Below, one piece after another: positions 1 through 64,000 of a DNA stretch of 64,000 nucleotides; the stretch's first letter is position 1; every line of letters begins with the position of its first letter. The position numbers and the translations under genes are program-made. This stretch comes from Cyanobacteria bacterium P01_D01_bin.156 (lineage in GTDB: Bacteria > Cyanobacteriota > Cyanobacteriia > Phormidesmidales > Phormidesmidaceae), in contig JBCCQQ010000004.1 in assembly GCA_039024555.1 (NCBI GenBank), forward strand, positions 32,001 through 96,000, in the 5' to 3' direction. The notes under the pieces were generated by a model. The model was not told where the DNA came from. It saw only the letters and a list, made by a program, of their open reading frames with translations, and made no database searches.

Positions 1-809
1 AAGTCCTTGCCAACAGGCGGGTTAGCGATGTTTATGTGGAGAACAATCGTGTTACTGGCGTCGTGTGTTCGGGGGTGGATGGTGATGAACAGTTTGACGC
101 CGATGCGGTTATTTTCTCGGTGGGTATTACGGGCATGAAGAAGATTGTGGCGGGTAGTGAGGCCCTACGCAATCGAACTGAGTTTAGAAACCTACAAAAT
201 CTCGGCGGCATTGATGTCCTGGCCACCCGCTTGTGGTTTGACCGTAAAGTCGATGTGCCGTTGCCATCCAATGCCTGTTTTGGTTTTCATCAGACCACCG
301 GTTGGACATTTTTTGATCTAAATGCCCTCCAGGATGAGTATAAGGATGAACCGGGCAGCGTCATCGAAGTGGACTACTACCATGCAAACCAACTCTTGCC
401 CCTAAGCGATAGCCAAATTGTTGAGCTGACTCAAAAAGACTTAGCAGGCTGCATTCCTGCCTTTGGTGAGGCGCAGGTGATGGATCAAGCTGTGGTGAGA
501 ATTTCCCAGGGGGTGAGCCACTTTGCACCGGGTAGCTATCGTTACTTGTTACCGGGTACAACAAGTTTTGACAACCTCTTTATGAGTGGCGATTGGATCG
601 TCACTCGCCACGGGTCCTGGTCCCAGGAGAAGGCCTATGTGACGGGGCTAGAAGCAGCAAACCGGGTAGTTGATCTGTTGGGCACAGGAACAGAAGCTGA
701 GATTACACCCATTGTTCCTGATGAACCCCATATTCAAGCAGCACGCGCGGTTAACACCACTGTTCGACAGATGGTTACCCAAGTCATTCCACAAATTTGG
801 TCCTATTAA
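1..809 (+). CDS. FAD-dependent oxidoreductase (amine oxidase/carotenoid desaturase-like), 5'-truncated by the window edge
   Basis: The frame is open from the window start (VLANRRVSDVYVENN...). The C-terminal NLFMSGDW...SQEKAYVTGLEAAN motif is typical of this flavoprotein family. Confidence 0.75.
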   Translation, partial: VLANRRVSDVYVENNRVTGVVCSGVDGDEQFDADAVIFSVGITGMKKIVAGSEALRNRTEFRNLQNLGGIDVLATRLWFDRKVDVPLPSNACFGFHQTTGWTFFDLNALQDEYKDEPGSVIEVDYYHANQLLPLSDSQIVELTQKDLAGCIPAFGEAQVMDQAVVRISQGVSHFAPGSYRYLLPGTTSFDNLFMSGDWIVTRHGSWSQEKAYVTGLEAANRVVDLLGTGTEAEITPIVPDEPHIQAARAVNTTVRQMVTQVIPQIWSY

Positions 810-974
810 GGATACAAGTTTGTCCTTGTGCCTTTGTAGCAAACTTGGAGGTGATCCGGGCTACAAAGGCTTCTATCCTTAAGCGCCTAGAACTTTATGC
901 GATCTTCATCAGTCTCTATCTGTAAGCTTCTAACCACGGGCGTATGGGTAGCTAAGGTCTTGGAGAATTAAGCT

Positions 975-1091
975 ATGAATACGGTTATGTTGTTGGCAAC
1001 TCTGGAAATTTGTAACTTTATTGGCGGCTGCGCCTGGTTGGAAACTGCGATCGCATTTGTGCAAGAGTGGGTTTCTAAAATCACAGTCTAA
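975..1091 (+). CDS. Putative 38-aa small hydrophobic protein (not in ORF track)
   Basis: GGAG at 962-965, ATG at 975, TAA at 1089-1091. Translation: MNTVMLLATLEICNFIGGCAWLETAIAFVQEWVSKITV. Confidence 0.45.
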   Translation: MNTVMLLATLEICNFIGGCAWLETAIAFVQEWVSKITV

Positions 1092-1226
1092 GGGCTCGCT
1101 CAATTCGATGTCGTTGCTGATTTAGCGAATAAAACGATCGATAAAACTGTCTATAGTTCTGGATATAAAAGCGAACATTCTGTCGGGAATCAGCAACGCT
1201 AATTTAACCGACTATATAAACACCAG

Positions 1227-1269
1227 CAGGGCATAGAGGTCGCAAACCTCCCATGCCCTGTTTATTTTT
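1227..1269 (+). terminator. Rho-independent terminator
   Basis: CAGGGCAT-A-GAGGT / ACCTC-CC-ATGCCCTG stem followed by TTTATTTTT. Confidence 0.7.
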
Positions 1270-1273
1270 CACC

Positions 1274-1744
1274 TCACGCCCAAGCATATTTCATATGGAG
1301 CAGCGCTACCTTCTTTTGCTCCCAATTAACCCTAGATTCCACAGCATAGGGAACAAAACCTAGTCCTGCGTATAGCAACAATGCCGGAGTATTGTTATTG
1401 AACACTGATATATGGGGAGTCGCCTGATACTTGGTTTGACAGATTTCCATCATGTGTTGAATCAGCGCTTTGCCTATCCCTTTCCCACGGTAATCTTTTG
1501 TAACAATTACATTTCCAATAAACGCAGACTGTTGGGGCACTAAGTCATACAGATCTGCAAAAGCAACAACAGCTGAATCGACAATGCCGACGGTTAATTC
1601 ATGACGCTGGCTGGCAATAGCCGCCAACTGTTGAACATCCCAAGGATAGCGACCGGTTGGGTACACCAAATAAAGTTCTTCTGGAGACGTGACCAGGTGG
1701 CCAATCGCCTTATAGTGATTTTCTGTTGCTGGGATAAATTCCAT
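1274..1744 (-). CDS. GNAT family N-acetyltransferase
   Basis: Acetyl-CoA motif VIVTKDYRGKGIGKALI and NTPALLLYAGLGF. The ATG at 1744 is preferred over the TTG at 1783. Confidence 0.85.
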   Translation of the reverse strand: MEFIPATENHYKAIGHLVTSPEELYLVYPTGRYPWDVQQLAAIASQRHELTVGIVDSAVVAFADLYDLVPQQSAFIGNVIVTKDYRGKGIGKALIQHMMEICQTKYQATPHISVFNNNTPALLLYAGLGFVPYAVESRVNWEQKKVALLHMKYAWA

Positions 1745-1941
1745 TGATAAGTCTATAGCTAAGCTCAAAGACACCAAGCCCAACAGCTATGATACTTTCG
1801 GCTTTGAAAACTGCTCCAAAGGATAGGGCTAATGAATCAATTTTGGGCACTCTGTCCTGAGCCATCATCTACAATTCTTGCGAAGGGTCTGCCCAGAAAG
1901 CCAGTACAGTATCCACAAACATCTACCACATCTACCGAGCA

Positions 1942-4188
1942 ATGGCACATGAACGTCGATGGTATGCCAGTTATTGGATACAGGCCGGTTGTCTGGCCAT
2001 TTGTTTTTTTCTTACGGCGCAGCTATCGACTACGGCCTTAAATATTGAAGCAGCGGCATCTCCTCTGTGGCCCCCGGCCGGTATTGCCTTGACTGGCCTT
2101 CTGCTCTTGGGTTCTCGCTTATGGATCGGTGTAGCTTTGGGAGCATTTTGGGCCTCATTGGCAGACCAGGTGCCGCTAGGATTATCCACAGTGCTGTGCC
2201 TAGGCAGTGCTCTGCAAGCACTGGTGGGCAGCTACTTGCTCCGTCGTCGCTGGGAGCGCAGTTTTCAGATGTACGACTGGCAGCTGGAGGACTTACTCAC
2301 ATTCTTAGGTCTAGGAGTGCTGCTGACTCCTATGATCAATGCGGTTTACAGCACCACGGTCGGATATATTTTTGGGGTACTGCAGGCTCAGGAGCTCGTA
2401 AACAATGCCATTGTCATCTGGCTCGGAGACGGCATGGGCATTCTCGTCCTGACGCCTTTTTTACTAGCCCTTGCCGTTGGCTGGAAACATGCCATCACCC
2501 TACGCATTGCTCCCCGCTGGGAATTAGGACTTTGTTTGGGGTCACTCGTGGTAGTCAGCGCCATTGTATTTGGGGCACAAACCGATAGCGCGATCGCAAA
2601 ATATCCCCTAGAGTATCTCCCCTTTCCCTTTGTGGTTTGGGCGGCTTTACGATTGGGGCTACGCGGCACCACACTCGCCAGCTTTTTAGTGTCGGTCATT
2701 GCCGTCATCGGCGCAGTCCATCGCGGGGGGCCGTTTATTACCAAAGCAGGTGGAAATCTCGGTGAAGCCATCCTGCTGTTGCAGAGCTACGCTGCGGTTA
2801 TCAGCATCACTGCCCTAGTTCTGTCGGTGGTGGTTACAGAACGACAGCAAAGCAAAGTCAAACTAGCCAGAAGTGAAGCTAGTTTGGCCAATGCCCAACG
2901 GATTGCTCAGCTGGGTAACTGGGACTGGAGCCTCGGCATCAATGAAAAACTAATTGAGAAAACCCTCAAAAAATTTCCTCAAAAAACAGGAGAAAACAAT
3001 CATTCCGACCACACACTATCCTGGTCCAATGAGCTGTATACCCTGTTGGGGTACCCCATCGGTGCCGTCCCTCCCAGTCAGTCTTTATTTTTAGAACGGG
3101 TACACCCAGAAGATCAAAGACGGGTGGGCCTAGCCTGGAATGTAGCCCGCACCCACCATCGTCCCTATCGCCTGGACTATCGCTTATCGTTGCCCGATGG
3201 CACAGAACGAACGGTTAATGAACAGGTGCACATCGAATCAGATCGCATTACTGGGACCGTGCAAGATATTACCGAGCGCAAACGAGTGGAGGCGGCGCTG
3301 CGAGAGACCGAAGCACTGCGGGCAACCATGTACCGCTACTTGAGCCAGGACCTAGCCGAACAGTTACTGGAAAGCAACAACACTAAGCTGGGGGGAGCTA
3401 GACGGTTTGTGTCCATCTTGTTTGCCGACATCCGCAGCTACACCTCACTCACAGAGCAGCTTACGCCTGAAGAAGTTGTGGCCCTATTAAATCGCTATTT
3501 TGAAACCATGGTGGACGTGATTTTTGACCACCGTGGCACCCTAGATAAATTTATTGGGGATGCCATTATGGCAGTGTTTGGGTCTCCCATTCCCCAGGAA
3601 GACCATGCTCAACAGGCGGTAGCCACAGCCCTGGATATGCAAACACACTTGGAGCAGTTTAATCAAAAGCAGCAGCAACAGGGGTTATCCACCCTGCAAA
3701 TTGGTATCGGCATCAATTCCGATGATGTGATTACGGGCAACATTGGCTCCAGTAAGCGGATGGAGTTTACGGCCATTGGCGATGGTGTAAACCTGACATC
3801 CCGTATAGAGAGTGCAACAAAACTATATGGCTGCTCCATCATTATTAGCGAGAATACCTACAGCCTATGTCGAGACGCCATCTGGGTAAGAGAATTGGAC
3901 TATGTGTGTGTAAAAGGGAAACGGCAGCCGGTCAAGCTATATGAGGTATTAGGATTGCGATCGCAGCCTCTCCCTCCTGAACAACAGCAACAGATTGCTC
4001 TTTATGGAAAGGGTCGAGCCCTTTACCAGCAGCGTCAATTTGCCCTGGCCATTGATACCTTCAGTACATTACTCCGACAGGTTCCCGACGATCAGGCCAC
4101 TCGCCTGTACATCAACCGTTGCCGACAGCTACAGGACTCTCCTCCAGAGCAAAATTGGGACGGTTCTTGGCAGTTACAAGAAAAATAG
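1942..4188 (+). CDS. MASE1-PAS class III adenylate cyclase with C-terminal TPR-like tail
   Basis: MASE1 (SPLWPPAGIA, WLGDGMG) and PAS/PAC (VHPED...GTVQDITERK) motifs. Cyclase motifs FADIRSYT, DKFIGDA and EFTAIGDGVN.SR; the Lys/Thr pair indicates ATP specificity. Confidence 0.9.
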   Translation: MAHERRWYASYWIQAGCLAICFFLTAQLSTTALNIEAAASPLWPPAGIALTGLLLLGSRLWIGVALGAFWASLADQVPLGLSTVLCLGSALQALVGSYLLRRRWERSFQMYDWQLEDLLTFLGLGVLLTPMINAVYSTTVGYIFGVLQAQELVNNAIVIWLGDGMGILVLTPFLLALAVGWKHAITLRIAPRWELGLCLGSLVVVSAIVFGAQTDSAIAKYPLEYLPFPFVVWAALRLGLRGTTLASFLVSVIAVIGAVHRGGPFITKAGGNLGEAILLLQSYAAVISITALVLSVVVTERQQSKVKLARSEASLANAQRIAQLGNWDWSLGINEKLIEKTLKKFPQKTGENNHSDHTLSWSNELYTLLGYPIGAVPPSQSLFLERVHPEDQRRVGLAWNVARTHHRPYRLDYRLSLPDGTERTVNEQVHIESDRITGTVQDITERKRVEAALRETEALRATMYRYLSQDLAEQLLESNNTKLGGARRFVSILFADIRSYTSLTEQLTPEEVVALLNRYFETMVDVIFDHRGTLDKFIGDAIMAVFGSPIPQEDHAQQAVATALDMQTHLEQFNQKQQQQGLSTLQIGIGINSDDVITGNIGSSKRMEFTAIGDGVNLTSRIESATKLYGCSIIISENTYSLCRDAIWVRELDYVCVKGKRQPVKLYEVLGLRSQPLPPEQQQQIALYGKGRALYQQRQFALAIDTFSTLLRQVPDDQATRLYINRCRQLQDSPPEQNWDGSWQLQEK

Positions 4189-4226
4189 TTATGCCGTATC
4201 AGCAGATATTGGCAACGCTCTCTTGC

Positions 4227-5156
4227 CTAGGCCAATTTGCAAATTGTTTCTCCACCATTTTCAATCCAGCCATAGATCATGCCGGAGGTAGAATGCCCCG
4301 CTGCACATTTACCGGCCCGATCCACAACAATCACACCGCCCAAACCTTGCACCTTCTGTTTTAGGTACTCAATCCCAGCCGTAGCTGCAGCTTGGGCATC
4401 AAGATCCTGAAAATAAACGAAATCAGCAATCATCTTACTCAACACGGTTCGTTGAAATTGCTCCCCATATCCTGTAGCTGAGACTGCACAGGTGTCATTA
4501 TCAGCAAACACGCCAGCGCCAACAATGGGACTATCTCCCACCCGTCCCCACCGCTTATTGACAATCCCGCCGGTAGAGGTGGCCGCCGCCAAATTTCCTT
4601 GAATGTCTCTCGCAGCGGCCCCAATGGTGCCATACTTCTGACTAGGCTTCGCCGCTTCATGGTCGAGCATCATGCCACCCATTTTCTGGGCTTCACGCCA
4701 TTGGCGAACACGGGTGTCGATCACAAAATAGTCGTTGGTCATCCGGGGCAAGCCACAAAACTTGGCAAATTCACGGGCCCCTTTACCAATCAACATTACA
4801 TGTTCACTTTTCTCCAACACCTGACGGGCCAACCGAGTTGGATTTTTAATCGAGGTAATTCCAGCAACCGCCCCTGCATCAAAGGTCTTGCCATCCATAA
4901 TGGCCGCATCCATTTCCACCTCACCATATTCATTAAGTACAGACCCTCGACCCGCATTGTAAAGCGGATCATCTTCTAGCAAAGCTGCACAGTGCTCCAC
5001 CGCATCTAAGGCACTTCCACCCTCTGCCAGAATGTGGCGACCGCTTTCTAAAATACGATGCATACTCGCGATAAAATCTGCTTCATTTCCCTCTCGTTTA
5101 ATTTGCTCCAAAGCACCTGCACCGCCATGGATAATGAGAGAAAAATCACTTGCCAT
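4227..5156 (-). CDS. iaaA: Isoaspartyl peptidase / L-asparaginase (Ntn hydrolase)
   Basis: IIHGGAG, the GTIGA cleavage site with nucleophilic Thr, ATSTGG and GRVGDSPIVGAG. Confidence 0.92.
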   Translation of the reverse strand: MASDFSLIIHGGAGALEQIKREGNEADFIASMHRILESGRHILAEGGSALDAVEHCAALLEDDPLYNAGRGSVLNEYGEVEMDAAIMDGKTFDAGAVAGITSIKNPTRLARQVLEKSEHVMLIGKGAREFAKFCGLPRMTNDYFVIDTRVRQWREAQKMGGMMLDHEAAKPSQKYGTIGAAARDIQGNLAAATSTGGIVNKRWGRVGDSPIVGAGVFADNDTCAVSATGYGEQFQRTVLSKMIADFVYFQDLDAQAAATAGIEYLKQKVQGLGGVIVVDRAGKCAAGHSTSGMIYGWIENGGETICKLA

Positions 5157-5296
5157 AACTCAATATAATGCAACAAAAAGAAAAGTAACCGAAAACCATT
5201 GCTAGCAGGCAGCTTCAGGAGATTTCACCTCAGATCTGGTTACGTTGGCTACAGAAGTATCCCATAATAGATAGGCTGAAGTCAGCATTTTTAGCC

Positions 5297-5611
5297 ATGA
5301 ATTCTCTTCAAACCCTAAGTCCAAACAATTTTTCAGTCGAGGAGTATACATCTCTCACTCTAGAAATGGCTGAATTAGAAAGTTTTCGCATTAGAACAGA
5401 ACTTATGCTGGTGCTACGGCGCTTTATCCAGCAGGAACAGTGGACATTGGAAGAAGCTGCACGGGCTTTCCGTCAGTCTTCACCTCGTATGCAAAACTTG
5501 ATTAATGGTGAGATCAGCCGTTTTTCTGTAGAAGACCTCGTTCAGCTTCTAACTAGGGCCGGATTGACTGTAAATATATCCGTTAATATCTCATCGGCAG
5601 CTCCTGTCTAG
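5297..5611 (+). CDS. XRE-family HTH protein (HigA2-like)
   Basis: WTLEEAARAF...PRMQNLINGEISRFSVEDLVQLL matches the HigA2-type HTH pattern. Confidence 0.75.
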   Translation: MNSLQTLSPNNFSVEEYTSLTLEMAELESFRIRTELMLVLRRFIQQEQWTLEEAARAFRQSSPRMQNLINGEISRFSVEDLVQLLTRAGLTVNISVNISSAAPV

Positions 5612-5698
5612 AGTCTTGCATCATAGCCCTTAAATTGAGGAACCTAGCATCCCTAAGGAAGCTGACTACTCAGTGAATACTCAATAAGACGATTATTC

Positions 5699-5742
5699 TT
5701 CTACTGAGGACATCTAAGATTTTTCAGATGTCCTCAGTAGAA
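5699..5742. repeat. Perfect 17-bp inverted repeat with 10-nt loop
   Basis: TTCTACTGAGGACATCT (5699-5715) / AGATGTCCTCAGTAGAA (5726-5742). Confidence 0.9.
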
Positions 5743-6099
5743 TGTTTCCAAGTTGGCATAGCCAAAACAAACGCTTCAGTTCATTCTTAGAACAATCCAA
5801 AGCATCCGTCGGAGTATTGTTTTACAAGTTTTGATGTTTAATGTCACAAGATCAGGACATTATAAGTCTTGTCATGTATTTAATTTGTTTTGACAGGTAA
5901 AACTCAGAAGCTAAAGTATCTCTTTATCTTTCAGAAATATTGCTGTTCTAGCTGGGTTTGCGTCTCAGAATACTTGCTCGGCTTGCGGCATCTGCAGAAA
6001 GGTTCACTGCAAAACCCTCAGGAATATCCAAATTAATTAACATTCTGATGTTGCACTGACGACAGGTATCGCTCATGCTGTTGGCGTAGTTGGAGATTC

Positions 6100-6113
6100 G
6101 TATCTTTAGATAC
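6100..6113. promoter_or_regulatory. NtcA-consensus box upstream of the ATP-grasp gene
   Basis: GTATCTTTAGATAC fits GTA-N8-TAC. TAGTAT lies 19 nt downstream, shorter than the canonical ~22 nt. Confidence 0.45.
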
Positions 6114-6276
6114 TTAATTTTCCTCTGCGCGCTAGTATTAGAGCTGTTGGGTTGTGATTAATTATTTATTCTCCACTTGGTCTACTAAGACCTGAATTTT
6201 GCAGTAGAGAAAATGTCAAATCCCTTTTCTGATGAGGTTTGGCTGTTCAATTTTTATTATTCTGAGAGTTCTCAAA

Positions 6277-7395
6277 ATGAAGATTTTTAACCACGACATC
6301 ACCTTAAGTACCCTAGATTCTAATCCAGGCATTCATCTCTTCTCTGCACGAGGAATCGGGTTGAGTGCTCCAGGTGATGTGGTTCAGCTGCATCCAAACC
6401 TAGCTGTAGATTGGCCAGCCGTCAGGGAGCACTACGAGCGCATTGGCTTGGCACACAGCCATAACATTCTCTGGACTACTGACTTTAATGTACTAAAGCA
6501 ACAACCCTCCGACAACATATCTGTTTACTTCTTTGGGCACGCATTTGATCATAAACGTAACTGTGCCCAAATGCTGAGAGACTTGGATACTGAATGGTAC
6601 CAAGTCGTGCAACACATGAATTCTAAAAACAAATTTGTGGAGTTGGCCCATGAACTAGGGGTGGCCGTTCCACCCACACAATGTTTTAATCATCGCGGTG
6701 AGCTTGGTAACCTGGAAGCCTTTGCCTATCCATGCTACGTAAAGCTAGCTGTGTCTGACCATGGCGTGGGCATTTGTCGCTGTGAGAATTCGGCTGATCT
6801 ATTGGCGGCCATAGAACAGTTTCCCCAGGATAAACCGTTCCAGATCCAGGCTGAGATCCAGGCCTTGGCATTTCTTAATCTTCAGTATCGGATAACGTCC
6901 CAAGGCTTAGAACGCGTATTAGTATCTGAACAAATTTTAGATGGCTGTGTTCATGGGGGAAATCGTTATCCCACATTGCACCAACCGTGGCATGTGGTGG
7001 AGCCCATGGCCCAATGGATGTATGACCATGGGATGAAAGGAACGTTTGGTTTTGACGTGGCAGTTGTAGATACTCCGGACGGTGTGGATTATCTGGCTAT
7101 TGAATGTAATCCTCGATTTAATGGGTCTTCTTATCCAACAGAAATGGCAAAGCGGTTGGAGATTGACTCCTGGTGTAGTGAAACTCTCCATGTCGATTGC
7201 CATAGCCTGCACGATTTAAATCTTGAAGAGCTAGAGTTCAACCCCACAACTAAAACAGGGATTGTGTTGGTAAATTGGGGCACCATCCAAGTTGGGAAGC
7301 TAACCGTGTTGCTAGCAGGGAGCCCTGAACAACAAACAGTATTGAGTCAAGCGATGAGAACTCGGTGGAGTCGTAAAACTGTTTTTGCAGGGTAA
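6277..7395 (+). CDS. ATP-grasp domain protein (putative carboxylate-amine ligase)
   Basis: YVKLAVSDHGVG, FQIQAEI, FGFDVAV and IECNPRFNGSS motifs. The start at MKIFNHD is preferred over 6232. Confidence 0.85.
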   Translation: MKIFNHDITLSTLDSNPGIHLFSARGIGLSAPGDVVQLHPNLAVDWPAVREHYERIGLAHSHNILWTTDFNVLKQQPSDNISVYFFGHAFDHKRNCAQMLRDLDTEWYQVVQHMNSKNKFVELAHELGVAVPPTQCFNHRGELGNLEAFAYPCYVKLAVSDHGVGICRCENSADLLAAIEQFPQDKPFQIQAEIQALAFLNLQYRITSQGLERVLVSEQILDGCVHGGNRYPTLHQPWHVVEPMAQWMYDHGMKGTFGFDVAVVDTPDGVDYLAIECNPRFNGSSYPTEMAKRLEIDSWCSETLHVDCHSLHDLNLEELEFNPTTKTGIVLVNWGTIQVGKLTVLLAGSPEQQTVLSQAMRTRWSRKTVFAG

Positions 7396-7485
7396 AATTA
7401 GTAAGCGATTATTTTCTCCTGCAGGCTCATTCCTGCAGGAGAAAATAATGGTCAGGAAAAGTATCAGCAATACCCAATGGGAGAA

Positions 7486-8136
7486 TCACTCCAACCGTTG
7501 TTTACGCTGTAGGATTCCGGTAAGAATGGCCAGGGCAAATGCGCCCAGAATCGCAAATACTAGTAACAACCTACCCCCTTCTAGCAAGCCCGCTCCTAGA
7601 GCAACAATGGGAGGGTTAGAAATGGCAATGCTTAGGATAAGAGCAGGGATAAATCGCCACCAGTTTGCTTGGGTAAGGCCAACGCCGTAGGCAACAAAAT
7701 CAAAAAACCCCGTCATTAGAAACGCTGTCATCAGAAAGAAATTGTGCTCTAGATGCTTCTGGCTGAGGCTATCGACACGGGTAATAAATTTTTCTCCTAT
7801 CAGCCGCTTAACAAAGTCACGCCCAAACTGTCTTGATAGAAAAAAGCTTAGACTGCAAGAACACAGATCGGCTAGGCAAATGACCAACAGTCCTTGGGAA
7901 AAGCCTAAAAGCCCTCCCGCCAGTACAGAATAGGCCGTGCCGGGTAAAGCAGGAACGACAACGCTAGTAAAACGCAAGAAGAATAATGCCAGAGGAGCCC
8001 ACACTCCTAAGCTTTCTACACTGGCACGCAGTTGACTAATGCCATAGCGCTGCAGGAGGACGACTATGAATATGACAGCGACCACAAGTCCTGCTAATTT
8101 GAGCCACTTTATCCATTTACGATTGTTTTGAGCCAT
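7486..8136 (-). CDS. TVP38/TMEM64 (VTT, DedA-superfamily) membrane protein
   Basis: VVPALPG...LAGGLLG...SRQFGR and FDFVAYGVGLT motifs; multiple hydrophobic helices. Confidence 0.85.
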   Translation of the reverse strand: MAQNNRKWIKWLKLAGLVVAVIFIVVLLQRYGISQLRASVESLGVWAPLALFFLRFTSVVVPALPGTAYSVLAGGLLGFSQGLLVICLADLCSCSLSFFLSRQFGRDFVKRLIGEKFITRVDSLSQKHLEHNFFLMTAFLMTGFFDFVAYGVGLTQANWWRFIPALILSIAISNPPIVALGAGLLEGGRLLLVFAILGAFALAILTGILQRKQRLE

Positions 8137-8142
8137 TCGTTC

Positions 8143-8718
8143 TTAATAGGGCCAGGGGCTTTCATAGCTTACCGGCTGAACCCGAGGAACCGAACGACGG
8201 GTTTTAGGGGCAGGTTTATTCTGAGCGACAGCAGAAACTTCTTGAAACGCTTCCTGCATAATCGGTGAGAGCCTAGGCTCCTGGGAGGTGGTCTGACGGC
8301 TACGCCCTTTATTAATTTCGCGAATCCGCCGAGAAAGCATACGAATAATGTTTACAGCAATACCCGGAGTTTCATCAATGGCCTCATAGAGCTGCTGCTG
8401 AGTGAGCATCAAACAGTCACAGGGGGTCATGGTGGTAACAGATGCCGAGCGGGGCTCTGCATCAAATAAAGACATTTCCCCAAAGCAGGTGCCTTTTTCC
8501 AGGGTGGTCAGGTTTTGCGATCGCAAATGGACCCGCACCCGCCCAGACACCACAATATACAGTGCACGCCCCTCCTCTCCTTCAGTAAAAATCCGATGAT
8601 TCGTTGGAAATGAAAGCTCATCCATAATGGAGGCCAATCTCACCAGAAAGTCATCCCGTAGCTCCTTAAAAATAGGAACCGCACGCACGAACAATAACCG
8701 GTCAACGCTGGTGAGCAT
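8143..8718 (-). CDS. Cyclic nucleotide-binding domain protein with no HTH
   Basis: IFTEGEEGRALYIVVSGRV and the FGEMSLFDAEPRSASV phosphate-binding cassette. Confidence 0.9.
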   Translation of the reverse strand: MLTSVDRLLFVRAVPIFKELRDDFLVRLASIMDELSFPTNHRIFTEGEEGRALYIVVSGRVRVHLRSQNLTTLEKGTCFGEMSLFDAEPRSASVTTMTPCDCLMLTQQQLYEAIDETPGIAVNIIRMLSRRIREINKGRSRQTTSQEPRLSPIMQEAFQEVSAVAQNKPAPKTRRSVPRVQPVSYESPWPY

Positions 8719-8882
8719 AATGAACTAAGGAGGCTGCTATGGCCAAAGAATAGATGGGATTGAGCAAAAGCTGCTGTTTAGTTATGGAAGTTTATACTTC
8801 CCCAAAGTGGATGCAAGCTAGCGGAGAATCCTGTCTACCTGGAACATACCCAGATTATGGACAGTTTGCTCATCGGATGCGA

Positions 8883-11846
8883 TTACCTAGCCCGCGCCAC
8901 CAACATCTGCTCCTTCATCTTCTCCACCTGAGCTGCCACCAGCGGATCAGGGTCATTTTCCATCATCGGCAACAGGGATTCTAAGGCCCGGGGAGAAGCC
9001 ATATTTAAGTAACTCAAGACCGCTTCACGCACAAAGCCCATGGGATGACGCAGGGATGCAACCACATGGTCCACATGGATACTCCACTGTTCGCCACGGG
9101 CTACATGAAAACAACAAGCCAAGGCCCAGTCCGACAGAAAGTGCCGAATTTCCATTAGCTGGCCGAGACGCCCTTGAGGCGACAGGGGTTCGTAGGCCAC
9201 AAACCCACTAATGGCCGTTAGGGTAGCCTCTTCACTAGATTGCTCAAATAGGGCTAAAATCGCTCGCTTAGCCGGGATATCTAAGGTGTTATCTAAAATT
9301 TCCAGTCCCCTAGCCCGACTGCTGGCTGAGCCGTCTAAACTAAGTTCTGCCGCTTGAATATTGGAAGAACGATAGAGAAAACGCATAAGTAACAGCATTC
9401 TCTCAAGGGCATCGGCACGCATATCTCGAATTGCCCGTCGCAGCCAATCAAACGTATCGCTGGGAGCCTTATCTTCAGAACAGTCGGCCAGGGCACCGCA
9501 GAGCTGGCCAATAAACTTAAGCTCTTGATTGAGCAAGGTTTCCACACCCTGGCGGCCCAACTGGTCAAGGGCTAGCTCAATATCGGTAGAGCGGCGGATA
9601 CTTTGCTCGTCAGCCAGTTTAACTAGAATACGTAAAATCCAGCGGCGAGGCGGCCCCCAGGAGGTCATTAGATTAGACGCCAGCAAATTCATCGCACCAA
9701 AGGTACCAATGCGACCAATGACATTCCAGGCTTGGCGACGTAGGGTGTCAGAACGATAGGGATTATTGGCCACTTCTATCAGCATGGGAAGGGCTTCATC
9801 CCTGAGATTTACCAAGGCCTGCATGGCCGCTTCCCGAGTGGATTTGTAGCGTAGGGCCTGCAGTAGCGAAGGGTAGTGTTCTTCTAACCGAGTGGCGGCA
9901 ATGACTTCTAACATAGAGCGTCGCACCCGTAGGGAGTCATCTTGCAATAAATCAGGCACGTGCAGCCGTAGTCCCTGCATGTATTCTGCTTCCCCCAGGG
10001 CGCGACAGCCCATCACTCGTTCTCGTTCCTCTTCGTGGGTCAACATCTGCTGCAAAATATAGGTGGCTTTAGCCCGCTCAGACGGGCTGCCCCGCTTGAG
10101 CATCATCGAAGCAGCGGTCCCTCGCACCACCGGATCAACACTTGTTTTGAGATAAGGCTTAAGCTTATTAACCTCCGCATCTTCCTGGGTAAGCCAAACG
10201 TAGCGTACGGCCAGTGCCAGAATAGCGGGTTCTTGGGAAGGAGAAATCAGCGCGTCCACATAGCCCGTAAAGGTGGGGTCTGGGTAAGCCAGCATGGTTT
10301 CCAAACTTTGTTTCTGTAAGCCAGACGATAGCTCGCTTAACATCGGGGCCAACACCTCACTGATACTGTGGGGTTCGATCTGGGTTAGCAATTCAATCAG
10401 GGAGCGTTTGTCGGCTTCCGGTCCCGGTTTATCCAAGGCTTCAATAATGGCCTGTTTCAATACCCGCAAACTGGCATCAGAGTAGCTCAGTAGACCCCGT
10501 TCAGCGGTGAGTACAAGCAGGTTTAGGTATTGCGATCGCAATAGAAAAATACTGCCAAGCCACAGCCCAGATAGCCCAAAAGTCACCAGTAGCAAAATAC
10601 GGTCGCCCTCAATGCCCAGCCACTTGGATAGGGCTAAGATGGCTAAAATGCCCACCCCCACCAGTCCAATGGCAACCGCTTCTGCCACACCAATCAGCGA
10701 CTGTATGCGGGCTCGTCGTTGGTCAGGCACTGGCTGAAACAGCACCGGACGACTGCTGGCTACGATCGTGTAGCGCAGCCATTCGTCAACAAATTTGAGG
10801 AGTACCAGACCGACAAATAACCCCGTTGCCCCCGCCAGTATCGGTAAACTAAATAACAAACATAGACAGCTGAGCACCACGAGCAAGACGGGCAAAATTC
10901 CAGCCGTAATGAACAGTCCCAACCGTTCAATTAACCGACTAGAGGTAAACAGCTGAGTCACCAGCTCTGCTAACCCCAAAACACCGGTAAAGATCCCCAG
11001 AAATCTGGCAGTGGTGTCAACGGAAAACCCCTGCCCCGTTAGCTGGTAGAGAAATTGATACTCCAGGAGATACAGCAGCGCCTGAGCAATCACAAAAAAG
11101 CTCAGCAATAACAATACGTAGCGACGAATGAGTTTTCGCAGGCGCTTAGCAGAAAAGTTAACGTTGGAGACTTCTACCTTCCGCCGTTTAGAGTCTGGAA
11201 AGGCATGGTCATAGGTATTGCTGATATAAAACAACACCCCGGTGGCCAACAACATGATGCCAAACACCAGGTAAATAATGTTGTTAATATCCACCACACT
11301 CAGCACGGCCACCAAGGTAAACCCGCTAAGCACATCTGCCACCAGGTTACCGCTACTAATCAACGGGAATGTCCGTTTAATTTCCCGAATATTAAACAGC
11401 TGCCCTGCCAATACCGACAGATTTAGTTCATTGAGATTGGTGATTGCCTCCATCCATAGCCGCATGGCAAAAATGGTGGGCAGCGCCCAAACTTCCACCC
11501 CCAGACCAATGCGAAACAGCAAAATGGGCAGGGTCATCAGCAAGGCAATCAGGACAATCACCTGACGTAGGGGAAAAATTCGCTGCAGCCAGGAATAGAT
11601 ACTGCCTAAACTTATCCCCACCGGGGCAGTACACAGGTAAATTAGCGGTAGGGTGCCCGCTCCATATCTCTCCAAAAATAGGGCTGCCGAACTAAACTCC
11701 AACCACATAATCCCCATGGACATGAGGGTGTAGAAGGCAAACAGCAATAGGGTGCGATCCCCTTCTTCGGTGCGTAGATTGAGTGCTGCAAACAATTTCT
11801 GCAGCCAGATTGGCGGTGTGGAAGAAAAGTCCGATTGCATAGGCAA
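8883..11846 (-). CDS. MFS/NTT(TLC)-like transporter domain fused to HEAT repeats
   Basis: About 12 TM helices in the N-terminal ~440 aa (FNIREIKRTFPLISSG), then HEAT-like repeats (DPVVRGTAA, DDSLRVRRS, FVREAVL, DPDPLVAAQ). Confidence 0.8.
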   Translation of the reverse strand: MPMQSDFSSTPPIWLQKLFAALNLRTEEGDRTLLLFAFYTLMSMGIMWLEFSSAALFLERYGAGTLPLIYLCTAPVGISLGSIYSWLQRIFPLRQVIVLIALLMTLPILLFRIGLGVEVWALPTIFAMRLWMEAITNLNELNLSVLAGQLFNIREIKRTFPLISSGNLVADVLSGFTLVAVLSVVDINNIIYLVFGIMLLATGVLFYISNTYDHAFPDSKRRKVEVSNVNFSAKRLRKLIRRYVLLLLSFFVIAQALLYLLEYQFLYQLTGQGFSVDTTARFLGIFTGVLGLAELVTQLFTSSRLIERLGLFITAGILPVLLVVLSCLCLLFSLPILAGATGLFVGLVLLKFVDEWLRYTIVASSRPVLFQPVPDQRRARIQSLIGVAEAVAIGLVGVGILAILALSKWLGIEGDRILLLVTFGLSGLWLGSIFLLRSQYLNLLVLTAERGLLSYSDASLRVLKQAIIEALDKPGPEADKRSLIELLTQIEPHSISEVLAPMLSELSSGLQKQSLETMLAYPDPTFTGYVDALISPSQEPAILALAVRYVWLTQEDAEVNKLKPYLKTSVDPVVRGTAASMMLKRGSPSERAKATYILQQMLTHEEERERVMGCRALGEAEYMQGLRLHVPDLLQDDSLRVRRSMLEVIAATRLEEHYPSLLQALRYKSTREAAMQALVNLRDEALPMLIEVANNPYRSDTLRRQAWNVIGRIGTFGAMNLLASNLMTSWGPPRRWILRILVKLADEQSIRRSTDIELALDQLGRQGVETLLNQELKFIGQLCGALADCSEDKAPSDTFDWLRRAIRDMRADALERMLLLMRFLYRSSNIQAAELSLDGSASSRARGLEILDNTLDIPAKRAILALFEQSSEEATLTAISGFVAYEPLSPQGRLGQLMEIRHFLSDWALACCFHVARGEQWSIHVDHVVASLRHPMGFVREAVLSYLNMASPRALESLLPMMENDPDPLVAAQVEKMKEQMLVARAR

Positions 11847-11988
11847 ACAACTGGGCGGAGGCAGAAGTTACGAGTATGCCCAAGACGCTACCGGATCATC
11901 TACACGTCATCAATAGCAATCACTGGGTGTAACAAACTGTAATAACCATAGTGCCCATCACACCGATGGCCTCCCACTACATCGGATA

Positions 11989-13155
11989 TCAAGCAGGCTG
12001 GCCATTGGTGTGATGGCTCGAGACATGTTCGGGTAACCGTGGAAACTCCCCTGTGAGCAGCGGTGCCAGCTGCGGATAAGACTCTTGGTTTAACAAGCAC
12101 CGTTCAATAGTAGCCACATCTTCATAGCTCAGCGAAAGCTCTCCCTGGAGATGGCGCAGCCATTTTTTGAGGGGCTGCCCCAGGGGCTCTTCGAGGGAGA
12201 GTGCCGTCAGCAAGGCCTGGCGGTAGCGATCGCAATTACTTTGATGGCCAGCATAGGGAGCCATGACGTCTGCTTCAATGGCCTGACTTTGAGCCACACT
12301 CAAACCCAATTGATGGCGCAGAAACTCTAAAACATTGCGACATTCAACTGGGAGATGTCCCCGATGGCGACGGGCATATTCTTCTAAACCACGGCGATAT
12401 TCTCGCTCAGGGGAATACCCTCGAACCTCCATGAGTGACTGGTGGAGGTCATAACAGTCCCCCATCATCAAGGGCCAGAGGGAGCCATGGGTATCTTCCA
12501 AACACTGCTCCATATAGGTTTGAATATCGTTTACCGAAATCCCACCATCGGCGTCCATATCGGCCAAGCCCGAGGTGATGCCTTCGATCAGCCACTGGGT
12601 GTAAAAAGATAATCCAGAATCACCAATAGGCCAGGGAGCAGCAGCACTACCCTGGGCCGTGAGGACAGCACAGTTGCAGTCTGCCATGGGAGATGTTTCG
12701 AGTAGCGTTGCTTCCGAATAGGTAAGCGGATGGTCCACCACTGTTGTTTCTGCCGACAGCCAAAGGCAATCGAGAATCATCACCCGCTGCAGGTTTTCTT
12801 TGGTAGAGGGCAAGGCTTGGCGAATGTAGTCACTAGACAAGGCCGTAGTCGTTAAATTGGCATTATCCGTATCCTGGGCCGTTAGATAAAAGGTGCCATT
12901 GGGGGCAATTACACTGCGGCCCGTGTAATAAATCAAACATAGATCTCCCCGCCGACAGTGATAGGTCATGCGGGCAATGGCATGCTGCAGCTGGCGTAGG
13001 TCGGGATTGAGTAAAACAGTGACATGATCATCCCGTAGTCCATCGACTTCAGTTAGTAGCGTTTGCTGCAGAGACGTAACATTTGCGATCGCAGGGGATG
13101 CCCCCACCGCTGGATAATTAGCATCCACACCGATTAACAGGATGTGCTTGCCCAT
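11989..13155 (-). CDS. Caspase (C14)-like domain protein, predicted inactive (pseudo-orthocaspase)
   Basis: HILLIGV N-terminus. YYTGR sits at the FSGH site and ILDCL at the LDxC site. SFYTQWLIEGI..G.AD.DADG.IS follows, then C-terminal helical LGLS repeats. Confidence 0.8.
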   Translation of the reverse strand: MGKHILLIGVDANYPAVGASPAIANVTSLQQTLLTEVDGLRDDHVTVLLNPDLRQLQHAIARMTYHCRRGDLCLIYYTGRSVIAPNGTFYLTAQDTDNANLTTTALSSDYIRQALPSTKENLQRVMILDCLWLSAETTVVDHPLTYSEATLLETSPMADCNCAVLTAQGSAAAPWPIGDSGLSFYTQWLIEGITSGLADMDADGGISVNDIQTYMEQCLEDTHGSLWPLMMGDCYDLHQSLMEVRGYSPEREYRRGLEEYARRHRGHLPVECRNVLEFLRHQLGLSVAQSQAIEADVMAPYAGHQSNCDRYRQALLTALSLEEPLGQPLKKWLRHLQGELSLSYEDVATIERCLLNQESYPQLAPLLTGEFPRLPEHVSSHHTNGQPA

Positions 13156-13437
13156 GGTTGTATGCTCCCGTCAAGAGTTGATGAACACTGACCCAAAATG
13201 TAAGTACTGGCATGTGTAAAATTTTCGGAAATGCCGTTCATCATCAGGATGCTTCACCCGCAGCTTTGCTTCTAGTTGCAAAAATTTGCATTGCCAGACT
13301 CCCGGATTCTTGATGCATAAAATGCCCTTACCCCCGAAAGATTTTGAACAGAATCCGGGACTCTAAGGCAGCCAACAGCCTGGAATAAAATCCGGATTCT
13401 GGCATAAAATAGTGGGCCATCCATCACTCCACTTTCC

Positions 13438-13968
13438 ATGAAACATACCCTTTCCGTTTTGGTCGAGGACGAAGCAGGCGTTTTGACTCGCATTGCCGGA
13501 TTATTTGCCCGCCGCGGCTTCAATATCGAAAGTCTGGCAGTCGGCCCGGCTGAGCAATCAGGGGTCTCGCGCATCACCATGGTGGTCCCTGGAGATGATG
13601 GAGTGATTGAACAGCTCACGAAACAGCTTTACAAGTTGATTAACGTGCTCAAGGTCAACGACATTACCGAAAAGCCTTGCGTTGAGCGGGAGCTAATGCT
13701 GCTCAAGGTAAATGCCGACAGCACTACACGCTCAGAAATCATCAACTTCGCTCAGATTTTTCGTGCCCGGGTAGTCGATGTATCCGATGAATCTCTCACC
13801 CTGGAAGTTGTGGGTGACCCAGGCAAAATGGTCGCCATCGTGCAGGTGCTGGATCGATTTGGCATTCGTGAAATTGCCCGCACTGGCAAAATTGCCTTAA
13901 CCCGTGAATCTGGGGTGAACACAGAATATCTCAAGGCTAAAACCCCCATCAGCGCTCTGGTTAATTAG
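13438..13968 (+). CDS. ilvN: Acetolactate synthase small (regulatory) subunit
   Basis: [39 protein letters not shown] domain and EIARTG. Confidence 0.97.
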
Positions 13969-13976
13969 TACTGAAA

Positions 13977-15188
13977 TTAACGACACTGAGCCAGCAGCGT
14001 TTTGGCCAAAATCTCAGCAATACGCTGCCCCGCCCCAGGAGGCCCCATACGGTGTAAACCGTTTTCGTAGATGGTCGCCTGTCGGTCCGGGTCAGACAAA
14101 ATATCTTGTAACGCTGCCCCGATTTGATTGGGTTCAGGCACCAGGGTAATCGACGGACCCAAGTGGCGAGACTGGGCCTGGGCAAAGCTCTGAGTAAACT
14201 GCGGACCGTCCCCAGGCAGGGTAAGCACCGGTTTACCTAAACCGACGACCTGTTCAGTAGCGGTACCAGCGGTTGCGATCGCCATGTGGGCCTGCTGGGC
14301 ATAGTCCACAAACATCCCCTGGGAAATCACCAACGAATGCGAACCCTGGCTATACCTAGATTGCTGAGGCTGCCAACCATAATCCCCAAGGGCTACTTTC
14401 AGTCGAGCCAGATCTAAGCTAGAAGCCGCCGCCGTTAAAAACGAAATTGCCTGCTGGCCCGTTTGCATCATATTTTGCGCCCCCTGTAACAGACGCAGCC
14501 AATTGTCATAGGCTTCAGGAGCACGGGACCCCGGCAGTAGCAGCACCCTTAGAGCATGGCTATCCGTCAGCTCAAGATGCGGAGCAACGACAAAACCATC
14601 CATCATGGGGTTGCCTGCGTCATAGGCATCCACCGCCCATCGCTGCAGACGCTGAGTCGTAATCCCGTCCCGCGCAAATACACAAACACTGCGACGCATC
14701 AACCAGCGCTCCCAGGGCATGTAAACACAGGTGCGTTGAAAATCCAGACTATCGAGCCAAGTCGATCGATCTAAACAGTGCCCCTGCTCGTTGCGCACAT
14801 AGTATTCAGACTTCGCCGTACCCACAAATCCATAGGCACAGCGACTTAACCAGCCAAACAACAGCGGCACAATATCCCCCACCGCCAAAACCACATCATC
14901 GGGGGTGAGCCACCGGCCCATGGCCCGCAACTGAGCAACCGTCAGCTGCAACAATCCGCCTTGCAGATCGCGAGCTAGCTGCTGACCGTCCATATAAATG
15001 AAACCACCAGAGGGCATTTGCTTCGTAGGACCAATAATTTCCAGACCTATTTTTTGGTACTGCCGCCCATCCCCCACAATTGGCAAAGCCGCTACTTTCA
15101 AATGGGGCAATATCCCTTGCAGGGCCTGCAAAATCCGGATGGCGATCAGATCTTCCCCATGGCCATTACTAATACAAAGCAGCCTCAT
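13977..15188 (-). CDS. Lipid-A-disaccharide synthase-related (GT-B) protein
   Basis: MRLLCISNGHGED, PSGGF, VGTAKSEYY, GNPMMD, LLPGSR and AGTATEQ.VGLGKP. Confidence 0.85.
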   Translation of the reverse strand: MRLLCISNGHGEDLIAIRILQALQGILPHLKVAALPIVGDGRQYQKIGLEIIGPTKQMPSGGFIYMDGQQLARDLQGGLLQLTVAQLRAMGRWLTPDDVVLAVGDIVPLLFGWLSRCAYGFVGTAKSEYYVRNEQGHCLDRSTWLDSLDFQRTCVYMPWERWLMRRSVCVFARDGITTQRLQRWAVDAYDAGNPMMDGFVVAPHLELTDSHALRVLLLPGSRAPEAYDNWLRLLQGAQNMMQTGQQAISFLTAAASSLDLARLKVALGDYGWQPQQSRYSQGSHSLVISQGMFVDYAQQAHMAIATAGTATEQVVGLGKPVLTLPGDGPQFTQSFAQAQSRHLGPSITLVPEPNQIGAALQDILSDPDRQATIYENGLHRMGPPGAGQRIAEILAKTLLAQCR

Positions 15189-15311
15189 TTCAGGCACATT
15201 TCCTGAGCGAAGTCAGCCAAGTTGTCAGAAAACTTGTCAAAAATAAACATCTACTACTGCAAGGGATGGGGATAATAGAGGATGAGAATGTTAAAAAAAT
15301 ATTAAAAAGAC

Positions 15312-15521
15312 ATGTCTCCTTTGCTGCTTCGTCAACTATGGTCCGTAATTGATACGGCTCATAGCACTCATCTTCTCAGCCTAGACGATCAGGGTTTAGT
15401 CAATTGGGTTACAGAGCAACTATGCCATCAATCACCATTAGACAACGCTGAGCTAACCCAAGTTAATCGCTATATTCAGTCAAAAGTTTCACTTATTCGA
15501 GACCTTGCCCAAAGTCAATAG
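15312..15521 (+). CDS. Small conserved-type cyanobacterial hypothetical protein
   Basis: 69-aa ORF (MSPLLLRQLWSVI...YIQSKVSLIRDLA) in its own intergenic space, divergent from the preceding gene. Confidence 0.7.
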   Translation: MSPLLLRQLWSVIDTAHSTHLLSLDDQGLVNWVTEQLCHQSPLDNAELTQVNRYIQSKVSLIRDLAQSQ

Positions 15522-15607
15522 TCTCAATAAGCATTCCATATCGAAGCGTTAGCTATCGTCCTAAAAAATGCTTGCCTCCGTCTGGCACTCAATCATTGGA
15601 TAAGCAA

Positions 15608-15650
15608 GTATTAAAAATTACACAAGGCTTCAAAGAGTATTCAAGACTAC
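15608..15650. promoter_or_regulatory. Two tandem NtcA-consensus boxes upstream of natF
   Basis: GTATTAAAAATTAC (15608-15621) and GTATTCAAGACTAC (15637-15650). I found no canonically spaced -10. Confidence 0.45.
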
Positions 15651-15900
15651 AAAACCCTGCTATTTCAAGCAAATTAGTCCTTAACAGCTTTATATTCGTG
15701 GCGTAACTGCCGCGTATTATACGCATTAAATCCTAGTAGGCGATACCATATCTTCTTAGGATGCATATCCTAGGCTTGGGTAATAGCGTTACTTCTATGG
15801 TCGATATTTATTGTCGATCACTGATGCTTCTCCCTATGAGAAAACAGCTGCTATTAGGTAAGTTTTTTGGTTTCTTGCAATGGAGTGTGTGAGGTTAACT

Positions 15901-16992
15901 ATGGCAAAGAAGGGTTTTTCACTAGCAGCGTTGCTCGCTGTTGCTCTGCCACTGGCTGCATGCGGTGGTGCTCAAGAAGTTGTGGATACAGCAACTGACG
16001 CAGCTGGCGGTGCAGTTGATGCAGTTGCCGATGCTGTTGGTGGGAGTCGTTTAGATACCGTCCTGAGTCGTGGCACCCTAAACTGCGGTGTTGATGGGGG
16101 TATTCCTGGATTTAGCTTTGTAGATGAAAGCGGTACCTATTCCGGTCTAGACGTAGATGTCTGTAAGGCTGTAGCCGCTGCTTTGTTTGATGATCCTGAT
16201 GCAGTTGAGTACCGTAATTTGGACTCTACTGAGCGTTTTGAAGCGCTCAAAGGTGGTGAGGTAGACATGCTCTCCCGTAACACCACTTGGACTGTCAGTC
16301 GCGATACATCTGTGGGGATGGAGTTTGCTCCAACCACATTCTTTGATGGTCAAGGCATGATGGTACGTGCTGACAGCGGTGTCGAGACACTTGAAGATAT
16401 GGAAGGCCTATCCATCTGTGTTGAAACCGGTACAACTACTGAGCTGAACCTCACTGACCAGTTCCGTCAGCGTGGCGTTAGTTTTGAGCCCGTCGTCTTT
16501 CAGGATGCAGATGCGGGGTATGCCGCCTACGATGAAGGTCGTTGTGAAGGCTTTACCTCAGATAAATCCCAGCTGATTGCTCGTCGTAGCACTCTCAGCG
16601 AGCCTGAGGCCCACGTTTTACTGGAAGTTACCATGTCGAAGGAACCCCTAGGTCCTGTGACTATCAATAACGACTCTGCATGGTTCGATACCGTTAAGTG
16701 GATCACCTACGGTCTGATCCAGGCTGAAGAGTTTGGTCTAACCTCTGAGAACATCGAAGCTGCTGTTAGCAGCGAAGATCCTAACATCCTACGCTTTGTG
16801 GGTGCTGAGGGTACTTTGGGTACTGATATGGGTCTCCCCAACGACTTTATGTTGCGGGCTATCAAGCACGTGGGTAACTATGGTGAGGTCTTTGAGCGCA
16901 ACCTAGGTAAAGCATCTCAGTTTGAGCTAGACCGCGGTCAAAATGCTCTTTGGACTGAGGGTGGCCTAATGTACGCACCTCCTTTCCGCTAG
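15901..16992 (+). CDS. natF: Amino-acid ABC transporter substrate-binding lipoprotein (NatF/AapJ/BztA family)
   Basis: Lipobox LAAC; GLDVDVCKAVAAA, RNTTWT.SRD, SKEPLGP and GLMYAPPFR. Confidence 0.9.
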   Translation: MAKKGFSLAALLAVALPLAACGGAQEVVDTATDAAGGAVDAVADAVGGSRLDTVLSRGTLNCGVDGGIPGFSFVDESGTYSGLDVDVCKAVAAALFDDPDAVEYRNLDSTERFEALKGGEVDMLSRNTTWTVSRDTSVGMEFAPTTFFDGQGMMVRADSGVETLEDMEGLSICVETGTTTELNLTDQFRQRGVSFEPVVFQDADAGYAAYDEGRCEGFTSDKSQLIARRSTLSEPEAHVLLEVTMSKEPLGPVTINNDSAWFDTVKWITYGLIQAEEFGLTSENIEAAVSSEDPNILRFVGAEGTLGTDMGLPNDFMLRAIKHVGNYGEVFERNLGKASQFELDRGQNALWTEGGLMYAPPFR

Positions 16993-17058
16993 AGATTTCC
17001 CTTGTCTAATGGTTCCTTTTGATGATTAGAAAGGCGTCGTTAGTTAGTAGATAGTTTT

Positions 17059-17083
17059 AAGGGGCCTGATGGCCCCTTTTTTT
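17059..17083 (+). terminator. Rho-independent terminator / stabilising hairpin after natF
   Basis: AAGGGGCC-TGAT-GGCCCCTT followed by a T run. Confidence 0.85.
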
Positions 17084-17279
17084 ATTGCCTCACGGATATC
17101 AATTGACACCACGGTAGTCCATCACACCACAGCCACCTCAAAATTACATTACGTTTACTAACAGTTTTAATTCATCAGGTAAAAAAAGCTAGAATCGCCT
17201 ATCGCCTCAATCTTATGATGATTGAATGCGGTTGTGATTATCTCTACAGTTACGCCCAGCACCTTGTTCTCTGTTCATT

Positions 17280-18728
17280 ATGGCCAGTCGAAGTAACAGT
17301 CCAATATCTGGAATTCAGTCTCTGCTCCGAGACGAACGCTTCTGGAAGATAGCTTTCCAAGCGTTGATTGTGTTGTTTGTGGTGAATTTGCTCTGGCATT
17401 TTTCGGCCACCCTCAATGACAACATGATCGGAAGGGGTATTCAGTTTGGCTTTAGTTTTCTTAGAAATCCAGCCGGATTTGCAATTGGCGAAAGTCTTTT
17501 AGACTATCAGGCCCAGGATACCTACAATAAGGTGATTCAAGTGGGTATCATCAACTCGCTACGAGTGATGATTGTGGGGGTAATTCTGGCAACCACCGTG
17601 GGAATTACCGCAGGAGTTGCTAGCTTTTCAGATAACTGGTTGCTTTATAAAATCAGCCGTGCCTATGTGGGTTTGGTGCGCAACGTTCCTCTCCTGCTAC
17701 AGCTTTTCTTTTGGTATCTGGCTGTTTTCTTTAGCTTTCCTGCACCTAGGTCTCCCTTCATTTTTCCAAGTGCAGATCTTAGTTGGTTTGTCGTTAACAA
17801 AAAGGGAATCTATATTCCAGGTCCTGCCTTTACGCCCGCGACTTGGACCGGGTTGATTCTAATAGCGGTGTCGCTGTTATTGGTGGGGTTATTCTTTCGT
17901 TCACTTGGGATAGTACGCAAGGGTTCCTACAGAGGTGGCATTGGTCCACTGCTGGGCTATGGCTTTAGCTTGCTGATGATTCCATTGGTGGTCGTTGTTG
18001 AGTTCCTGTTGCTCTTCAACTGGAATGCGGAAAGAGGCCTGTACTTTAAAGGGGCCTTTCCATCACTCATGTCCAGCTCGCAAGGGATATGGGTCATTGT
18101 ATTGCTGGCTTTATTGATCCCTTTAGTGTTGCTGGCTCGCTGGCGTAATAAGGCAATTGTGGAGCAGGGGCAATCTGGAAAAAATCAGTTAATTGCGATC
18201 TCACTTCTTTTGTTATTCGGCCTGCTAGTTTTCCTCTTTGCCTTTGGGTGGGAATCTCCAGTAGCTGGTATAAAAGACGACGGCACCTTTACTGGCGGTG
18301 TCACTGGCGGTCTTAGACTCTCCCTGGAATACGCAGCTATCGTTAGCGGTCTAACCTTCTATACCGGGGCCTTTATTGCAGAAATTGTTCGCGCTGGCAT
18401 TCAGTCTGTTTCTCAAGGACAGTGGGAAGCTGCACGTTCTTTGGGATTAAATTCTGGTCTGGCCATGCGCATGGTGGTCTTTCCCCAGGCCCTAAGGGTG
18501 ATTATTCCGCCCCTCAACAGTGAATTTGCCAACCTGGCAAAGAACTCCAGTTTAGCCTTGGCCATTGGCTATCCAGACCTATACTCTGTAGCCAACACAA
18601 CCTTTAACCAAACAGGGCGACCGGTAGAAGTCTTTTTACTGATGATGGCAACTTACCTAATCATCAATCTCTTAATATCGGTGAACATGAACCAACTCAA
18701 CAGTGCTGTTCAATTCAAGGAGCGATAG
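17280..18728 (+). CDS. natG: Amino-acid ABC transporter permease (NatG/AapQ family)
   Basis: RNVPLLLQL, AFIAEIVRAGIQSVSQGQWEAARSLG (EAA loop) and KNSSLA. Confidence 0.85.
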   Translation: MASRSNSPISGIQSLLRDERFWKIAFQALIVLFVVNLLWHFSATLNDNMIGRGIQFGFSFLRNPAGFAIGESLLDYQAQDTYNKVIQVGIINSLRVMIVGVILATTVGITAGVASFSDNWLLYKISRAYVGLVRNVPLLLQLFFWYLAVFFSFPAPRSPFIFPSADLSWFVVNKKGIYIPGPAFTPATWTGLILIAVSLLLVGLFFRSLGIVRKGSYRGGIGPLLGYGFSLLMIPLVVVVEFLLLFNWNAERGLYFKGAFPSLMSSSQGIWVIVLLALLIPLVLLARWRNKAIVEQGQSGKNQLIAISLLLLFGLLVFLFAFGWESPVAGIKDDGTFTGGVTGGLRLSLEYAAIVSGLTFYTGAFIAEIVRAGIQSVSQGQWEAARSLGLNSGLAMRMVVFPQALRVIIPPLNSEFANLAKNSSLALAIGYPDLYSVANTTFNQTGRPVEVFLLMMATYLIINLLISVNMNQLNSAVQFKER

Positions 18729-18733
18729 GGGCG

Positions 18734-20329
18734 ATGACTGTAACTTCACCTGATTCACCTCTTGTAGTAGAGGCTAGTCCGCCACCTATTGCCCAGTCGG
18801 GGCCAACAGCGTGGCTACGTAAGCATCTGTTTAATACTTGGTACAACTCTCTGCTAACAGTCATCTTAGGCGGCTTGATGCTGTTGGTATTGTGGGGAAT
18901 GTTTAACTGGGCCTTTCAAGTTGCCCAGTGGGCGGTGGTTCCTAATAACCTAGCCCTGTTTATGTCCGGTCTCTATCCCTCAGAAATCTATTCACGGATT
19001 TGGGCCATTCTGGGTGTCAACGTGGCCATGGGTGGAGTGACCTGGGGCATGTTAGCGCGCAATCAGGGCAAACTCTTTAGCCGTAATATCCTGATTGCGG
19101 TTGCCGTTATCTGTGCCGGGTTTATTATCTTGCCATTAACCCGCCCTTCATCTGTTACCTTGATTGGCTTGGTGGCCCTAGCTTTAGCTTGTGCTTGGGT
19201 CGGTAAAACCATCGGCCAACGTAAGCTGAATCTGAGTCAGTTTCTCTCGGCAGCCTGGTTTTTGGTTTACTCCATTTCCTTATTAATGCTGGCCGGTGGA
19301 GACATTCGCAACAGCCTAATCTTTTTAGTTGCAACTGTTGTCATAAGCATTTGGCTAGCGTCTACGGTGCTAAAGCTATTGGCCAACTCCTCTGTAATTG
19401 ATGCCATTAGTGAAAACATCGCTGGAATTTGGGCGATGCGGGTGCTCTGGTTTATCGGTAGCTTGGTTTTGTTCTTGCCCGTGTTTGGTTTTTTGAACAT
19501 TCCCCTACCCCTAAAGATTATTACCTTTGCCACCTACATTGCTTTTGTATCCCTGCTAGTGCCCATTTTGGCTGAGCGTAGGACCTTAACTACTTTTGTT
19601 GTAGGTGCTTCAGTCTTTGGTCTAGGTTGTTTTCTTTTATCTGCTATACCCGGTGCTTTCGGTGGTTTCTTTGGTCTCAAGCCGATCGGTACCAACAACT
19701 GGGGCGGTCTTACTCTGACCCTGTTTCTGGCCATCACAGGGATTACCCTTTGTTTCCCCATCGGTGTCTTGATGGCCTTGGGTCGACGTAGCAACTTGCC
19801 CATCATCAAAGGCCTATCCATTGCCTACATTGAGCTGATTCGTGGTGTACCGCTAATCTCAATTTTGTTTATGGGTCAGGTCATGATTCCGTTGTTCTTA
19901 CCCGAAGGTGTGCGACCTGACAATATTGTTCGTGCCATTGTAGGTCTTACATTATTCAGTTCAGCTTACTTGGCAGAGAACGTGCGGGCAGGTTTACAAG
20001 CTATTCCACGCGGGCAGGTTGAAGCAGCGGCATCACTGGGGCTAAATAGTCCGCTAACGCTGTCTTTAATTGTGCTGCCTCAGGCACTAAAGGTTGCTAT
20101 CCCAGCGATTGTGGGTCAGTTTATTAGTCTTTTCCAGGACACCACCTTATTGGGAATTGTAGGTCTGGTGGAATTGTTGGGTATCAGTAACAGTATTTTG
20201 GCGAACCCCAAATACCTGGGAGATTACGCTGAGGTGTATCTGTTTATTGCAATGCTTTACTGGTTCTTCTGTTATGCCATGTCCTTAGGCAGTCGCCGGA
20301 TTGAGCGTGCTCTGCATACTGGACGTTAG
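18734..20329 (+). CDS. natH: Amino-acid ABC transporter permease (NatH/AapM family)
   Basis: WGGLTLT, IELIRGVPLI and AYLAENVRAGLQAIPRGQVEAA. Confidence 0.85.
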   Translation: MTVTSPDSPLVVEASPPPIAQSGPTAWLRKHLFNTWYNSLLTVILGGLMLLVLWGMFNWAFQVAQWAVVPNNLALFMSGLYPSEIYSRIWAILGVNVAMGGVTWGMLARNQGKLFSRNILIAVAVICAGFIILPLTRPSSVTLIGLVALALACAWVGKTIGQRKLNLSQFLSAAWFLVYSISLLMLAGGDIRNSLIFLVATVVISIWLASTVLKLLANSSVIDAISENIAGIWAMRVLWFIGSLVLFLPVFGFLNIPLPLKIITFATYIAFVSLLVPILAERRTLTTFVVGASVFGLGCFLLSAIPGAFGGFFGLKPIGTNNWGGLTLTLFLAITGITLCFPIGVLMALGRRSNLPIIKGLSIAYIELIRGVPLISILFMGQVMIPLFLPEGVRPDNIVRAIVGLTLFSSAYLAENVRAGLQAIPRGQVEAAASLGLNSPLTLSLIVLPQALKVAIPAIVGQFISLFQDTTLLGIVGLVELLGISNSILANPKYLGDYAEVYLFIAMLYWFFCYAMSLGSRRIERALHTGR

Positions 20330-20369
20330 CCCCCTCCGCCTACGGCACCTCCCCCTTCTTAGGGGAGGA
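20330..20369 (+). repeat. REP-like double-hairpin element immediately after the natH stop
   Basis: CCCCCTCC-GCCtacGGC-A-CCTCCCC-cttctta-GGGGAGG-A. Confidence 0.55.
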
Positions 20370-20517
20370 CGTCTTGCAAAATGCTTCAAGTTTAATAATT
20401 GATTTACCTTCCAGTCCTTTCGATCGATGTTAAATCCCGTGTCGCATCTAACAGTGACACGGGTTGTAGATGCCAAAATAGTCATGGGGTGCTGCCCCAC
20501 CATTAGGAACCTGAACA

Positions 20518-21303
20518 ATGACTCAAGTGGATATGTCTGTGGCTAATCAGTCCAACGGTAGTACTGGTGATGAGGCGGTAATTGTCGCTACTGATGTGGA
20601 AAAGTGGTATGACAATGGCTTTAATGTGCTCAAAGGTGTCAGCCTGAATGTATACAAGGGTGAAGTGGTCGTGGTTATGGGACCTTCGGGTTCTGGTAAG
20701 TCTACGTTTATCCGTACGTTTAATGCGCTAGAGCCTTATCAGAAGGGCAGCATTGTCATTGATGGGATTGAGATTTCCCACGACCTTAAGAATATTGAGG
20801 AGATTCGTCGAGAAGTGGGCATGGTGTTCCAGCAGTTTAATTTGTTTCCTCACCTGTCGGTATTGCAGAATGTTACCCTAGCTCCGATTTGGGTACGGAA
20901 GCAAAAGAAGCGGGAAGCGGAAGAGATTGCCATGCAGCTTTTGGAGCGTGTGGGCATTGCAGAGCAGGCGCATAAGTTTCCGGGGCAAATGTCCGGTGGT
21001 CAGCAGCAGCGTGTTGCGATCGCACGTTCTTTGGCGATGCAGCCTAAGATTATGCTGTTTGATGAGCCGACATCTGCATTAGACCCTGAGATGGTGCGAG
21101 AAGTGCTGGATGTAATGCGGGGTCTGGCAAGTACGGGTATGACGATGGTGTGTGTAACTCACGAGGTTGGGTTTGCCCGTGAGGTAGCTGACCGAGTGGT
21201 ACTCATGGATGGTGGTGTTCTGGTGGAAGAAAATACACCGGATGACTTCTTTAACAATCCTCAAGAAGAGCGTTCTCAGAAGTTCTTGTCGCAGATTTTG
21301 TAA
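20518..21303 (+). CDS. bgtA: Amino-acid ABC transporter ATP-binding protein (BgtA/AapP/GlnQ family)
   Basis: [34 protein letters not shown] and VTHE. Confidence 0.85.
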
Positions 21304-21731
21304 GGTTTTGTGAGCAAAGCTTAGCGCATAATTTCTTGAAGACGGGTTAACTGGATAATCCGTCTCTATGTTTCTTATAGGCCGACTTAAGAAGTTGTCA
21401 AATCTCATCGCTTTCAACTTTAAAGCCATGGCTAGCGAGACAGCCATGGCACAGCTTTCTGAACACACTTATCTTCCTGCCTAAAGGCGTGCAATAAGCT
21501 TTGCAGTAATTGCGTATGCTTAGTCAGCGTTGAGCTAATCGTTGAGCCTAAATCTGGAAAAATCAGCTCTCTACTATAGCGTTTATCTAAGTGAATTGCT
21601 GTTTCGGAAAAAACATATTTTCGTGCCTAACTGTGCGTAAATACATGTACTACAAAAGATGGGTGCTAGCAAAAGGCTAGTACTTATCTACAGTTCTTGC
21701 CAAGTAGCTGTTTTTCCATGGCAATGCTTTT

Positions 21732-22192
21732 ATGAATATTGGTAGGATTAAGGCCCTAATGCTGAGCTTAGGGACATTGATTGTGAATGGTGTTTGTATT
21801 GCCCCTAATGCCTTAGCACAATCAGAGACTTTGTTTGAGAGGGGCGAAGCTTTAGGTCAGAATAATTCGACTTTAATTCCTGGTGTTTATTACAGACGCT
21901 CGTATATCAGCATTCATCAGTATGGAGACCGCATTTGCTACACGGGTGGCAATATAAGAAGCAGCACAGTAGCTTCTGTTGAGGCAGATCCCGAGCAGTC
22001 GGGTGTTATATGATCAATGGATTTGATATAGAGGCAAAGCTTTTTCAAGTTGACGCGAATACGCTTTTCTTTGGTGGAGCAGAGTATGAAAGGATTCAAG
22101 ATGTCGGCTCCTTTGAGGATGTTAGATCTGATGTACAGACTTGTTTGAGTTCACAAGAGCCCTTTTTTAATCAAGAGTTTTTTGATAACTAA
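21732..22192 (+). pseudogene. Secreted hypothetical protein, apparently split by a 1-nt frameshift (ORFs 21732-22013 and 22010-22192)
   Basis: Signal peptide (...PNALA-Q). Adding one T at GGTGTT^ATATGATC gives G-V-Y-M-I-N-G and one continuous ORF of about 153 aa. Confidence 0.55.
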
Positions 22193-22217
22193 GTGGTCCT
22201 AACTGATTATCTGAGCT

Positions 22218-22730
22218 ATGAAAAAGTCTGCTAGTGTTTCTATTTTTCTGTCTTCTATCTCTGCCTTACTGACAGGTGCGTTGTTTACACCAGCTTTCAG
22301 TAGTGCCATCTATATAAGCGAGCAAGCAACTTCTGGAATTAAACAGTCAACTGGTATTCAGCAGCAATGTAGCACGACCTTGCGTACAGCTGTTAGACGC
22401 ATTGAAGAGGTTAAAAATGTCAGTGTAGTTGGCGTGTATGACCAGGATATCTCCACGATGTATGTTGACTCTCCGGCTAATGCACCCGTCAGTGTCACCA
22501 TCAGTATGACAGGTAGCAGAGCTCCAAACATAATGGCGTCTCCTCAGCTGTTGACTTCTATCGCCACTCAAATCATTACTGAGTGTCAGCCTGTTAGCTT
22601 GGTGATTATCGGAGAAAATCGATCAGATAACTATGGTGTTTTTGGTTTGATGGATGGAGAGGTTGTTGTGTTCCGTGAATGTGGAAGCGACATGGGACCA
22701 TTGAACTGGGGCGAGGTTGGCTGTCTTTAA
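22218..22730 (+). CDS. Secreted hypothetical protein with 4 Cys
   Basis: N-terminal signal (MKKS...TPAFS); co-oriented and closely spaced within the cassette. Confidence 0.75.
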   Translation: MKKSASVSIFLSSISALLTGALFTPAFSSAIYISEQATSGIKQSTGIQQQCSTTLRTAVRRIEEVKNVSVVGVYDQDISTMYVDSPANAPVSVTISMTGSRAPNIMASPQLLTSIATQIITECQPVSLVIIGENRSDNYGVFGLMDGEVVVFRECGSDMGPLNWGEVGCL

Positions 22731-22751
22731 TTCGAAGAAATTGGCTTGTGA

Positions 22752-24752
22752 GTGATGTTAAATCGGCTTAGATTTCTAGCAATTTTTTTGAGTACTTGTC
22801 TGGCAGTGGTAATGCTTCCACTGTTTAGGCGGGTGTTTTCCTTGATATTGTGTGGACTACTGTTTGCAAATTCGTCGCTTTGCTATGACTTACTGGGTAA
22901 TGACATTACTAAAGCCGCTTTTTCTGGCTTAGAAGAGGCTGATGTATCGGAAATTACAGAAATTACACCAGATAACGGACAAGAAATTGCCATACCCCCC
23001 ATCATTAGACCGCCTTCAGCAGAACTGCCAAGCTTTATTCCAGATGATTTTGTAGTTTCTCGACAAACTCCTTATGATTCTGGGCGTAATGAAATTGTAG
23101 TCACATCTCCTTCTACGGATACGACACAGCGCTTTTGGGTAAGCTTGCCTGGAGAAGAATTTCAACTGTATGAGGTGGAGCTTACTGATGTATCAGTAAA
23201 TAACGCTGAACAAATAGTTTCGTCGGTTGATGCACAGACAACTTCAGCTGAGGTTGCACAGCGACTGCAAAGCTTCAAAGCCAACTTTGAGAATAGTGTG
23301 CTTTCAGAAATTACTTTGGCAGATGGTACTAAAGCTGAGTTTTCTGAAACTCAAGTCACCATTAGGCAGCCTGATGGTCGAGCAGTAGAAACGATCATAA
23401 AAAGCCAGAGTGATCGAAACACTGATACGGAAATAGCTCACAAGAACCAGCAGAAATTTAATAAATTGATCGCGCAGGCAAACTCTTCTTGTGAGAGTAA
23501 CACTGCGAAAGAAATTGTTAAGGAAGCTACCGATATCGAACAATGGTCAACTGCTATTGCAGCTGAATGGTCATCTGATCTTTCATGGCAAGATGCGCTA
23601 GCTACAAGGCTAATTTACCAAGCATCTGCTGCACTTGCACATACACTTAAGGAAGCAACTTCCGGTAGCGTCGCTCTACAGAAAGTTACTTGTAAAGAAC
23701 CTGTACAGTGTGGCTTCAGGAGAGATACACGAGCTGAAGGCATCAGTGGTAGCCAGATCATTACTGATTTGTTTCGAGTACCGTCCGGTGCGGAAGGGGA
23801 TTTCAAGCTTGAATACGAATTTTTTCAGGTGCCTGATCGACTCGAAATTTCATACAATGGAGAAATTAAGCACGATTTTGGCCCAACTGGAGGGTCAGGA
23901 GAGCAATCGTTTTCTCTTTCGCAAGTAACTCAAGGATTTGTGGGCATACGTGTAATTGGAAATCCTGACCAAAGTACCGAATGGTGGTACGAAATTGCAT
24001 GTTCATGCCCAACTGAGCTTGACTCTACAGACGATCCAGTTGCAAATACTCAGTCAGACTGGGCACGTATTCTGAACATAACTAACCAGTACTATCAAAA
24101 CAATTCAAGCAATTCTGCTGTTTCTGCTTTCGCATATCAAATGAGAACTTTAGCAAATGGTTCGCATAACAAGAGAAAAGAAGTAGGAGGATGGGCAGGG
24201 GATTTCACCAGAAATACATTGTTAGAAGCAGTGAATGATATTGATGCTAATGAGGTTTTTTGGCAGAATCCTCCCGAAACTGGCATTAGCTTTTGGGAGT
24301 CCCAGTTTGGCTATTATTGCGATAATGCTCCTGACATTGACATAACAGACCCAAACAACAACAGTCTAAGTGAACATGACTGTGGTTTTGCAAGATCTGG
24401 AGAGCATCACTTTGATAGGCATTTAGTTCCCGCGTTCAAGAAGCACGTAAGCTCTACTTTGTTACCTATCGTGGAAAATAATTGTTTAGAAGATAAAGTA
24501 TCTGAAATACTGAGCGCTCTAAATGAACTTGAGTCAGAACATTCTCTACTCCTGAATTCTGTTCTTGTTCCTGGTTTAGATACTATTCCAGGAGTTTCAC
24601 TAGCTTTAAGATACTTTGCCGCATCAGGTATTCCTGAGAGAGCAATAGACCTTAGGGAAAATACTATTCAAGAAGTTTTGAAAGATTTTTTGTCTCAGGG
24701 AAAGATATCCCAAAAAGATTTCTCAGAGCTAGAATCAACGCTCGATTTCTAG
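22752..24752 (+). CDS. Large exported multidomain hypothetical protein (666 aa)
   Basis: Hydrophobic N-terminus, a beta-rich middle module (KLEYEFFQVPDRLEISYNG) and a helical C-terminal domain with clustered His (EHDC...EHHFDRH). Confidence 0.8.
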   Translation: MMLNRLRFLAIFLSTCLAVVMLPLFRRVFSLILCGLLFANSSLCYDLLGNDITKAAFSGLEEADVSEITEITPDNGQEIAIPPIIRPPSAELPSFIPDDFVVSRQTPYDSGRNEIVVTSPSTDTTQRFWVSLPGEEFQLYEVELTDVSVNNAEQIVSSVDAQTTSAEVAQRLQSFKANFENSVLSEITLADGTKAEFSETQVTIRQPDGRAVETIIKSQSDRNTDTEIAHKNQQKFNKLIAQANSSCESNTAKEIVKEATDIEQWSTAIAAEWSSDLSWQDALATRLIYQASAALAHTLKEATSGSVALQKVTCKEPVQCGFRRDTRAEGISGSQIITDLFRVPSGAEGDFKLEYEFFQVPDRLEISYNGEIKHDFGPTGGSGEQSFSLSQVTQGFVGIRVIGNPDQSTEWWYEIACSCPTELDSTDDPVANTQSDWARILNITNQYYQNNSSNSAVSAFAYQMRTLANGSHNKRKEVGGWAGDFTRNTLLEAVNDIDANEVFWQNPPETGISFWESQFGYYCDNAPDIDITDPNNNSLSEHDCGFARSGEHHFDRHLVPAFKKHVSSTLLPIVENNCLEDKVSEILSALNELESEHSLLLNSVLVPGLDTIPGVSLALRYFAASGIPERAIDLRENTIQEVLKDFLSQGKISQKDFSELESTLDF

Positions 24753-24821
24753 CTCTATTTTCTGCAAGGTAACTTTAGGAAAGCTCCATATCATTTGGTT
24801 AACTCTAACTCAAATAAAACA

Positions 24822-26246
24822 ATGAATATCATTAGAAAGTTTTCTGTAGTAGCTTTTCTGGCGTTCGTAGTCACAATAATCCTGCAAGGTGTATTGCATA
24901 ACAGTTATCTTTTGGCACAGTCAGACTGTGCCAGTAAGGTGATTCAAGCAGACCGACTTTATGCAGAGGGAGACCGCACTGCTGCCGAGCAACTCTACCG
25001 CCAATGCAAGCAACCTTTCGCCTCACAAGACCTCGCAACCTACTTTCCTGAACCCATCACCGATCCAACTCAACTTCGCCCCGGTGCTCAGGTCTACTGG
25101 AGAGAAGCCCAACAAGGTCTAGAACGCGGTCAAGAAAGTCGAACGATGACAGCATTAAACCTGCTGACTGAGCAAGCACCTGATTTTGTACCGGCCTACC
25201 CTTTACTTGCCCAAGCACTCACCGAGTATGACCGTGCTGAAGAAGCACAAGCCGTTCTAGAGCAAGCCGCCACACTGTTTCCCTACGATGCCGACATTGC
25301 CAGAGCTAGAACGGAAGCTCTCAGCGAAGCGGGCTATCCAATGGAAGCCTCCATGGCCGCAAGGCTGTTCTCAATGGTTAATCCTAGTCATCCTGAGAAA
25401 GATGAGTTTGTCGCCATGGCGGATGAAAACTTGGATGACTTCAAGAAAGATATCAGACGAGAATATATGACAACAGGCATTTTAGGTGCTGTGGGTAATT
25501 TGGTGTTTGGTGGTGGTGATCTTCTTTCCAATGCTCTAGACTCTGCTAGTTTTGCCGCTATGCTCTTCGAAGGTGAAGAAGAAACAGGCAATCGGTTGGC
25601 CGCTGCCACAGTCGAAGACGCTCAAGCCAATAACGTTCTCGTCGAAGATCCGGTAGTGCTTGAATATGTCAGTACGATGGGACAAGACATTGCCGACCAA
25701 ATGGGTCGTGATGAGTTTGACTATGAGTTCCACGTCATCGCTGATGACAGCATCAACGCCTTTGCATTACCTGGTGGCAAAGTGTTTATAAATACAGGAG
25801 CCATCCTTGCTGCGAACTCTGAAGCAGAATTAGCAGGACTCGTAGCTCATGAAGTTGCTCATGCCGTTCTGTCCCATGGCTACCAGCGTTTAGCTACCAA
25901 CGGTTTACTTAGCGTTGCACAACAAGCGCTTCCTTTAGGGAATTTAGTCGGCTTGGCTTCCCTTGACTTTAGCCGCGACAACGAAAAGCAAGCTGATATT
26001 TTAGGTACTCGTGCTATCGCTGGTTTTGGTTATGCAGCTGACGGTTTGCGAAACCTGTTTGCGACTCTCAACGAGCGCAGCAGTTCTAGCCAACCTGAAT
26101 ATTTATCCACACATCCAGCACCGCCCAGCCGAGTTAGCTACCTTGAAGCGCTGATTCAACAGAATAGCTACAACCGCTATGCCTACGAGGGAGTTGAAGC
26201 ACATGCTCGTATTCAGAAAAGAATTCAAGAGCTTTCTGTTCAATAG
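24822..26246 (+). CDS. TPR-containing M48 family zinc metalloprotease (exported)
   Basis: Signal peptide and TPR helices; INAFALPGG, AHEVAH (HExxH), SRDNEKQAD and YLSTHP. Confidence 0.92.
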   Translation: MNIIRKFSVVAFLAFVVTIILQGVLHNSYLLAQSDCASKVIQADRLYAEGDRTAAEQLYRQCKQPFASQDLATYFPEPITDPTQLRPGAQVYWREAQQGLERGQESRTMTALNLLTEQAPDFVPAYPLLAQALTEYDRAEEAQAVLEQAATLFPYDADIARARTEALSEAGYPMEASMAARLFSMVNPSHPEKDEFVAMADENLDDFKKDIRREYMTTGILGAVGNLVFGGGDLLSNALDSASFAAMLFEGEEETGNRLAAATVEDAQANNVLVEDPVVLEYVSTMGQDIADQMGRDEFDYEFHVIADDSINAFALPGGKVFINTGAILAANSEAELAGLVAHEVAHAVLSHGYQRLATNGLLSVAQQALPLGNLVGLASLDFSRDNEKQADILGTRAIAGFGYAADGLRNLFATLNERSSSSQPEYLSTHPAPPSRVSYLEALIQQNSYNRYAYEGVEAHARIQKRIQELSVQ

Positions 26247-26281
26247 CCTTATTTGATCTTGTCCTTTATTAAAAAAACAGC

Positions 26282-26719
26282 ATGAGTTACAGAAGACTAC
26301 TTACGAAGTCAAAGCTTCTTCTATTGCTAGCCTGTTGTTTGCTAGTTCCTTCTCTGAATAAAACTCAAGCTCAGACAAGTGATAGCTTCTTATGCTCAGA
26401 GAGAAACCTTATTACGCTTCTTGGTTTTACTACTGAAGAGTTCCATATTGCAATTTGCAAAAACTTCAATACTGACTATTACTATGTTGGGCAAAGTAGG
26501 CAAGATAGCAGCCAAGAAATTGTTTTACCAGTATCAGAAAGAAACAATCCTTTCATAGATGATCCCTGGATATTGAAAGCCCGTGACGGACAATATACTT
26601 ATCAAGTGGCCGAGTTTAATCCGTTTCAGGTGAATGGTTACGTTTCAATCTCTGTTTTCAAGAATGGAGAAAGAATCTACCATCGCATAACAGATTCATA
26701 CGTTAGATCTGATGAATAA
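26282..26719 (+). CDS. Secreted hypothetical protein (beta-rich)
   Basis: Signal peptide (...KTQA-Q), 145 aa, last gene of the cassette. Confidence 0.75.
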   Translation: MSYRRLLTKSKLLLLLACCLLVPSLNKTQAQTSDSFLCSERNLITLLGFTTEEFHIAICKNFNTDYYYVGQSRQDSSQEIVLPVSERNNPFIDDPWILKARDGQYTYQVAEFNPFQVNGYVSISVFKNGERIYHRITDSYVRSDE

Positions 26720-26732
26720 GGGATTAATTTAG

Positions 26733-26763
26733 CGCTTCTAAGGCTTAACAAACCTTAGAAGCG
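26733..26763. terminator. Hairpin between convergent genes (putative terminator)
   Basis: CGCTTCTAAGG / CCTTAGAAGCG, an 11-bp perfect stem. Confidence 0.6.
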
Positions 26764-26778
26764 GCAACAGCGACTTTT

Positions 26779-29013
26779 CTAAACTGTTACTTCAGCCCGC
26801 ACTACCAACTTCTGAACCGCCTCAAACCTAGATTTTACCGTAGCCTCATCAGCCGACTGCGGTGCTGCAATCGGTGTCACCTGCACAGCACATGCCTTCA
26901 ACTCCGGCTCCAACGAAATCGGACACACTTCAGGGTGCGTCAACGCATTTACCTCCATGTTGTCGCCCCACAGAAACCCCCAATGCATCGGCATAAACAC
27001 CGTGCCGCGAGTAATATTCTGGGTAACCAACACCTTCAACTGAGCAAAACTTCGGGGTGACTTAACCTCTACCCAATCCCCCGACTGCAACTCCAACAGC
27101 TGTGCATCCCGAGGATTCACCTCTAGCAACGGCTCTGGATACTTTTTCGTGATTCTCTCAATTCGTCCCGTACGACTTTGCGTATGCCAGTGACCGTACA
27201 ACCGACCTGTTGTTAACACAAAGGGATAATCCTCATCCGGTGGTTCCGCTAAGCCCTTAATATGAAACGAACAGAACTTAGCGCGACCGTTGGGTGTAGC
27301 GAACTTATAATTCGTATATAGCCGCTTATCATGCTTGCCATAGGCAATAATGTCCGACTCTCCCGCTGGACAAGGCCACTGAATCGGCCCTTTTGCCAAC
27401 CGTTCATGGCTTAGCCCTGTAGCATCACATAGACGACCCGCTGTCAGAGAAATAAACTCGTCATAGACTTCGGCAGAAGTTTGCTGAGCAAACTGTTTTT
27501 CAAAGCCTAATCGACGACCCACTTCTGCAAAGATCTCCCAATCTGCTTTTGCCTCACCCACCGGATTACGAAATGCAGGACAGTAGGTAACAACCCGCTC
27601 AGAGTTGGTCATGGCCCCTGTTTTTTCACCCCACTGGGAAGCGGGCAACACTAAATGGGCAAAGGCGGCTGTCTCCGTCGGATAATAAGCATCCTGACAA
27701 ATGGTAAAGGGCGATTTGCGCAGCGCTGCCTGAGTCCGTTTAATGTCTGGCATGCTCACGGCAGGATTGGTCGCAGCTACCCAGAACACTCCCAGGTCTT
27801 CCTGCTCTAGGGCCAGCATCATATCCCACGCGGCTAAACCGGGTACTGGAGAAATACTTCCTTCTGGCACCTGCCATACTTTTTCTACTGTCTGACGATG
27901 CTCTGGATTTTTGACCAGTCTGTAACCAGGCAAAATATGGGCCAGCCCTCCAGCCTCACGTCCCCCCATAGCATTGGGTTGCCCGGTTAAGGAAAATGGT
28001 CCGGCACCAGGTTTACCAATGTTACCGGTCATCAAGTGGAGATTAATAATGGTGCGGCACTTAGCAGTTCCTTCTGAAGATTGGTTGATCCCCATGGACC
28101 ACATGGAAAGAACTCGTTCGGATTTACCCCACCACTCAGCGGCTTTCGCTAGCTCACTAAGGGTAATCCCACAAATCTCGGTTACCCGTTCAGGAGGATA
28201 GCTCTTTACGACCTGGGCATAGTCACTAAACCCATCCGTACAGGAATCAATAAAGCCGAGATCAATCCAGCCATGCTTTAACAACAGATATGCAATGCCA
28301 TTTAGCAGGGCAATATCAGTTCCAGGTTTAATGGCAAGGTGAAGATCGGCGACTTTGGCGGTATCCGTGTGGCGGGGGTCCACCACAATCATCTTCACCT
28401 TCCGGTTCTTTTTGTGGTGTTTTCTAAGGCGATTAAAAACAATCGGATGACAGTCGGCTGTGTTAGTTCCAATTAAGAATGCACAGTCGGTTTGTTCTAG
28501 GTCGTCATAACAGCTAGGAGGACCGTCCGAACCAAAGCTTTGGATATAGCCTGCCACTGCTGAAGACATACAAAGACGAGAGTTAGCATCAAAGTTATTG
28601 GTGCCTAAACATCCCTTCAACAATTTTTGAGCGGTGTAGTAATCTTCTGTTTGAAACTGCCCAGAGCCATACATGGCGATACCTTCTGGGCCTTTTTCAT
28701 CCAGTGTTTTTTGAATCTCGTAGATAATTCGTTCTAAAGCCTGCTCCCAGGAAACTCGCTGAAATGGCTGGTCGAGAGATTCTCTCATCATGGGATACAG
28801 TAATCGGCTTTTGTCGAGAGAGTCGCCGATGGTGCCACCCTTAATGCAGACCTGACCTTTACTGGATGGATGGCTGCGATCGCCCCGAGCCTGCCACACT
28901 GGGTTGCCCTGCTCATCACGGTTAACCGGGCGACCGGGGCGGGCTGGAGGCAGTACCTCTAAGCCACATCCAACACCACAGTAAGGGCACAGTGTTTTTG
29001 CTGTATCGGTCAT
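26779..29013 (-). CDS. narB: Ferredoxin-dependent assimilatory nitrate reductase
   Basis: [11 protein letters not shown] [4Fe-4S] motif, [22 protein letters not shown] and the molybdopterin domain LTTGR...HWHT. Confidence 0.96.
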
Positions 29014-29240
29014 AGATCGCATCCTCTATTCACCAAAAATCTGTTTCTATATAAATTCAAAAAACAAGGCGTATCACCTAATTAATTTTCAAACTTTAAG
29101 CACTTTGCCTTAGCCATGAATATCTACACAATAAAGTGGCTAAGGCAGAGCCTACCTTGATTAGAGCTCATAGTACAAAGACTATCCATACAATGCCTCA
29201 ATACCAACGGTAAATTTTATAAATTATCCCCCTTATACAG

Positions 29241-29265
29241 AAAAGGGGAGCGTTAACCGCCCCCC
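29241..29265 (-). terminator. Terminator-like hairpin between nrtP and narB
   Basis: The minus strand reads GGGGGGCG-GTTAA-CGCTCCCC-TTTT; the G-U pair is valid only on this strand. Confidence 0.65.
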
Positions 29266-29312
29266 ATCTGTTGAGTTGACATAAGTGCGATCGCTAAGCG
29301 ACCCAACAGTGT

Positions 29313-30911
29313 CTAGCTAGCAAAAGATGCTTCAGGAGAAGCTGTATCTTCACCCTCATGCGCCTCAGCGAAGGAACCCTTGGGTTCATCCAAGAAGAAA
29401 ATACAGATAAAGGCAACAATCAATCCAGCTATGCCTAACAACTGAAAGAACTGAGCATTTACCACACTCATAACCGGCTCACCACCATTAGCCGCACTAG
29501 ACGCATCGACAAATAGCAAACGAGATGTCAAGTAAGCAACTGCACCTACGTTGCCGTAAGCACCTACGTTACCGGCAATCTGACCGGTTACACGACGCTT
29601 AACCAAAGGAACAATGGCAAATGTGGAGCCTTCAGAAGACTGTACAAAGAAGGAACAAGCCATGGTCAAAATCACGGCCAAAGGAAGTGGCCAGCTACCA
29701 TTAACCGTACTCATTAACAGATAGCCAATGCCCATACCTGCCGTAAGCACAACCATGGTCCACTTACGGCTACCCATCTTGTCGGAGATGATACCGCCAC
29801 CAGGACGAGACATCAGGTTCATAAATGCATAGCTGGCGGCAATAATACCGGCAGTTGCTTTGTCCAGACCAAATGTACCCTCGAAGAATGCGGGCAAGAT
29901 TGTTACTACCGCTAACTCGGAACCGAAGTTAACAATGTAAGTCAGTTCTAGAATAGCCACTTGCTTAAAGCGATAGCGATCCTCAGCGGAATAAACCTTA
30001 CGGCCTGCTAACAGATCCTTGTTCACACTCCAGCAGTTATATGCCTGGAACAAGTACAAACCTATGAGTACCGCAAAGGCAAGATACATTGTTCCAGTGT
30101 TCAGAAACTGTACTCGCTTCAAACGCCAAGCCAACACCATCAAAATGACAGTTAAAGGCACATTCATCAGCATCAAGAACCAGAAGTCACGCTTAGTCGT
30201 TACCTCTAGACCACGTGCACTCTGGGGGCGCTGATAGACTTTCCCAGGGGGCGTATCAGTTACATTGAAGTAGTAAAACGAACCGTAGAGGGCGGCAACA
30301 ATACCTGAACCCGCAATAGCCATTCTCCAGTTCAATACCGGAGTCTCAAACGCTGGGAAGAACAGAATCTTAAAGGATTCTGGCTCACCAAAGTTGAAAG
30401 CACCCGGTAAGAAAGATAACGCAAGACCAAAGAGGACCATGGTAAAGGCAGAGAAGGCAGACCCGAAGTTACCCCAACCACCATAAATCCCTTCTGCAGT
30501 TCCCACTTCCTTGGGAGGGAACCACTCAGCCGTCATACGGATACCGATCACAAAACCTGCACCCACAATACCCATGAGCAAACGACCAATCACAAGTTGG
30601 TTGAAACTCTGCGCAGAGGCAAAAATAATACAGGGGATCGCTGCGTAAATCAGTAACACCGAGTAGGTCAGACGAGGTCCAAAACGGTCTAACAACATAC
30701 CAATGATGATCCGTGCAGGCACTGTCAAAGCAACGTTACACAGACCAATCGTACCGGCTTGAGCAGGGGTCAAGCCAAACTCTTGAACAATTGTCGTTCT
30801 AAATGGTGGATAGTTAAACCACACCACAAACGACAGGAAAAAGGCGAACCAGGTTAAGTGCAAGATCTTATACCTGCCCTGAGTGGCCTTAGTAACTAAC
30901 TCTCCTAGCAT
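29313..30911 (-). CDS. nrtP: Nitrate/nitrite MFS permease (NarK/NrtP family)
   Basis: HLTWFAFF, the nitrate signature AEGIYGGWGNFG, NFGSELA and GNVGAYGNVG; adjacent to narB. Confidence 0.93.
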   Translation of the reverse strand: MLGELVTKATQGRYKILHLTWFAFFLSFVVWFNYPPFRTTIVQEFGLTPAQAGTIGLCNVALTVPARIIIGMLLDRFGPRLTYSVLLIYAAIPCIIFASAQSFNQLVIGRLLMGIVGAGFVIGIRMTAEWFPPKEVGTAEGIYGGWGNFGSAFSAFTMVLFGLALSFLPGAFNFGEPESFKILFFPAFETPVLNWRMAIAGSGIVAALYGSFYYFNVTDTPPGKVYQRPQSARGLEVTTKRDFWFLMLMNVPLTVILMVLAWRLKRVQFLNTGTMYLAFAVLIGLYLFQAYNCWSVNKDLLAGRKVYSAEDRYRFKQVAILELTYIVNFGSELAVVTILPAFFEGTFGLDKATAGIIAASYAFMNLMSRPGGGIISDKMGSRKWTMVVLTAGMGIGYLLMSTVNGSWPLPLAVILTMACSFFVQSSEGSTFAIVPLVKRRVTGQIAGNVGAYGNVGAVAYLTSRLLFVDASSAANGGEPVMSVVNAQFFQLLGIAGLIVAFICIFFLDEPKGSFAEAHEGEDTASPEASFAS

Positions 30912-31147
30912 CTACGCTATTCCCATAAACAGACAAACACTCTCTTACCGCTTGAGCCCGTAGACTCAAGCTAAAGAATAAACCCGAAGAAAATTGCCGG
31001 GTCACGGTATGACGAAAATTTCAACAGTGAACGACTACTTGCCCAGTTGCTGGAACACGCTTTAAACAGCATCCACAAAATGAGAAAAACTGACTAAAAT
31101 TGTTCTATCAGATGCAACTTAGCTCCTAGTGAATTCACCTTGGAGTA

Positions 31148-31218
31148 ACTTTATCGATGACCACCAGGCAGAAAAGTATTTTCTGATACCATTAGCCCAA
31201 GAGAATCCTTTTTTTGCA
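31148..31218 (-). promoter_or_regulatory. NtcA-activated promoter of nrtP with a possible NtcB half-site
   Basis: GTA-N8-TAC at 31176-31189, then 22 nt, then TAAAGT (31153-31148, minus strand). A T-N11-A ending in TGCA lies at 31206-31218, the same offset as at nirA. Confidence 0.8.
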
Positions 31219-31240
31219 TTATCAATTTCATATATTGCAT

Positions 31241-31254
31241 GTATTACTGAATAC
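31241..31254. promoter_or_regulatory. Second NtcA-consensus box upstream of nrtP
   Basis: GTATTACTGAATAC. Confidence 0.55.
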
Positions 31255-31342
31255 TAGCCAGAAAGTTGAGCAGGCATCAATGCAATTTGGAAACCCTATA
31301 GAATTAGGCACGTCTTTGTCCATTTATTGTTGTGGCATACCC

Positions 31343-31387
31343 AAAAATCAAGAGGCCGCCTTCAATGTAAGAAGGCGACCTCTTGAT
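31343..31387 (-). terminator. Rho-independent terminator
   Basis: The minus strand reads ATCAAGAGGTCGCCTTC-ttacatt-GAAGGCGGCCTCTTGAT followed by a T run. Confidence 0.85.
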
Positions 31388-31462
31388 GAATAAACGGTGA
31401 GTAACATGCCCCCTTAGAAATGGGGACTTTCAAGGATCAGTCTAAGTAACTTCTGAAAAATC

Positions 31463-31672
31463 CTATTCAGCAAGGTCAGACCACAACGTAGCTTGATGGG
31501 GAATGACTACATTCACTACATTAGCAGTGTTACCGCTAACATTTGGCTGAGCCAAAGAAGCTCGTACAACAGTGTAGCCAGCAACAAACATGGCCAATGC
31601 TGCCAAGATCCCAGTTAAAGTCTTATCTAAACTAGAAGACTGGGTGGAAACTGTACGGGTTTGAGAAGACAT
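31463..31672 (-). CDS. Small single-TM/exported hypothetical protein (69 aa)
   Basis: Hydrophobic stretch LTGILAALAMFVAGYTVV. It has its own downstream terminator and an NtcA box upstream. Confidence 0.65.
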   Translation of the reverse strand: MSSQTRTVSTQSSSLDKTLTGILAALAMFVAGYTVVRASLAQPNVSGNTANVVNVVIPHQATLWSDLAE

Positions 31673-31722
31673 ATACGTAACCCTGGGCTATAACATCAGC
31701 TATAGCATCCCACAGTTATTCT

Positions 31723-31736
31723 GTATCGAATAATAC
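31723..31736. promoter_or_regulatory. NtcA-consensus box about 50 nt upstream of the 69-aa ORF
   Basis: TGTATCGAATAATAC contains GTA-N8-TAC. No canonical -10 at 22 nt. Confidence 0.5.
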
Positions 31737-31748
31737 TGTTTACGAAAT

Positions 31749-31928
31749 TTAGTCTTCGAAACTATAGCTAATGGTTTCGGATGGAAGAAATGGGCTGATA
31801 AACTGCTCGGTCAACGACATCGGTAAACCGGCATGGTGGGAAATTATGCCATGGGCCACCCCTGCAGCTAATCCGATCAAACCAGGAATAATCAAAGACT
31901 TTAGGTTATCCATTAATTCATTAGGCAT
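31749..31928 (-). CDS. Small single-TM hypothetical protein (59 aa; not in ORF track)
   Basis: Translation: MPNELMDNLKSLIIPGLIGLAAGVAHGIISHHAGLPMSLTEQFISPFLPSETISYSFED*. Co-oriented with nirA and nrtP; alternative start at 31913. Confidence 0.6.
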   Translation of the reverse strand: MPNELMDNLKSLIIPGLIGLAAGVAHGIISHHAGLPMSLTEQFISPFLPSETISYSFED

Positions 31929-32169
31929 GCTTGAGTTAAGCTCATCATGCCCAGCTCCTCACCCTCATTCTGTAGCACTGCTAACGGCATGCAAAAACCG
32001 ACACAGACTTTGCACATTGTTCATTCACTATTCACACATGGTGAGTGCTTTTTTAAGGCTGGTCGAGTGGCCGCTTACTGCTAAGAGACTGCTTACCGCC
32101 CCAATACAAAAACTTCTCGGCAGCCAACACCGCCGAGAAGAATATCTCGAAATCCTTATCAGTTAAGAA

Positions 32170-34035
32170 TTACAGATCAAGTACAACACGCCCTTGTGGA
32201 TGGGCAATACAGGTTAAGACTGCCGTTTCACCGGCTTCTAAAGCAGATGGATCACCTTCATAACGCACCTTGCCTTCTAGTAAAGGCACCTTGCATGTTC
32301 CACAAGAACCAGACTGACAGCTACTTTCAATATCAATACCTGCATCTTCTGCGATCGCAAGAATCGACTGACTATCATCACAGTTCACTTCCTTCCCAGA
32401 CTTAGAAAAGACAGCCACAGATGGCGTCTTTACCTTTGGTGTTTTCGGAACATCTTCAGAAACAGATTCAGGCTCTTCAATCACTACACCAGGTTTAAGA
32501 GTAGCCCCAAAGTTCTCAGTCAGTAAGGTACGAACCACCCCAGGCAAATCCTCACAAGGCACCTTTTGCATCACTCGCTCACCCAGGTGAGCATCTTTGC
32601 CAACGGTGCCACCCATGTAAATATCCACAGCAGGAACCATTTTGCCGTTTTTACGAGCTTTTGTTCCCATCATGCCAATCTGGGCTACTTGGGGTTGCCC
32701 ACAGGAATTAGGGCAACCGGTCCAATGCACACGCACTGGTTCCGGCACATCCAACTCAGCATCCAATCGGCGAGCCAGCGCCAGGGACTGCATCTTAGTT
32801 TCCACGAGGGCAAAGTTGCAAAACTGTGCACCCGTACAAGACACCAAAGAACGCACCAGGGGAGATGGCTGAATGGGAAATGTCTGAACAATCGGTTCGG
32901 ATAAGAAAACAGCTAAGCGATTATCTGGAACATTGATAACAATCACATTCTGTTCCACCGTCAGGCGCAGATCACCACTACCATAGACCTCAGCAACACG
33001 GGCCAAGTCCATCATCTGCTCCGCCTTCAGGCGACCAACGGGTACATGCAGGCCAATGTAGTTGAGACCTTCTTGTTTCTGTTGAAAAACTCCGACATGA
33101 TCCCTCTTATTAGAATCTAGAGCATCCTCAGCAGCAGCAGTCGCAAGAGTCTTACCAAAACTCTTTTCTACCTCGGCCCTAAATTCTTCCATGCCCCACT
33201 CGTCAATCAGCCACATCAGGCGAGTTTTTTGACGATTACCGCGAGAGCCATTGTCACGATAAACCGTTAAAATCGCTCGACACAGTTCAACAACCGCCTG
33301 CTTCTCAGCAGGGACCCAAGCATTGAGAGGAATTGCCGCTGCACAGCGAGTAGAAGAGAAAAAACCACCCACCAATACATTGAAACCTAAATTGCCATCC
33401 TTGTAGGCAGGAACAAAAGCAATGTCATTAATCTCTGCGTGAACTGAGTTGTCGGTACTACCTTCCAAGGCAATATTGAATTTGCGAGGCAAATTCGTAA
33501 AGTCATAATTACCTTCGCCTTTGTTGGTAATCATGTCCTGAACCGCCTGCACGAGTTCGCGGGTATCAATCAATTCATTCGCATCGATACCTGCCACAGG
33601 AGACCCCGTGATGTTGCGTACATTATCCATACCTGACTGCATCGATGTCAGGCTAACGGCATGCATTTTGGCAAAAATATCTGGAATATCTTCTAGATGT
33701 ACGCCACGAAGCTGTAGGTTCTGACGAGTGGTGATGTCAGCGCTCCCATCCTCTCCGTACCGCTGAACAATCTCAGCAAGCACTCGCGTCTGCTGGGACG
33801 AAATCACACCATGGGGCATGCGCAAGCGCAACATAAATTTTCCAGGGGTGACTGGCCGAAAAAAGATACCTAACCACTTAAGACGCTGAGTTAAATCAGT
33901 TTCATCAACGGCTTCCCAACCCATCTCGGCAAACTTCTGGAGCTCACCCTTGACAGCCAGGCCATCCTTCTCAGCCTTATATTTTTCAAATTTATTAAGT
34001 TTTACCTTCTTTTCAGTAGTGGATGCAGTCACCAC
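32170..34035 (-). CDS. nirA: Ferredoxin-nitrite reductase with C-terminal [2Fe-2S] ferredoxin domain
   Basis: LNKFEKYK, DITTRQNLQLRG, NLPRKFN, SCTGAQFC...TGCPNSCG (siroheme/4Fe-4S) and C-terminal CQSGSCGTC...LTC. The GTG start follows GGGAG. Confidence 0.96.
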   Translation of the reverse strand: MVTASTTEKKVKLNKFEKYKAEKDGLAVKGELQKFAEMGWEAVDETDLTQRLKWLGIFFRPVTPGKFMLRLRMPHGVISSQQTRVLAEIVQRYGEDGSADITTRQNLQLRGVHLEDIPDIFAKMHAVSLTSMQSGMDNVRNITGSPVAGIDANELIDTRELVQAVQDMITNKGEGNYDFTNLPRKFNIALEGSTDNSVHAEINDIAFVPAYKDGNLGFNVLVGGFFSSTRCAAAIPLNAWVPAEKQAVVELCRAILTVYRDNGSRGNRQKTRLMWLIDEWGMEEFRAEVEKSFGKTLATAAAEDALDSNKRDHVGVFQQKQEGLNYIGLHVPVGRLKAEQMMDLARVAEVYGSGDLRLTVEQNVIVINVPDNRLAVFLSEPIVQTFPIQPSPLVRSLVSCTGAQFCNFALVETKMQSLALARRLDAELDVPEPVRVHWTGCPNSCGQPQVAQIGMMGTKARKNGKMVPAVDIYMGGTVGKDAHLGERVMQKVPCEDLPGVVRTLLTENFGATLKPGVVIEEPESVSEDVPKTPKVKTPSVAVFSKSGKEVNCDDSQSILAIAEDAGIDIESSCQSGSCGTCKVPLLEGKVRYEGDPSALEAGETAVLTCIAHPQGRVVLDL

Positions 34036-34243
34036 AGCAGCACTCCCAACCTGGTTAACATGGAACAGCTTTAGTATTTTACCAACGGCGCTACCCCGAG
34101 TAGTTCCCTTAGCGCGTTGAAGCAAAAAAAACGGGAGCAAAAAATCAAGATTCTGAAAGAACCTATGACTTTGCCCCGCTAGACACACTTATAAGGAACC
34201 GCTTCAGGAGTTCATTTAGCTCGCTTGCTATCGAGTTAATGCA

Positions 34244-34314
34244 AGAATATTGATATCTTCCAACCTTTTTTGTATAGGGAATTACTGTTTTCAACCAATA
34301 TTGCAACTATCGCA
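34244..34314 (-). promoter_or_regulatory. NtcA/NtcB-type nirA promoter
   Basis: GTATAGGGAATTAC (34272-34285), then 22 nt, then TATTCT (34249-34244, minus strand). A LysR-type TGCA-N5-CGCA lies at 34302-34314, about -70. Confidence 0.88.
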
Positions 34315-34599
34315 TCAGGGCCATGCGAAAATTCTCCCTAATGTTTAGATAATTTGATGAATCATTTTGCATCAGGTGGTGCAAACTTCTCCTGATATCA
34401 GTAGTCATTTTTCGATCAAGTCCTTTCTCCTTAAGCATTAAGACACTCGTGTCAGACAATGGACACTCAGCTGATAAATCAGCTAGTTAACCCTAGCGGC
34501 ATGCGAAAAGCGCATTCTAGAGGATAAATTTTGCATACTTAATTTTGGTGGTGACTTGATTTCACGAAATAATAGTAAGGATGTTGGTGGAGCAAGCAG

Positions 34600-35868
34600 A
34601 TGACGCCATCAAGGGGTCTTAGCGGCAGAAAGTCTTCAGAAGTCAAGAGCTCTACAGACTATTGGCAATTGTTTAGAGCAGGTGATTTTGGGGAGAAGTG
34701 GAATAGCTCCAAGCTCATTGTTAAGGAAGGCAAGCGTGCGATCGCGCCATTGCTTAAAATCCTTGAAGACCCTACCGCTGATGCAGAAACTCACTGGTTC
34801 ACAATTCGCACTCTGGGGAATTTTCCAGAACCTCAGGTAATTGCCGCTATTGCCGCTCAGATTGGTCCTAACCCTCAGTATTCGCAACGCACTGCGGAAC
34901 AAACCACTGAGTTAAGCAACTTTGCCATTGAGACCCTGGCCGCCATGGGACCCCCTGCAATTGAAGTACTCACCCAGCTCTTAAACGCCCCTCCACAGCG
35001 TTTGTTAGCCGCAAAAGCTCTTAACCAAATTCGTTCCACCGGCGTGATTCCAGCCATGATTGCTATCGCTGAAGACGAGGATGCAAAAGTGCGCTATTAC
35101 GCCATTGATGCCCTGGGAAGTTTTCACAATCCCCTGATCACCCCAGTTCTGATAAAAGCCATTAAGGATCCATCAGCCTCGGTGCGTAAAGCGACAGTCA
35201 TGGCTTTAGGTAGACGCCCCGATCTGCAGACAACCTTTGACCTAAGCCAAAAACTAGAGCCTCTGCTGTGGGACATTGATATCTCAGTCTGTTGTCAAAC
35301 TGCCCTTGCCTTAGGTCGTTTAGGAGCAGGTGACATGGTCAGTACGTTGCAGCAAGTACTCTTATCAGACAATACCCCCAAGGTATTATGCCTTGATATC
35401 ATTCGTGCCTTGGCTTGGTACTGCGAGATCCCTACATTATCCAATCCAACTTCTCAGCAAGCCTACAGCACCCTTTCTCAGGCTTTAAGGCACTTCTCAG
35501 CAATCGAAAACTCACTGATTACCCTTACAGAAGAAAGGCAGCAAATTTTAGTGGCTATTGTGCGTGTCTTCGGAGAGCTCAACCATAGCTCCATGGCCAA
35601 TGCAGCAATCCAATGTTTAATTGACTTTCTGCAAGTTCCACCGGACTCACTACCTGTCATTCAAGCCACCATCATGGCCCTGGCTGATTTAGCTCAACCC
35701 CAAGCATTTGAACCACTTTTACCCTTCCTGAACCACAGAGAAGAGGCTGTCCCCATGCATACTATCGCGGCCCTCAAACGTTTAGATCCTGACCACAGCT
35801 TTGAACGCGTCAAAAAATACCTTAATGGGTTTCCAGACCGTGAAACAGAAATACTTGATCTTTGGTAA
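34600..35868 (+). CDS. nirB: HEAT-repeat protein, NirB-like
   Basis: PBS-lyase-like HEAT repeats (VRYYAIDALG, VRKATVMALG). It is divergent from nirA and upstream of ntcB, as in known clusters. Confidence 0.75.
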   Translation: MTPSRGLSGRKSSEVKSSTDYWQLFRAGDFGEKWNSSKLIVKEGKRAIAPLLKILEDPTADAETHWFTIRTLGNFPEPQVIAAIAAQIGPNPQYSQRTAEQTTELSNFAIETLAAMGPPAIEVLTQLLNAPPQRLLAAKALNQIRSTGVIPAMIAIAEDEDAKVRYYAIDALGSFHNPLITPVLIKAIKDPSASVRKATVMALGRRPDLQTTFDLSQKLEPLLWDIDISVCCQTALALGRLGAGDMVSTLQQVLLSDNTPKVLCLDIIRALAWYCEIPTLSNPTSQQAYSTLSQALRHFSAIENSLITLTEERQQILVAIVRVFGELNHSSMANAAIQCLIDFLQVPPDSLPVIQATIMALADLAQPQAFEPLLPFLNHREEAVPMHTIAALKRLDPDHSFERVKKYLNGFPDRETEILDLW

Positions 35869-36044
35869 GCCATTAACGCTAGCCATCCTCAGCCCTAACC
35901 TATAAAATCAAGAGAACATTAAATACGAGTCCAAATATTCTCTGAATCAAAGATTCAGAATTATCGTCTTTGCTTCTGGGTTAGCAATTATCAAATCATT
36001 TTCAAAAAAATTAGAGATAGTTTTATGAGTTTGGTCTACTGCCG

Positions 36045-36086
36045 GTAGCCAGACACACTAAATAGGATGGTCACAATACCTAAAGT
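36045..36086 (+). promoter_or_regulatory. NtcA-type promoter of ntcB
   Basis: GTA-GCCAGACA-CAC (36045-36058, one mismatch), then exactly 22 nt, then TAAAGT (36081-36086). Confidence 0.7.
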
Positions 36087-36144
36087 ATTAACCAACATTC
36101 TTCCTAAGTTTTTGGTGTCTGTTAGTCCTAATTTTTTCTAGCCT

Positions 36145-37092
36145 ATGCGCATAGAGCAGCTACAAGCATTCCTAGCGATCGCCGAAACCGGCAGCTTTCA
36201 ATCCGCTGCTCGTCGTTGTGGCATTACTCAATCCACAGTGAGTCGACAAATTCGCGGACTAGAAGATGACTTGGGCATGCCCCTTTTCCATCGCACATCC
36301 CAGGCTAAACTCACCATTGGAGGTGAACGGCTATTACCCAGAGCCCGGCGAATTTGTCAGGAATGGAAGCAAGCTACCAGTGAAATTGCCGATTTATTAG
36401 AAGGTCGACAGCCAGAGCTTTGTGTGGCTGGGATTCAATCCGTTTGTTCACACTTTTTACCCCCTATCATTACCCAATTCTGTCAGCGCTATCCTCAGGT
36501 ACAGCTACGAGTCACTGCACTTGGCAGTGATCGCTCTTTGAAAGTACTACGTGATGGCTTAGTAGACATTGCCATTGTGATGCATAACCCAATGCTCACC
36601 AGTTCCCAAGAGATGGCTGTCACTCCCCTTTATGAAGACCATGTGGAGGTGTTAATGGCTGCAGACCATCCCCTAGCCAACTACAGCCCTGCACCTTGGT
36701 CTGAAATTGCTCGTTATCCCCATGTTGTCTTTAAAGATGGTTATGGTATGCAGCGATTAGTACAATCACAGATACCAGAAACAGAACTAAAAATGGCATT
36801 GGAATTAAACACCCTAGATGCCTTTCGAGGAGTGGTCCGTCAAGGCAAAATGATCGCTCTTCTTCCCCAATCTGCTTTAGCTGAAAGTCGCCGCGATCCT
36901 GGCTTAGCTGTACGCAGCACAGCGGCCCCCGTCCTGACTCGCCAAGTTGTCATGGTAACAACCCAAGATCGACTAAGATTGCCCCCCGTTCGTCAGTTTT
37001 GCGATATGGTGAAGCGCTTGGCTGACGAGAGCTTTAGCCAGCTTAGTGATTTACCTCGCCTAATGGCCCTAAATGAACATGTCTTGTCATGA
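36145..37092 (+). CDS. ntcB: LysR-family nitrate assimilation activator
   Basis: MRIEQLQAFLAIAETGSFQ, LRVTALGSDRSLKVL, FKDGYGMQRLV and ELNTLDAFRG; gene context. Confidence 0.92.
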   Translation: MRIEQLQAFLAIAETGSFQSAARRCGITQSTVSRQIRGLEDDLGMPLFHRTSQAKLTIGGERLLPRARRICQEWKQATSEIADLLEGRQPELCVAGIQSVCSHFLPPIITQFCQRYPQVQLRVTALGSDRSLKVLRDGLVDIAIVMHNPMLTSSQEMAVTPLYEDHVEVLMAADHPLANYSPAPWSEIARYPHVVFKDGYGMQRLVQSQIPETELKMALELNTLDAFRGVVRQGKMIALLPQSALAESRRDPGLAVRSTAAPVLTRQVVMVTTQDRLRLPPVRQFCDMVKRLADESFSQLSDLPRLMALNEHVLS

Positions 37093-38177
37093 GCAGTATT
37101 TTTCGAGACCTTCTCAAGAAGGTTGGTAGCGGTACCCACACATCCCAGGATCTCAGTCGCGAGGAGTCAGCCCTGGCAACTCGTTTAATGTTGGAGCAAA
37201 GGGCAACCCCCGCTCAAATCGGAGCCTTTATGATTGCTCAACGGATTAAACGGCCCACCATTCCAGAACTGGCAGGCATGCTGGACTGCTATGACCAATT
37301 GGGGGGCCGCTTAAAGCTCTCTGGCACTACTCCCCACCCAGCTATCGTGTTGAGTACTCCCTACGATGGACGACTTCGTCATGCACCAGTAACCCCCATC
37401 ACAGCACTGGTTTTAGCAGCAGCAGATATCCCAGTGATACTCCATGGTGGCGATCGCATGCCCACAAAAATGGGGGTGCCGTTAGTAGATGTCTGGCAAG
37501 GGTTGGGAGTGTCATGGCAGACATTGTCCTTAGAACAAACGCAACAGGTCTTTGATTGCACCCAGGTAGGATTTATCTATTTGCCAAAACATTTTCCTGA
37601 AGCCCATCATCTCGTTCCCTATCGAGAACAGATTGGCAAACGACCTACCCTAGCGACTATTGAGCTTATGTGGGCTCCCTGTGATGGGCCCATGCATGTG
37701 GTGAGCAGTTTTGTTCATCCACCGACCGAAGATCGTACTCAGGAAACCTATCAACTACGCCATACCCATAACTACACAACAGTTAAAGGGCTAGAAGGCA
37801 GTTGCGATTTACCTCGAAGTCGCACAGTCATTATTGGGATGGGTAGTAAACCCAAGGACGGGCAACCAACGTTTGAGCGTCTGCTGCTACATCCCAGGGA
37901 CTATGGTTTTGATGGCCCTGACCCGTCGCTGGAGGAAGACTTTCTCAGTACTTTAGAGCCGCTTCTCCATGGAGAAGCCCATCAGTTAACTGATTCCGTT
38001 GTTTGGAACGGGGGCTTTTATCTATGGCGAATGGGTGCTGTACCTAATTTATTGGAAGGATTCGAACAGGCTCGAAACCTTTTGACATCCGGTAAAGTTG
38101 CAGCTAAACGAGAACAGCTACGGAATGTCACTGCCAACGTACACAAACATCAGCTATCTCCTGTTTCAAGTTGTTGA
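37089..38177 (+). CDS. cnaT: Anthranilate phosphoribosyltransferase-like protein CnaT
   Basis: FRDLLKKVGSG.HT, AQIGAFMIA.RIKRP, PYDGR and KGLEGSCDL; 4-nt overlap with ntcB. Confidence 0.85.
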   Translation: MSSIFRDLLKKVGSGTHTSQDLSREESALATRLMLEQRATPAQIGAFMIAQRIKRPTIPELAGMLDCYDQLGGRLKLSGTTPHPAIVLSTPYDGRLRHAPVTPITALVLAAADIPVILHGGDRMPTKMGVPLVDVWQGLGVSWQTLSLEQTQQVFDCTQVGFIYLPKHFPEAHHLVPYREQIGKRPTLATIELMWAPCDGPMHVVSSFVHPPTEDRTQETYQLRHTHNYTTVKGLEGSCDLPRSRTVIIGMGSKPKDGQPTFERLLLHPRDYGFDGPDPSLEEDFLSTLEPLLHGEAHQLTDSVVWNGGFYLWRMGAVPNLLEGFEQARNLLTSGKVAAKREQLRNVTANVHKHQLSPVSSC

Positions 38178-38203
38178 AAGCGCGCCGCTAAAACAGCAGC
38201 TAA

Positions 38204-38950
38204 TCAAAAGCTCTGGGCCAACTCCTCTTGCAGCATATCGTTGTAAATTCGAGGGAGATGATCAGACATACTGTTAGTTTCAATTCCGTAACCTAAACTA
38301 GTCCAAGTACCTGACAGAAGTTCCAACACCTGATGAACTTCCCCATTTTTTAGCTGCTGACCAATATCCATCCCCCAAGCATCTGAATCCGACAGCCAAC
38401 GATAAACAACGATGTCCTGCGATTCTGGTGAAAAATCGTATGCCTGCCAAAACTCAAACCAACTGGGAGGTATAGGATGATATTGCTGAGCCATCGAATA
38501 CCACGTAGTTGTTAAGAACTGATAACGTCCTGCTGCGGTTGTACAGCTACCCACGTTAGGTCCTGTTTCAATAGCGATACAGGTATCTGGATGATTGGCA
38601 AGATCGTTGATAATCTTACCTCCATAAAGAAGTCGATAGGGTCTATCCATATTAGACTCACTGGCTGAAATCGTCCGCATTAACGCACGGACATAGGGAT
38701 CTCCACCACTCATCGCCAATGGTAAAGGAGATTCAACCCAATTGGCTGAACCAAACCTCAATAACTGGGATGGTCGAAAATTGAATTGAGGGAGCTTGTA
38801 AGGCCAAAAAACCTTAGGCGCTTGCCAATAAAAGAGAACACCTATTACCCCCAAAAACATTAGGATCGTAATAATTAAAGGCCCATAGTCTGCTTTGGCA
38901 GTATGTTGTGACGCGTCCTTGACTGATTTACTAGATGAGGGATGAGACAA
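38204..38950 (-). CDS. Membrane-anchored lambda-lysozyme-like muramidase (GH104/GH24-like)
   Basis: N-terminal TM; VRALMRTISASES, TAAGRYQFL..TW, DFSPESQD and WTSL. Confidence 0.85.
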   Translation of the reverse strand: MSHPSSSKSVKDASQHTAKADYGPLIITILMFLGVIGVLFYWQAPKVFWPYKLPQFNFRPSQLLRFGSANWVESPLPLAMSGGDPYVRALMRTISASESNMDRPYRLLYGGKIINDLANHPDTCIAIETGPNVGSCTTAAGRYQFLTTTWYSMAQQYHPIPPSWFEFWQAYDFSPESQDIVVYRWLSDSDAWGMDIGQQLKNGEVHQVLELLSGTWTSLGYGIETNSMSDHLPRIYNDMLQEELAQSF

Positions 38951-39118
38951 CTTTCAGAATCCAGAAGTAGCGACTGTCTTGAGAGAAAAGCCTGTTTGTA
39001 TGAAATACACCCTCAAACTATCAGGTTTCTTAATTGCTTTATGCGCATCCAGTATATCGAATTTTCCAGGAATTGATACTCACAATTGTGAACCTACAAT
39101 GTCACAATTCGTAGCTAC

Positions 39119-40843
39119 CTAAGCCCCGGCGGCAATCTGATTACGTCCCTTATTTTTAGCCTGATACAAGGCCTTATCAGCTTGTTCAACCAGAGACTTA
39201 GATGTCGCCTCCCGAAGACTTTTGGGGGCAATGACACCGAAGCTTAAAGTGACATAATCACTGACATCAGAAGCTACATGAGGAATTTTCAACTTAGCGA
39301 CCTGCCGCTGAATATTACCTAGCACCTCAAAAGCAACAGGAAGTTCTGTATTTGGCAAAACGATGACAAACTCTTCTCCACCGTAGCGAGCAACAAAATC
39401 ACTATGGCGTACACCCTGCTGAAGCGTTTTAGCCACGGAGATTAAACACCTATCGCCTTCCTGATGTCCGTAAGTATCGTTATAGCGTTTGAAATAATCT
39501 ACATCACACAAAACCAGAGCAAGACTCGTCTGTTGCTGAATACAGCGCTGAAGATAGGTATCAAAGGAACGGCGGTTAGCAATGCGGGTTAAGCCATCCA
39601 GAGATGCCAACCCCTGTAGTTGATGGTTTTGACGTAGCAGCAATACGGTCGATGCCAGGGAGATCGACAGTAGTGGGGCTGCAATGGGTAACCATAAGCC
39701 AGCCACAAAAAAAGCATAGACAATAGCTATTAGCCCAGACCCAACGCATGGGATCACTAATAGTAAGGAAAACAAATTTTTGTTCTTATAGACCCCATTG
39801 TGGTCCAGCACTTTATTCACTAACAACGCAGCTAAGCTAGTGGATAAAAGCAACCACCCTGTTTTTATCCAAGGTGAGGCACCATGCAATGGCTGACGTT
39901 CACCCAAGGCACCACCAATCAATTGACTGGCAATATGAGCGTGGATAAATACTCCCGGTAGTCGTTCATCCCAACTCATAGGAGTGTAGAGCAAGTCGTT
40001 AAGGCTAACGGCTGTAGCACCAACTAGAATGATGCGATCGTAAATTTTGTCATAAGATATCTCACCATTGAGTACATCAGAAAATGAAACAGATTCAAAA
40101 AATGTGCGCCCTGCTGGGTAATCAATTAAAATTTGAGTACTATGAGCATCAGCCTTTGCATAGCCACCATCACTAGGGAAAAATCGTCGAAATACGGTGG
40201 CGCCCAGTTGTAAATGAGCTTCATCCAATACTTTTGGAGTTATTTTCTCTTTTTCTAAATAACGTAAAGCTAGCTTAGTACCTAAGCCATATTTACGCTG
40301 CTGATGTTCCTCAGTCTCACATAGTTGTTGTTCTTGGTTACATTGAATAGCCAGTAAGCCTCGGCGAATACGGCCATCCTTATCTGCCACCAGATCGGCT
40401 ATGGCTACCTGGTCATCTCGATCAAGACCAGAGACTGGGGGAACAGCTTCCCCGATAACTTTTTCTACCCCAATCACATTGGAAAAAGTATTAAAAGCAA
40501 TTAGGAGATCATCACGTCCATCACCAACAGGTAAATCACGATAAATATCTATGCCGATTAGCCTAGGGCTGTGCCGCTGTAGCTGCTCTAACAAGCTGGC
40601 CATCTTACTATCAGAAATAGGCCACTCCCCTATTTGTCTGAGATCTTCTTCACCGAGAGTAACAATTAAAAATCGGGAGTCGATCTGATCGGTAGATTTC
40701 CACCGGAGAAAACGATCAAAGGCAAACCATTCTAGGGATTGTAAAATACCTAAGGCACTAATAGAGATTACCAGTGCGGAAATTCCCCATGAAACAGCTA
40801 AAATCCCTCCTAGTTGACGAATTCGCCATCTCAATTGCAACAT
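39119..40843 (-). CDS. CHASE2-domain diguanylate cyclase
   Basis: CHASE2 motifs (WPISD, IGIDIYRD, DKDGRIRR, PGVFIHA) and 3 TM helices. GGDEF domain with RHSD I-site and GGEEF. Confidence 0.92.
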   Translation of the reverse strand: MLQLRWRIRQLGGILAVSWGISALVISISALGILQSLEWFAFDRFLRWKSTDQIDSRFLIVTLGEEDLRQIGEWPISDSKMASLLEQLQRHSPRLIGIDIYRDLPVGDGRDDLLIAFNTFSNVIGVEKVIGEAVPPVSGLDRDDQVAIADLVADKDGRIRRGLLAIQCNQEQQLCETEEHQQRKYGLGTKLALRYLEKEKITPKVLDEAHLQLGATVFRRFFPSDGGYAKADAHSTQILIDYPAGRTFFESVSFSDVLNGEISYDKIYDRIILVGATAVSLNDLLYTPMSWDERLPGVFIHAHIASQLIGGALGERQPLHGASPWIKTGWLLLSTSLAALLVNKVLDHNGVYKNKNLFSLLLVIPCVGSGLIAIVYAFFVAGLWLPIAAPLLSISLASTVLLLRQNHQLQGLASLDGLTRIANRRSFDTYLQRCIQQQTSLALVLCDVDYFKRYNDTYGHQEGDRCLISVAKTLQQGVRHSDFVARYGGEEFVIVLPNTELPVAFEVLGNIQRQVAKLKIPHVASDVSDYVTLSFGVIAPKSLREATSKSLVEQADKALYQAKNKGRNQIAAGA

Positions 40844-40905
40844 GCTTTGGTTCCGATGCCCGAGAGTCTCTCTTATGCTTCCCGTTTAGTTAATGAAGGT
40901 AATGC

Positions 40906-41631
40906 TTATTTGAGAATGGGATTATTAGCTACTTCAGTCAACTCAGTACCTTCTAAAACGTCTTGCCAGGCACTATTTACAGCCTGATCGGTAGGATTCT
41001 GAATGCGTAAATCTGCCAGTAGAGAAATCATGTCATACCAGAGATGGGCCTGACGATACTCCGTAGCTTGTTCGAGGCTGGATTGAGTATTATCAATGTT
41101 AGCTATTGACTGCATCTGAATCCAGCCCTGTAGTGATGGGCTATCGGGTCTCAGGCGTTCATTACACATGAGAATAAGCGACCACTGATAGAGTTCATTT
41201 TCAGCCAGTGCAGGTGCTTCCGCAGGAAGTTGAATACTTACGATCCCGGGAGTACGAGGAAGTTCAATGTAAGTTTCATAGTAGTAATCATTATCGGACT
41301 GAATACTAAACAAAGCTTGGCTAGGAATATCTACAGATGTAGCCACCAAAACCTCAGGATGAGATTTACTGGTCATCCCATACTGAGACGCAGGCATCAG
41401 AGCAGTTAGCTGATCAGCAGAACAACTCCCCCGAGAAGCCCCGCTAACAGTTCCTGCAGGGGCCTGATCATCATCATCAGGCCAAAATGACCAATCACTG
41501 CTGGGAAGAGCATTTACTGCTCCTGCATTTTTGATAACCTCTGCTGCTGCAGGCCCCTGTATGCATAGGCCGACTGCTGTTAATGCCAATACACAGAGGA
41601 TTTTGTAGCGTTGCACCATAAGTCCAGTCAT
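40906..41631 (-). CDS. DUF928 domain protein (exported)
   Basis: Signal peptide; PAGTVSGASRGSC, LTALMP...GMT.KSHP, YQWSLILMC, GWIQ and LWYD. Confidence 0.88.
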   Translation of the reverse strand: MTGLMVQRYKILCVLALTAVGLCIQGPAAAEVIKNAGAVNALPSSDWSFWPDDDDQAPAGTVSGASRGSCSADQLTALMPASQYGMTSKSHPEVLVATSVDIPSQALFSIQSDNDYYYETYIELPRTPGIVSIQLPAEAPALAENELYQWSLILMCNERLRPDSPSLQGWIQMQSIANIDNTQSSLEQATEYRQAHLWYDMISLLADLRIQNPTDQAVNSAWQDVLEGTELTEVANNPILK

Positions 41632-41806
41632 GTTTTCCTTTGAAGAACGTGAGTGTCGCTGAACAACACTCGTGTTGTAGTTGTTTATACCAAGCTAACA
41701 AACTCAATCCAATTTTCTTTAGGTGTTCTCTCGGAAAAGCATGTGAGGATTATGTGTTGCTCTACCTATCTTCATCTATTGAGTTGAGTATTTTTACGGG
41801 CACAGC

Positions 41807-44380
41807 TTAAGCTAACCAATTACCAATGAGAACAAATGATGCCCAATAAAACGGATGACTATATTTTTTGTTATCAATCAACGAGATTTGAGCCTGACGT
41901 AAAGCTTCTGCCTTTGTAGTTGATGGGCTGACTTCACCTAAAGCTTTGTAAAAGGCATTAATCAGTTCCACAGTCGATTCATCATTAACTGACCACAGCG
42001 TAGCTAGCGTACTACGTGCTCCTGATTTAATAGCCATCCCCGCTAGGCCTAAGGTGGCCCGATCATCTCCCTCAGCGGTTTGACAAGCACTTAAAACCAT
42101 GAGTTCAATCGGATTTTGGGTCTGAATACGCCGGTTTTTTAGTAGTCTATCGAAATCCGTTAGGGAGATGGTTTGGTCCCAAGCTAGCAGAAACGTGTTG
42201 GCCAAGTTAGAGCTAAATTGGCCATGGGTAGCCAGATGCAGAATTGGATAGGGACTGGCTTGGATCTGATCCTCAAAAGCTTTTTTAGTAAAGTCTCTAT
42301 CCAAATAGATTTGGGACTGATTTAGTTTGGATGAGATCTTACTGATTTCTTCCTTAACTCCTGGCAAAGGGGAAAAGCCTTGACGTGATTCACTCAGACC
42401 CAAAATAAGTGCTTCCAAAGGTTTTGGTTTATCAAAGTGGGGACCCATTAAATCTAGCCCCGGCGTTAAAGCGATGCCATAGGTTTCTATCAGATACTGT
42501 TCCCCATCATGTAGAGCCGCCATAGGTATATTGCGCAGCTTTCCATCGAGTACAAAGACTAGAGTCTTAATATCTTGCTGTGTTAACTGATCTGCCGCTG
42601 GTCGAATTAACCAATCATAAAGTTGTTTAGAAAATTGTAAGCGACGACGATCGGGCAGAGCCGGATTAAATGCAACAAAAAATTGGTCCAGAGTTTTATC
42701 GAGCTCAGCCTGGGACAATCGAGTCTGATAGTGGCTCAGAGGTTGACCAGGTAGAGCAAGGATAACTTCTAGACGATCCGGCAGAATGATTGGATAGATA
42801 ACGGCAGCCTGGGGGTCAAGCTGATCAATCTGTTTGGACTGGCTATCAATGCAGGCAGAGCGAAAATAGTTTTCGAGTTCAACAAGCTGCAAATCTTCGA
42901 TCAAATTACGAGCTTGTTTCAAGGCATTTTGATCACCATTGCCAGGTTTGAGTAACAGACTCACTAGCTCACGATAGAGGGGTTCAACTTCATCGCGAAC
43001 ACTGAATTGAAGCTCAGAGTTCGTGGCTAATAGATCAGCCCTCACAGAGGATAAGGTATCAATCGCTTCTGTATAGGTCGAGATTGCACGCTGTTCCTTA
43101 TTTTGCTGGTGATAAACTTTCCCAAGCTGCCACTGCCAGCGGTAGCCAATATCTTTGGCATGGCTGGTCTTAGCCAACCGCATGGCCTTTTGAGTCACCT
43201 GGCGGGCGTTTTCCCATTGCTGTGTAGTAATGTACAACTGCCCCAACTCTCCTAGCGCTAAGGATTCAGCCCGAGCATCATTGAGCTGTTGGGCTTGGTG
43301 GGCACCATCAGCCAGCAACTTTGCCAAATGATGCATGGGAACAGCAGGTATGTCGCTTGGTTTTACATTATTGAACTTACGGACACTCTCAACAAAGTTC
43401 ACTCGCTGATAGATACTAGACCGACTAGGCTGCAACTGAGGCAGTTGCTGACTCAACGCATCCATCAAAGATTGAGCTGCAGACCAATCATTGAGTTCTA
43501 CTAATAAGCTCAACAAATTCAGCTGAGCCGTCATGTGGTCGGCGGTGTTATCCGCCATAGGCATTAGCTGCTCATAAATATCGAGCGCTTCCCCCAACTG
43601 ATTTTGGGTTCTCAAGGTATTGGCAAGCGCCAGTAGCGTTTTAACGGTTTCCCCAGGCTGAGCTAACGTTTGAGTAATCGTTAGACTCTGTTCTAGGAGT
43701 TCCTGAGATTGCTCTAAACTGCCAGTTACCTGCAGTACACTGCCCAGACTACGTAAAGCAGTTGCTTTAAGGACAGAATCAGGCTGACTCTCAACAGAGA
43801 CCACTAGCTCATCTAAAAGGGTTTTAGCCCGACGATAGAACCCCAATGTTTGCATCGCTTGGGCTTGATTTAAGCGACTGCCCAGTTCACCTACAGGGTC
43901 ATCAATTTGCTCATAGACAGAAGTTGCTTCTTGCCAAGTGGCTAGGGCAGCTTCCGGTTGCCCTAGAGCTAGCTGAATACTCCCGTAGGTATTCAGTACC
44001 TGGGCCGTTACTTGGAGCGGCGTTTCAACATCTTGAATTAGCTGCAAACTCTGTTGAATGGTTTGTTCAGCCTTTTGCCATTGCCCTAGTTCCTGATAAG
44101 ACAGGGCTAAATAGCTTAAACTCAGAGCTGTTTCAGTAGATTTATGCTGTTGTCCATAGAGCTGCGTAGCCTGCTGCCAGCGGTGAGTCGCTCGCTGGGA
44201 ATGGCCCACTTCATAGGCTTGATAAGCTTCACCCCAGGATTTATCGGATGATTGCTGAATAGCAAAGCTGGGTCCAGTCGTAATCAACAAACAAATCATC
44301 AGGGAACATATACCCCATTTGAAATGCTGCCGTTTAGTGAGTTTATGTTGTACTTGCCGTAGCCACCGTCGCACCATCAT
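41807..44380 (-). CDS. TPR + CHAT (caspase/HetF-associated) protease, exported
   Basis: Signal peptide and TPR array; catalytic LHLATHG and LSACQTA; HPFYWASFVLIGNW. Confidence 0.93.
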   Translation of the reverse strand: MMVRRWLRQVQHKLTKRQHFKWGICSLMICLLITTGPSFAIQQSSDKSWGEAYQAYEVGHSQRATHRWQQATQLYGQQHKSTETALSLSYLALSYQELGQWQKAEQTIQQSLQLIQDVETPLQVTAQVLNTYGSIQLALGQPEAALATWQEATSVYEQIDDPVGELGSRLNQAQAMQTLGFYRRAKTLLDELVVSVESQPDSVLKATALRSLGSVLQVTGSLEQSQELLEQSLTITQTLAQPGETVKTLLALANTLRTQNQLGEALDIYEQLMPMADNTADHMTAQLNLLSLLVELNDWSAAQSLMDALSQQLPQLQPSRSSIYQRVNFVESVRKFNNVKPSDIPAVPMHHLAKLLADGAHQAQQLNDARAESLALGELGQLYITTQQWENARQVTQKAMRLAKTSHAKDIGYRWQWQLGKVYHQQNKEQRAISTYTEAIDTLSSVRADLLATNSELQFSVRDEVEPLYRELVSLLLKPGNGDQNALKQARNLIEDLQLVELENYFRSACIDSQSKQIDQLDPQAAVIYPIILPDRLEVILALPGQPLSHYQTRLSQAELDKTLDQFFVAFNPALPDRRRLQFSKQLYDWLIRPAADQLTQQDIKTLVFVLDGKLRNIPMAALHDGEQYLIETYGIALTPGLDLMGPHFDKPKPLEALILGLSESRQGFSPLPGVKEEISKISSKLNQSQIYLDRDFTKKAFEDQIQASPYPILHLATHGQFSSNLANTFLLAWDQTISLTDFDRLLKNRRIQTQNPIELMVLSACQTAEGDDRATLGLAGMAIKSGARSTLATLWSVNDESTVELINAFYKALGEVSPSTTKAEALRQAQISLIDNKKYSHPFYWASFVLIGNWLA

Positions 44381-44555
44381 TACTAGATAAATCCACCAGG
44401 TTCAGTTAATAGAATGCCCATTCACTAGATGAGAGTCCCATAAACCTATTCCGTTGCTGATTTGGTGGATGACTCGATCGAGCAATGCTGCACAGCAGCT
44501 CCGGATAACTCCCATTCGACGAGCAACCACATCACATTTAGTAGGCCGTGGGATT

Positions 44556-44605
44556 AATAGATAAAAAAGGGGGCTGCCCAGGAGGCAGTCCCTTTTTTAT
44601 CTATT
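44556..44605. terminator. Long bidirectional-type terminator hairpin
   Basis: AATAGATAAAAAAGGGGGCTGCC-cagga-GGCAGTCCCTTTTTTATCTATT. Confidence 0.85.
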
Positions 44606-44662
44606 TGAAACCGTAAAATCCGACAACGCTGTAAATTAACTACGGCACGCATAGTAAGTCTA

Positions 44663-45190
44663 CTAGACTGCAGCTGGTACCAATGTACTCAGCTTCGCCT
44701 CAGATAGAGGTTTCTGCATAGCAGGCTGATATCTCTCATACCAGTCATCACTGCCTGGCCTTGGCAACAGCTGCAGCTGCGATAAGGCACAGTTAATTTG
44801 ATAGATATAGTATTGCTGCTGCTCCAGAACAACAGAATCGCTATCTGCGTCAGCTAGTGCATCCTTAGGTAAAGTCAATAACCAATTATGGATGCGACGT
44901 ATATTTGTTCTAGCGTCTCCTAAACTATGGATAAATGGTGTAAACGTAGGTGCACAATCAGCTTGGGCATCCGTCAACCATTCTGCCGTTTCAAGACTAG
45001 GAAGATTTAACAGCAACTGATGTAGCGCTCTCAGTTCCGATAAATAATTATTCCAGGAAGCCAGTTCGTGATTAGACCGACGCTGGTTGTATTCCAAGTC
45101 ATACAGATGAGATTTAACTGATGCAAGAGCATCACTAACGGCATAGCGAACAGCTCGGTCAAGTGGTAGTCGCGAAGGGGATGCTGCCAT
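44663..45190 (-). CDS. Hypothetical helical protein with an apparent internal duplication
   Basis: 175-aa ORF with AGAGG upstream of the ATG and a terminator downstream. Confidence 0.7.
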   Translation of the reverse strand: MAASPSRLPLDRAVRYAVSDALASVKSHLYDLEYNQRRSNHELASWNNYLSELRALHQLLLNLPSLETAEWLTDAQADCAPTFTPFIHSLGDARTNIRRIHNWLLTLPKDALADADSDSVVLEQQQYYIYQINCALSQLQLLPRPGSDDWYERYQPAMQKPLSEAKLSTLVPAAV

Positions 45191-45653
45191 GGTTTAAGCC
45201 TCTATATAGCGTTGTTATTTTTTGCATTGCTGTACCACAAACTGACTCCTCTAACGGAGAAATAAGTTCGTACAAATAAAGTTTTTTTCAAACCTGAACG
45301 CGCCCGAAATCATTAGATAATGCTATTGATTAACGAGAACTAACTTGAAGCTGGCACTCAACTTAATGTTCAGAGTACCCAACCCAAGAAGGCTTTTTTC
45401 ACTGTAGAAATTACTATCGCTGATGGAAACAATGACGTTTTCTGAAAAACTGGCTAAGAGGCCAAATTCATAGAACACAACAGTGCTAGCAGCAGCAGCG
45501 CTTGAACACCTTAGTAAAATGCTTTAGCAAAAAACTACGTTGTTTTTATTTTAGCCACTATGTGATCGAGTTTGGTAGCTCAATTCTGAGAAAATGTTGA
45601 AAAAGTAACATTGTTATCCATTGTTCTTCCTCGAGGGTATGGATATGGTTTTT

Positions 45654-46613
45654 CTAAGCTAAATACCCCCGTGTAGCAAAGGGAATTTCAACGACTTGTG
45701 CATTAGTGTCTCCTGCTGTAAACAGCATGCCTGAACCACCAGCTTTAGTACGCAAATATCCTAATGCCCATACACCGCTATCATCGGTAATCACACTGGT
45801 GAGTTTGCCTACTTTTGCAGCATCTAACGTTAGGGCTGTATCGGGCGGGACAACGTCAGATAATTTAAAGCCCCAAAGTTGTTTTTTTACTCCCTGATAG
45901 GTGTTGAGTCGAGCAATGGTTTCCTGCCCTATATAGCAACCTTTCTCGAAGGAAACTGTATGCCAAAGCCCTGCTTCTAGGGGATTATCGTCTTGGGTAA
46001 GTTCCTTTCCAGGCATCGGACGCCCTTGACGAATACGGAAGACTTCCCACTGCTGAGCAGTCATAGGAGCTACTCCCTGCTCGCTCAGCAATTGATATAT
46101 AACAGAGCCTTGCTCTCGGGGACCGATCAGGGTGTAACCGGGGATAGCTAATCCTGTTCCCCGAGCAACTGTCAGTGGGGTATCTGCGGTCAGTCCTGCC
46201 CCCCCATAAATATGACTACCAGGAGCTGGATTAGGAATAGGCAAGCCCAACTGGGTTAACAGCGGGTCAGTAGTAGGTCCTAACAACGTGATAGCAAACG
46301 TAGTGGACGTCTCGTCACTGAGAGTTACCTGATCTGCAAAGAAAATGTAACGATCCATCCAAGCGATTAGCTCAGTGGCCATTTCGGGAGAGACCATGAG
46401 CAAAACGCTATCATCCTGGACGTAGGCACTGACTAAATCGAGAGTACGAGCAGTTGAGGTAACAAATACGGTGTCACAGCCCTGACCGGGAGAGAGCTGC
46501 TCAAAGGCGTTGGTAGTTTGGTTATGAAGAAAACGCAGACGGTCCGCGCCAGTGATGCGAATTCGCCCCCAGTGGGAGCGATCAATCATTGTGGTACTAG
46601 AAACCTCGACCAT
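45654..46613 (-). CDS. YgfZ/GcvT-family folate-binding protein
   Basis: G.DRLRFLHNQTTN, NPLEAGL and the KGCYIGQE signature. Confidence 0.92.
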   Translation of the reverse strand: MVEVSSTTMIDRSHWGRIRITGADRLRFLHNQTTNAFEQLSPGQGCDTVFVTSTARTLDLVSAYVQDDSVLLMVSPEMATELIAWMDRYIFFADQVTLSDETSTTFAITLLGPTTDPLLTQLGLPIPNPAPGSHIYGGAGLTADTPLTVARGTGLAIPGYTLIGPREQGSVIYQLLSEQGVAPMTAQQWEVFRIRQGRPMPGKELTQDDNPLEAGLWHTVSFEKGCYIGQETIARLNTYQGVKKQLWGFKLSDVVPPDTALTLDAAKVGKLTSVITDDSGVWALGYLRTKAGGSGMLFTAGDTNAQVVEIPFATRGYLA

Positions 46614-46893
46614 GGCAGCGAACAAATATATGTGAATCTGGCATTGCTGATCTTTAGGATGATGTTATCTGTCAAGTCCAGGAAACTGGCAAGGGCTTGT
46701 TAAAAATTAGAACCATGGCCTTGTGCATTGAAATCATGGCTTAACAAGCTTTTCAGGCTTAAACCGTGAAGTCGTTTCTCAACAGATCCTAAGTTCTACA
46801 GATCGTTTCATCTCTTAAATCAGTAACGGTATGAGTCTTATACTTTAGAACTATTTGCCGTGAATTGGAGCGGCTGAACTAGGAATTTCGCAC

Positions 46894-47880
46894 CTACTTT
46901 TTTACAGCAGCAGCCCGTCGCTGATTGATTTGCTGAATAAAAAAGTCTTCAAGGGAGAGGCGGCTTAGGTCTAACTTAATCAGCCTGGCATCCATTAGGC
47001 GTATGCTGGCCATAAAGTCGTGAACATTGCCACTGAGATATCCTTGCCAATAGCCGCCTTCAAAGGTGAGATTTTGGAGCCATTTTTTGAGGACATCAAG
47101 GCTACCACCCTGCCCTTTAACGCTATAGGCGTTAGGTGATCCAAGTAGCTTAGTTAAGCTCCCCTGGCAAACTAAGTTGCCTTGGTCGAGGAGGGCAATG
47201 CGATCGCAAATCACCTCCACATCCGACAAAATATGACTATTGAAAAAGATCGTCTTACCTTGGTCTTTGAGAGACAAAATCACCTCTCTCACCTGATATC
47301 GCCCGGTTGGATCTAATCCCGACATCGGTTCATCCAAAAAGATGATGGCCGGATCGTTAATCAACGCTTGGGCCATACCAATACGCTGCAACATACCTTT
47401 AGAGTACTGTCGCAGTTGCTTTTTAATAGCCGCCTGCCGAGGCAGCCCAACCATATCCAACAACTCGGGAATTCGCTGCTTATATATAGAGGCAGGAATA
47501 TTAAAGAGCCCAGCGGAATAGGTGAGAAATTCCCACCCCGTTAGATAGTCATAGAAATAAGGATTTTCCGGCAAATAGCCTACCTGTTGCTTAATACCTT
47601 GGTCACCAGCGGGCTGATTGAGCAATTCAGCGGTGCCCGACGATGGACGAATAATACCTAATAAGATCTTAAGTAACGTAGTTTTGCCTGCACCATTAGG
47701 ACCCAGCAACCCAAAGGTTTCTCCCTGGTAAATCTCTAGGGAACAGTTTTGTAAAGACGCCACCTGTTGATTGAGCCAAAACCCAGTGCGGTACACCTTA
47801 GTCAAGTTGTCAGTTTTGACAATGACCGGACGATGAATAATGGCTGATGACTTAACATCCGTGGAAGCAGCAGTGTCCAT
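46894..47880 (-). CDS. ABC transporter ATP-binding protein (ABC-2 type)
   Basis: GPNGAGKTT, YSKGMLQRIG, LDEPMSGLDP and NSH. Confidence 0.92.
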   Translation of the reverse strand: MDTAASTDVKSSAIIHRPVIVKTDNLTKVYRTGFWLNQQVASLQNCSLEIYQGETFGLLGPNGAGKTTLLKILLGIIRPSSGTAELLNQPAGDQGIKQQVGYLPENPYFYDYLTGWEFLTYSAGLFNIPASIYKQRIPELLDMVGLPRQAAIKKQLRQYSKGMLQRIGMAQALINDPAIIFLDEPMSGLDPTGRYQVREVILSLKDQGKTIFFNSHILSDVEVICDRIALLDQGNLVCQGSLTKLLGSPNAYSVKGQGGSLDVLKKWLQNLTFEGGYWQGYLSGNVHDFMASIRLMDARLIKLDLSRLSLEDFFIQQINQRRAAAVKK

Positions 47881-48300
47881 AAACTCACAAAAGATAACGT
47901 TTGCCAGGTTGGCTAGGACAGTAGATAGTCTCTAAAGCGTTTACGTTGTACCCGTACCCCCTGACGTATGGCCAGTGAGCCGGACCGGTTCACCCTAGAG
48001 ATGCTCTAATCGGTATAGTTGAGAGAGGCAATTGCTTCTGAGTACCTTAGAGCCCATGGCAAACACCTCTAATTTAGAACTGTTTGCCCTCGGATTTTGG
48101 TTGGGTCTGGTTATTTAACCTACCCAGACCGTCAAATAGCGTATCAGAGCTTGTATGGCAATCTACTAAATGGATTCAGTAGATTGTATCGTCCTCAACA
48201 GTGGCCCCGTCTTTTTATGACAGTCCACTCATGGTGTGAACTATGGGCAATTGCCAAGGAGTCACCTGTTGCTCCAAAACGTTAGATTACCTCTTTAAAT

Positions 48301-48459
48301 ATGGATCGTTCAAAAATTGTTGCGATTATTACCGGTGCAATATCCTTGCTGCTCGCCGTAGCCTATTTATTGCTAGTTCAGCTGCTGGATTTTCGTGGGG
48401 AAATGGTCCCAGCTCCCCTTAGCAGTCTGACCTTTTTCAGCACGTTGGTTTTTAATTAG
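48301..48459 (+). CDS. Small single-TM protein (52 aa; not in ORF track)
   Basis: Translation: MDRSKIVAIITGAISLLLAVAYLLLVQLLDFRGEMVPAPLSSLTFFSTLVFN*. From memory it resembles a widespread cyanobacterial small protein; not searched. Confidence 0.75.
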   Translation: MDRSKIVAIITGAISLLLAVAYLLLVQLLDFRGEMVPAPLSSLTFFSTLVFN

Positions 48460-49405
48460 CATCCTGCAACCAAGCAGAAAGGTCCCGCTGAAGTAAGTCT
48501 TGCAGCTGCAAAATATCATCTCGATAGTACTGACGTAGCAGAATCATGTCCTCATCGGTGAATCTGGCCTGACTTTTGTCCTGGGAGTTGAGATTAATGA
48601 GCTTGGCTCGCAGCTGATGTCTTAAATCAGTAGGGACAATTTGCATCATGCCAGTGGCTATGTTGCGAATAGGATTCTGAGTTTTTAGCAACCGATTTAA
48701 TCGTCGGCTTTTTGGAACCTGGGCCGTTTGAGCCTGCTTAGACGTATTGGCAACAAAATCTGCACTTACACCAATGGATTGGTAAAGGGTTCGCATAAAG
48801 CCCCGGGCATCTTGACGCAGATCGTCGTAGAGAAAAACATCGACTTGGCTACGCCCAAATACCTCTATAAAGTGCTTGATCGGTGCGTAATATTTACCCT
48901 TCAACAGCACATAGGATGAATCGCCTCGACTGCGCACTTGCTCTGCCAGGGGTGTTTGCTTCCCAATGGCATCGCGCAAATTCATTAAATAGTCGGAACA
49001 CGCTCGCTGCACTGGATCACGCAAAATCGCGATGAGCTTAGCCTGGGGTAGCCGACGCTGAATTTGTTCAGCCGACGACCGATAGTGAAACATATAGTTA
49101 GGGGAGGCTTCTCCAAGGGCAATGTGCTGCTCATTCGCTTGATCAAACAGCTTCTGGTATTGCTGCCACGTGATGATGCCATTTTTTTTAACCCGCTGCA
49201 CCTTTTCAGGGGCCACTTCCCAGTCTCGTTCAAAGAAACCAGTTTCCTTCACCGGGCTCATGTAAACCTGGGGATGCTGTTTGAGATAGTTATATATAGA
49301 CGTGGTGCCTGCTTTTTGGACACCGATCATTAAAAATGTGGGTTGGCGCTGGGTGGCCTTCGACTGAATAGGAACAGAAACGCCCTGGGCATTATTGGCA
49401 GTCAT
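48452..49405 (-). CDS. Sulfotransferase (PAPS-dependent)
   Basis: 5'-PSB IGVQKAGTTS, GEASPNY and 3'-PB LRDPVQRACS. Confidence 0.9.
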   Translation of the reverse strand: MTANNAQGVSVPIQSKATQRQPTFLMIGVQKAGTTSIYNYLKQHPQVYMSPVKETGFFERDWEVAPEKVQRVKKNGIITWQQYQKLFDQANEQHIALGEASPNYMFHYRSSAEQIQRRLPQAKLIAILRDPVQRACSDYLMNLRDAIGKQTPLAEQVRSRGDSSYVLLKGKYYAPIKHFIEVFGRSQVDVFLYDDLRQDARGFMRTLYQSIGVSADFVANTSKQAQTAQVPKSRRLNRLLKTQNPIRNIATGMMQIVPTDLRHQLRAKLINLNSQDKSQARFTDEDMILLRQYYRDDILQLQDLLQRDLSAWLQDAN

Positions 49406-49648
49406 TGGTGTTTGTAGGCGACCTTGGATTGTTGGACTAGCGACACGCAGCTGAATCTAAGCCCCATCTATTAGAGGCTTTAGTACATCATAATTTGATG
49501 GATCGGACATCAAAGGAACGAATCCACGGGTATGTTTACGGTAAGTTCATATAGCAAACTGCTAGGCATTGAGTAATTTACTGCCCTCATAGCCGTTGTC
49601 ACTGAGCTTTCAGCAAGCACAGATGTTGTGAACGATGGGAACCCAGCA

Positions 49649-51082
49649 TCAGCTACCAATGGACTTAACGGCCTGCTGAATAAACTGCTGTAGCATTTGG
49701 TCTCGGCGATTAAGCTGGTAATGTTTCTCCACAACGGCTTGCATACCGCCATCCCCCCAGCTCTGCTGATTCGCAAAATAATCTACAAAGCTTTTCCCCG
49801 CAATTCGAGTGAGGTAGGCGGCACTGGCCCCCTGCAAAAGTTTGCCTGCAACGGCGGTCGCTAAGTTTGCCTGCAGACCAACAGTTAAGAGTTTGAGGGC
49901 TCCTTTGACCAGACCTAAGCTTCCCATGGTTTTGGCAAGGGAAACAGCTAAGGTGCGAGCATCTTCGATGCTGACGGCAACACCATACACCTGCCCCAAC
50001 TCGACCACCATCTGAGTGTTAACAGCGGCAGTAGCCAGCATATCGACCACTGGCAGGGGCGTAGCAGCAAGCACCCCTGCACCAATCCACTGATAACGGT
50101 CGATAATGGTCTCGGCCTGCTGCTGTCGCTGTTGGCTAAGTACCTTTCGAGCTTCAAGACTCAGACGTTGGGACTGGAGCAATAGGTTGTTGGCAATCAG
50201 GTTACGGCCTTCGCTACGGAGAATGGTGATAATGCGATCGCTAAGCTCGCTAATATCTGGTGTAGGTTCATAGTTAGGATTAGCTGCGATCGCAACAATA
50301 TCTTGAGGCTGCATCCGCTGTTCCACCCGCTGCCGCAGACGGCCTAAAATCATCCCAATCTCATCATCAGCGTATAGATCCGCCTTGTTGAACACCAGCA
50401 AGGTGCGTTTACCCACCGACAGTAGCTGGAGCAAAATCTCATACTGAGCCCGGTGCAAATCGTTATCCACCACGTACAGCACCAGATCTGCCCGGGCAGC
50501 CAGCTCTCGACTAGGTTGGTCTATACTCCCCGCATCCAGCAATCCTGGGCTATCTGTCAAAATAATCTCTCCATCAATGGCTGGAATAGCCACCCGATAG
50601 TCACGGCGTTCGGTGGTGGTGCCCTTAGTCACCGCAGTATCCCCAACTATTTCCCCCATTAGCGCATTGGCGAGGGAAGTTTTACCCACCGACCCACTAC
50701 CCACAATCACAATATGGAGCTGTTGTTGCTCAAACGCTTGGGTCACTGTCTTGGCCCGCGCCACTAGAGCTTGTTTAGCCACTTCGTCTTCTATTTGGGT
50801 GAGCTGCTGGTCTAAGCTTTGCAGCTGAGCGACGGCGGCTTCATCGATGTTTTTTGGAACAGACGGCGGCTGGGTACGGGGTCGTAGAAACAACCAGCCA
50901 TAGTAGGCAATGGTGCCAACGGCCACCACCATGAGCAACACGATTACTGTCGTAATAGCCTGGGCTAACCAAGGATGAAGATTCGCTAGCCCAGCATACA
51001 GAGTCCCTAGGGTACTCACTAACCACAGCAGTATGCCTAGAAAGATTAGAACTGCGATCGCAACAAATAAAGGGCGCCTCAT
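49649..51082 (-). CDS. YcjF/DUF697-family GTP-binding membrane protein
   Basis: Two N-terminal TM helices; G1 GSGSVGKT, G3 DSPG and G4 NKAD; PLPVVD...MVVELGQVYG. Confidence 0.88.
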   Translation of the reverse strand: MRRPLFVAIAVLIFLGILLWLVSTLGTLYAGLANLHPWLAQAITTVIVLLMVVAVGTIAYYGWLFLRPRTQPPSVPKNIDEAAVAQLQSLDQQLTQIEDEVAKQALVARAKTVTQAFEQQQLHIVIVGSGSVGKTSLANALMGEIVGDTAVTKGTTTERRDYRVAIPAIDGEIILTDSPGLLDAGSIDQPSRELAARADLVLYVVDNDLHRAQYEILLQLLSVGKRTLLVFNKADLYADDEIGMILGRLRQRVEQRMQPQDIVAIAANPNYEPTPDISELSDRIITILRSEGRNLIANNLLLQSQRLSLEARKVLSQQRQQQAETIIDRYQWIGAGVLAATPLPVVDMLATAAVNTQMVVELGQVYGVAVSIEDARTLAVSLAKTMGSLGLVKGALKLLTVGLQANLATAVAGKLLQGASAAYLTRIAGKSFVDYFANQQSWGDGGMQAVVEKHYQLNRRDQMLQQFIQQAVKSIGS

Positions 51083-51197
51083 CTGTAATGTGCTCGCCTA
51101 TCGCCGATATTCATAAAATCAAGCTGCCGATTTTATAGTTGCACTAGCTTAGCGTCTTACTATACATAGGGTACGAAAAAGGACACCTTAAATTTCC

Positions 51198-51710
51198 ATG
51201 GGTATATTTGATCAAGTCATGGGAGCCATCCAGGATCCCAATCGCGAAGCAAGCCTCGGTCAGCTGGGCCAAATTGTATCGATGGCGCAGCAGGTTTCCC
51301 AGGCTAGTAATGCCAACAGTTCAACAACTCAGCAAGCTGCCTCGATAGTCGGTGGCTTTGTCAAGTCAGCACTGCAGGAGAAACAACAGTCCCAGGGTCT
51401 AGATGCCGTTCTAGATCTAGTCCAGCAGGGTACAACGGATGGAGCTGGTGTACTACCTAAGCTATTCAGCCCTGCCCAGCAAAGCACTGTCGCTACTGCT
51501 GTGGCAGAGAAAACTGGCCTTGATGCGGCTCAAGTACAGTCAATGTTACCGATGGTAATTCCCATTGTGATGCAGTTTCTCAACCAGGGTGCTGCCAAAC
51601 CTGGCAGTCAAGCCCAAGGCAATCCATTGGTCAGCGCGTTTCTAGATGGTGACGGCGATGGTGATGTAGACATGGGCGACATACTCAAAATGGCCGGACG
51701 TTTTTTGTAG
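51198..51710 (+). CDS. DUF937-like protein with EF-hand-like tail
   Basis: MGIFDQVMGAI, AEKTGLDAAQVQSMLP and FLDGDGDGDVDMGD. Confidence 0.8.
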   Translation: MGIFDQVMGAIQDPNREASLGQLGQIVSMAQQVSQASNANSSTTQQAASIVGGFVKSALQEKQQSQGLDAVLDLVQQGTTDGAGVLPKLFSPAQQSTVATAVAEKTGLDAAQVQSMLPMVIPIVMQFLNQGAAKPGSQAQGNPLVSAFLDGDGDGDVDMGDILKMAGRFL

Positions 51711-51768
51711 GCCGATTATTTAAGGAGCAAGGGGCATCAATTTAAGCCGGGAAATCTCGGCTAGGACT

Positions 51769-51837
51769 GAATTTAGAAGTCAGAGTTCGGAAGTCAGAAG
51801 GGGAGGGCATTCCAAACTCCGAATTCCGAATTCCGAA
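51769..51837. repeat. Short heptamer tandem repeats (STRR-like), two arrays in inverted orientation
   Basis: GAATTTA-GAAGTCA-GAGTTCG-GAAGTCA, then ATTCCAA-ACTCCGA-ATTCCGA-ATTCCGA. Confidence 0.65.
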
Positions 51838-51974
51838 CGCTAAGTTCTTGGGAAAATCGTCCTGCTTTAAGTTAGTACCCGGAGCAAGCATTATCAGCTT
51901 TTGCTTGCTCTGACCTTGCCCCCGGCCTAGCTGTATAGTGCTCTTAATAGAAAACATCGTTTAGAGCACGCATT

Positions 51975-52430
51975 ATGGTGGGTGGTAACAAAAATAGCAA
52001 TCGCTGGAACTGGCTAAGCGCTCAAAGCTTTTTACACGGCATCGATGGAGTTGAAACAATTGTTTCAAAACTGCTGAGTATTGCCATGTTAGTCGTGATT
52101 TTTGTGATCATGATTGACCTAGCCAAGTTTTTGGCTGTTGCACTACTCGAACCTAGCGCATCGGGTTTTTTCAAAAATACCCTGAGTGAGATTTTTGGCC
52201 TCTTCCTCAGTGTTTTAATTGCTCTAGAGATTTTAGAAAATATTACCGCCTACCTAAAAAAGCATGTGGTGCAGGTAGAACTGGTGATTGTTACTTCACT
52301 AACAGCAGTCGCTCGTAAGATCATCATTCTGGATCTAGAAAAGATTACTGGGGTTAGCCTAATCGGTCTAGCCATAGCGATCCTATCTCTTTCCATAAGT
52401 TATTGGATTGTGAGAAATATCCACAAATGA
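51975..52430 (+). CDS. Phosphate-starvation-inducible PsiE family protein
   Basis: IFGLFLSVLIALEILENITAYL...VELVIVTSLTAVARKIII; 4 TM helices. Confidence 0.88.
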   Translation: MVGGNKNSNRWNWLSAQSFLHGIDGVETIVSKLLSIAMLVVIFVIMIDLAKFLAVALLEPSASGFFKNTLSEIFGLFLSVLIALEILENITAYLKKHVVQVELVIVTSLTAVARKIIILDLEKITGVSLIGLAIAILSLSISYWIVRNIHK

Positions 52431-52447
52431 GATTGCTGTAGACAACA

Positions 52448-54943
52448 TTAACTCTCACGATATTGTTGTAATACCCAGCGACGAAATAGGGGAACAATAA
52501 TTCGCCAGTGAGATTTTTCTTCAGTTACCACATCGTGACGTGCTAGAGTTTGCAGCGCATTCAACACGTCTGGCTTCTTTAACTTTGTTTTACGGGCAAT
52601 AGCTTCGATAGGTAGCCCCGTAGGTTCATCGGCCAAGACCTTTAGGGCTGATTGCTGGTGTGGCGTATCCTGACCCGCCTGGTTCCAGACACCTGTGAAG
52701 TAGTAACGGCCTTTGCTATACAGGTCAGTGTTTTCGGTAACCTGCCACAGGTCGTCATGGGTAAATGTTGGCGGACGGTCGGTGTTTTGTTCGAAGCGTT
52801 GGTGGTTGTAGAGGCGCACGAGCTGGAAGCCCAGGAGCTGGGTGAGGTAAGGTTGGCCTGCGGTGAAGCTATAGATTTCGTCTAGGACGCCGGGGGCATA
52901 GTCGAGGGTGAAATCTGGGTTTGGGTTGGCGACGAGCTGGCGGGTGGCGGACTGGCTAAGGTAGTCAACGTGGATGGGGAGGACACTGGCGAAGAAGGGG
53001 TTGAAGTAGTCTTCGGTCATTTCTTCGAGGGTGTGGAGTCCGGCGAAGGCAAAGCCAATGTGAGGGCTGAGCTGAACCAGGCCGCGTAAGTACTTTATGA
53101 ACTCCGGGGTAAGGCTTTTATCTTTGATCAGTTCTTCAAGCTGTTCGAATTCATCTAGAGCAATGATTAAGCCTGTGCCGTTGAGGTGTTTAATGACATC
53201 TTGCAAGTACCGTTTGAAGGTGATTTCCGGTAAACGCAGTAGGTCATCATCTTTAGGAGCAGGCAGATCAACCACTTTAGCAATTGCGTCGCTGATGGTG
53301 ATCAGAACTTCGCCTGAGCCTTCGGTAACGTGACCAAGGGTGAGGAGATTCACATAAACAACTTTGGGATTGTTGCCGAGACATACTGAAAGATTTCGCA
53401 GGATAGAGGTTTTGCCCATGCGGCGATGGCCATAGAGCACCACGGACTGGAGCTGTTCACCCATGAGCCATAGTTCTTGAAGCTGTTTGAGGATGTCTTC
53501 ACGACCAACAAACAGATCGCCCTCTACGGGGTCGCCAGCAACGTAGGGGTTTGTAACTGGTTGACTGTAGTCCACTTCGCCTACATCCGCTGCTAATTCG
53601 AGAAAGTCATTCCGCCAACTTTTGGCAATGTCCAGAATGAGGTCTTTTTCAGCATTGGGTAAGTCATCGGGATGGTCCAGGATATTGACCAGGGCACCGA
53701 GGGCACGGTTTAGAGCTAGGGAACGGGTTGCACGAGAATAGCTTTGGAGCATGAGCTGGGCATTGTCTGCTGCATGACGGAGCTGGGCCATGGCTTGCCA
53801 AGTATCAGGCCGAAGAAGATGCTCCTTGGGAAGCTGGTGGTGGGCTAGGGCGGATTTTTGTTCGAGTGTTTTAGCATCCTGGGCTGTGGTCAGACAGCAG
53901 GCAAGCTGGTACATTTCTTCCCCATGGGGAATATGGCGAACCGTATCGAATGCTTCAGCTGCTCTAGATGGAGATTTATCATGGAGTAGCCAAAAACCAG
54001 CAGTCACAGACCGATAAGGTAAATCCAGTCGAAATGAGGAGTCAAATCGTTTTCTTAAGTTCCGTCTACCCGGCAATATGAATAAATTGTCAATAAACTC
54101 TTCTTTTAGCTTGTTGGTAAGGGAAGCTGATAAGTAACGTAGAACATTCCAGTCAAAAGGCTCTAAAGCTAAAATAGCCGTTCTCGAAAAGAGATTTTTA
54201 TCTGGCACTTTAGCTAAACTCTCTTCAAGGCTTTTCACAACAGGGATGAACTGTTGTGTATAGGCTAATAACTGATTTGTGTTGTAAATTCCTGTATCCC
54301 AATCATGGGATAACCAATGTTCTAGGCCTTTTTGAAGTCCTTTCCATGGAATGTAGGTAATGCGATCGCTAATTATCGGTCGATCATATTGGCCACCTAA
54401 CCCCAAGAAACTTACCATAGCCTCAGGACGAAGAACCGCAACGCCGAACGCAACGCCTAACGCAACGCCGAACGCAACGCCGAACGCAACGCCGAACGTA
54501 ACGCCGAACGCAACGCCTCCCGCAACGCCTCCCGCAACGCCGAACGCAACGCCTCCCGCAACGCCGAACGCAACGCCTCCCGCAACGCCGAACGCAACGC
54601 CTAACGCAACGCCGAACGCAACGCCTAACGCAACGTAAAACCAATTAATGGGAATCCCCAGTTCTGCCAACAAGATTGCTATTAAGGGCGGAGTAATAGT
54701 AGTCAATACCCCCCCCTGCAGCCAAAGATTTCGCTCATGTTTAGCTGTCTGAAACCATTGGAAGCGTTCTTGCCAAGTATCACAATCTCTCAATTGTTGC
54801 CCAATACCAAACTTGGTTTCGTACCAGCGCAGCGCCTGGGGGAAAAAGAACACCCAGTACAACAGCAATAAATAATCCAAAGGATTCCATAGGGAAAGAG
54901 GTTTTCGCCGTTTGGGAGCAAGATCTAATCTGGGTACTGCCAT
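52448..54943 (-). CDS. Membrane-associated STAND-like AAA+ ATPase with (GVAF)n repeat and C-terminal wHTH
   Basis: [16 protein letters not shown], Walker A GHRRMGKT, Walker [19 protein letters not shown] and a C-terminal winged helix (...VPLFRRW). Confidence 0.85.
54437..54635. repeat. 12-bp coding tandem repeat (CGCAACGCCGAA and variants), 16 full units plus 7 nt
   Basis: Units end in GAA, TAA or TCC. On the minus strand they encode [12 protein letters not shown]. Confidence 0.95.
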
Positions 54944-54948
54944 CGCAC

Positions 54949-56460
54949 CTATTCCTCTTGATACCTTGCATACAGCTCAAATCCACCCCGCACAACATCA
55001 CGGGGATTACCTCGACTATTTTGGATTAGTTGTTGTAGTTCTATTTCTGAGAACCATACTCCGGTCCCCTCCAGTCGCGTTCGAATAAATGTTTGAATCT
55101 CCTCCTCTGACCAGGGGGGCATCATCACCGGCTGAAACACCCCACCAATAGGCGACGTCATCAGCCCATCATGACTATCTGGAAACAAAATATCCAACGG
55201 TTTAGAGGCTGCCATCACCAATTTTAGCGGGGCTCTACTTCCCTCTGCTAAACCTCGTAGCTGAGAGAGTATTTGTTTTGTGAAATTCTCCCACTGCATT
55301 TTCTCAACTACATCTAACAGAAGAAGCGCTGGTTCCCTAGTCTGTAATTTTCTTGTCAGCGCAAAGCTTTTACAGGTTTCGATTTTGAGAAAATGGCAAA
55401 GCGCTTCGTAAAAATCATCCTCACTGTCAATTCCCCAATTAAAGTCGATATATACAGGCTCACGCTGAACAGCTAATGTGCTTAACGCATTACGTTCTAT
55501 CGCCTTGAGTAATGATGATTTTCCAATTTTGCGTGGCCCTACCAGTTCCACATTGGAGCCACTGTTTAGAAGAGCAAATATCTCTCGAAGCAAAGCTTTT
55601 CGCTCAAAAAATAGTTCAGGCTCTTCAATCCGCCCTTCAGGATAGCTAAATGGATTTGGTTGAACACCTGAACTGTCAATGACTGACGTTGGAATAGTTA
55701 TAATATTTGCCGATTGACTTTTCAATATTGCCTTAACTTCCTGTACTTCCTGAAGCAGTTGTTCCGTATTTTGGTCTGTAGATTTTGCATAGGTCAAAAG
55801 CGCTTGATCATTTTGGGCCAGACCTTTCATCAGCGACATCTGCACAAAATTCAACAGCACCTCATGCTCGCTTACCTGTTGAGCAAAGCATGCGTATACC
55901 TGGGTCGCCAATCGCTCCCTTAGCACCTCCCCATAGCAACCAGGTGCCATATCAGGTGCAACTGCTAATTGATTAGTAGCCGCTACCAATGGTGATATAG
56001 CATTTGACTGGGCTATTGCGACTACATCATCTAAACCAGCCAGGTTCAGTGCTGGCAAAGATACCTTATTTTGTTTTATCTCTCCGATTTGCCGCTGTAA
56101 ACGCTCTATGTATGCGTTGTACCAACTAACATCCTCCGCTTTTTCCTTTGGAGGGACTACCTGCCCACGATAAATTTGAGGGTTTGGACCAAGCAGCTGA
56201 TTCCGACAATCCTGAGCAATGTCCAATAGCGCCTGTTGGTACGATAACCACAACGCCTGAGTAACCTGTTCCGTTAACGGCGAACGATCCTGCTTGAGCT
56301 GCTGTATCAGCGACCATGGAGCCATCGCTACCGCATCGGCTCGGTTGCCCACTACTGCATCCAGCAATTTGCCAAGTTCTGTTTCTTGCCCAGACGCTTG
56401 GGCAACCAGATTTTTCCCGATGATCCCCACGGCCAAGACTATTAGGCTGTCGAGTGCCAA
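54949..56460 (-). CDS. STAND-like ATPase with an N-terminal helical domain of unknown family
   Basis: NPF...GRI..PELFFER, Walker A GPRKIGKS, Walker B LLLLDVVE and SRGNP. Probable TTG start at 56460 after GGAG (the ORF track start is 56571). Confidence 0.82.
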   Translation of the reverse strand: MALDSLIVLAVGIIGKNLVAQASGQETELGKLLDAVVGNRADAVAMAPWSLIQQLKQDRSPLTEQVTQALWLSYQQALLDIAQDCRNQLLGPNPQIYRGQVVPPKEKAEDVSWYNAYIERLQRQIGEIKQNKVSLPALNLAGLDDVVAIAQSNAISPLVAATNQLAVAPDMAPGCYGEVLRERLATQVYACFAQQVSEHEVLLNFVQMSLMKGLAQNDQALLTYAKSTDQNTEQLLQEVQEVKAILKSQSANIITIPTSVIDSSGVQPNPFSYPEGRIEEPELFFERKALLREIFALLNSGSNVELVGPRKIGKSSLLKAIERNALSTLAVQREPVYIDFNWGIDSEDDFYEALCHFLKIETCKSFALTRKLQTREPALLLLDVVEKMQWENFTKQILSQLRGLAEGSRAPLKLVMAASKPLDILFPDSHDGLMTSPIGGVFQPVMMPPWSEEEIQTFIRTRLEGTGVWFSEIELQQLIQNSRGNPRDVVRGGFELYARYQEE

Positions 56461-56672
56461 ACCACAACTCCATACATCACCGCCTATTAAGGTAACCCCA
56501 AAAAAGCAAGAATGCCGTCGATATGTACAGCTTGTAGTAGATGAAGTAACCTCATGCAACAAAAGTTGCAAAAACTTACTGAATCTAACACCAGACCCTA
56601 AAACTTTATGACAGTCGCGGTTTTAGTGAGCCCCCAACGATAGGATCTCAGCACAATCCTCATCCGCTAGTC

Positions 56673-57020
56673 ATGACCGAACAACTCACCCTCAATCTAG
56701 TTCAAGGTTCAGTGCAGTTTAGTTTTTCCGTAGCTGCAGCCCAAGAACTTAAAAGTACCCTGACCACACTAACCCAAACTCTAAAAGCTTCAGCAGCAGC
56801 TACCGTCGGCGCAGGCCGACCCAAGCCAGTCAAGCCCACCGAATACCGTCATACCGGGGACGTATTTTTAGAAATTTTCTGTAATCCAAACATCTGGCCT
56901 AGCCCCTTTGCTGCCAAGTTATTGGTAACTGTCCGAGACGACAAAATTCGCTTAACTACAGAGGCAGAACTCACCCGCATTATTGAAGATGTGAATCTGT
57001 ATCTGGAACAACACGGATAA
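56673..57020 (+). CDS. Conserved-type cyanobacterial hypothetical protein
   Basis: LTLNLVQGSVQF...VFLEIFCNPNIWPSPFAAK; a clean ORF convergent on secA. Confidence 0.8.
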   Translation: MTEQLTLNLVQGSVQFSFSVAAAQELKSTLTTLTQTLKASAAATVGAGRPKPVKPTEYRHTGDVFLEIFCNPNIWPSPFAAKLLVTVRDDKIRLTTEAELTRIIEDVNLYLEQHG

Positions 57021-57034
57021 AAATCAGCAAAAAA

Positions 57035-57134
57035 GTAGGGGTACGGCCTTGTGCCTACCCCTTTAGATATTGAATGCATTAAACAAAGATCTCAAAAATC
57101 TTAGAAGGGGGCATCCACAAGGGAGTGCCCCTAC
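57035..57134. repeat. Inverted pair of GTAG-type REP elements (BIME-like)
   Basis: GTAGGGGTACGGCCTTGTGCCTACCCC (57035-57061, plus strand) and GTAGGGGCACTCCCTTGTGGATGCCCCC (57134-57107, minus strand). Both form hairpins with a CTTGT loop. Confidence 0.75.
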
Positions 57135-57143
57135 AAGGATTTT

Positions 57144-59954
57144 CTAGACAACTTCTACATCGATGGGACCATCAGCAGGTTCAGGTTGCTTAGGCTGCTG
57201 GGGCTGGAACTGAAACATGGTGTAAACCACATTACGCCGAATACCCGTCATCATATCCAAAAAGACCTCGTAACCTTCGCTCTTATATTCAATTAGTGGA
57301 TCCTTTTGACCATAGCCTCGTAGACCAACTGTCTCCCGTAGCGCATCCATCTGCTGCAAATGCTCACGCCATAGGGTATCCACCTGCTGCAGAATAAAGA
57401 AACGCTCTGCTTCACGCATCAGACCGGGCTTCATCTTATCCACCTGGCCTTCCTTAATATCGTAGGCAATATGAACCTGCTCCCTTAGGAAGGTTTTAAT
57501 CTCTCCCATGGAAAGGTTCTCAAGCTGGTCGGCAGTCAGGTCTTCTAACAAGTAAATAAACTCTTTCACCTTGCCAACAATATTCTCTAGATCCCATTCT
57601 TCGGGAGGTAGCTCAGGATTGATGTAGGCGTCAACAATGTCATCCATGGTTTGTTCACCATAGCCGATGACCAGTTCCTTCAGCTTGTCCCCCTCTAGCA
57701 CCCGCCGTCGCTCAGCATAAATGGCTCGACGCTGGTTATTCATCACCTCGTCGTATTCAAATACCTGTTTACGAATGTCGTAGTAATAGGTTTCTACTTT
57801 CTTTTGTGCCCCTTCCAAGGAACGCGTCAGCATTCCTGACTCGATGGGCATGTCTTCTTCCACACGGAAGGCATTCATTAGCCCCGCCACACGATCACCA
57901 CCAAAGATACGCAGCAGATTATCTTCCAAGCTGAGGAAGAATTTCGTAGAGCCTGGGTCCCCTTGACGACCGGCTCGGCCTCTTAACTGGTTATCTACCC
58001 GTCGAGATTCATGACGTTCGGTACCAATTACATGGAGACCACCCAGCTCGATGACCTTATCGTGCTCGGCATCGGTAAACGATTCGTACTCAGCCAAAAT
58101 TTGCTTGTACACATCCCGCAATTTTTGAATAGCCGGATCTTCGGTAGGGGCTTTTTCCGCAGCGGTGGCGATTTTGTCTTCGGCTTCTAGCTCTGACAGG
58201 CTCTGGGGACCGTAGGTTTTGACCGCAAAAGCAACGGCATCTTTAAGAGCTTTCTCAGTTTCGTTAGATAGCTCAGTGGGGAAAATTTCAGGAGACGCTT
58301 TCCACGTCTTCTTCTTTTTGCCGTTACTCTGGAAGCCCTTAGCAGAGGTACGTCCACCCGCTGCTGCTGCAACTCGGGCTACACCAAAGCCCTGCTCATC
58401 ATCAGGGCGCACAACTTTGGGCATCAAATATTCCCGCATTTTTAGGCGGGCCATATAGTCGGCATTACCACCAAGAATAATGTCCGTGCCGCGACCAGCC
58501 ATGTTTGTGGCAATGGTGACGGCCCCGCTACGTCCTGCCTGGGCAACAATTTCAGATTCTCGCTCAACATTTTCTGGTTTTGCATTCAGCAGGTTGTGGG
58601 GAACGCTTAGCTGCTGCAACAGCCCAGACAACAATTCGGACTTTTCAACGCTGGTGGTGCCCACCAGGACCGGTCGTCCGGTTTCGTGCATATCAGCACA
58701 TTCCTGGGCTAGAGCCTTCCACTTGGCTGGCTCTGTTTTATAGACCACGTCCGATACGTCCTGACGGGCAATGGGACGGTTGGTCGGAATAATAGTGACT
58801 TCGATATCGTAAATCTTTTCGAATTCCGCTTCTTCAGTCTTGGCTGTACCGGTCATCCCCGACAGTTTGTCGTACAGCAGGAAGAAATTCTGATAGGTAA
58901 TCGATGCCAGAGTCTGGGTCTCGGGCTGGATATCAACGTGCTCTTTGGCTTCAATGGCCTGGTGTAAACCATCGCTCCAGCGCCGACCGGGCATCACACG
59001 ACCGGTAAATTCGTCAACGATAACAATTTCGCTATTACGGACAATGTAGTTGACGTCTTTAACGAACAGCTCTTTGGCTTTCACAGCGTTAAACACAAAG
59101 TGAGCCCAGGGATCTTTAGGATCGAAGAGGTCATTAACGCCCAGAAGATTTTCTGCTTGTTCAAAGCCTTCGTCCGTTAGCAGAACGTTACGGGCTTTTT
59201 CGTCTACTTCATAGTGAGTTTCAGCATCCAGCTGACGAGCTATTTCAGCAGCCCGCTCGTATTTTTCCTGGGGCCGGTCTACCTGACCAGAAATGATCAA
59301 AGGCGTACGGGCTTCATCCACCAAAATGGAGTCCACTTCGTCAATGATGCAGTAGTTAAAGGGGCGCTGGACCACTTCCTCAATGGAGGAGGCCATGTTA
59401 TCCCGCAGGTAGTCAAAACCAAACTCGCTGTTAGTACCGTAGGTAATGTCGCAGTTGTAGTTTTTGCGACGTTCGCTAGGGCTCATACCCTGCTGAATCA
59501 GTCCCACCGACAGTCCGAGAAAACGGTGCACCTGTCCCATCCACTCAGCGTCACGACGGGCTAGGTAGTCGTTAACCGTGACCACGTGTACCCCTTTCCC
59601 CGACAACGCGTTTAGGTAGGCGGGCAGCGTGGCTACCAGGGTTTTACCCTCACCGGTTTTCATCTCGGCGATCTGGCCATCGTGGAGCACCATACCGCCA
59701 ATCAGCTGCACATCGTAGTGCCGCATGCCCAGGACTCGCATGCCTGCTTCTCGCACCACGGCAAATGCCTCGGTGAGCAGGTCATCAAGGTCTTCGCCCT
59801 GCTCAAGGCGCTGTTTAAATTCAGCAGTCTTACCACGCAGTTCGTCATCGGAGAGGGCCTTGATATCCTCTTCGAGGAGGGCAATTTCCTTAACGTCAGG
59901 TTGGTAGCGCTTGAGCTTGCGGGCGTTTGGATCGCCTAAAAGTCGTTTCAGCAT
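57144..59954 (-). CDS. secA: Preprotein translocase ATPase SecA
   Basis: [41 protein letters not shown] and [13 protein letters not shown]. Confidence 0.99.
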
Positions 59955-60172
59955 GTCTGGGCAATAAACGGCGAGTGTGGGTACTATACCCCGGTTCCTA
60001 TCTTATCTAGATATCCTAAGTCGATAAACCCCCTTCTGTACTCCCTGATTAGGGACGGTTTCCCTCACTCGCGATCGCATTAATTGCAATTGATTAAGTG
60101 CTATCACCATTCGGTTAATCCCGCCATCAGTTGTGGAAACATAAGGCCAATAGGTCCTAGGAGCTTCCAAGC

Positions 60173-63100
60173 ATGCATTGTGGATTCAGCCATGTTCAGA
60201 CTAGGCCATTACGTTCTAACCAACAAAGGCTCCACACACTGAGCTTTGGAATCAGTTTTATAGTTCTTGGCTGGTGGACACCTGCTTTAGGGCAGTCCAT
60301 CGTGCCCACCGATAGCACTGAGGTCAATCAGCAATCTACGGATTATCAGATTACCGGTGGCCAGCGTTCAGCAGATGGCACGAATCTGTTTCATGGATTT
60401 GAAAAATTTGGGTTGGATGCTGGGGAACAGGCGAACTTTCTGGTGCCAGCAGGTGTAGCCAATGTATTAGGACGCATTAACGGCGGGGATGCCTCTGTGA
60501 TCAACGGTCAGCTACGGCTACTAGGTAGCGATGCGGATCTATTTTTACTGAATCCCGCAGGCATGATCTTTGGTGAATCAGCCACCTTGGCCTTACCCGG
60601 TGATTTTTTAGCAACCACAGCCCAGGAGATTGAATTTACTGGCGGAACATTTCCCTCCCTTGGCACAGTGGACTACGCCAATTTACTAGGAGCCCCCGTT
60701 GGTCTGGGATTTGCCACTAATGGAGAAGCCGTACTAATCAACAGTGGCTCCTTAGCAGTGAATGATGATGCAGGATTGTCGTTAATAGGCAGCCAGGTCA
60801 TCAATACCGGCAGCCTCTCTGGAGGAACAGTCACGCTGGCAGCGACACGAGAAGAGGGAAACACCTATGTGCGAATCGGCTCTGCAGGGTCCGTTCTAGC
60901 CTATGAAGTACTGCCACAGCAGATAGGCGAAGGAATAACTCCCCTAGGGTTGTCCAGCTTACTGACTCAGCCCTCTATAACCTCGGCAACGGGGCTGACG
61001 GTCAACAGCGACGGTAGCCTACAGCTGGCTGGAGCGAGTTTGGAGATTACCCCCGGCACGATGGTATCCACAGGAGATGTTACGGGTAGCACAATACAGC
61101 TTTTAGGAGATCGCATTGGCATATTGGCAGGCACCATCACAGCGCCAAATGGAGGGGACATTTGGCTGGGGGGAAATCAAACAGGCATAGGGCCTTTACC
61201 CAATGCCAATACAATTTATGTAGCACCCACAGTGACGATAACGGCAGATGGACCAGGGGCCGGAGGTAATATTATTGTCTGGTCCAAAGAGAGTAGTCGT
61301 ATCCATGGGCGTATATCCGCTAGGGGTGAGGGTGGTGACGGGGGCTTTGTGGAAACCAGCAGCCGTGGGTTCTTAGAAGTCACCCAGGCACCGGATGTGT
61401 CATCTGCCCAGGGTAATCCTGGACTGTGGCTAATAGACCCCTATGACATTGAGATTCGAGAAAACGGTGTTAGCAATGAGAATTTCACACCCAGTAATCC
61501 ATTTACTGCCACAGGCTCTCCAGCAGTTTTAGATGTAAGCATTTTGAGAGAGGCCCTGGGATTTGGCAGTGTGGTGGTTTCCACAGGGGACAGCGGCGGC
61601 GAAAACGGCGACATTAGTCTCCTAGATCCGCTCACATATACAACAGCTCCTGGAACCACCTTAGAACTCTCTGCCGCTGGTGATATTGCCATTAATGCCT
61701 CCATTACCCCTGCCACTGGAGCGACCAGTCCTCTTAATATTGAATTACAGGCCGACAGAAGCGGTCAGGGTACTGGGACAGTCACCGTTGCCGAAAACGT
61801 TTTGATCCAGACGTCCGGTGGCAGTTTGTTGGTACGGGGCAATGGCGAACAAGCTCCTAATGGAGCGGGAGTATCGTTGTTTTCAGGCACCACGGTGGAA
61901 ACAGACGGAGGCACCATTGACATTTTTGGCCGTGATGGCAACGGTCCTGGTGTGTCGATTGAGGCAAATACTCGATTGGACACCAATGGTACCGGAGATA
62001 TTTTAATTAGGGGAACCAGCGATACGGGTATTGGCATTGATATCGCCAATAACGTTACTACCAATAGCAGTTTGTTAAGTCTCGATGGCCAGGTTGGTGA
62101 TAGCACTCAACTGGCGATCCAATCCACGTCACCTTTGGTCGACACGGAGGTGATTATTAATTCTGTTGGGGACGTAGAAATAGGCTATGTGGATGTGTCA
62201 GGCAGTATCGACATCACCACAAACAATTTTTTACGGGTTACGGGCACCAATGGACAAGGACAGAGTCTATTTGCCCCCGACAGTATCCGCATAAATCATG
62301 GGGGTAATGGCTTCACACCGTTTACGGTAGGGGATGCGGGTCAAAATGGAACAGCGGGTGCGATCGCAACTAGCTCCACCAATGTCATCAATCCAGAGCG
62401 CTCCTTCTTTGACAGCTTTTTCCAAGGTTCAATTGAGATTTCCACTGCGGATGCTGACCCCAATGAATGCATTGAGGGCTGTAATGACTTTGGCGAGGAT
62501 GAGTTCGAAGATGACTTTGGAGAAGACGACTTTGGAGAGGACGACATCCTAGAAGAGGACGACATCCTAGGAGAGGACGACTTCGAGTTTGAAGATGAAG
62601 AAGAGGACTTTGAAGAGGATGACGACTTCGAAGATGAGTTTGAAGATGAAGATTTTGAAGACGATAGTGAGTTTGAAGATGTCGATGGGGGGTCCTTCGA
62701 TATTCTTGAGGATACTGAAATCACTGCCGAAGATTTAGCCATTCGGGAAAAGTTTATATCCCAGGAATATTCTCAATATCTGGGTAATATTCGCGATCGC
62801 AATTTGCCCTTGCCAGAGGTCCAACAACAACTCAATCAGATCACAGCTCAAACTGGGCACACACCAGGAATTGTCTATGTCAATTTTGTTCCTAACACTG
62901 AGAAAACCTCAAAACAAATCCTTGAGCTAAATCAAGACAATCATCTTCTGGAACTAGTACTTATCATCGGCCAAGCGCCTGCCCAAAGCCTTCTTATCGA
63001 TACGACTAAAGCCGATATCAAAAGAGTTGTACGGCGGCTACAGCGAGGAGTTACCACCCCTTCCCTAGGCGATCGTTACCTGCGTCCGGCACAACAACTC

Positions 63101-63967
63101 CACAACTGGCTAATCTCTCCCCTTGAAAAAACTCTCAGCAATAACAACATTACCCATTTAGCCTTTGTATTACCCTCTGGATTACGTTCCCTGCCCTTAG
63201 CTGCACTCCACAATGGCAACAGTTTTCTAGTAGAGCGCTACAGTCTCGGCATTATGCCTAGCGTGGGGTTAACCAATATCAACTACAGTGATGTGAGATC
63301 TGGTGAGGTTTTAGCGGCAGGTGCGTCTAAATTTCCAGACCAACCAGATTTACCCGCCGTACCGTTAGAACTGAGAACCATTGCAGATACTCTCTGGCCA
63401 GGTCAATTCTTTCTCAACGAATCCTTTACCCCTGAGCAACTCCTCGCCAACCGACAGCGGGGCCGCTACAACATCCTACACTTAGCCACCCATGGAGAAT
63501 TTCGTGCTGGCAACCCCAGTAACTCCTACATCCAGTTTTGGGACCAGCGAATCACCCTTAACCAACTGCCTACCCTCAGTCTCAACGATCCTCCCATCGA
63601 TTTACTCGTGCTCAGTGCTTGTCGCACAGCCCTGGGGAGTCGAGAAGCTGAGCTAGGATTTGCCGGTCTAGCAGTCCAAGCTGGCGTCAAAACCGCCCTA
63701 GCCAGCCTTTGGCGAGTGGATGATGTTGGTACAGCAGGATTAATGACTGAGTTTTATAGCAACTTGCGTTACAGCACTATGCGGGCTGAAGCCTTACGCC
63801 AAGCTCAACTAGCCATGCTTCAGGGAAATGTTGTCATAGACGCCGGTCAGCTAAGCTGGACAGACGGCACGCTGACCATGCCCCCTGTACTAGTAGAAGA
63901 AACCCGAACCGCTTTAAAGCATCCTTTTTACTGGGCTGCGTTCACCCTTATTGGCAGTCCTTGGTAA
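60173..63967 (+). CDS. Filamentous-haemagglutinin (TPS) N-terminal domain + beta-helix + acidic linker + CHAT protease
   Basis: Signal peptide; NLFHGF, RINGGDASVING, LLNPAG and GGFVETS; CHAT dyad LHLATHG / LSACRTA; HPFYWAAFTLIGSPW. Confidence 0.9.
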   Translation: MHCGFSHVQTRPLRSNQQRLHTLSFGISFIVLGWWTPALGQSIVPTDSTEVNQQSTDYQITGGQRSADGTNLFHGFEKFGLDAGEQANFLVPAGVANVLGRINGGDASVINGQLRLLGSDADLFLLNPAGMIFGESATLALPGDFLATTAQEIEFTGGTFPSLGTVDYANLLGAPVGLGFATNGEAVLINSGSLAVNDDAGLSLIGSQVINTGSLSGGTVTLAATREEGNTYVRIGSAGSVLAYEVLPQQIGEGITPLGLSSLLTQPSITSATGLTVNSDGSLQLAGASLEITPGTMVSTGDVTGSTIQLLGDRIGILAGTITAPNGGDIWLGGNQTGIGPLPNANTIYVAPTVTITADGPGAGGNIIVWSKESSRIHGRISARGEGGDGGFVETSSRGFLEVTQAPDVSSAQGNPGLWLIDPYDIEIRENGVSNENFTPSNPFTATGSPAVLDVSILREALGFGSVVVSTGDSGGENGDISLLDPLTYTTAPGTTLELSAAGDIAINASITPATGATSPLNIELQADRSGQGTGTVTVAENVLIQTSGGSLLVRGNGEQAPNGAGVSLFSGTTVETDGGTIDIFGRDGNGPGVSIEANTRLDTNGTGDILIRGTSDTGIGIDIANNVTTNSSLLSLDGQVGDSTQLAIQSTSPLVDTEVIINSVGDVEIGYVDVSGSIDITTNNFLRVTGTNGQGQSLFAPDSIRINHGGNGFTPFTVGDAGQNGTAGAIATSSTNVINPERSFFDSFFQGSIEISTADADPNECIEGCNDFGEDEFEDDFGEDDFGEDDILEEDDILGEDDFEFEDEEEDFEEDDDFEDEFEDEDFEDDSEFEDVDGGSFDILEDTEITAEDLAIREKFISQEYSQYLGNIRDRNLPLPEVQQQLNQITAQTGHTPGIVYVNFVPNTEKTSKQILELNQDNHLLELVLIIGQAPAQSLLIDTTKADIKRVVRRLQRGVTTPSLGDRYLRPAQQLHNWLISPLEKTLSNNNITHLAFVLPSGLRSLPLAALHNGNSFLVERYSLGIMPSVGLTNINYSDVRSGEVLAAGASKFPDQPDLPAVPLELRTIADTLWPGQFFLNESFTPEQLLANRQRGRYNILHLATHGEFRAGNPSNSYIQFWDQRITLNQLPTLSLNDPPIDLLVLSACRTALGSREAELGFAGLAVQAGVKTALASLWRVDDVGTAGLMTEFYSNLRYSTMRAEALRQAQLAMLQGNVVIDAGQLSWTDGTLTMPPVLVEETRTALKHPFYWAAFTLIGSPW
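62486..62685 (+). repeat. Low-complexity Asp/Glu/Phe repeat (DFGED/DFEDE-like units)
   Basis: About 65 aa, mostly D/E with periodic F, including a duplicated GAGGACGACATCCTAG unit. Confidence 0.85.
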
Positions 63968-64000
63968 ATCTACAATTGGCGCTACCGCTTAAAGTAACCC

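Follow-up and report, generated by a model that had tools for sequence, protein, structure and literature searches.

A conserved two-gene cassette of different STAND-type P-loop NTPases in cyanobacteria: a candidate split NLR-like conflict switch

Background

STAND/NLR immune switches are normally single polypeptides composed of an effector, a NOD and a sensor; paired or helper NLRs and the function of the ZAR1 resistosome offer a comparison for a pair over which such a switch is split. Kiwa and Zorya are two-gene defense systems in which a membrane-embedded constant component is coupled to a cytoplasmic effector, the same concept as that of the pair described here (P1/P2), but they have no domains in common with it and gave no PADLOC match.

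The nSTAND1 NTPases of predicted counter-invader systems (Kaur, Iyer, Burroughs and Aravind 2021, eLife, PMC8195603; PF20703) have an N-terminal slot for EADs or effectors (TIR, caspase, trypsin), and the architectures given in the part of that study available to us consist of one long protein each, with the sensor at its C-terminus (+FGS, +BetaPropeller, +TM+BetaPropeller or +TPR). The same part of PMC8195603 describes an nSTAND2 two-gene operon, which is mobile, carries a STAND NTPase core in both products and was predicted to form a hetero-multimer via arginine fingers. The archaeal Walker-type ATPases of Pfam ATPase_2 (PF01637; structures 2qen and 2fna) are soluble, function-unassigned proteins of about 350 aa.

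Here we describe a two-gene cassette located in the window, the whole stretch of 64,000 nucleotides analyzed, whose host is a marine filamentous cyanobacterium. P1 resembles the nSTAND1 NTPases in its ATPase core (46 of 63 partner ORFs in relatives score at or above the family cut-off) and in its N-terminal slot. Unlike the published nSTAND1 architectures, however, it ends after the helical lid, without a winged helix or sensor, and is paired with a second ATPase. The nSTAND2 operon is similar to P1/P2 in having two genes with a STAND NTPase constant core in both products, but it appears to belong to another NTPase family, has GT4 and other domains attached and, as described in the available part of PMC8195603, includes no membrane-anchored partner and no glycine-zipper repeat. 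Compared with archaeal ATPase_2 proteins, P2 has about 470 extra N-terminal residues (a conserved head, a hydrophobic helix, the repeat and a helical domain). In contrast to Avs, bNACHT and plant or animal NLRs, P1/P2 have the NOD split over two polypeptides and no LRR, TPR or WD sensor repeats, and one partner (P2) has a long hydrophobic, predicted membrane-embedded stretch.

Results

Organization of the locus

The locus consists of the following elements:

P1 gene, 54949..56460, minus strand: 503 aa, N-terminal helical domain followed by an nSTAND1-like NBD-HD NTPase without a winged helix (ORF list)
P2 gene, 52448..54943, minus strand: 831 aa, ATG start, hydrophobic (predicted membrane) N-terminal part followed by a STAND NTPase (ORF list)
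P1/P2 junction, 54944..54957, minus strand: GAGGA at 54957-54953, P1 TAG stop at 54951-54949, 5-nt spacer, P2 ATG at 54943 (sequence)

ORF, sequence and Pfam analyses agree with the initial annotation that these are two P-loop ATPases of different families on the minus strand, 5 nt apart (54944-54948), with the GAGG of the GAGGA motif falling within the end of P1. The flanks were also as it had described them, with psiE on one side (PF06146, E 2e-33) and a conserved hypothetical gene of 115 aa adjoining secA on the other. The longest P1 ORF (54949-56571, 540 aa) begins at the first TTG, an alternative upstream start at 56571; the TTG at 56460, the P1 end originally assigned, corresponds to the database gene call (P0121) and to the aligned N-termini of relatives in 7 of 13 rows, the window copy among them.

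Pairing of the two genes

To judge pairing, 80 P2 loci were examined, of which 15 were too short and 65 had at least 1200 nt upstream. A P1-type ATPase ORF was located immediately upstream, on the same strand, at 62 of these 65, so homologs do not usually occur singly and the coupling proposed in the initial annotation is supported. In 151 genomes drawn evenly from the class, each at least 90% complete, there were 15 P1-type matches in 14 genomes; 12 were directly beside a P2 match, one was ~2-3 kb off and two were on fragmented contigs. Among 40 relatives, five (G013, G018, G023, G028 and G039) carry both genes, always adjacent and in unchanged order. In G023 the two are fused: one open frame of ~1000 aa joins a TIR-like domain to the P1 ATPase and to P2 starting near residue 327, thus retaining both ATPases without the membrane region and repeat of P2. 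Judged by sequence and gene order, P1 and P2 are STAND-type P-loop NTPases of different kinds that are conserved and inherited together as a pair.

Distribution

The cassette is accessory and patchily distributed. It was present in 14 of the 151 class genomes (11 of 84 genera) and was not found in the other 137, and in two congeners nothing is inserted where psiE meets the hypothetical gene (208 bp in G008 and 148 bp in G010), a junction occupied by other genes in G002 and G006; the pair is therefore not core and syntenic in all relatives. None of its neighbor genes in the window recurred in the flanks of the 80 examined loci. Between G000 and G013, identity was 96% for secA, 90% for the hypothetical gene, 76% for P2 and 42% for P1. 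At 26 Nostoc-type loci the pair occupies one syntenic site between ABC-transporter genes and is therefore stably inherited, not visibly mobile, in that clade.

More than 1238 relatives of P2 were detected, and the best 120 were mostly full length with 44-75% identity; a scan with one genome per species gave at least 485 loci. The best matches were mainly from filamentous cyanobacteria, and short, mostly partial ones were labeled Beggiatoa, Chloroflexota and others. Matches to the P2 N-terminus in a shorter form were mostly contig-end partials. The family is currently annotated as 'ATP-binding protein' only.

P1 and its variable N-terminus

P1 was divided as follows:

Residues 1-265, 55666..56460, minus strand: hydrophobic N-terminal helix (1-20) and a family-unassigned helical domain, in the slot of TIR, CHAT or EAD1 in relatives (hydropathy, model)
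Residues 266-503, 54952..55665, minus strand: NBD and helical lid
Residues 308-316, 55513-55539, minus strand: Walker A, GPRKIGKSS
Residue D383: Walker B Asp
Residue R402, 55255-55257, minus strand: conserved arginine
Residues G484-N-P486: GxP motif

P1 has an NBD with Walker A and B and an HD with GxP, as G308, G313-K314-S315, D383 and G484/P486 are invariant in 13 aligned sequences; in a wider alignment (27 sequences) Walker A, D123 and P226 are invariant. There is no winged helix, the C-terminus lying just 17 residues past the GxP motif. The window P1 scored 21.6 bits against Pfam nSTAND1 (PF20703), under the gathering cut-off of 27.1, with sub-threshold nSTAND1/AAA matches at 316-523, and the partner ORFs that reach the cut-off do so over profile positions ~10-240 of 379 only. 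Fold matches of P1 cover only the NBD and lid of Cdc6/Orc1 (2qby, chain residues 17-266).

The N-terminal 265 aa, in which the initial annotation saw a helical domain of no recognized family preceding a C-terminal ATPase, indeed had no Pfam match at E<=10, and were modeled with helices at 55-210 (pLDDT 70-89). In the alignment of this domain, no acidic residue and no His, Cys or Ser that would suggest an enzyme is invariant. Seven large P1-type N-domains gave scattered, chance-level Pfam matches only (E<=10); a profile of seven N-domains retrieved P1 alone in G000 at E<=0.1, so that the domain is single copy in this genome and a second, effector-fused copy, as the logic of EADs would predict, was not found there. 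NNH2 (PF22734), a lead from the Atlas search (0.87), was rejected, as the family HMM had no match in G000 and hhalign with 10 NNH2 sequences gave a probability of 1.4%. A fold-search match to ZAR1 over P1 53-503 had an rmsd of 15.5 and is a lead only.

The initial annotation had suggested looking for a variable N-terminus in P1, and one was found: among the 63 partner ORFs, the N-terminal slot of confirmed pairs holds TIR_2 in three, CHAT in one and EAD1 in one, and trypsin, caspase, TIR, CHAT or EAD10 occur on database homologs of the P1 ATPase. Most Nostocales partner N-domains are small and match no assigned family; in 35 of these, no Pfam family was found in more than two members at E<=0.05, with sporadic weak HTH matches only. 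The presence of TIR, CHAT or EAD1 in this slot points to P1 as the likely swappable, output-bearing subunit and to P2 as the constant membrane partner.

P2, its STAND module and the glycine-zipper repeat

The following regions and motifs were recognized in P2:

Residues 1-45, 54809..54943, minus strand: basic stretch, then aromatic and hydrophobic stretch (alignment)
Residues 75-172, 54428..54721, minus strand: hydrophobic helix (75-97), then (G-V-A-x)n glycine-zipper repeat (~100-172) (hydropathy, TRF)
Residues 200-455, 53579..54346, minus strand: family-unassigned all-helical domain, well modeled, candidate sensor or arm
Residues 478-831, 52451..53512, minus strand: complete STAND module, NBD-HD-winged helix
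Residues 478-483: hhGRExE-like motif, FVGRED
Residues 505-513, 53405-53431, minus strand: Walker A, GHRRMGKTS
Residues 592-600, 53144-53170, minus strand: Walker B, LIIALDEFE
Residues G696-Q-P698: GxP motif
Residues ~745-831, 52451-52711, minus strand: winged helix

Hydropathy, TRF, the structural model and Pfam together agree with the layout first read from the letters (TM segments, a long hydrophobic repeat, a helical region, an ATPase and a winged helix), with one hydrophobic helix ahead of the repeat. P2 matched Pfam ATPase_2 with 35.4 bits (cut-off 33.2), and both Walker A and Walker B are invariant in 24 aligned sequences. With the STAND motifs (hhGRExE and GxP) as defined in the available parts of PMC6713354 and PMC6468293, F478, G480, R481, G696, Q697 and P698 are invariant, and the NBD-HD is followed by the STAND-specific winged helix, with a Pfam HTH_IclR match at residues 767-808.

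Outside the ATPase, residues 1-45 are the most conserved segment, with 18 invariant positions from P4 to Y41 in the alignment. Residues 75-174 form a single unbroken hydrophobic stretch of ~100 residues; with 16 overlapping GxxxG in ~100-172, it has the tandem GxxxG pattern of a transmembrane glycine zipper. The (G-V-A-x) repeat, whose coding DNA is a 12-nt tandem array (16.6 copies, 54437-54635, TRF), was modeled as a helix with pLDDT below 50 and differs in length among relatives in 4-residue steps. Such steps are hard to square with a fixed number of membrane crossings. Among sequencing runs, no RNA run was listed as containing the sequence; a marine-metagenome DNA run carries 0.96 of the sequence words, as contigs only, and these contigs break at the repeat (54465-54606 unbridged). 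One metagenome contig, with a depth of 2.87 versus about 16, loops back 178 nt inside the repeat; it may represent a longer allele, come from a related strain or have arisen as an assembly artefact. The helical domain at 200-455 was modeled with pLDDT mostly 80-94 and had no Pfam match, and the search of residues 196-462 against the Atlas gave 0.76 at best and no lead.

Predicted complex of P1 and P2

The hetero-oligomer proposed in the initial annotation was modeled, and the pair gave an ipSAE of 0.67 in three runs (0.00 for the best of three controls), a mark that 116 of 157 solved complexes attain, against 2 of 215 mismatched pairs. It should be noted that AAA+/ORC-type interfaces are abundant among solved structures, and such a pass may mirror likeness instead of real binding. 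At least 84% of contacts were common to the runs, with partner pLDDT of at least 78. In the modeled NBD-NBD interface, P1 399-410 lies against P2 507-516 and 598-604; in the alignments P1 R402 is nearly invariant, and P2 R507, R508, E598 and E600 are invariant. P1 and P2 are thus predicted by the model to bind each other through their nucleotide-binding domains.

Searches for described systems

No system in PADLOC-DB 2.0 matched the locus, and local P-loop matches were weak (best for P2, PDC-S27, E 1.3e-5; for P1, PDC-S60, E 6.7e-5); NCBIfam defense models likewise yielded nothing beyond weak P-loop-level matches. No characterized housekeeping complex was matched either. At E<=0.1 Pfam gave no nSTAND2 family for P1 or P2, and no NACHT or NB-ARC membership was found; a few homologs carry PF26273 or PF26355, two newer Pfam families, in their precomputed annotations. 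Searches of the PDB with P2 and P1 sequence profiles gave nothing meaningful, the best being MscS (E 0.018, on a Gly/Ala-rich stretch) and ABC-type P-loops. The fold searches bear on the ATPase parts and barely cover the P1 N-domain and P2 1-455. The pair was not described in the literature searched, including the available parts of PMC7159879 and PMC8195603 and the first 8 places per term of PMC8195603 supplement file 1.

When ORFs flanking the cassette were compared with PADLOC at E<=1e-8, 15 of 121 matched, in 8 of 21 loci, a number that has no baseline for comparison. These 121 were part of 150 ORFs, themselves drawn from 234 selected; the remaining 29 were all those of L057, L064 and L083, four of L091, small ORFs beside P1 and one already scanned.

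Discussion

We consider it probable, at roughly 60%, that the pair is a split NLR-like conflict switch, immune or abortive-infection in kind, whose NTPases are predicted to bind via their nucleotide-binding domains. P2 would reside in the cytoplasmic membrane and act as a sensor or nucleator, the trigger perhaps being an envelope or membrane disturbance during infection. The ATP-bound NOD of triggered P2 would then recruit P1, whose conserved face with R402 would dock on the Walker A/B face of P2, and the resulting hetero-oligomers would cluster the P1 N-terminal domains and thereby activate them. The output of the window P1 may be its non-enzymatic-looking helical domain with a hydrophobic first helix, acting at the membrane beside P2 and not as an enzyme. 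The repeat, being prone to slippage, would make the membrane part of P2 differ from strain to strain.

Several observations speak against this split-NLR reading. Neither P1 nor P2 has a C-terminal sensor domain, and the sensing step is a guess. The small Nostocales N-domains are as compatible with a regulatory output as with an immune one, and defense-like neighbors are few (15 of the 121 flank ORFs, 8 of the 21 loci). Also, the usual STAND layout puts the effector at the N-terminus, and the membrane part of P2 could itself be the effector. The initial annotation had assigned this role to P2, as no nuclease, TIR or protease domain was visible; that argument is not supported, given the TIR_2, CHAT and EAD1 domains in the P1 slot of partner ORFs and the trypsin and caspase domains on homologs. 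It is unlikely, in our opinion, that the glycine zipper of P2 oligomerizes into a membrane pore upon the STAND switch-on, with the variable P1 N-terminus serving as sensor or regulator. Such a pore would agree with the wholly N-terminal extension of P2, with the density of GxxxG in its hydrophobic stretch and with the lack, in the window P1 N-domain, of invariant residues suggesting an enzyme. However, the domains found in the P1 slot are elsewhere outputs or adaptors, not sensors, the repeat was modeled with low confidence, and the G023 fusion keeps both ATPases without the membrane region and repeat, and therefore cannot use a P2 pore.

A membrane-anchored STAND ATPase might also respond to a cue from the envelope or the environment and, jointly with its partner ATPase, regulate transcription or another process in a MalT- or AfsR-like manner. 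We regard such non-immune signaling as doubtful, since variants carrying TIR, CHAT, caspase, trypsin or EAD domains suggest outputs in cell death, the pair is patchy, its insertion site is empty in congeners and P1 is 42% identical where secA is 96%. Nor need the P2 winged helix bind DNA, because, according to the available part of PMC6468293, every STAND module includes a winged helix as an integral domain. A housekeeping role in the membrane or in secretion, tied to secA or psiE, is very improbable, and only the position between psiE and the gene beside secA speaks for it. It is already contradicted by G008 and G010, where the pair is missing and psiE directly adjoins the hypothetical gene, and is further opposed by neighbors that never recur beside the pair in 80 other loci and by the 137 class genomes, each at least 90% complete, in which the pair was not found.

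The split conflict switch can be extended, tentatively and with low probability, to a scheme in which P2 would be a membrane sentinel that senses membrane disturbance (e.g., phage genome entry) and templates swappable P1 effector ATPases via an ATP-dependent hetero-oligomer, with TIR, CHAT or protease outputs and, in the window, a membrane-active helical domain. The 12-nt minisatellite would then serve as a contingency locus: by making zipper length hypervariable, it would adjust the firing threshold or allow escape from phage inhibitors.

Conclusions

The two proteins of this cassette share the NOD between them: the likely output domain rides on a minimal NBD-HD subunit (P1), and the other subunit (P2) has a hydrophobic stretch of ~100 residues with a repeat whose strain-to-strain length differences come in steps of four residues. 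Should our proposal prove right, bacteria would have their own equivalent of paired or helper NLRs and an NLR-like protein that senses at the membrane, and the cassette would provide a simple two-gene test bed for the activation of TIR, CHAT and helical death domains by a NOD hetero-oligomer.

Gene organization and pairing of P1 and P2

Two different STAND-type NTPases are encoded together, with their ORFs arranged head to tail on the same strand and 5 nt between them.

54949–56460, minus strand: P1 gene, 503 aa, TTG start
52448–54943, minus strand: P2 gene, 831 aa
54437–54635: 12-nt tandem array encoding the P2 repeat, 16.6 copies, 86% match (TRF)

The initial annotation had reported the 5-nt gap and a second ribosome-binding site (GAGG) within the end of the first gene. 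Indeed, GAGGA was found inside the P1 end, 10 nt ahead of the P2 ATG. The P1 TTG start at 56460 agrees with the database gene call (P0121) and is shared by 7 of 13 aligned rows, the window copy included; an alternative TTG upstream, at 56571, would add 37 residues. At the P1/P2 junction, a simple consensus scan detected nothing resembling a promoter or a terminator. Over 52200–56800 it returned two promoter-like and six terminator-like matches, a count similar to that in shuffled sequence, and all were on the opposite strand or within coding sequence.

To survey pairing, P2 relatives were collected from a scan of one genome per species (at least 485 loci), and the best 80 loci, all cyanobacterial by title, were kept. 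Upstream sequence of at least 1200 nt was available for 65 loci; in 62 of them (the exceptions being L051, L071 and L096) a P1-type ATPase ORF was located directly upstream on the same strand, and 15 further loci were too short to judge. It should be noted that these loci are not independent: a syntenic, Nostoc-type set makes up 26 of those that have a P1-type partner, and L082 and L083 duplicate each other. The reverse survey, from P1, sampled 151 genomes evenly across the class, each at least 90% complete, and yielded 15 P1-type matches in 14 genomes (11 of 84 genera). Twelve of them adjoined a P2 match, one was ~2–3 kb away from it (G044), and two were on fragmented contigs (G072 and G103). 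The coupling suspected from the window is a conserved one. Weaker P2-like matches, with ATPase and winged helix only, exist without P1 and are paralogs with other N-termini. In one genome (G023:C8, L007 16–3015), a single frame of ~1000 aa combines a TIR-like domain with the P1 ATPase and with the part of P2 beyond about residue 327; this fusion has neither the P2 membrane region nor the repeat.

Several other genes were detected near the pair. In 31 loci (e.g., L054, 4062–4622, minus strand), mainly of Nostocales but with a Leptolyngbyaceae MAG, Fischerella, Stigonema and Rhizonema among them, a divergent ORF of ~186 aa with an N-terminal hydrophobic, signal-anchor-like segment lay 86–443 nt ahead of the P1-type gene. 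This ORF had no Pfam match and no homolog in the window, and could be a third component or merely local synteny. A protein with EAD1 and GUN4 was encoded just downstream of the pair in L082 (9892–10830, minus strand) and four other loci, and an NB-ARC/TPR STAND protein in L059, so other conflict-type genes sometimes cluster with the pair.

Domain architecture of P1 and P2

Protein anatomy was derived from family alignments (24 members for P2, 13 sequences for P1) and structure models (mean pLDDT 71.8 and 67.7, respectively). STAND motifs and domains were defined as in the pertinent parts of PMC6468293 and PMC6713354.

P2 residues 1–45: strongly conserved head, 18 invariant positions from P4 to Y41 (alignment)
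P2 residues 75–174: single unbroken hydrophobic stretch (hydropathy)
P2 residues 200–455: all-helical domain, pLDDT mostly 80–94 (model)
P2 residues 478–831: full STAND module, with FVGRED before the P-loop, Walker A, Walker B, lid G-Q-P and a terminal winged helix
P1 residues 1–265: hydrophobic helix 1–20, then a helical domain, pLDDT 70–89 over 55–210
P1 residues 266–503: NBD and helical lid, with Walker A GPRKIGKSS, Walker B Asp D383, R402 in LRGLAEG and G-N-P at 484–486

P2 has a complete STAND module and a long hydrophobic stretch, and P1 has no winged helix, as its chain stops 17 residues past G-N-P. STAND proteins are normally held in the resting state by their winged helix. In the P2 head, a basic stretch leads into an aromatic and hydrophobic one. 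The stretch at 75–174 opens with a helix (75–97) and continues as a (G-V-A-x)n repeat in which 16 GxxxG motifs overlap. Neither Pfam nor Atlas assigned a family to the helical domain. P2 scored 35.4 bits against Pfam ATPase_2 (cut-off 33.2), HTH_IclR matched residues 767–808, and in a fold search with the model residues 469–831 resembled Cdc6/Orc1 and 2fna.

The P1 ATPase core is nSTAND1-like. The window copy scored 21.6 bits, under the 27.1 cut-off, which was reached by 46 of 63 partner ORFs in relatives, the match always covering roughly the first 240 of the profile's 379 positions. The residue following the Walker B Asp is Val in the window copy and its 88% relative, and Glu or Gly in others. 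Precomputed annotation places PF26355 in five P1-family proteins (P0137, P0138 and P0171–P0173) and PF26273 in two P2-family proteins (P0028 and P0247); thus, parts of these proteins may already be named families.

Tandem arrays were present in 60 of 66 full-length P2 genes (TRF), the best arrays having a period of 12 or a multiple of 12 in the same gene region. The usual unit is GGCGTGGCGnnn, and copy number varies from ~2 to 40 across relatives. The segment bounded by two conserved anchors, parsed in 82 of 120 homologs, spans 77 to ~240 residues (median 177; five parsed lengths over 300 are possibly errors), with lengths mostly differing by multiples of 4. A repeat whose length shifts in four-residue steps fits poorly with a constant count of membrane crossings. 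The repeat was modelled at pLDDT below 50. Contigs frequently break here, most short matches to the P2 N-terminus being "partial" proteins at contig ends, and unitigs of the only sequencing run holding the locus left 54465–54606 unbridged.

In this metagenome run, low-depth contigs bear substitution clusters in P2 (52904–52967) and the P1 N-domain (56051–56313), and one contig loops back 178 nt within the repeat. These may be variants of co-occurring strains. On the strand opposite the repeat (54360–54638, plus strand), a run of 92 codons encoding (A-T-P-N)n is free of stops; it seems to have arisen from the tandem repeat and not to be a gene.

The P1 N-terminus is swappable

Among the 63 partner ORFs, the P1 N-terminal position is occupied by TIR_2 (L092, L117 and L119), CHAT (L115) or EAD1 (L118). 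The large helical domain of the window copy is common to the Leptothoe/Phormidesmis group (L043 and L045–L049), and most Nostocales copies have a small domain of ~110–135 aa with no family assigned. Database homologs of the P1 ATPase, taken as protein entries alone, bear TIR, CHAT, trypsin, caspase, EAD10 and some HTH families (precomputed Pfam). Kaur et al. take such an arrangement, in which exchangeable death or adaptor domains are attached to a constant core, as the signature of conflict systems (relevant parts of PMC7159879 and PMC8195603). This pattern points to P1 rather than P2 as the subunit that bears the output and speaks against the initial view of the membrane partner as effector.

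In the window's own N-domain, the positions that are invariant hold Arg, Tyr, Trp, Gly, Pro or hydrophobic residues, and no Asp, Glu, His, Cys or Ser is invariant across the 13-sequence alignment. The domain had no Pfam match at E≤10 and is common to only ~11 database proteins. Atlas gave a lead to NNH2, which neither a family search nor a profile-profile test bore out. The domain occurs as one copy in the genome and in this behavior is unlike an effector-associated adaptor domain.

Modelled P1–P2 complex

A complex model of P2 200–831 with P1 262–503 gave an ipSAE of 0.67 in three runs, compared with 0.00 for the best of three controls. Of 157 solved complexes, 116 reach this value, as do 2 of 215 mismatched pairs; the counts are only rough here because our own alignments were used. 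The runs had at least 84% of contacts in common, with partner pLDDT of at least 78. In the models P1 399–410 packs against P2 507–516 and 598–604; P1 R402 is nearly invariant and P2 R507, R508, E598 and E600 are invariant in the alignments. At this predicted interface, one AAA+-type domain would present its arginine-finger face to the ATP site of its partner. Solved structures include many interfaces of this kind, so the pass may reflect likeness; the model supports P1–P2 binding rather than demonstrating it.

Accessory distribution of the cassette

The pair has an accessory distribution. It was adjacent in 5 of 40 relatives (G013, G018, G023, G028 and G039), and the window's own genome (G000) has no paralog of P1 or P2. 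Within the genus, the flanking genes, psiE and a 115-aa hypothetical gene beside secA, are conserved, and the site they enclose varies in content (window 51975–57020; L145, L146, L148, L149 and L150).

Content of the psiE/hypothetical gene junction
G008: empty, psiE to hypothetical gene 208 bp
G010: empty, psiE to hypothetical gene 148 bp
G002: ABM and Fe-ADH genes
G006: ABM, Fe-ADH, FIST and histidine kinase genes
G013: ABM, Fe-ADH, FIST and histidine kinase genes and the pair; a GGDEF/EAL gene replaces psiE on the far side
Window: the pair alone

In some relatives the copies are interrupted by in-frame stops, and only fragments are present in G015 and G024. Copies with in-frame stops, or fragments alone in different frames, were seen at G039:C1:1212006–1215725, G018:C489, G028:C69, G129:C99, G015:C5:6829–8818 and G024:C1:3749520–3750263, suggesting decay and turnover of the cassette. 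Between G000 and G013, identity is 96% for SecA, 90% for the hypothetical protein, 76% for P2 and 42% for P1, so P1 either diverged very fast or was replaced. None of the window's neighbor genes was found again beside the pair in 80 other loci. However, 26 Nostoc-type loci have one common site between ABC-transporter genes, which counts against a simple "mobile island", and a Pfam scan of sampled flank ORFs found no integrase or transposase.

Outside the cassette, a DUF697 membrane GTPase (MMR_HSR1 and DUF697; 49649–51082, minus strand) and a DUF937 protein (51198–51710, plus strand) are conserved and syntenic in congeners.

Possible function of the pair

The closest described families are nSTAND1 for the P1 core and PF01637/ATPase_2 for the P2 core, and the nSTAND2 two-gene operon is closest in system logic. 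Comparison with PADLOC and NCBIfam gave no matching system for the pair, in line with the initial view of it as uncharacterized, and no description was found in the literature covered, which included part of the PMC8195603 supplement.

A housekeeping role, favored only by the location between psiE and the gene beside secA, is highly improbable given the empty junctions of G008 and G010 and the absence of the window's neighbor genes from the 80 other loci. It is also unlikely, if less so, that P2 forms a pore with P1 as its regulator: P2 does carry the long hydrophobic stretch, but the exchanged domains are on P1. A non-immune regulatory module has perhaps slightly better prospects and is still unlikely given the TIR_2 and CHAT domains in paired loci.

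We favor, with a probability of roughly 0.6, a split STAND pair acting as a conflict switch (immune or abortive-infection), in which a membrane-seated P2 would trigger P1 and the P1 N-domains would serve as output. P2 would be seated in the membrane, with the trigger sensed by its membrane part or helical domain. ATP-bound, open P2 would then recruit P1 via the modelled interface, and the resulting hetero-oligomer would gather the P1 N-domains and thereby switch them on. In the window's copy, the output of P1 would probably be non-enzymatic and act at the membrane.
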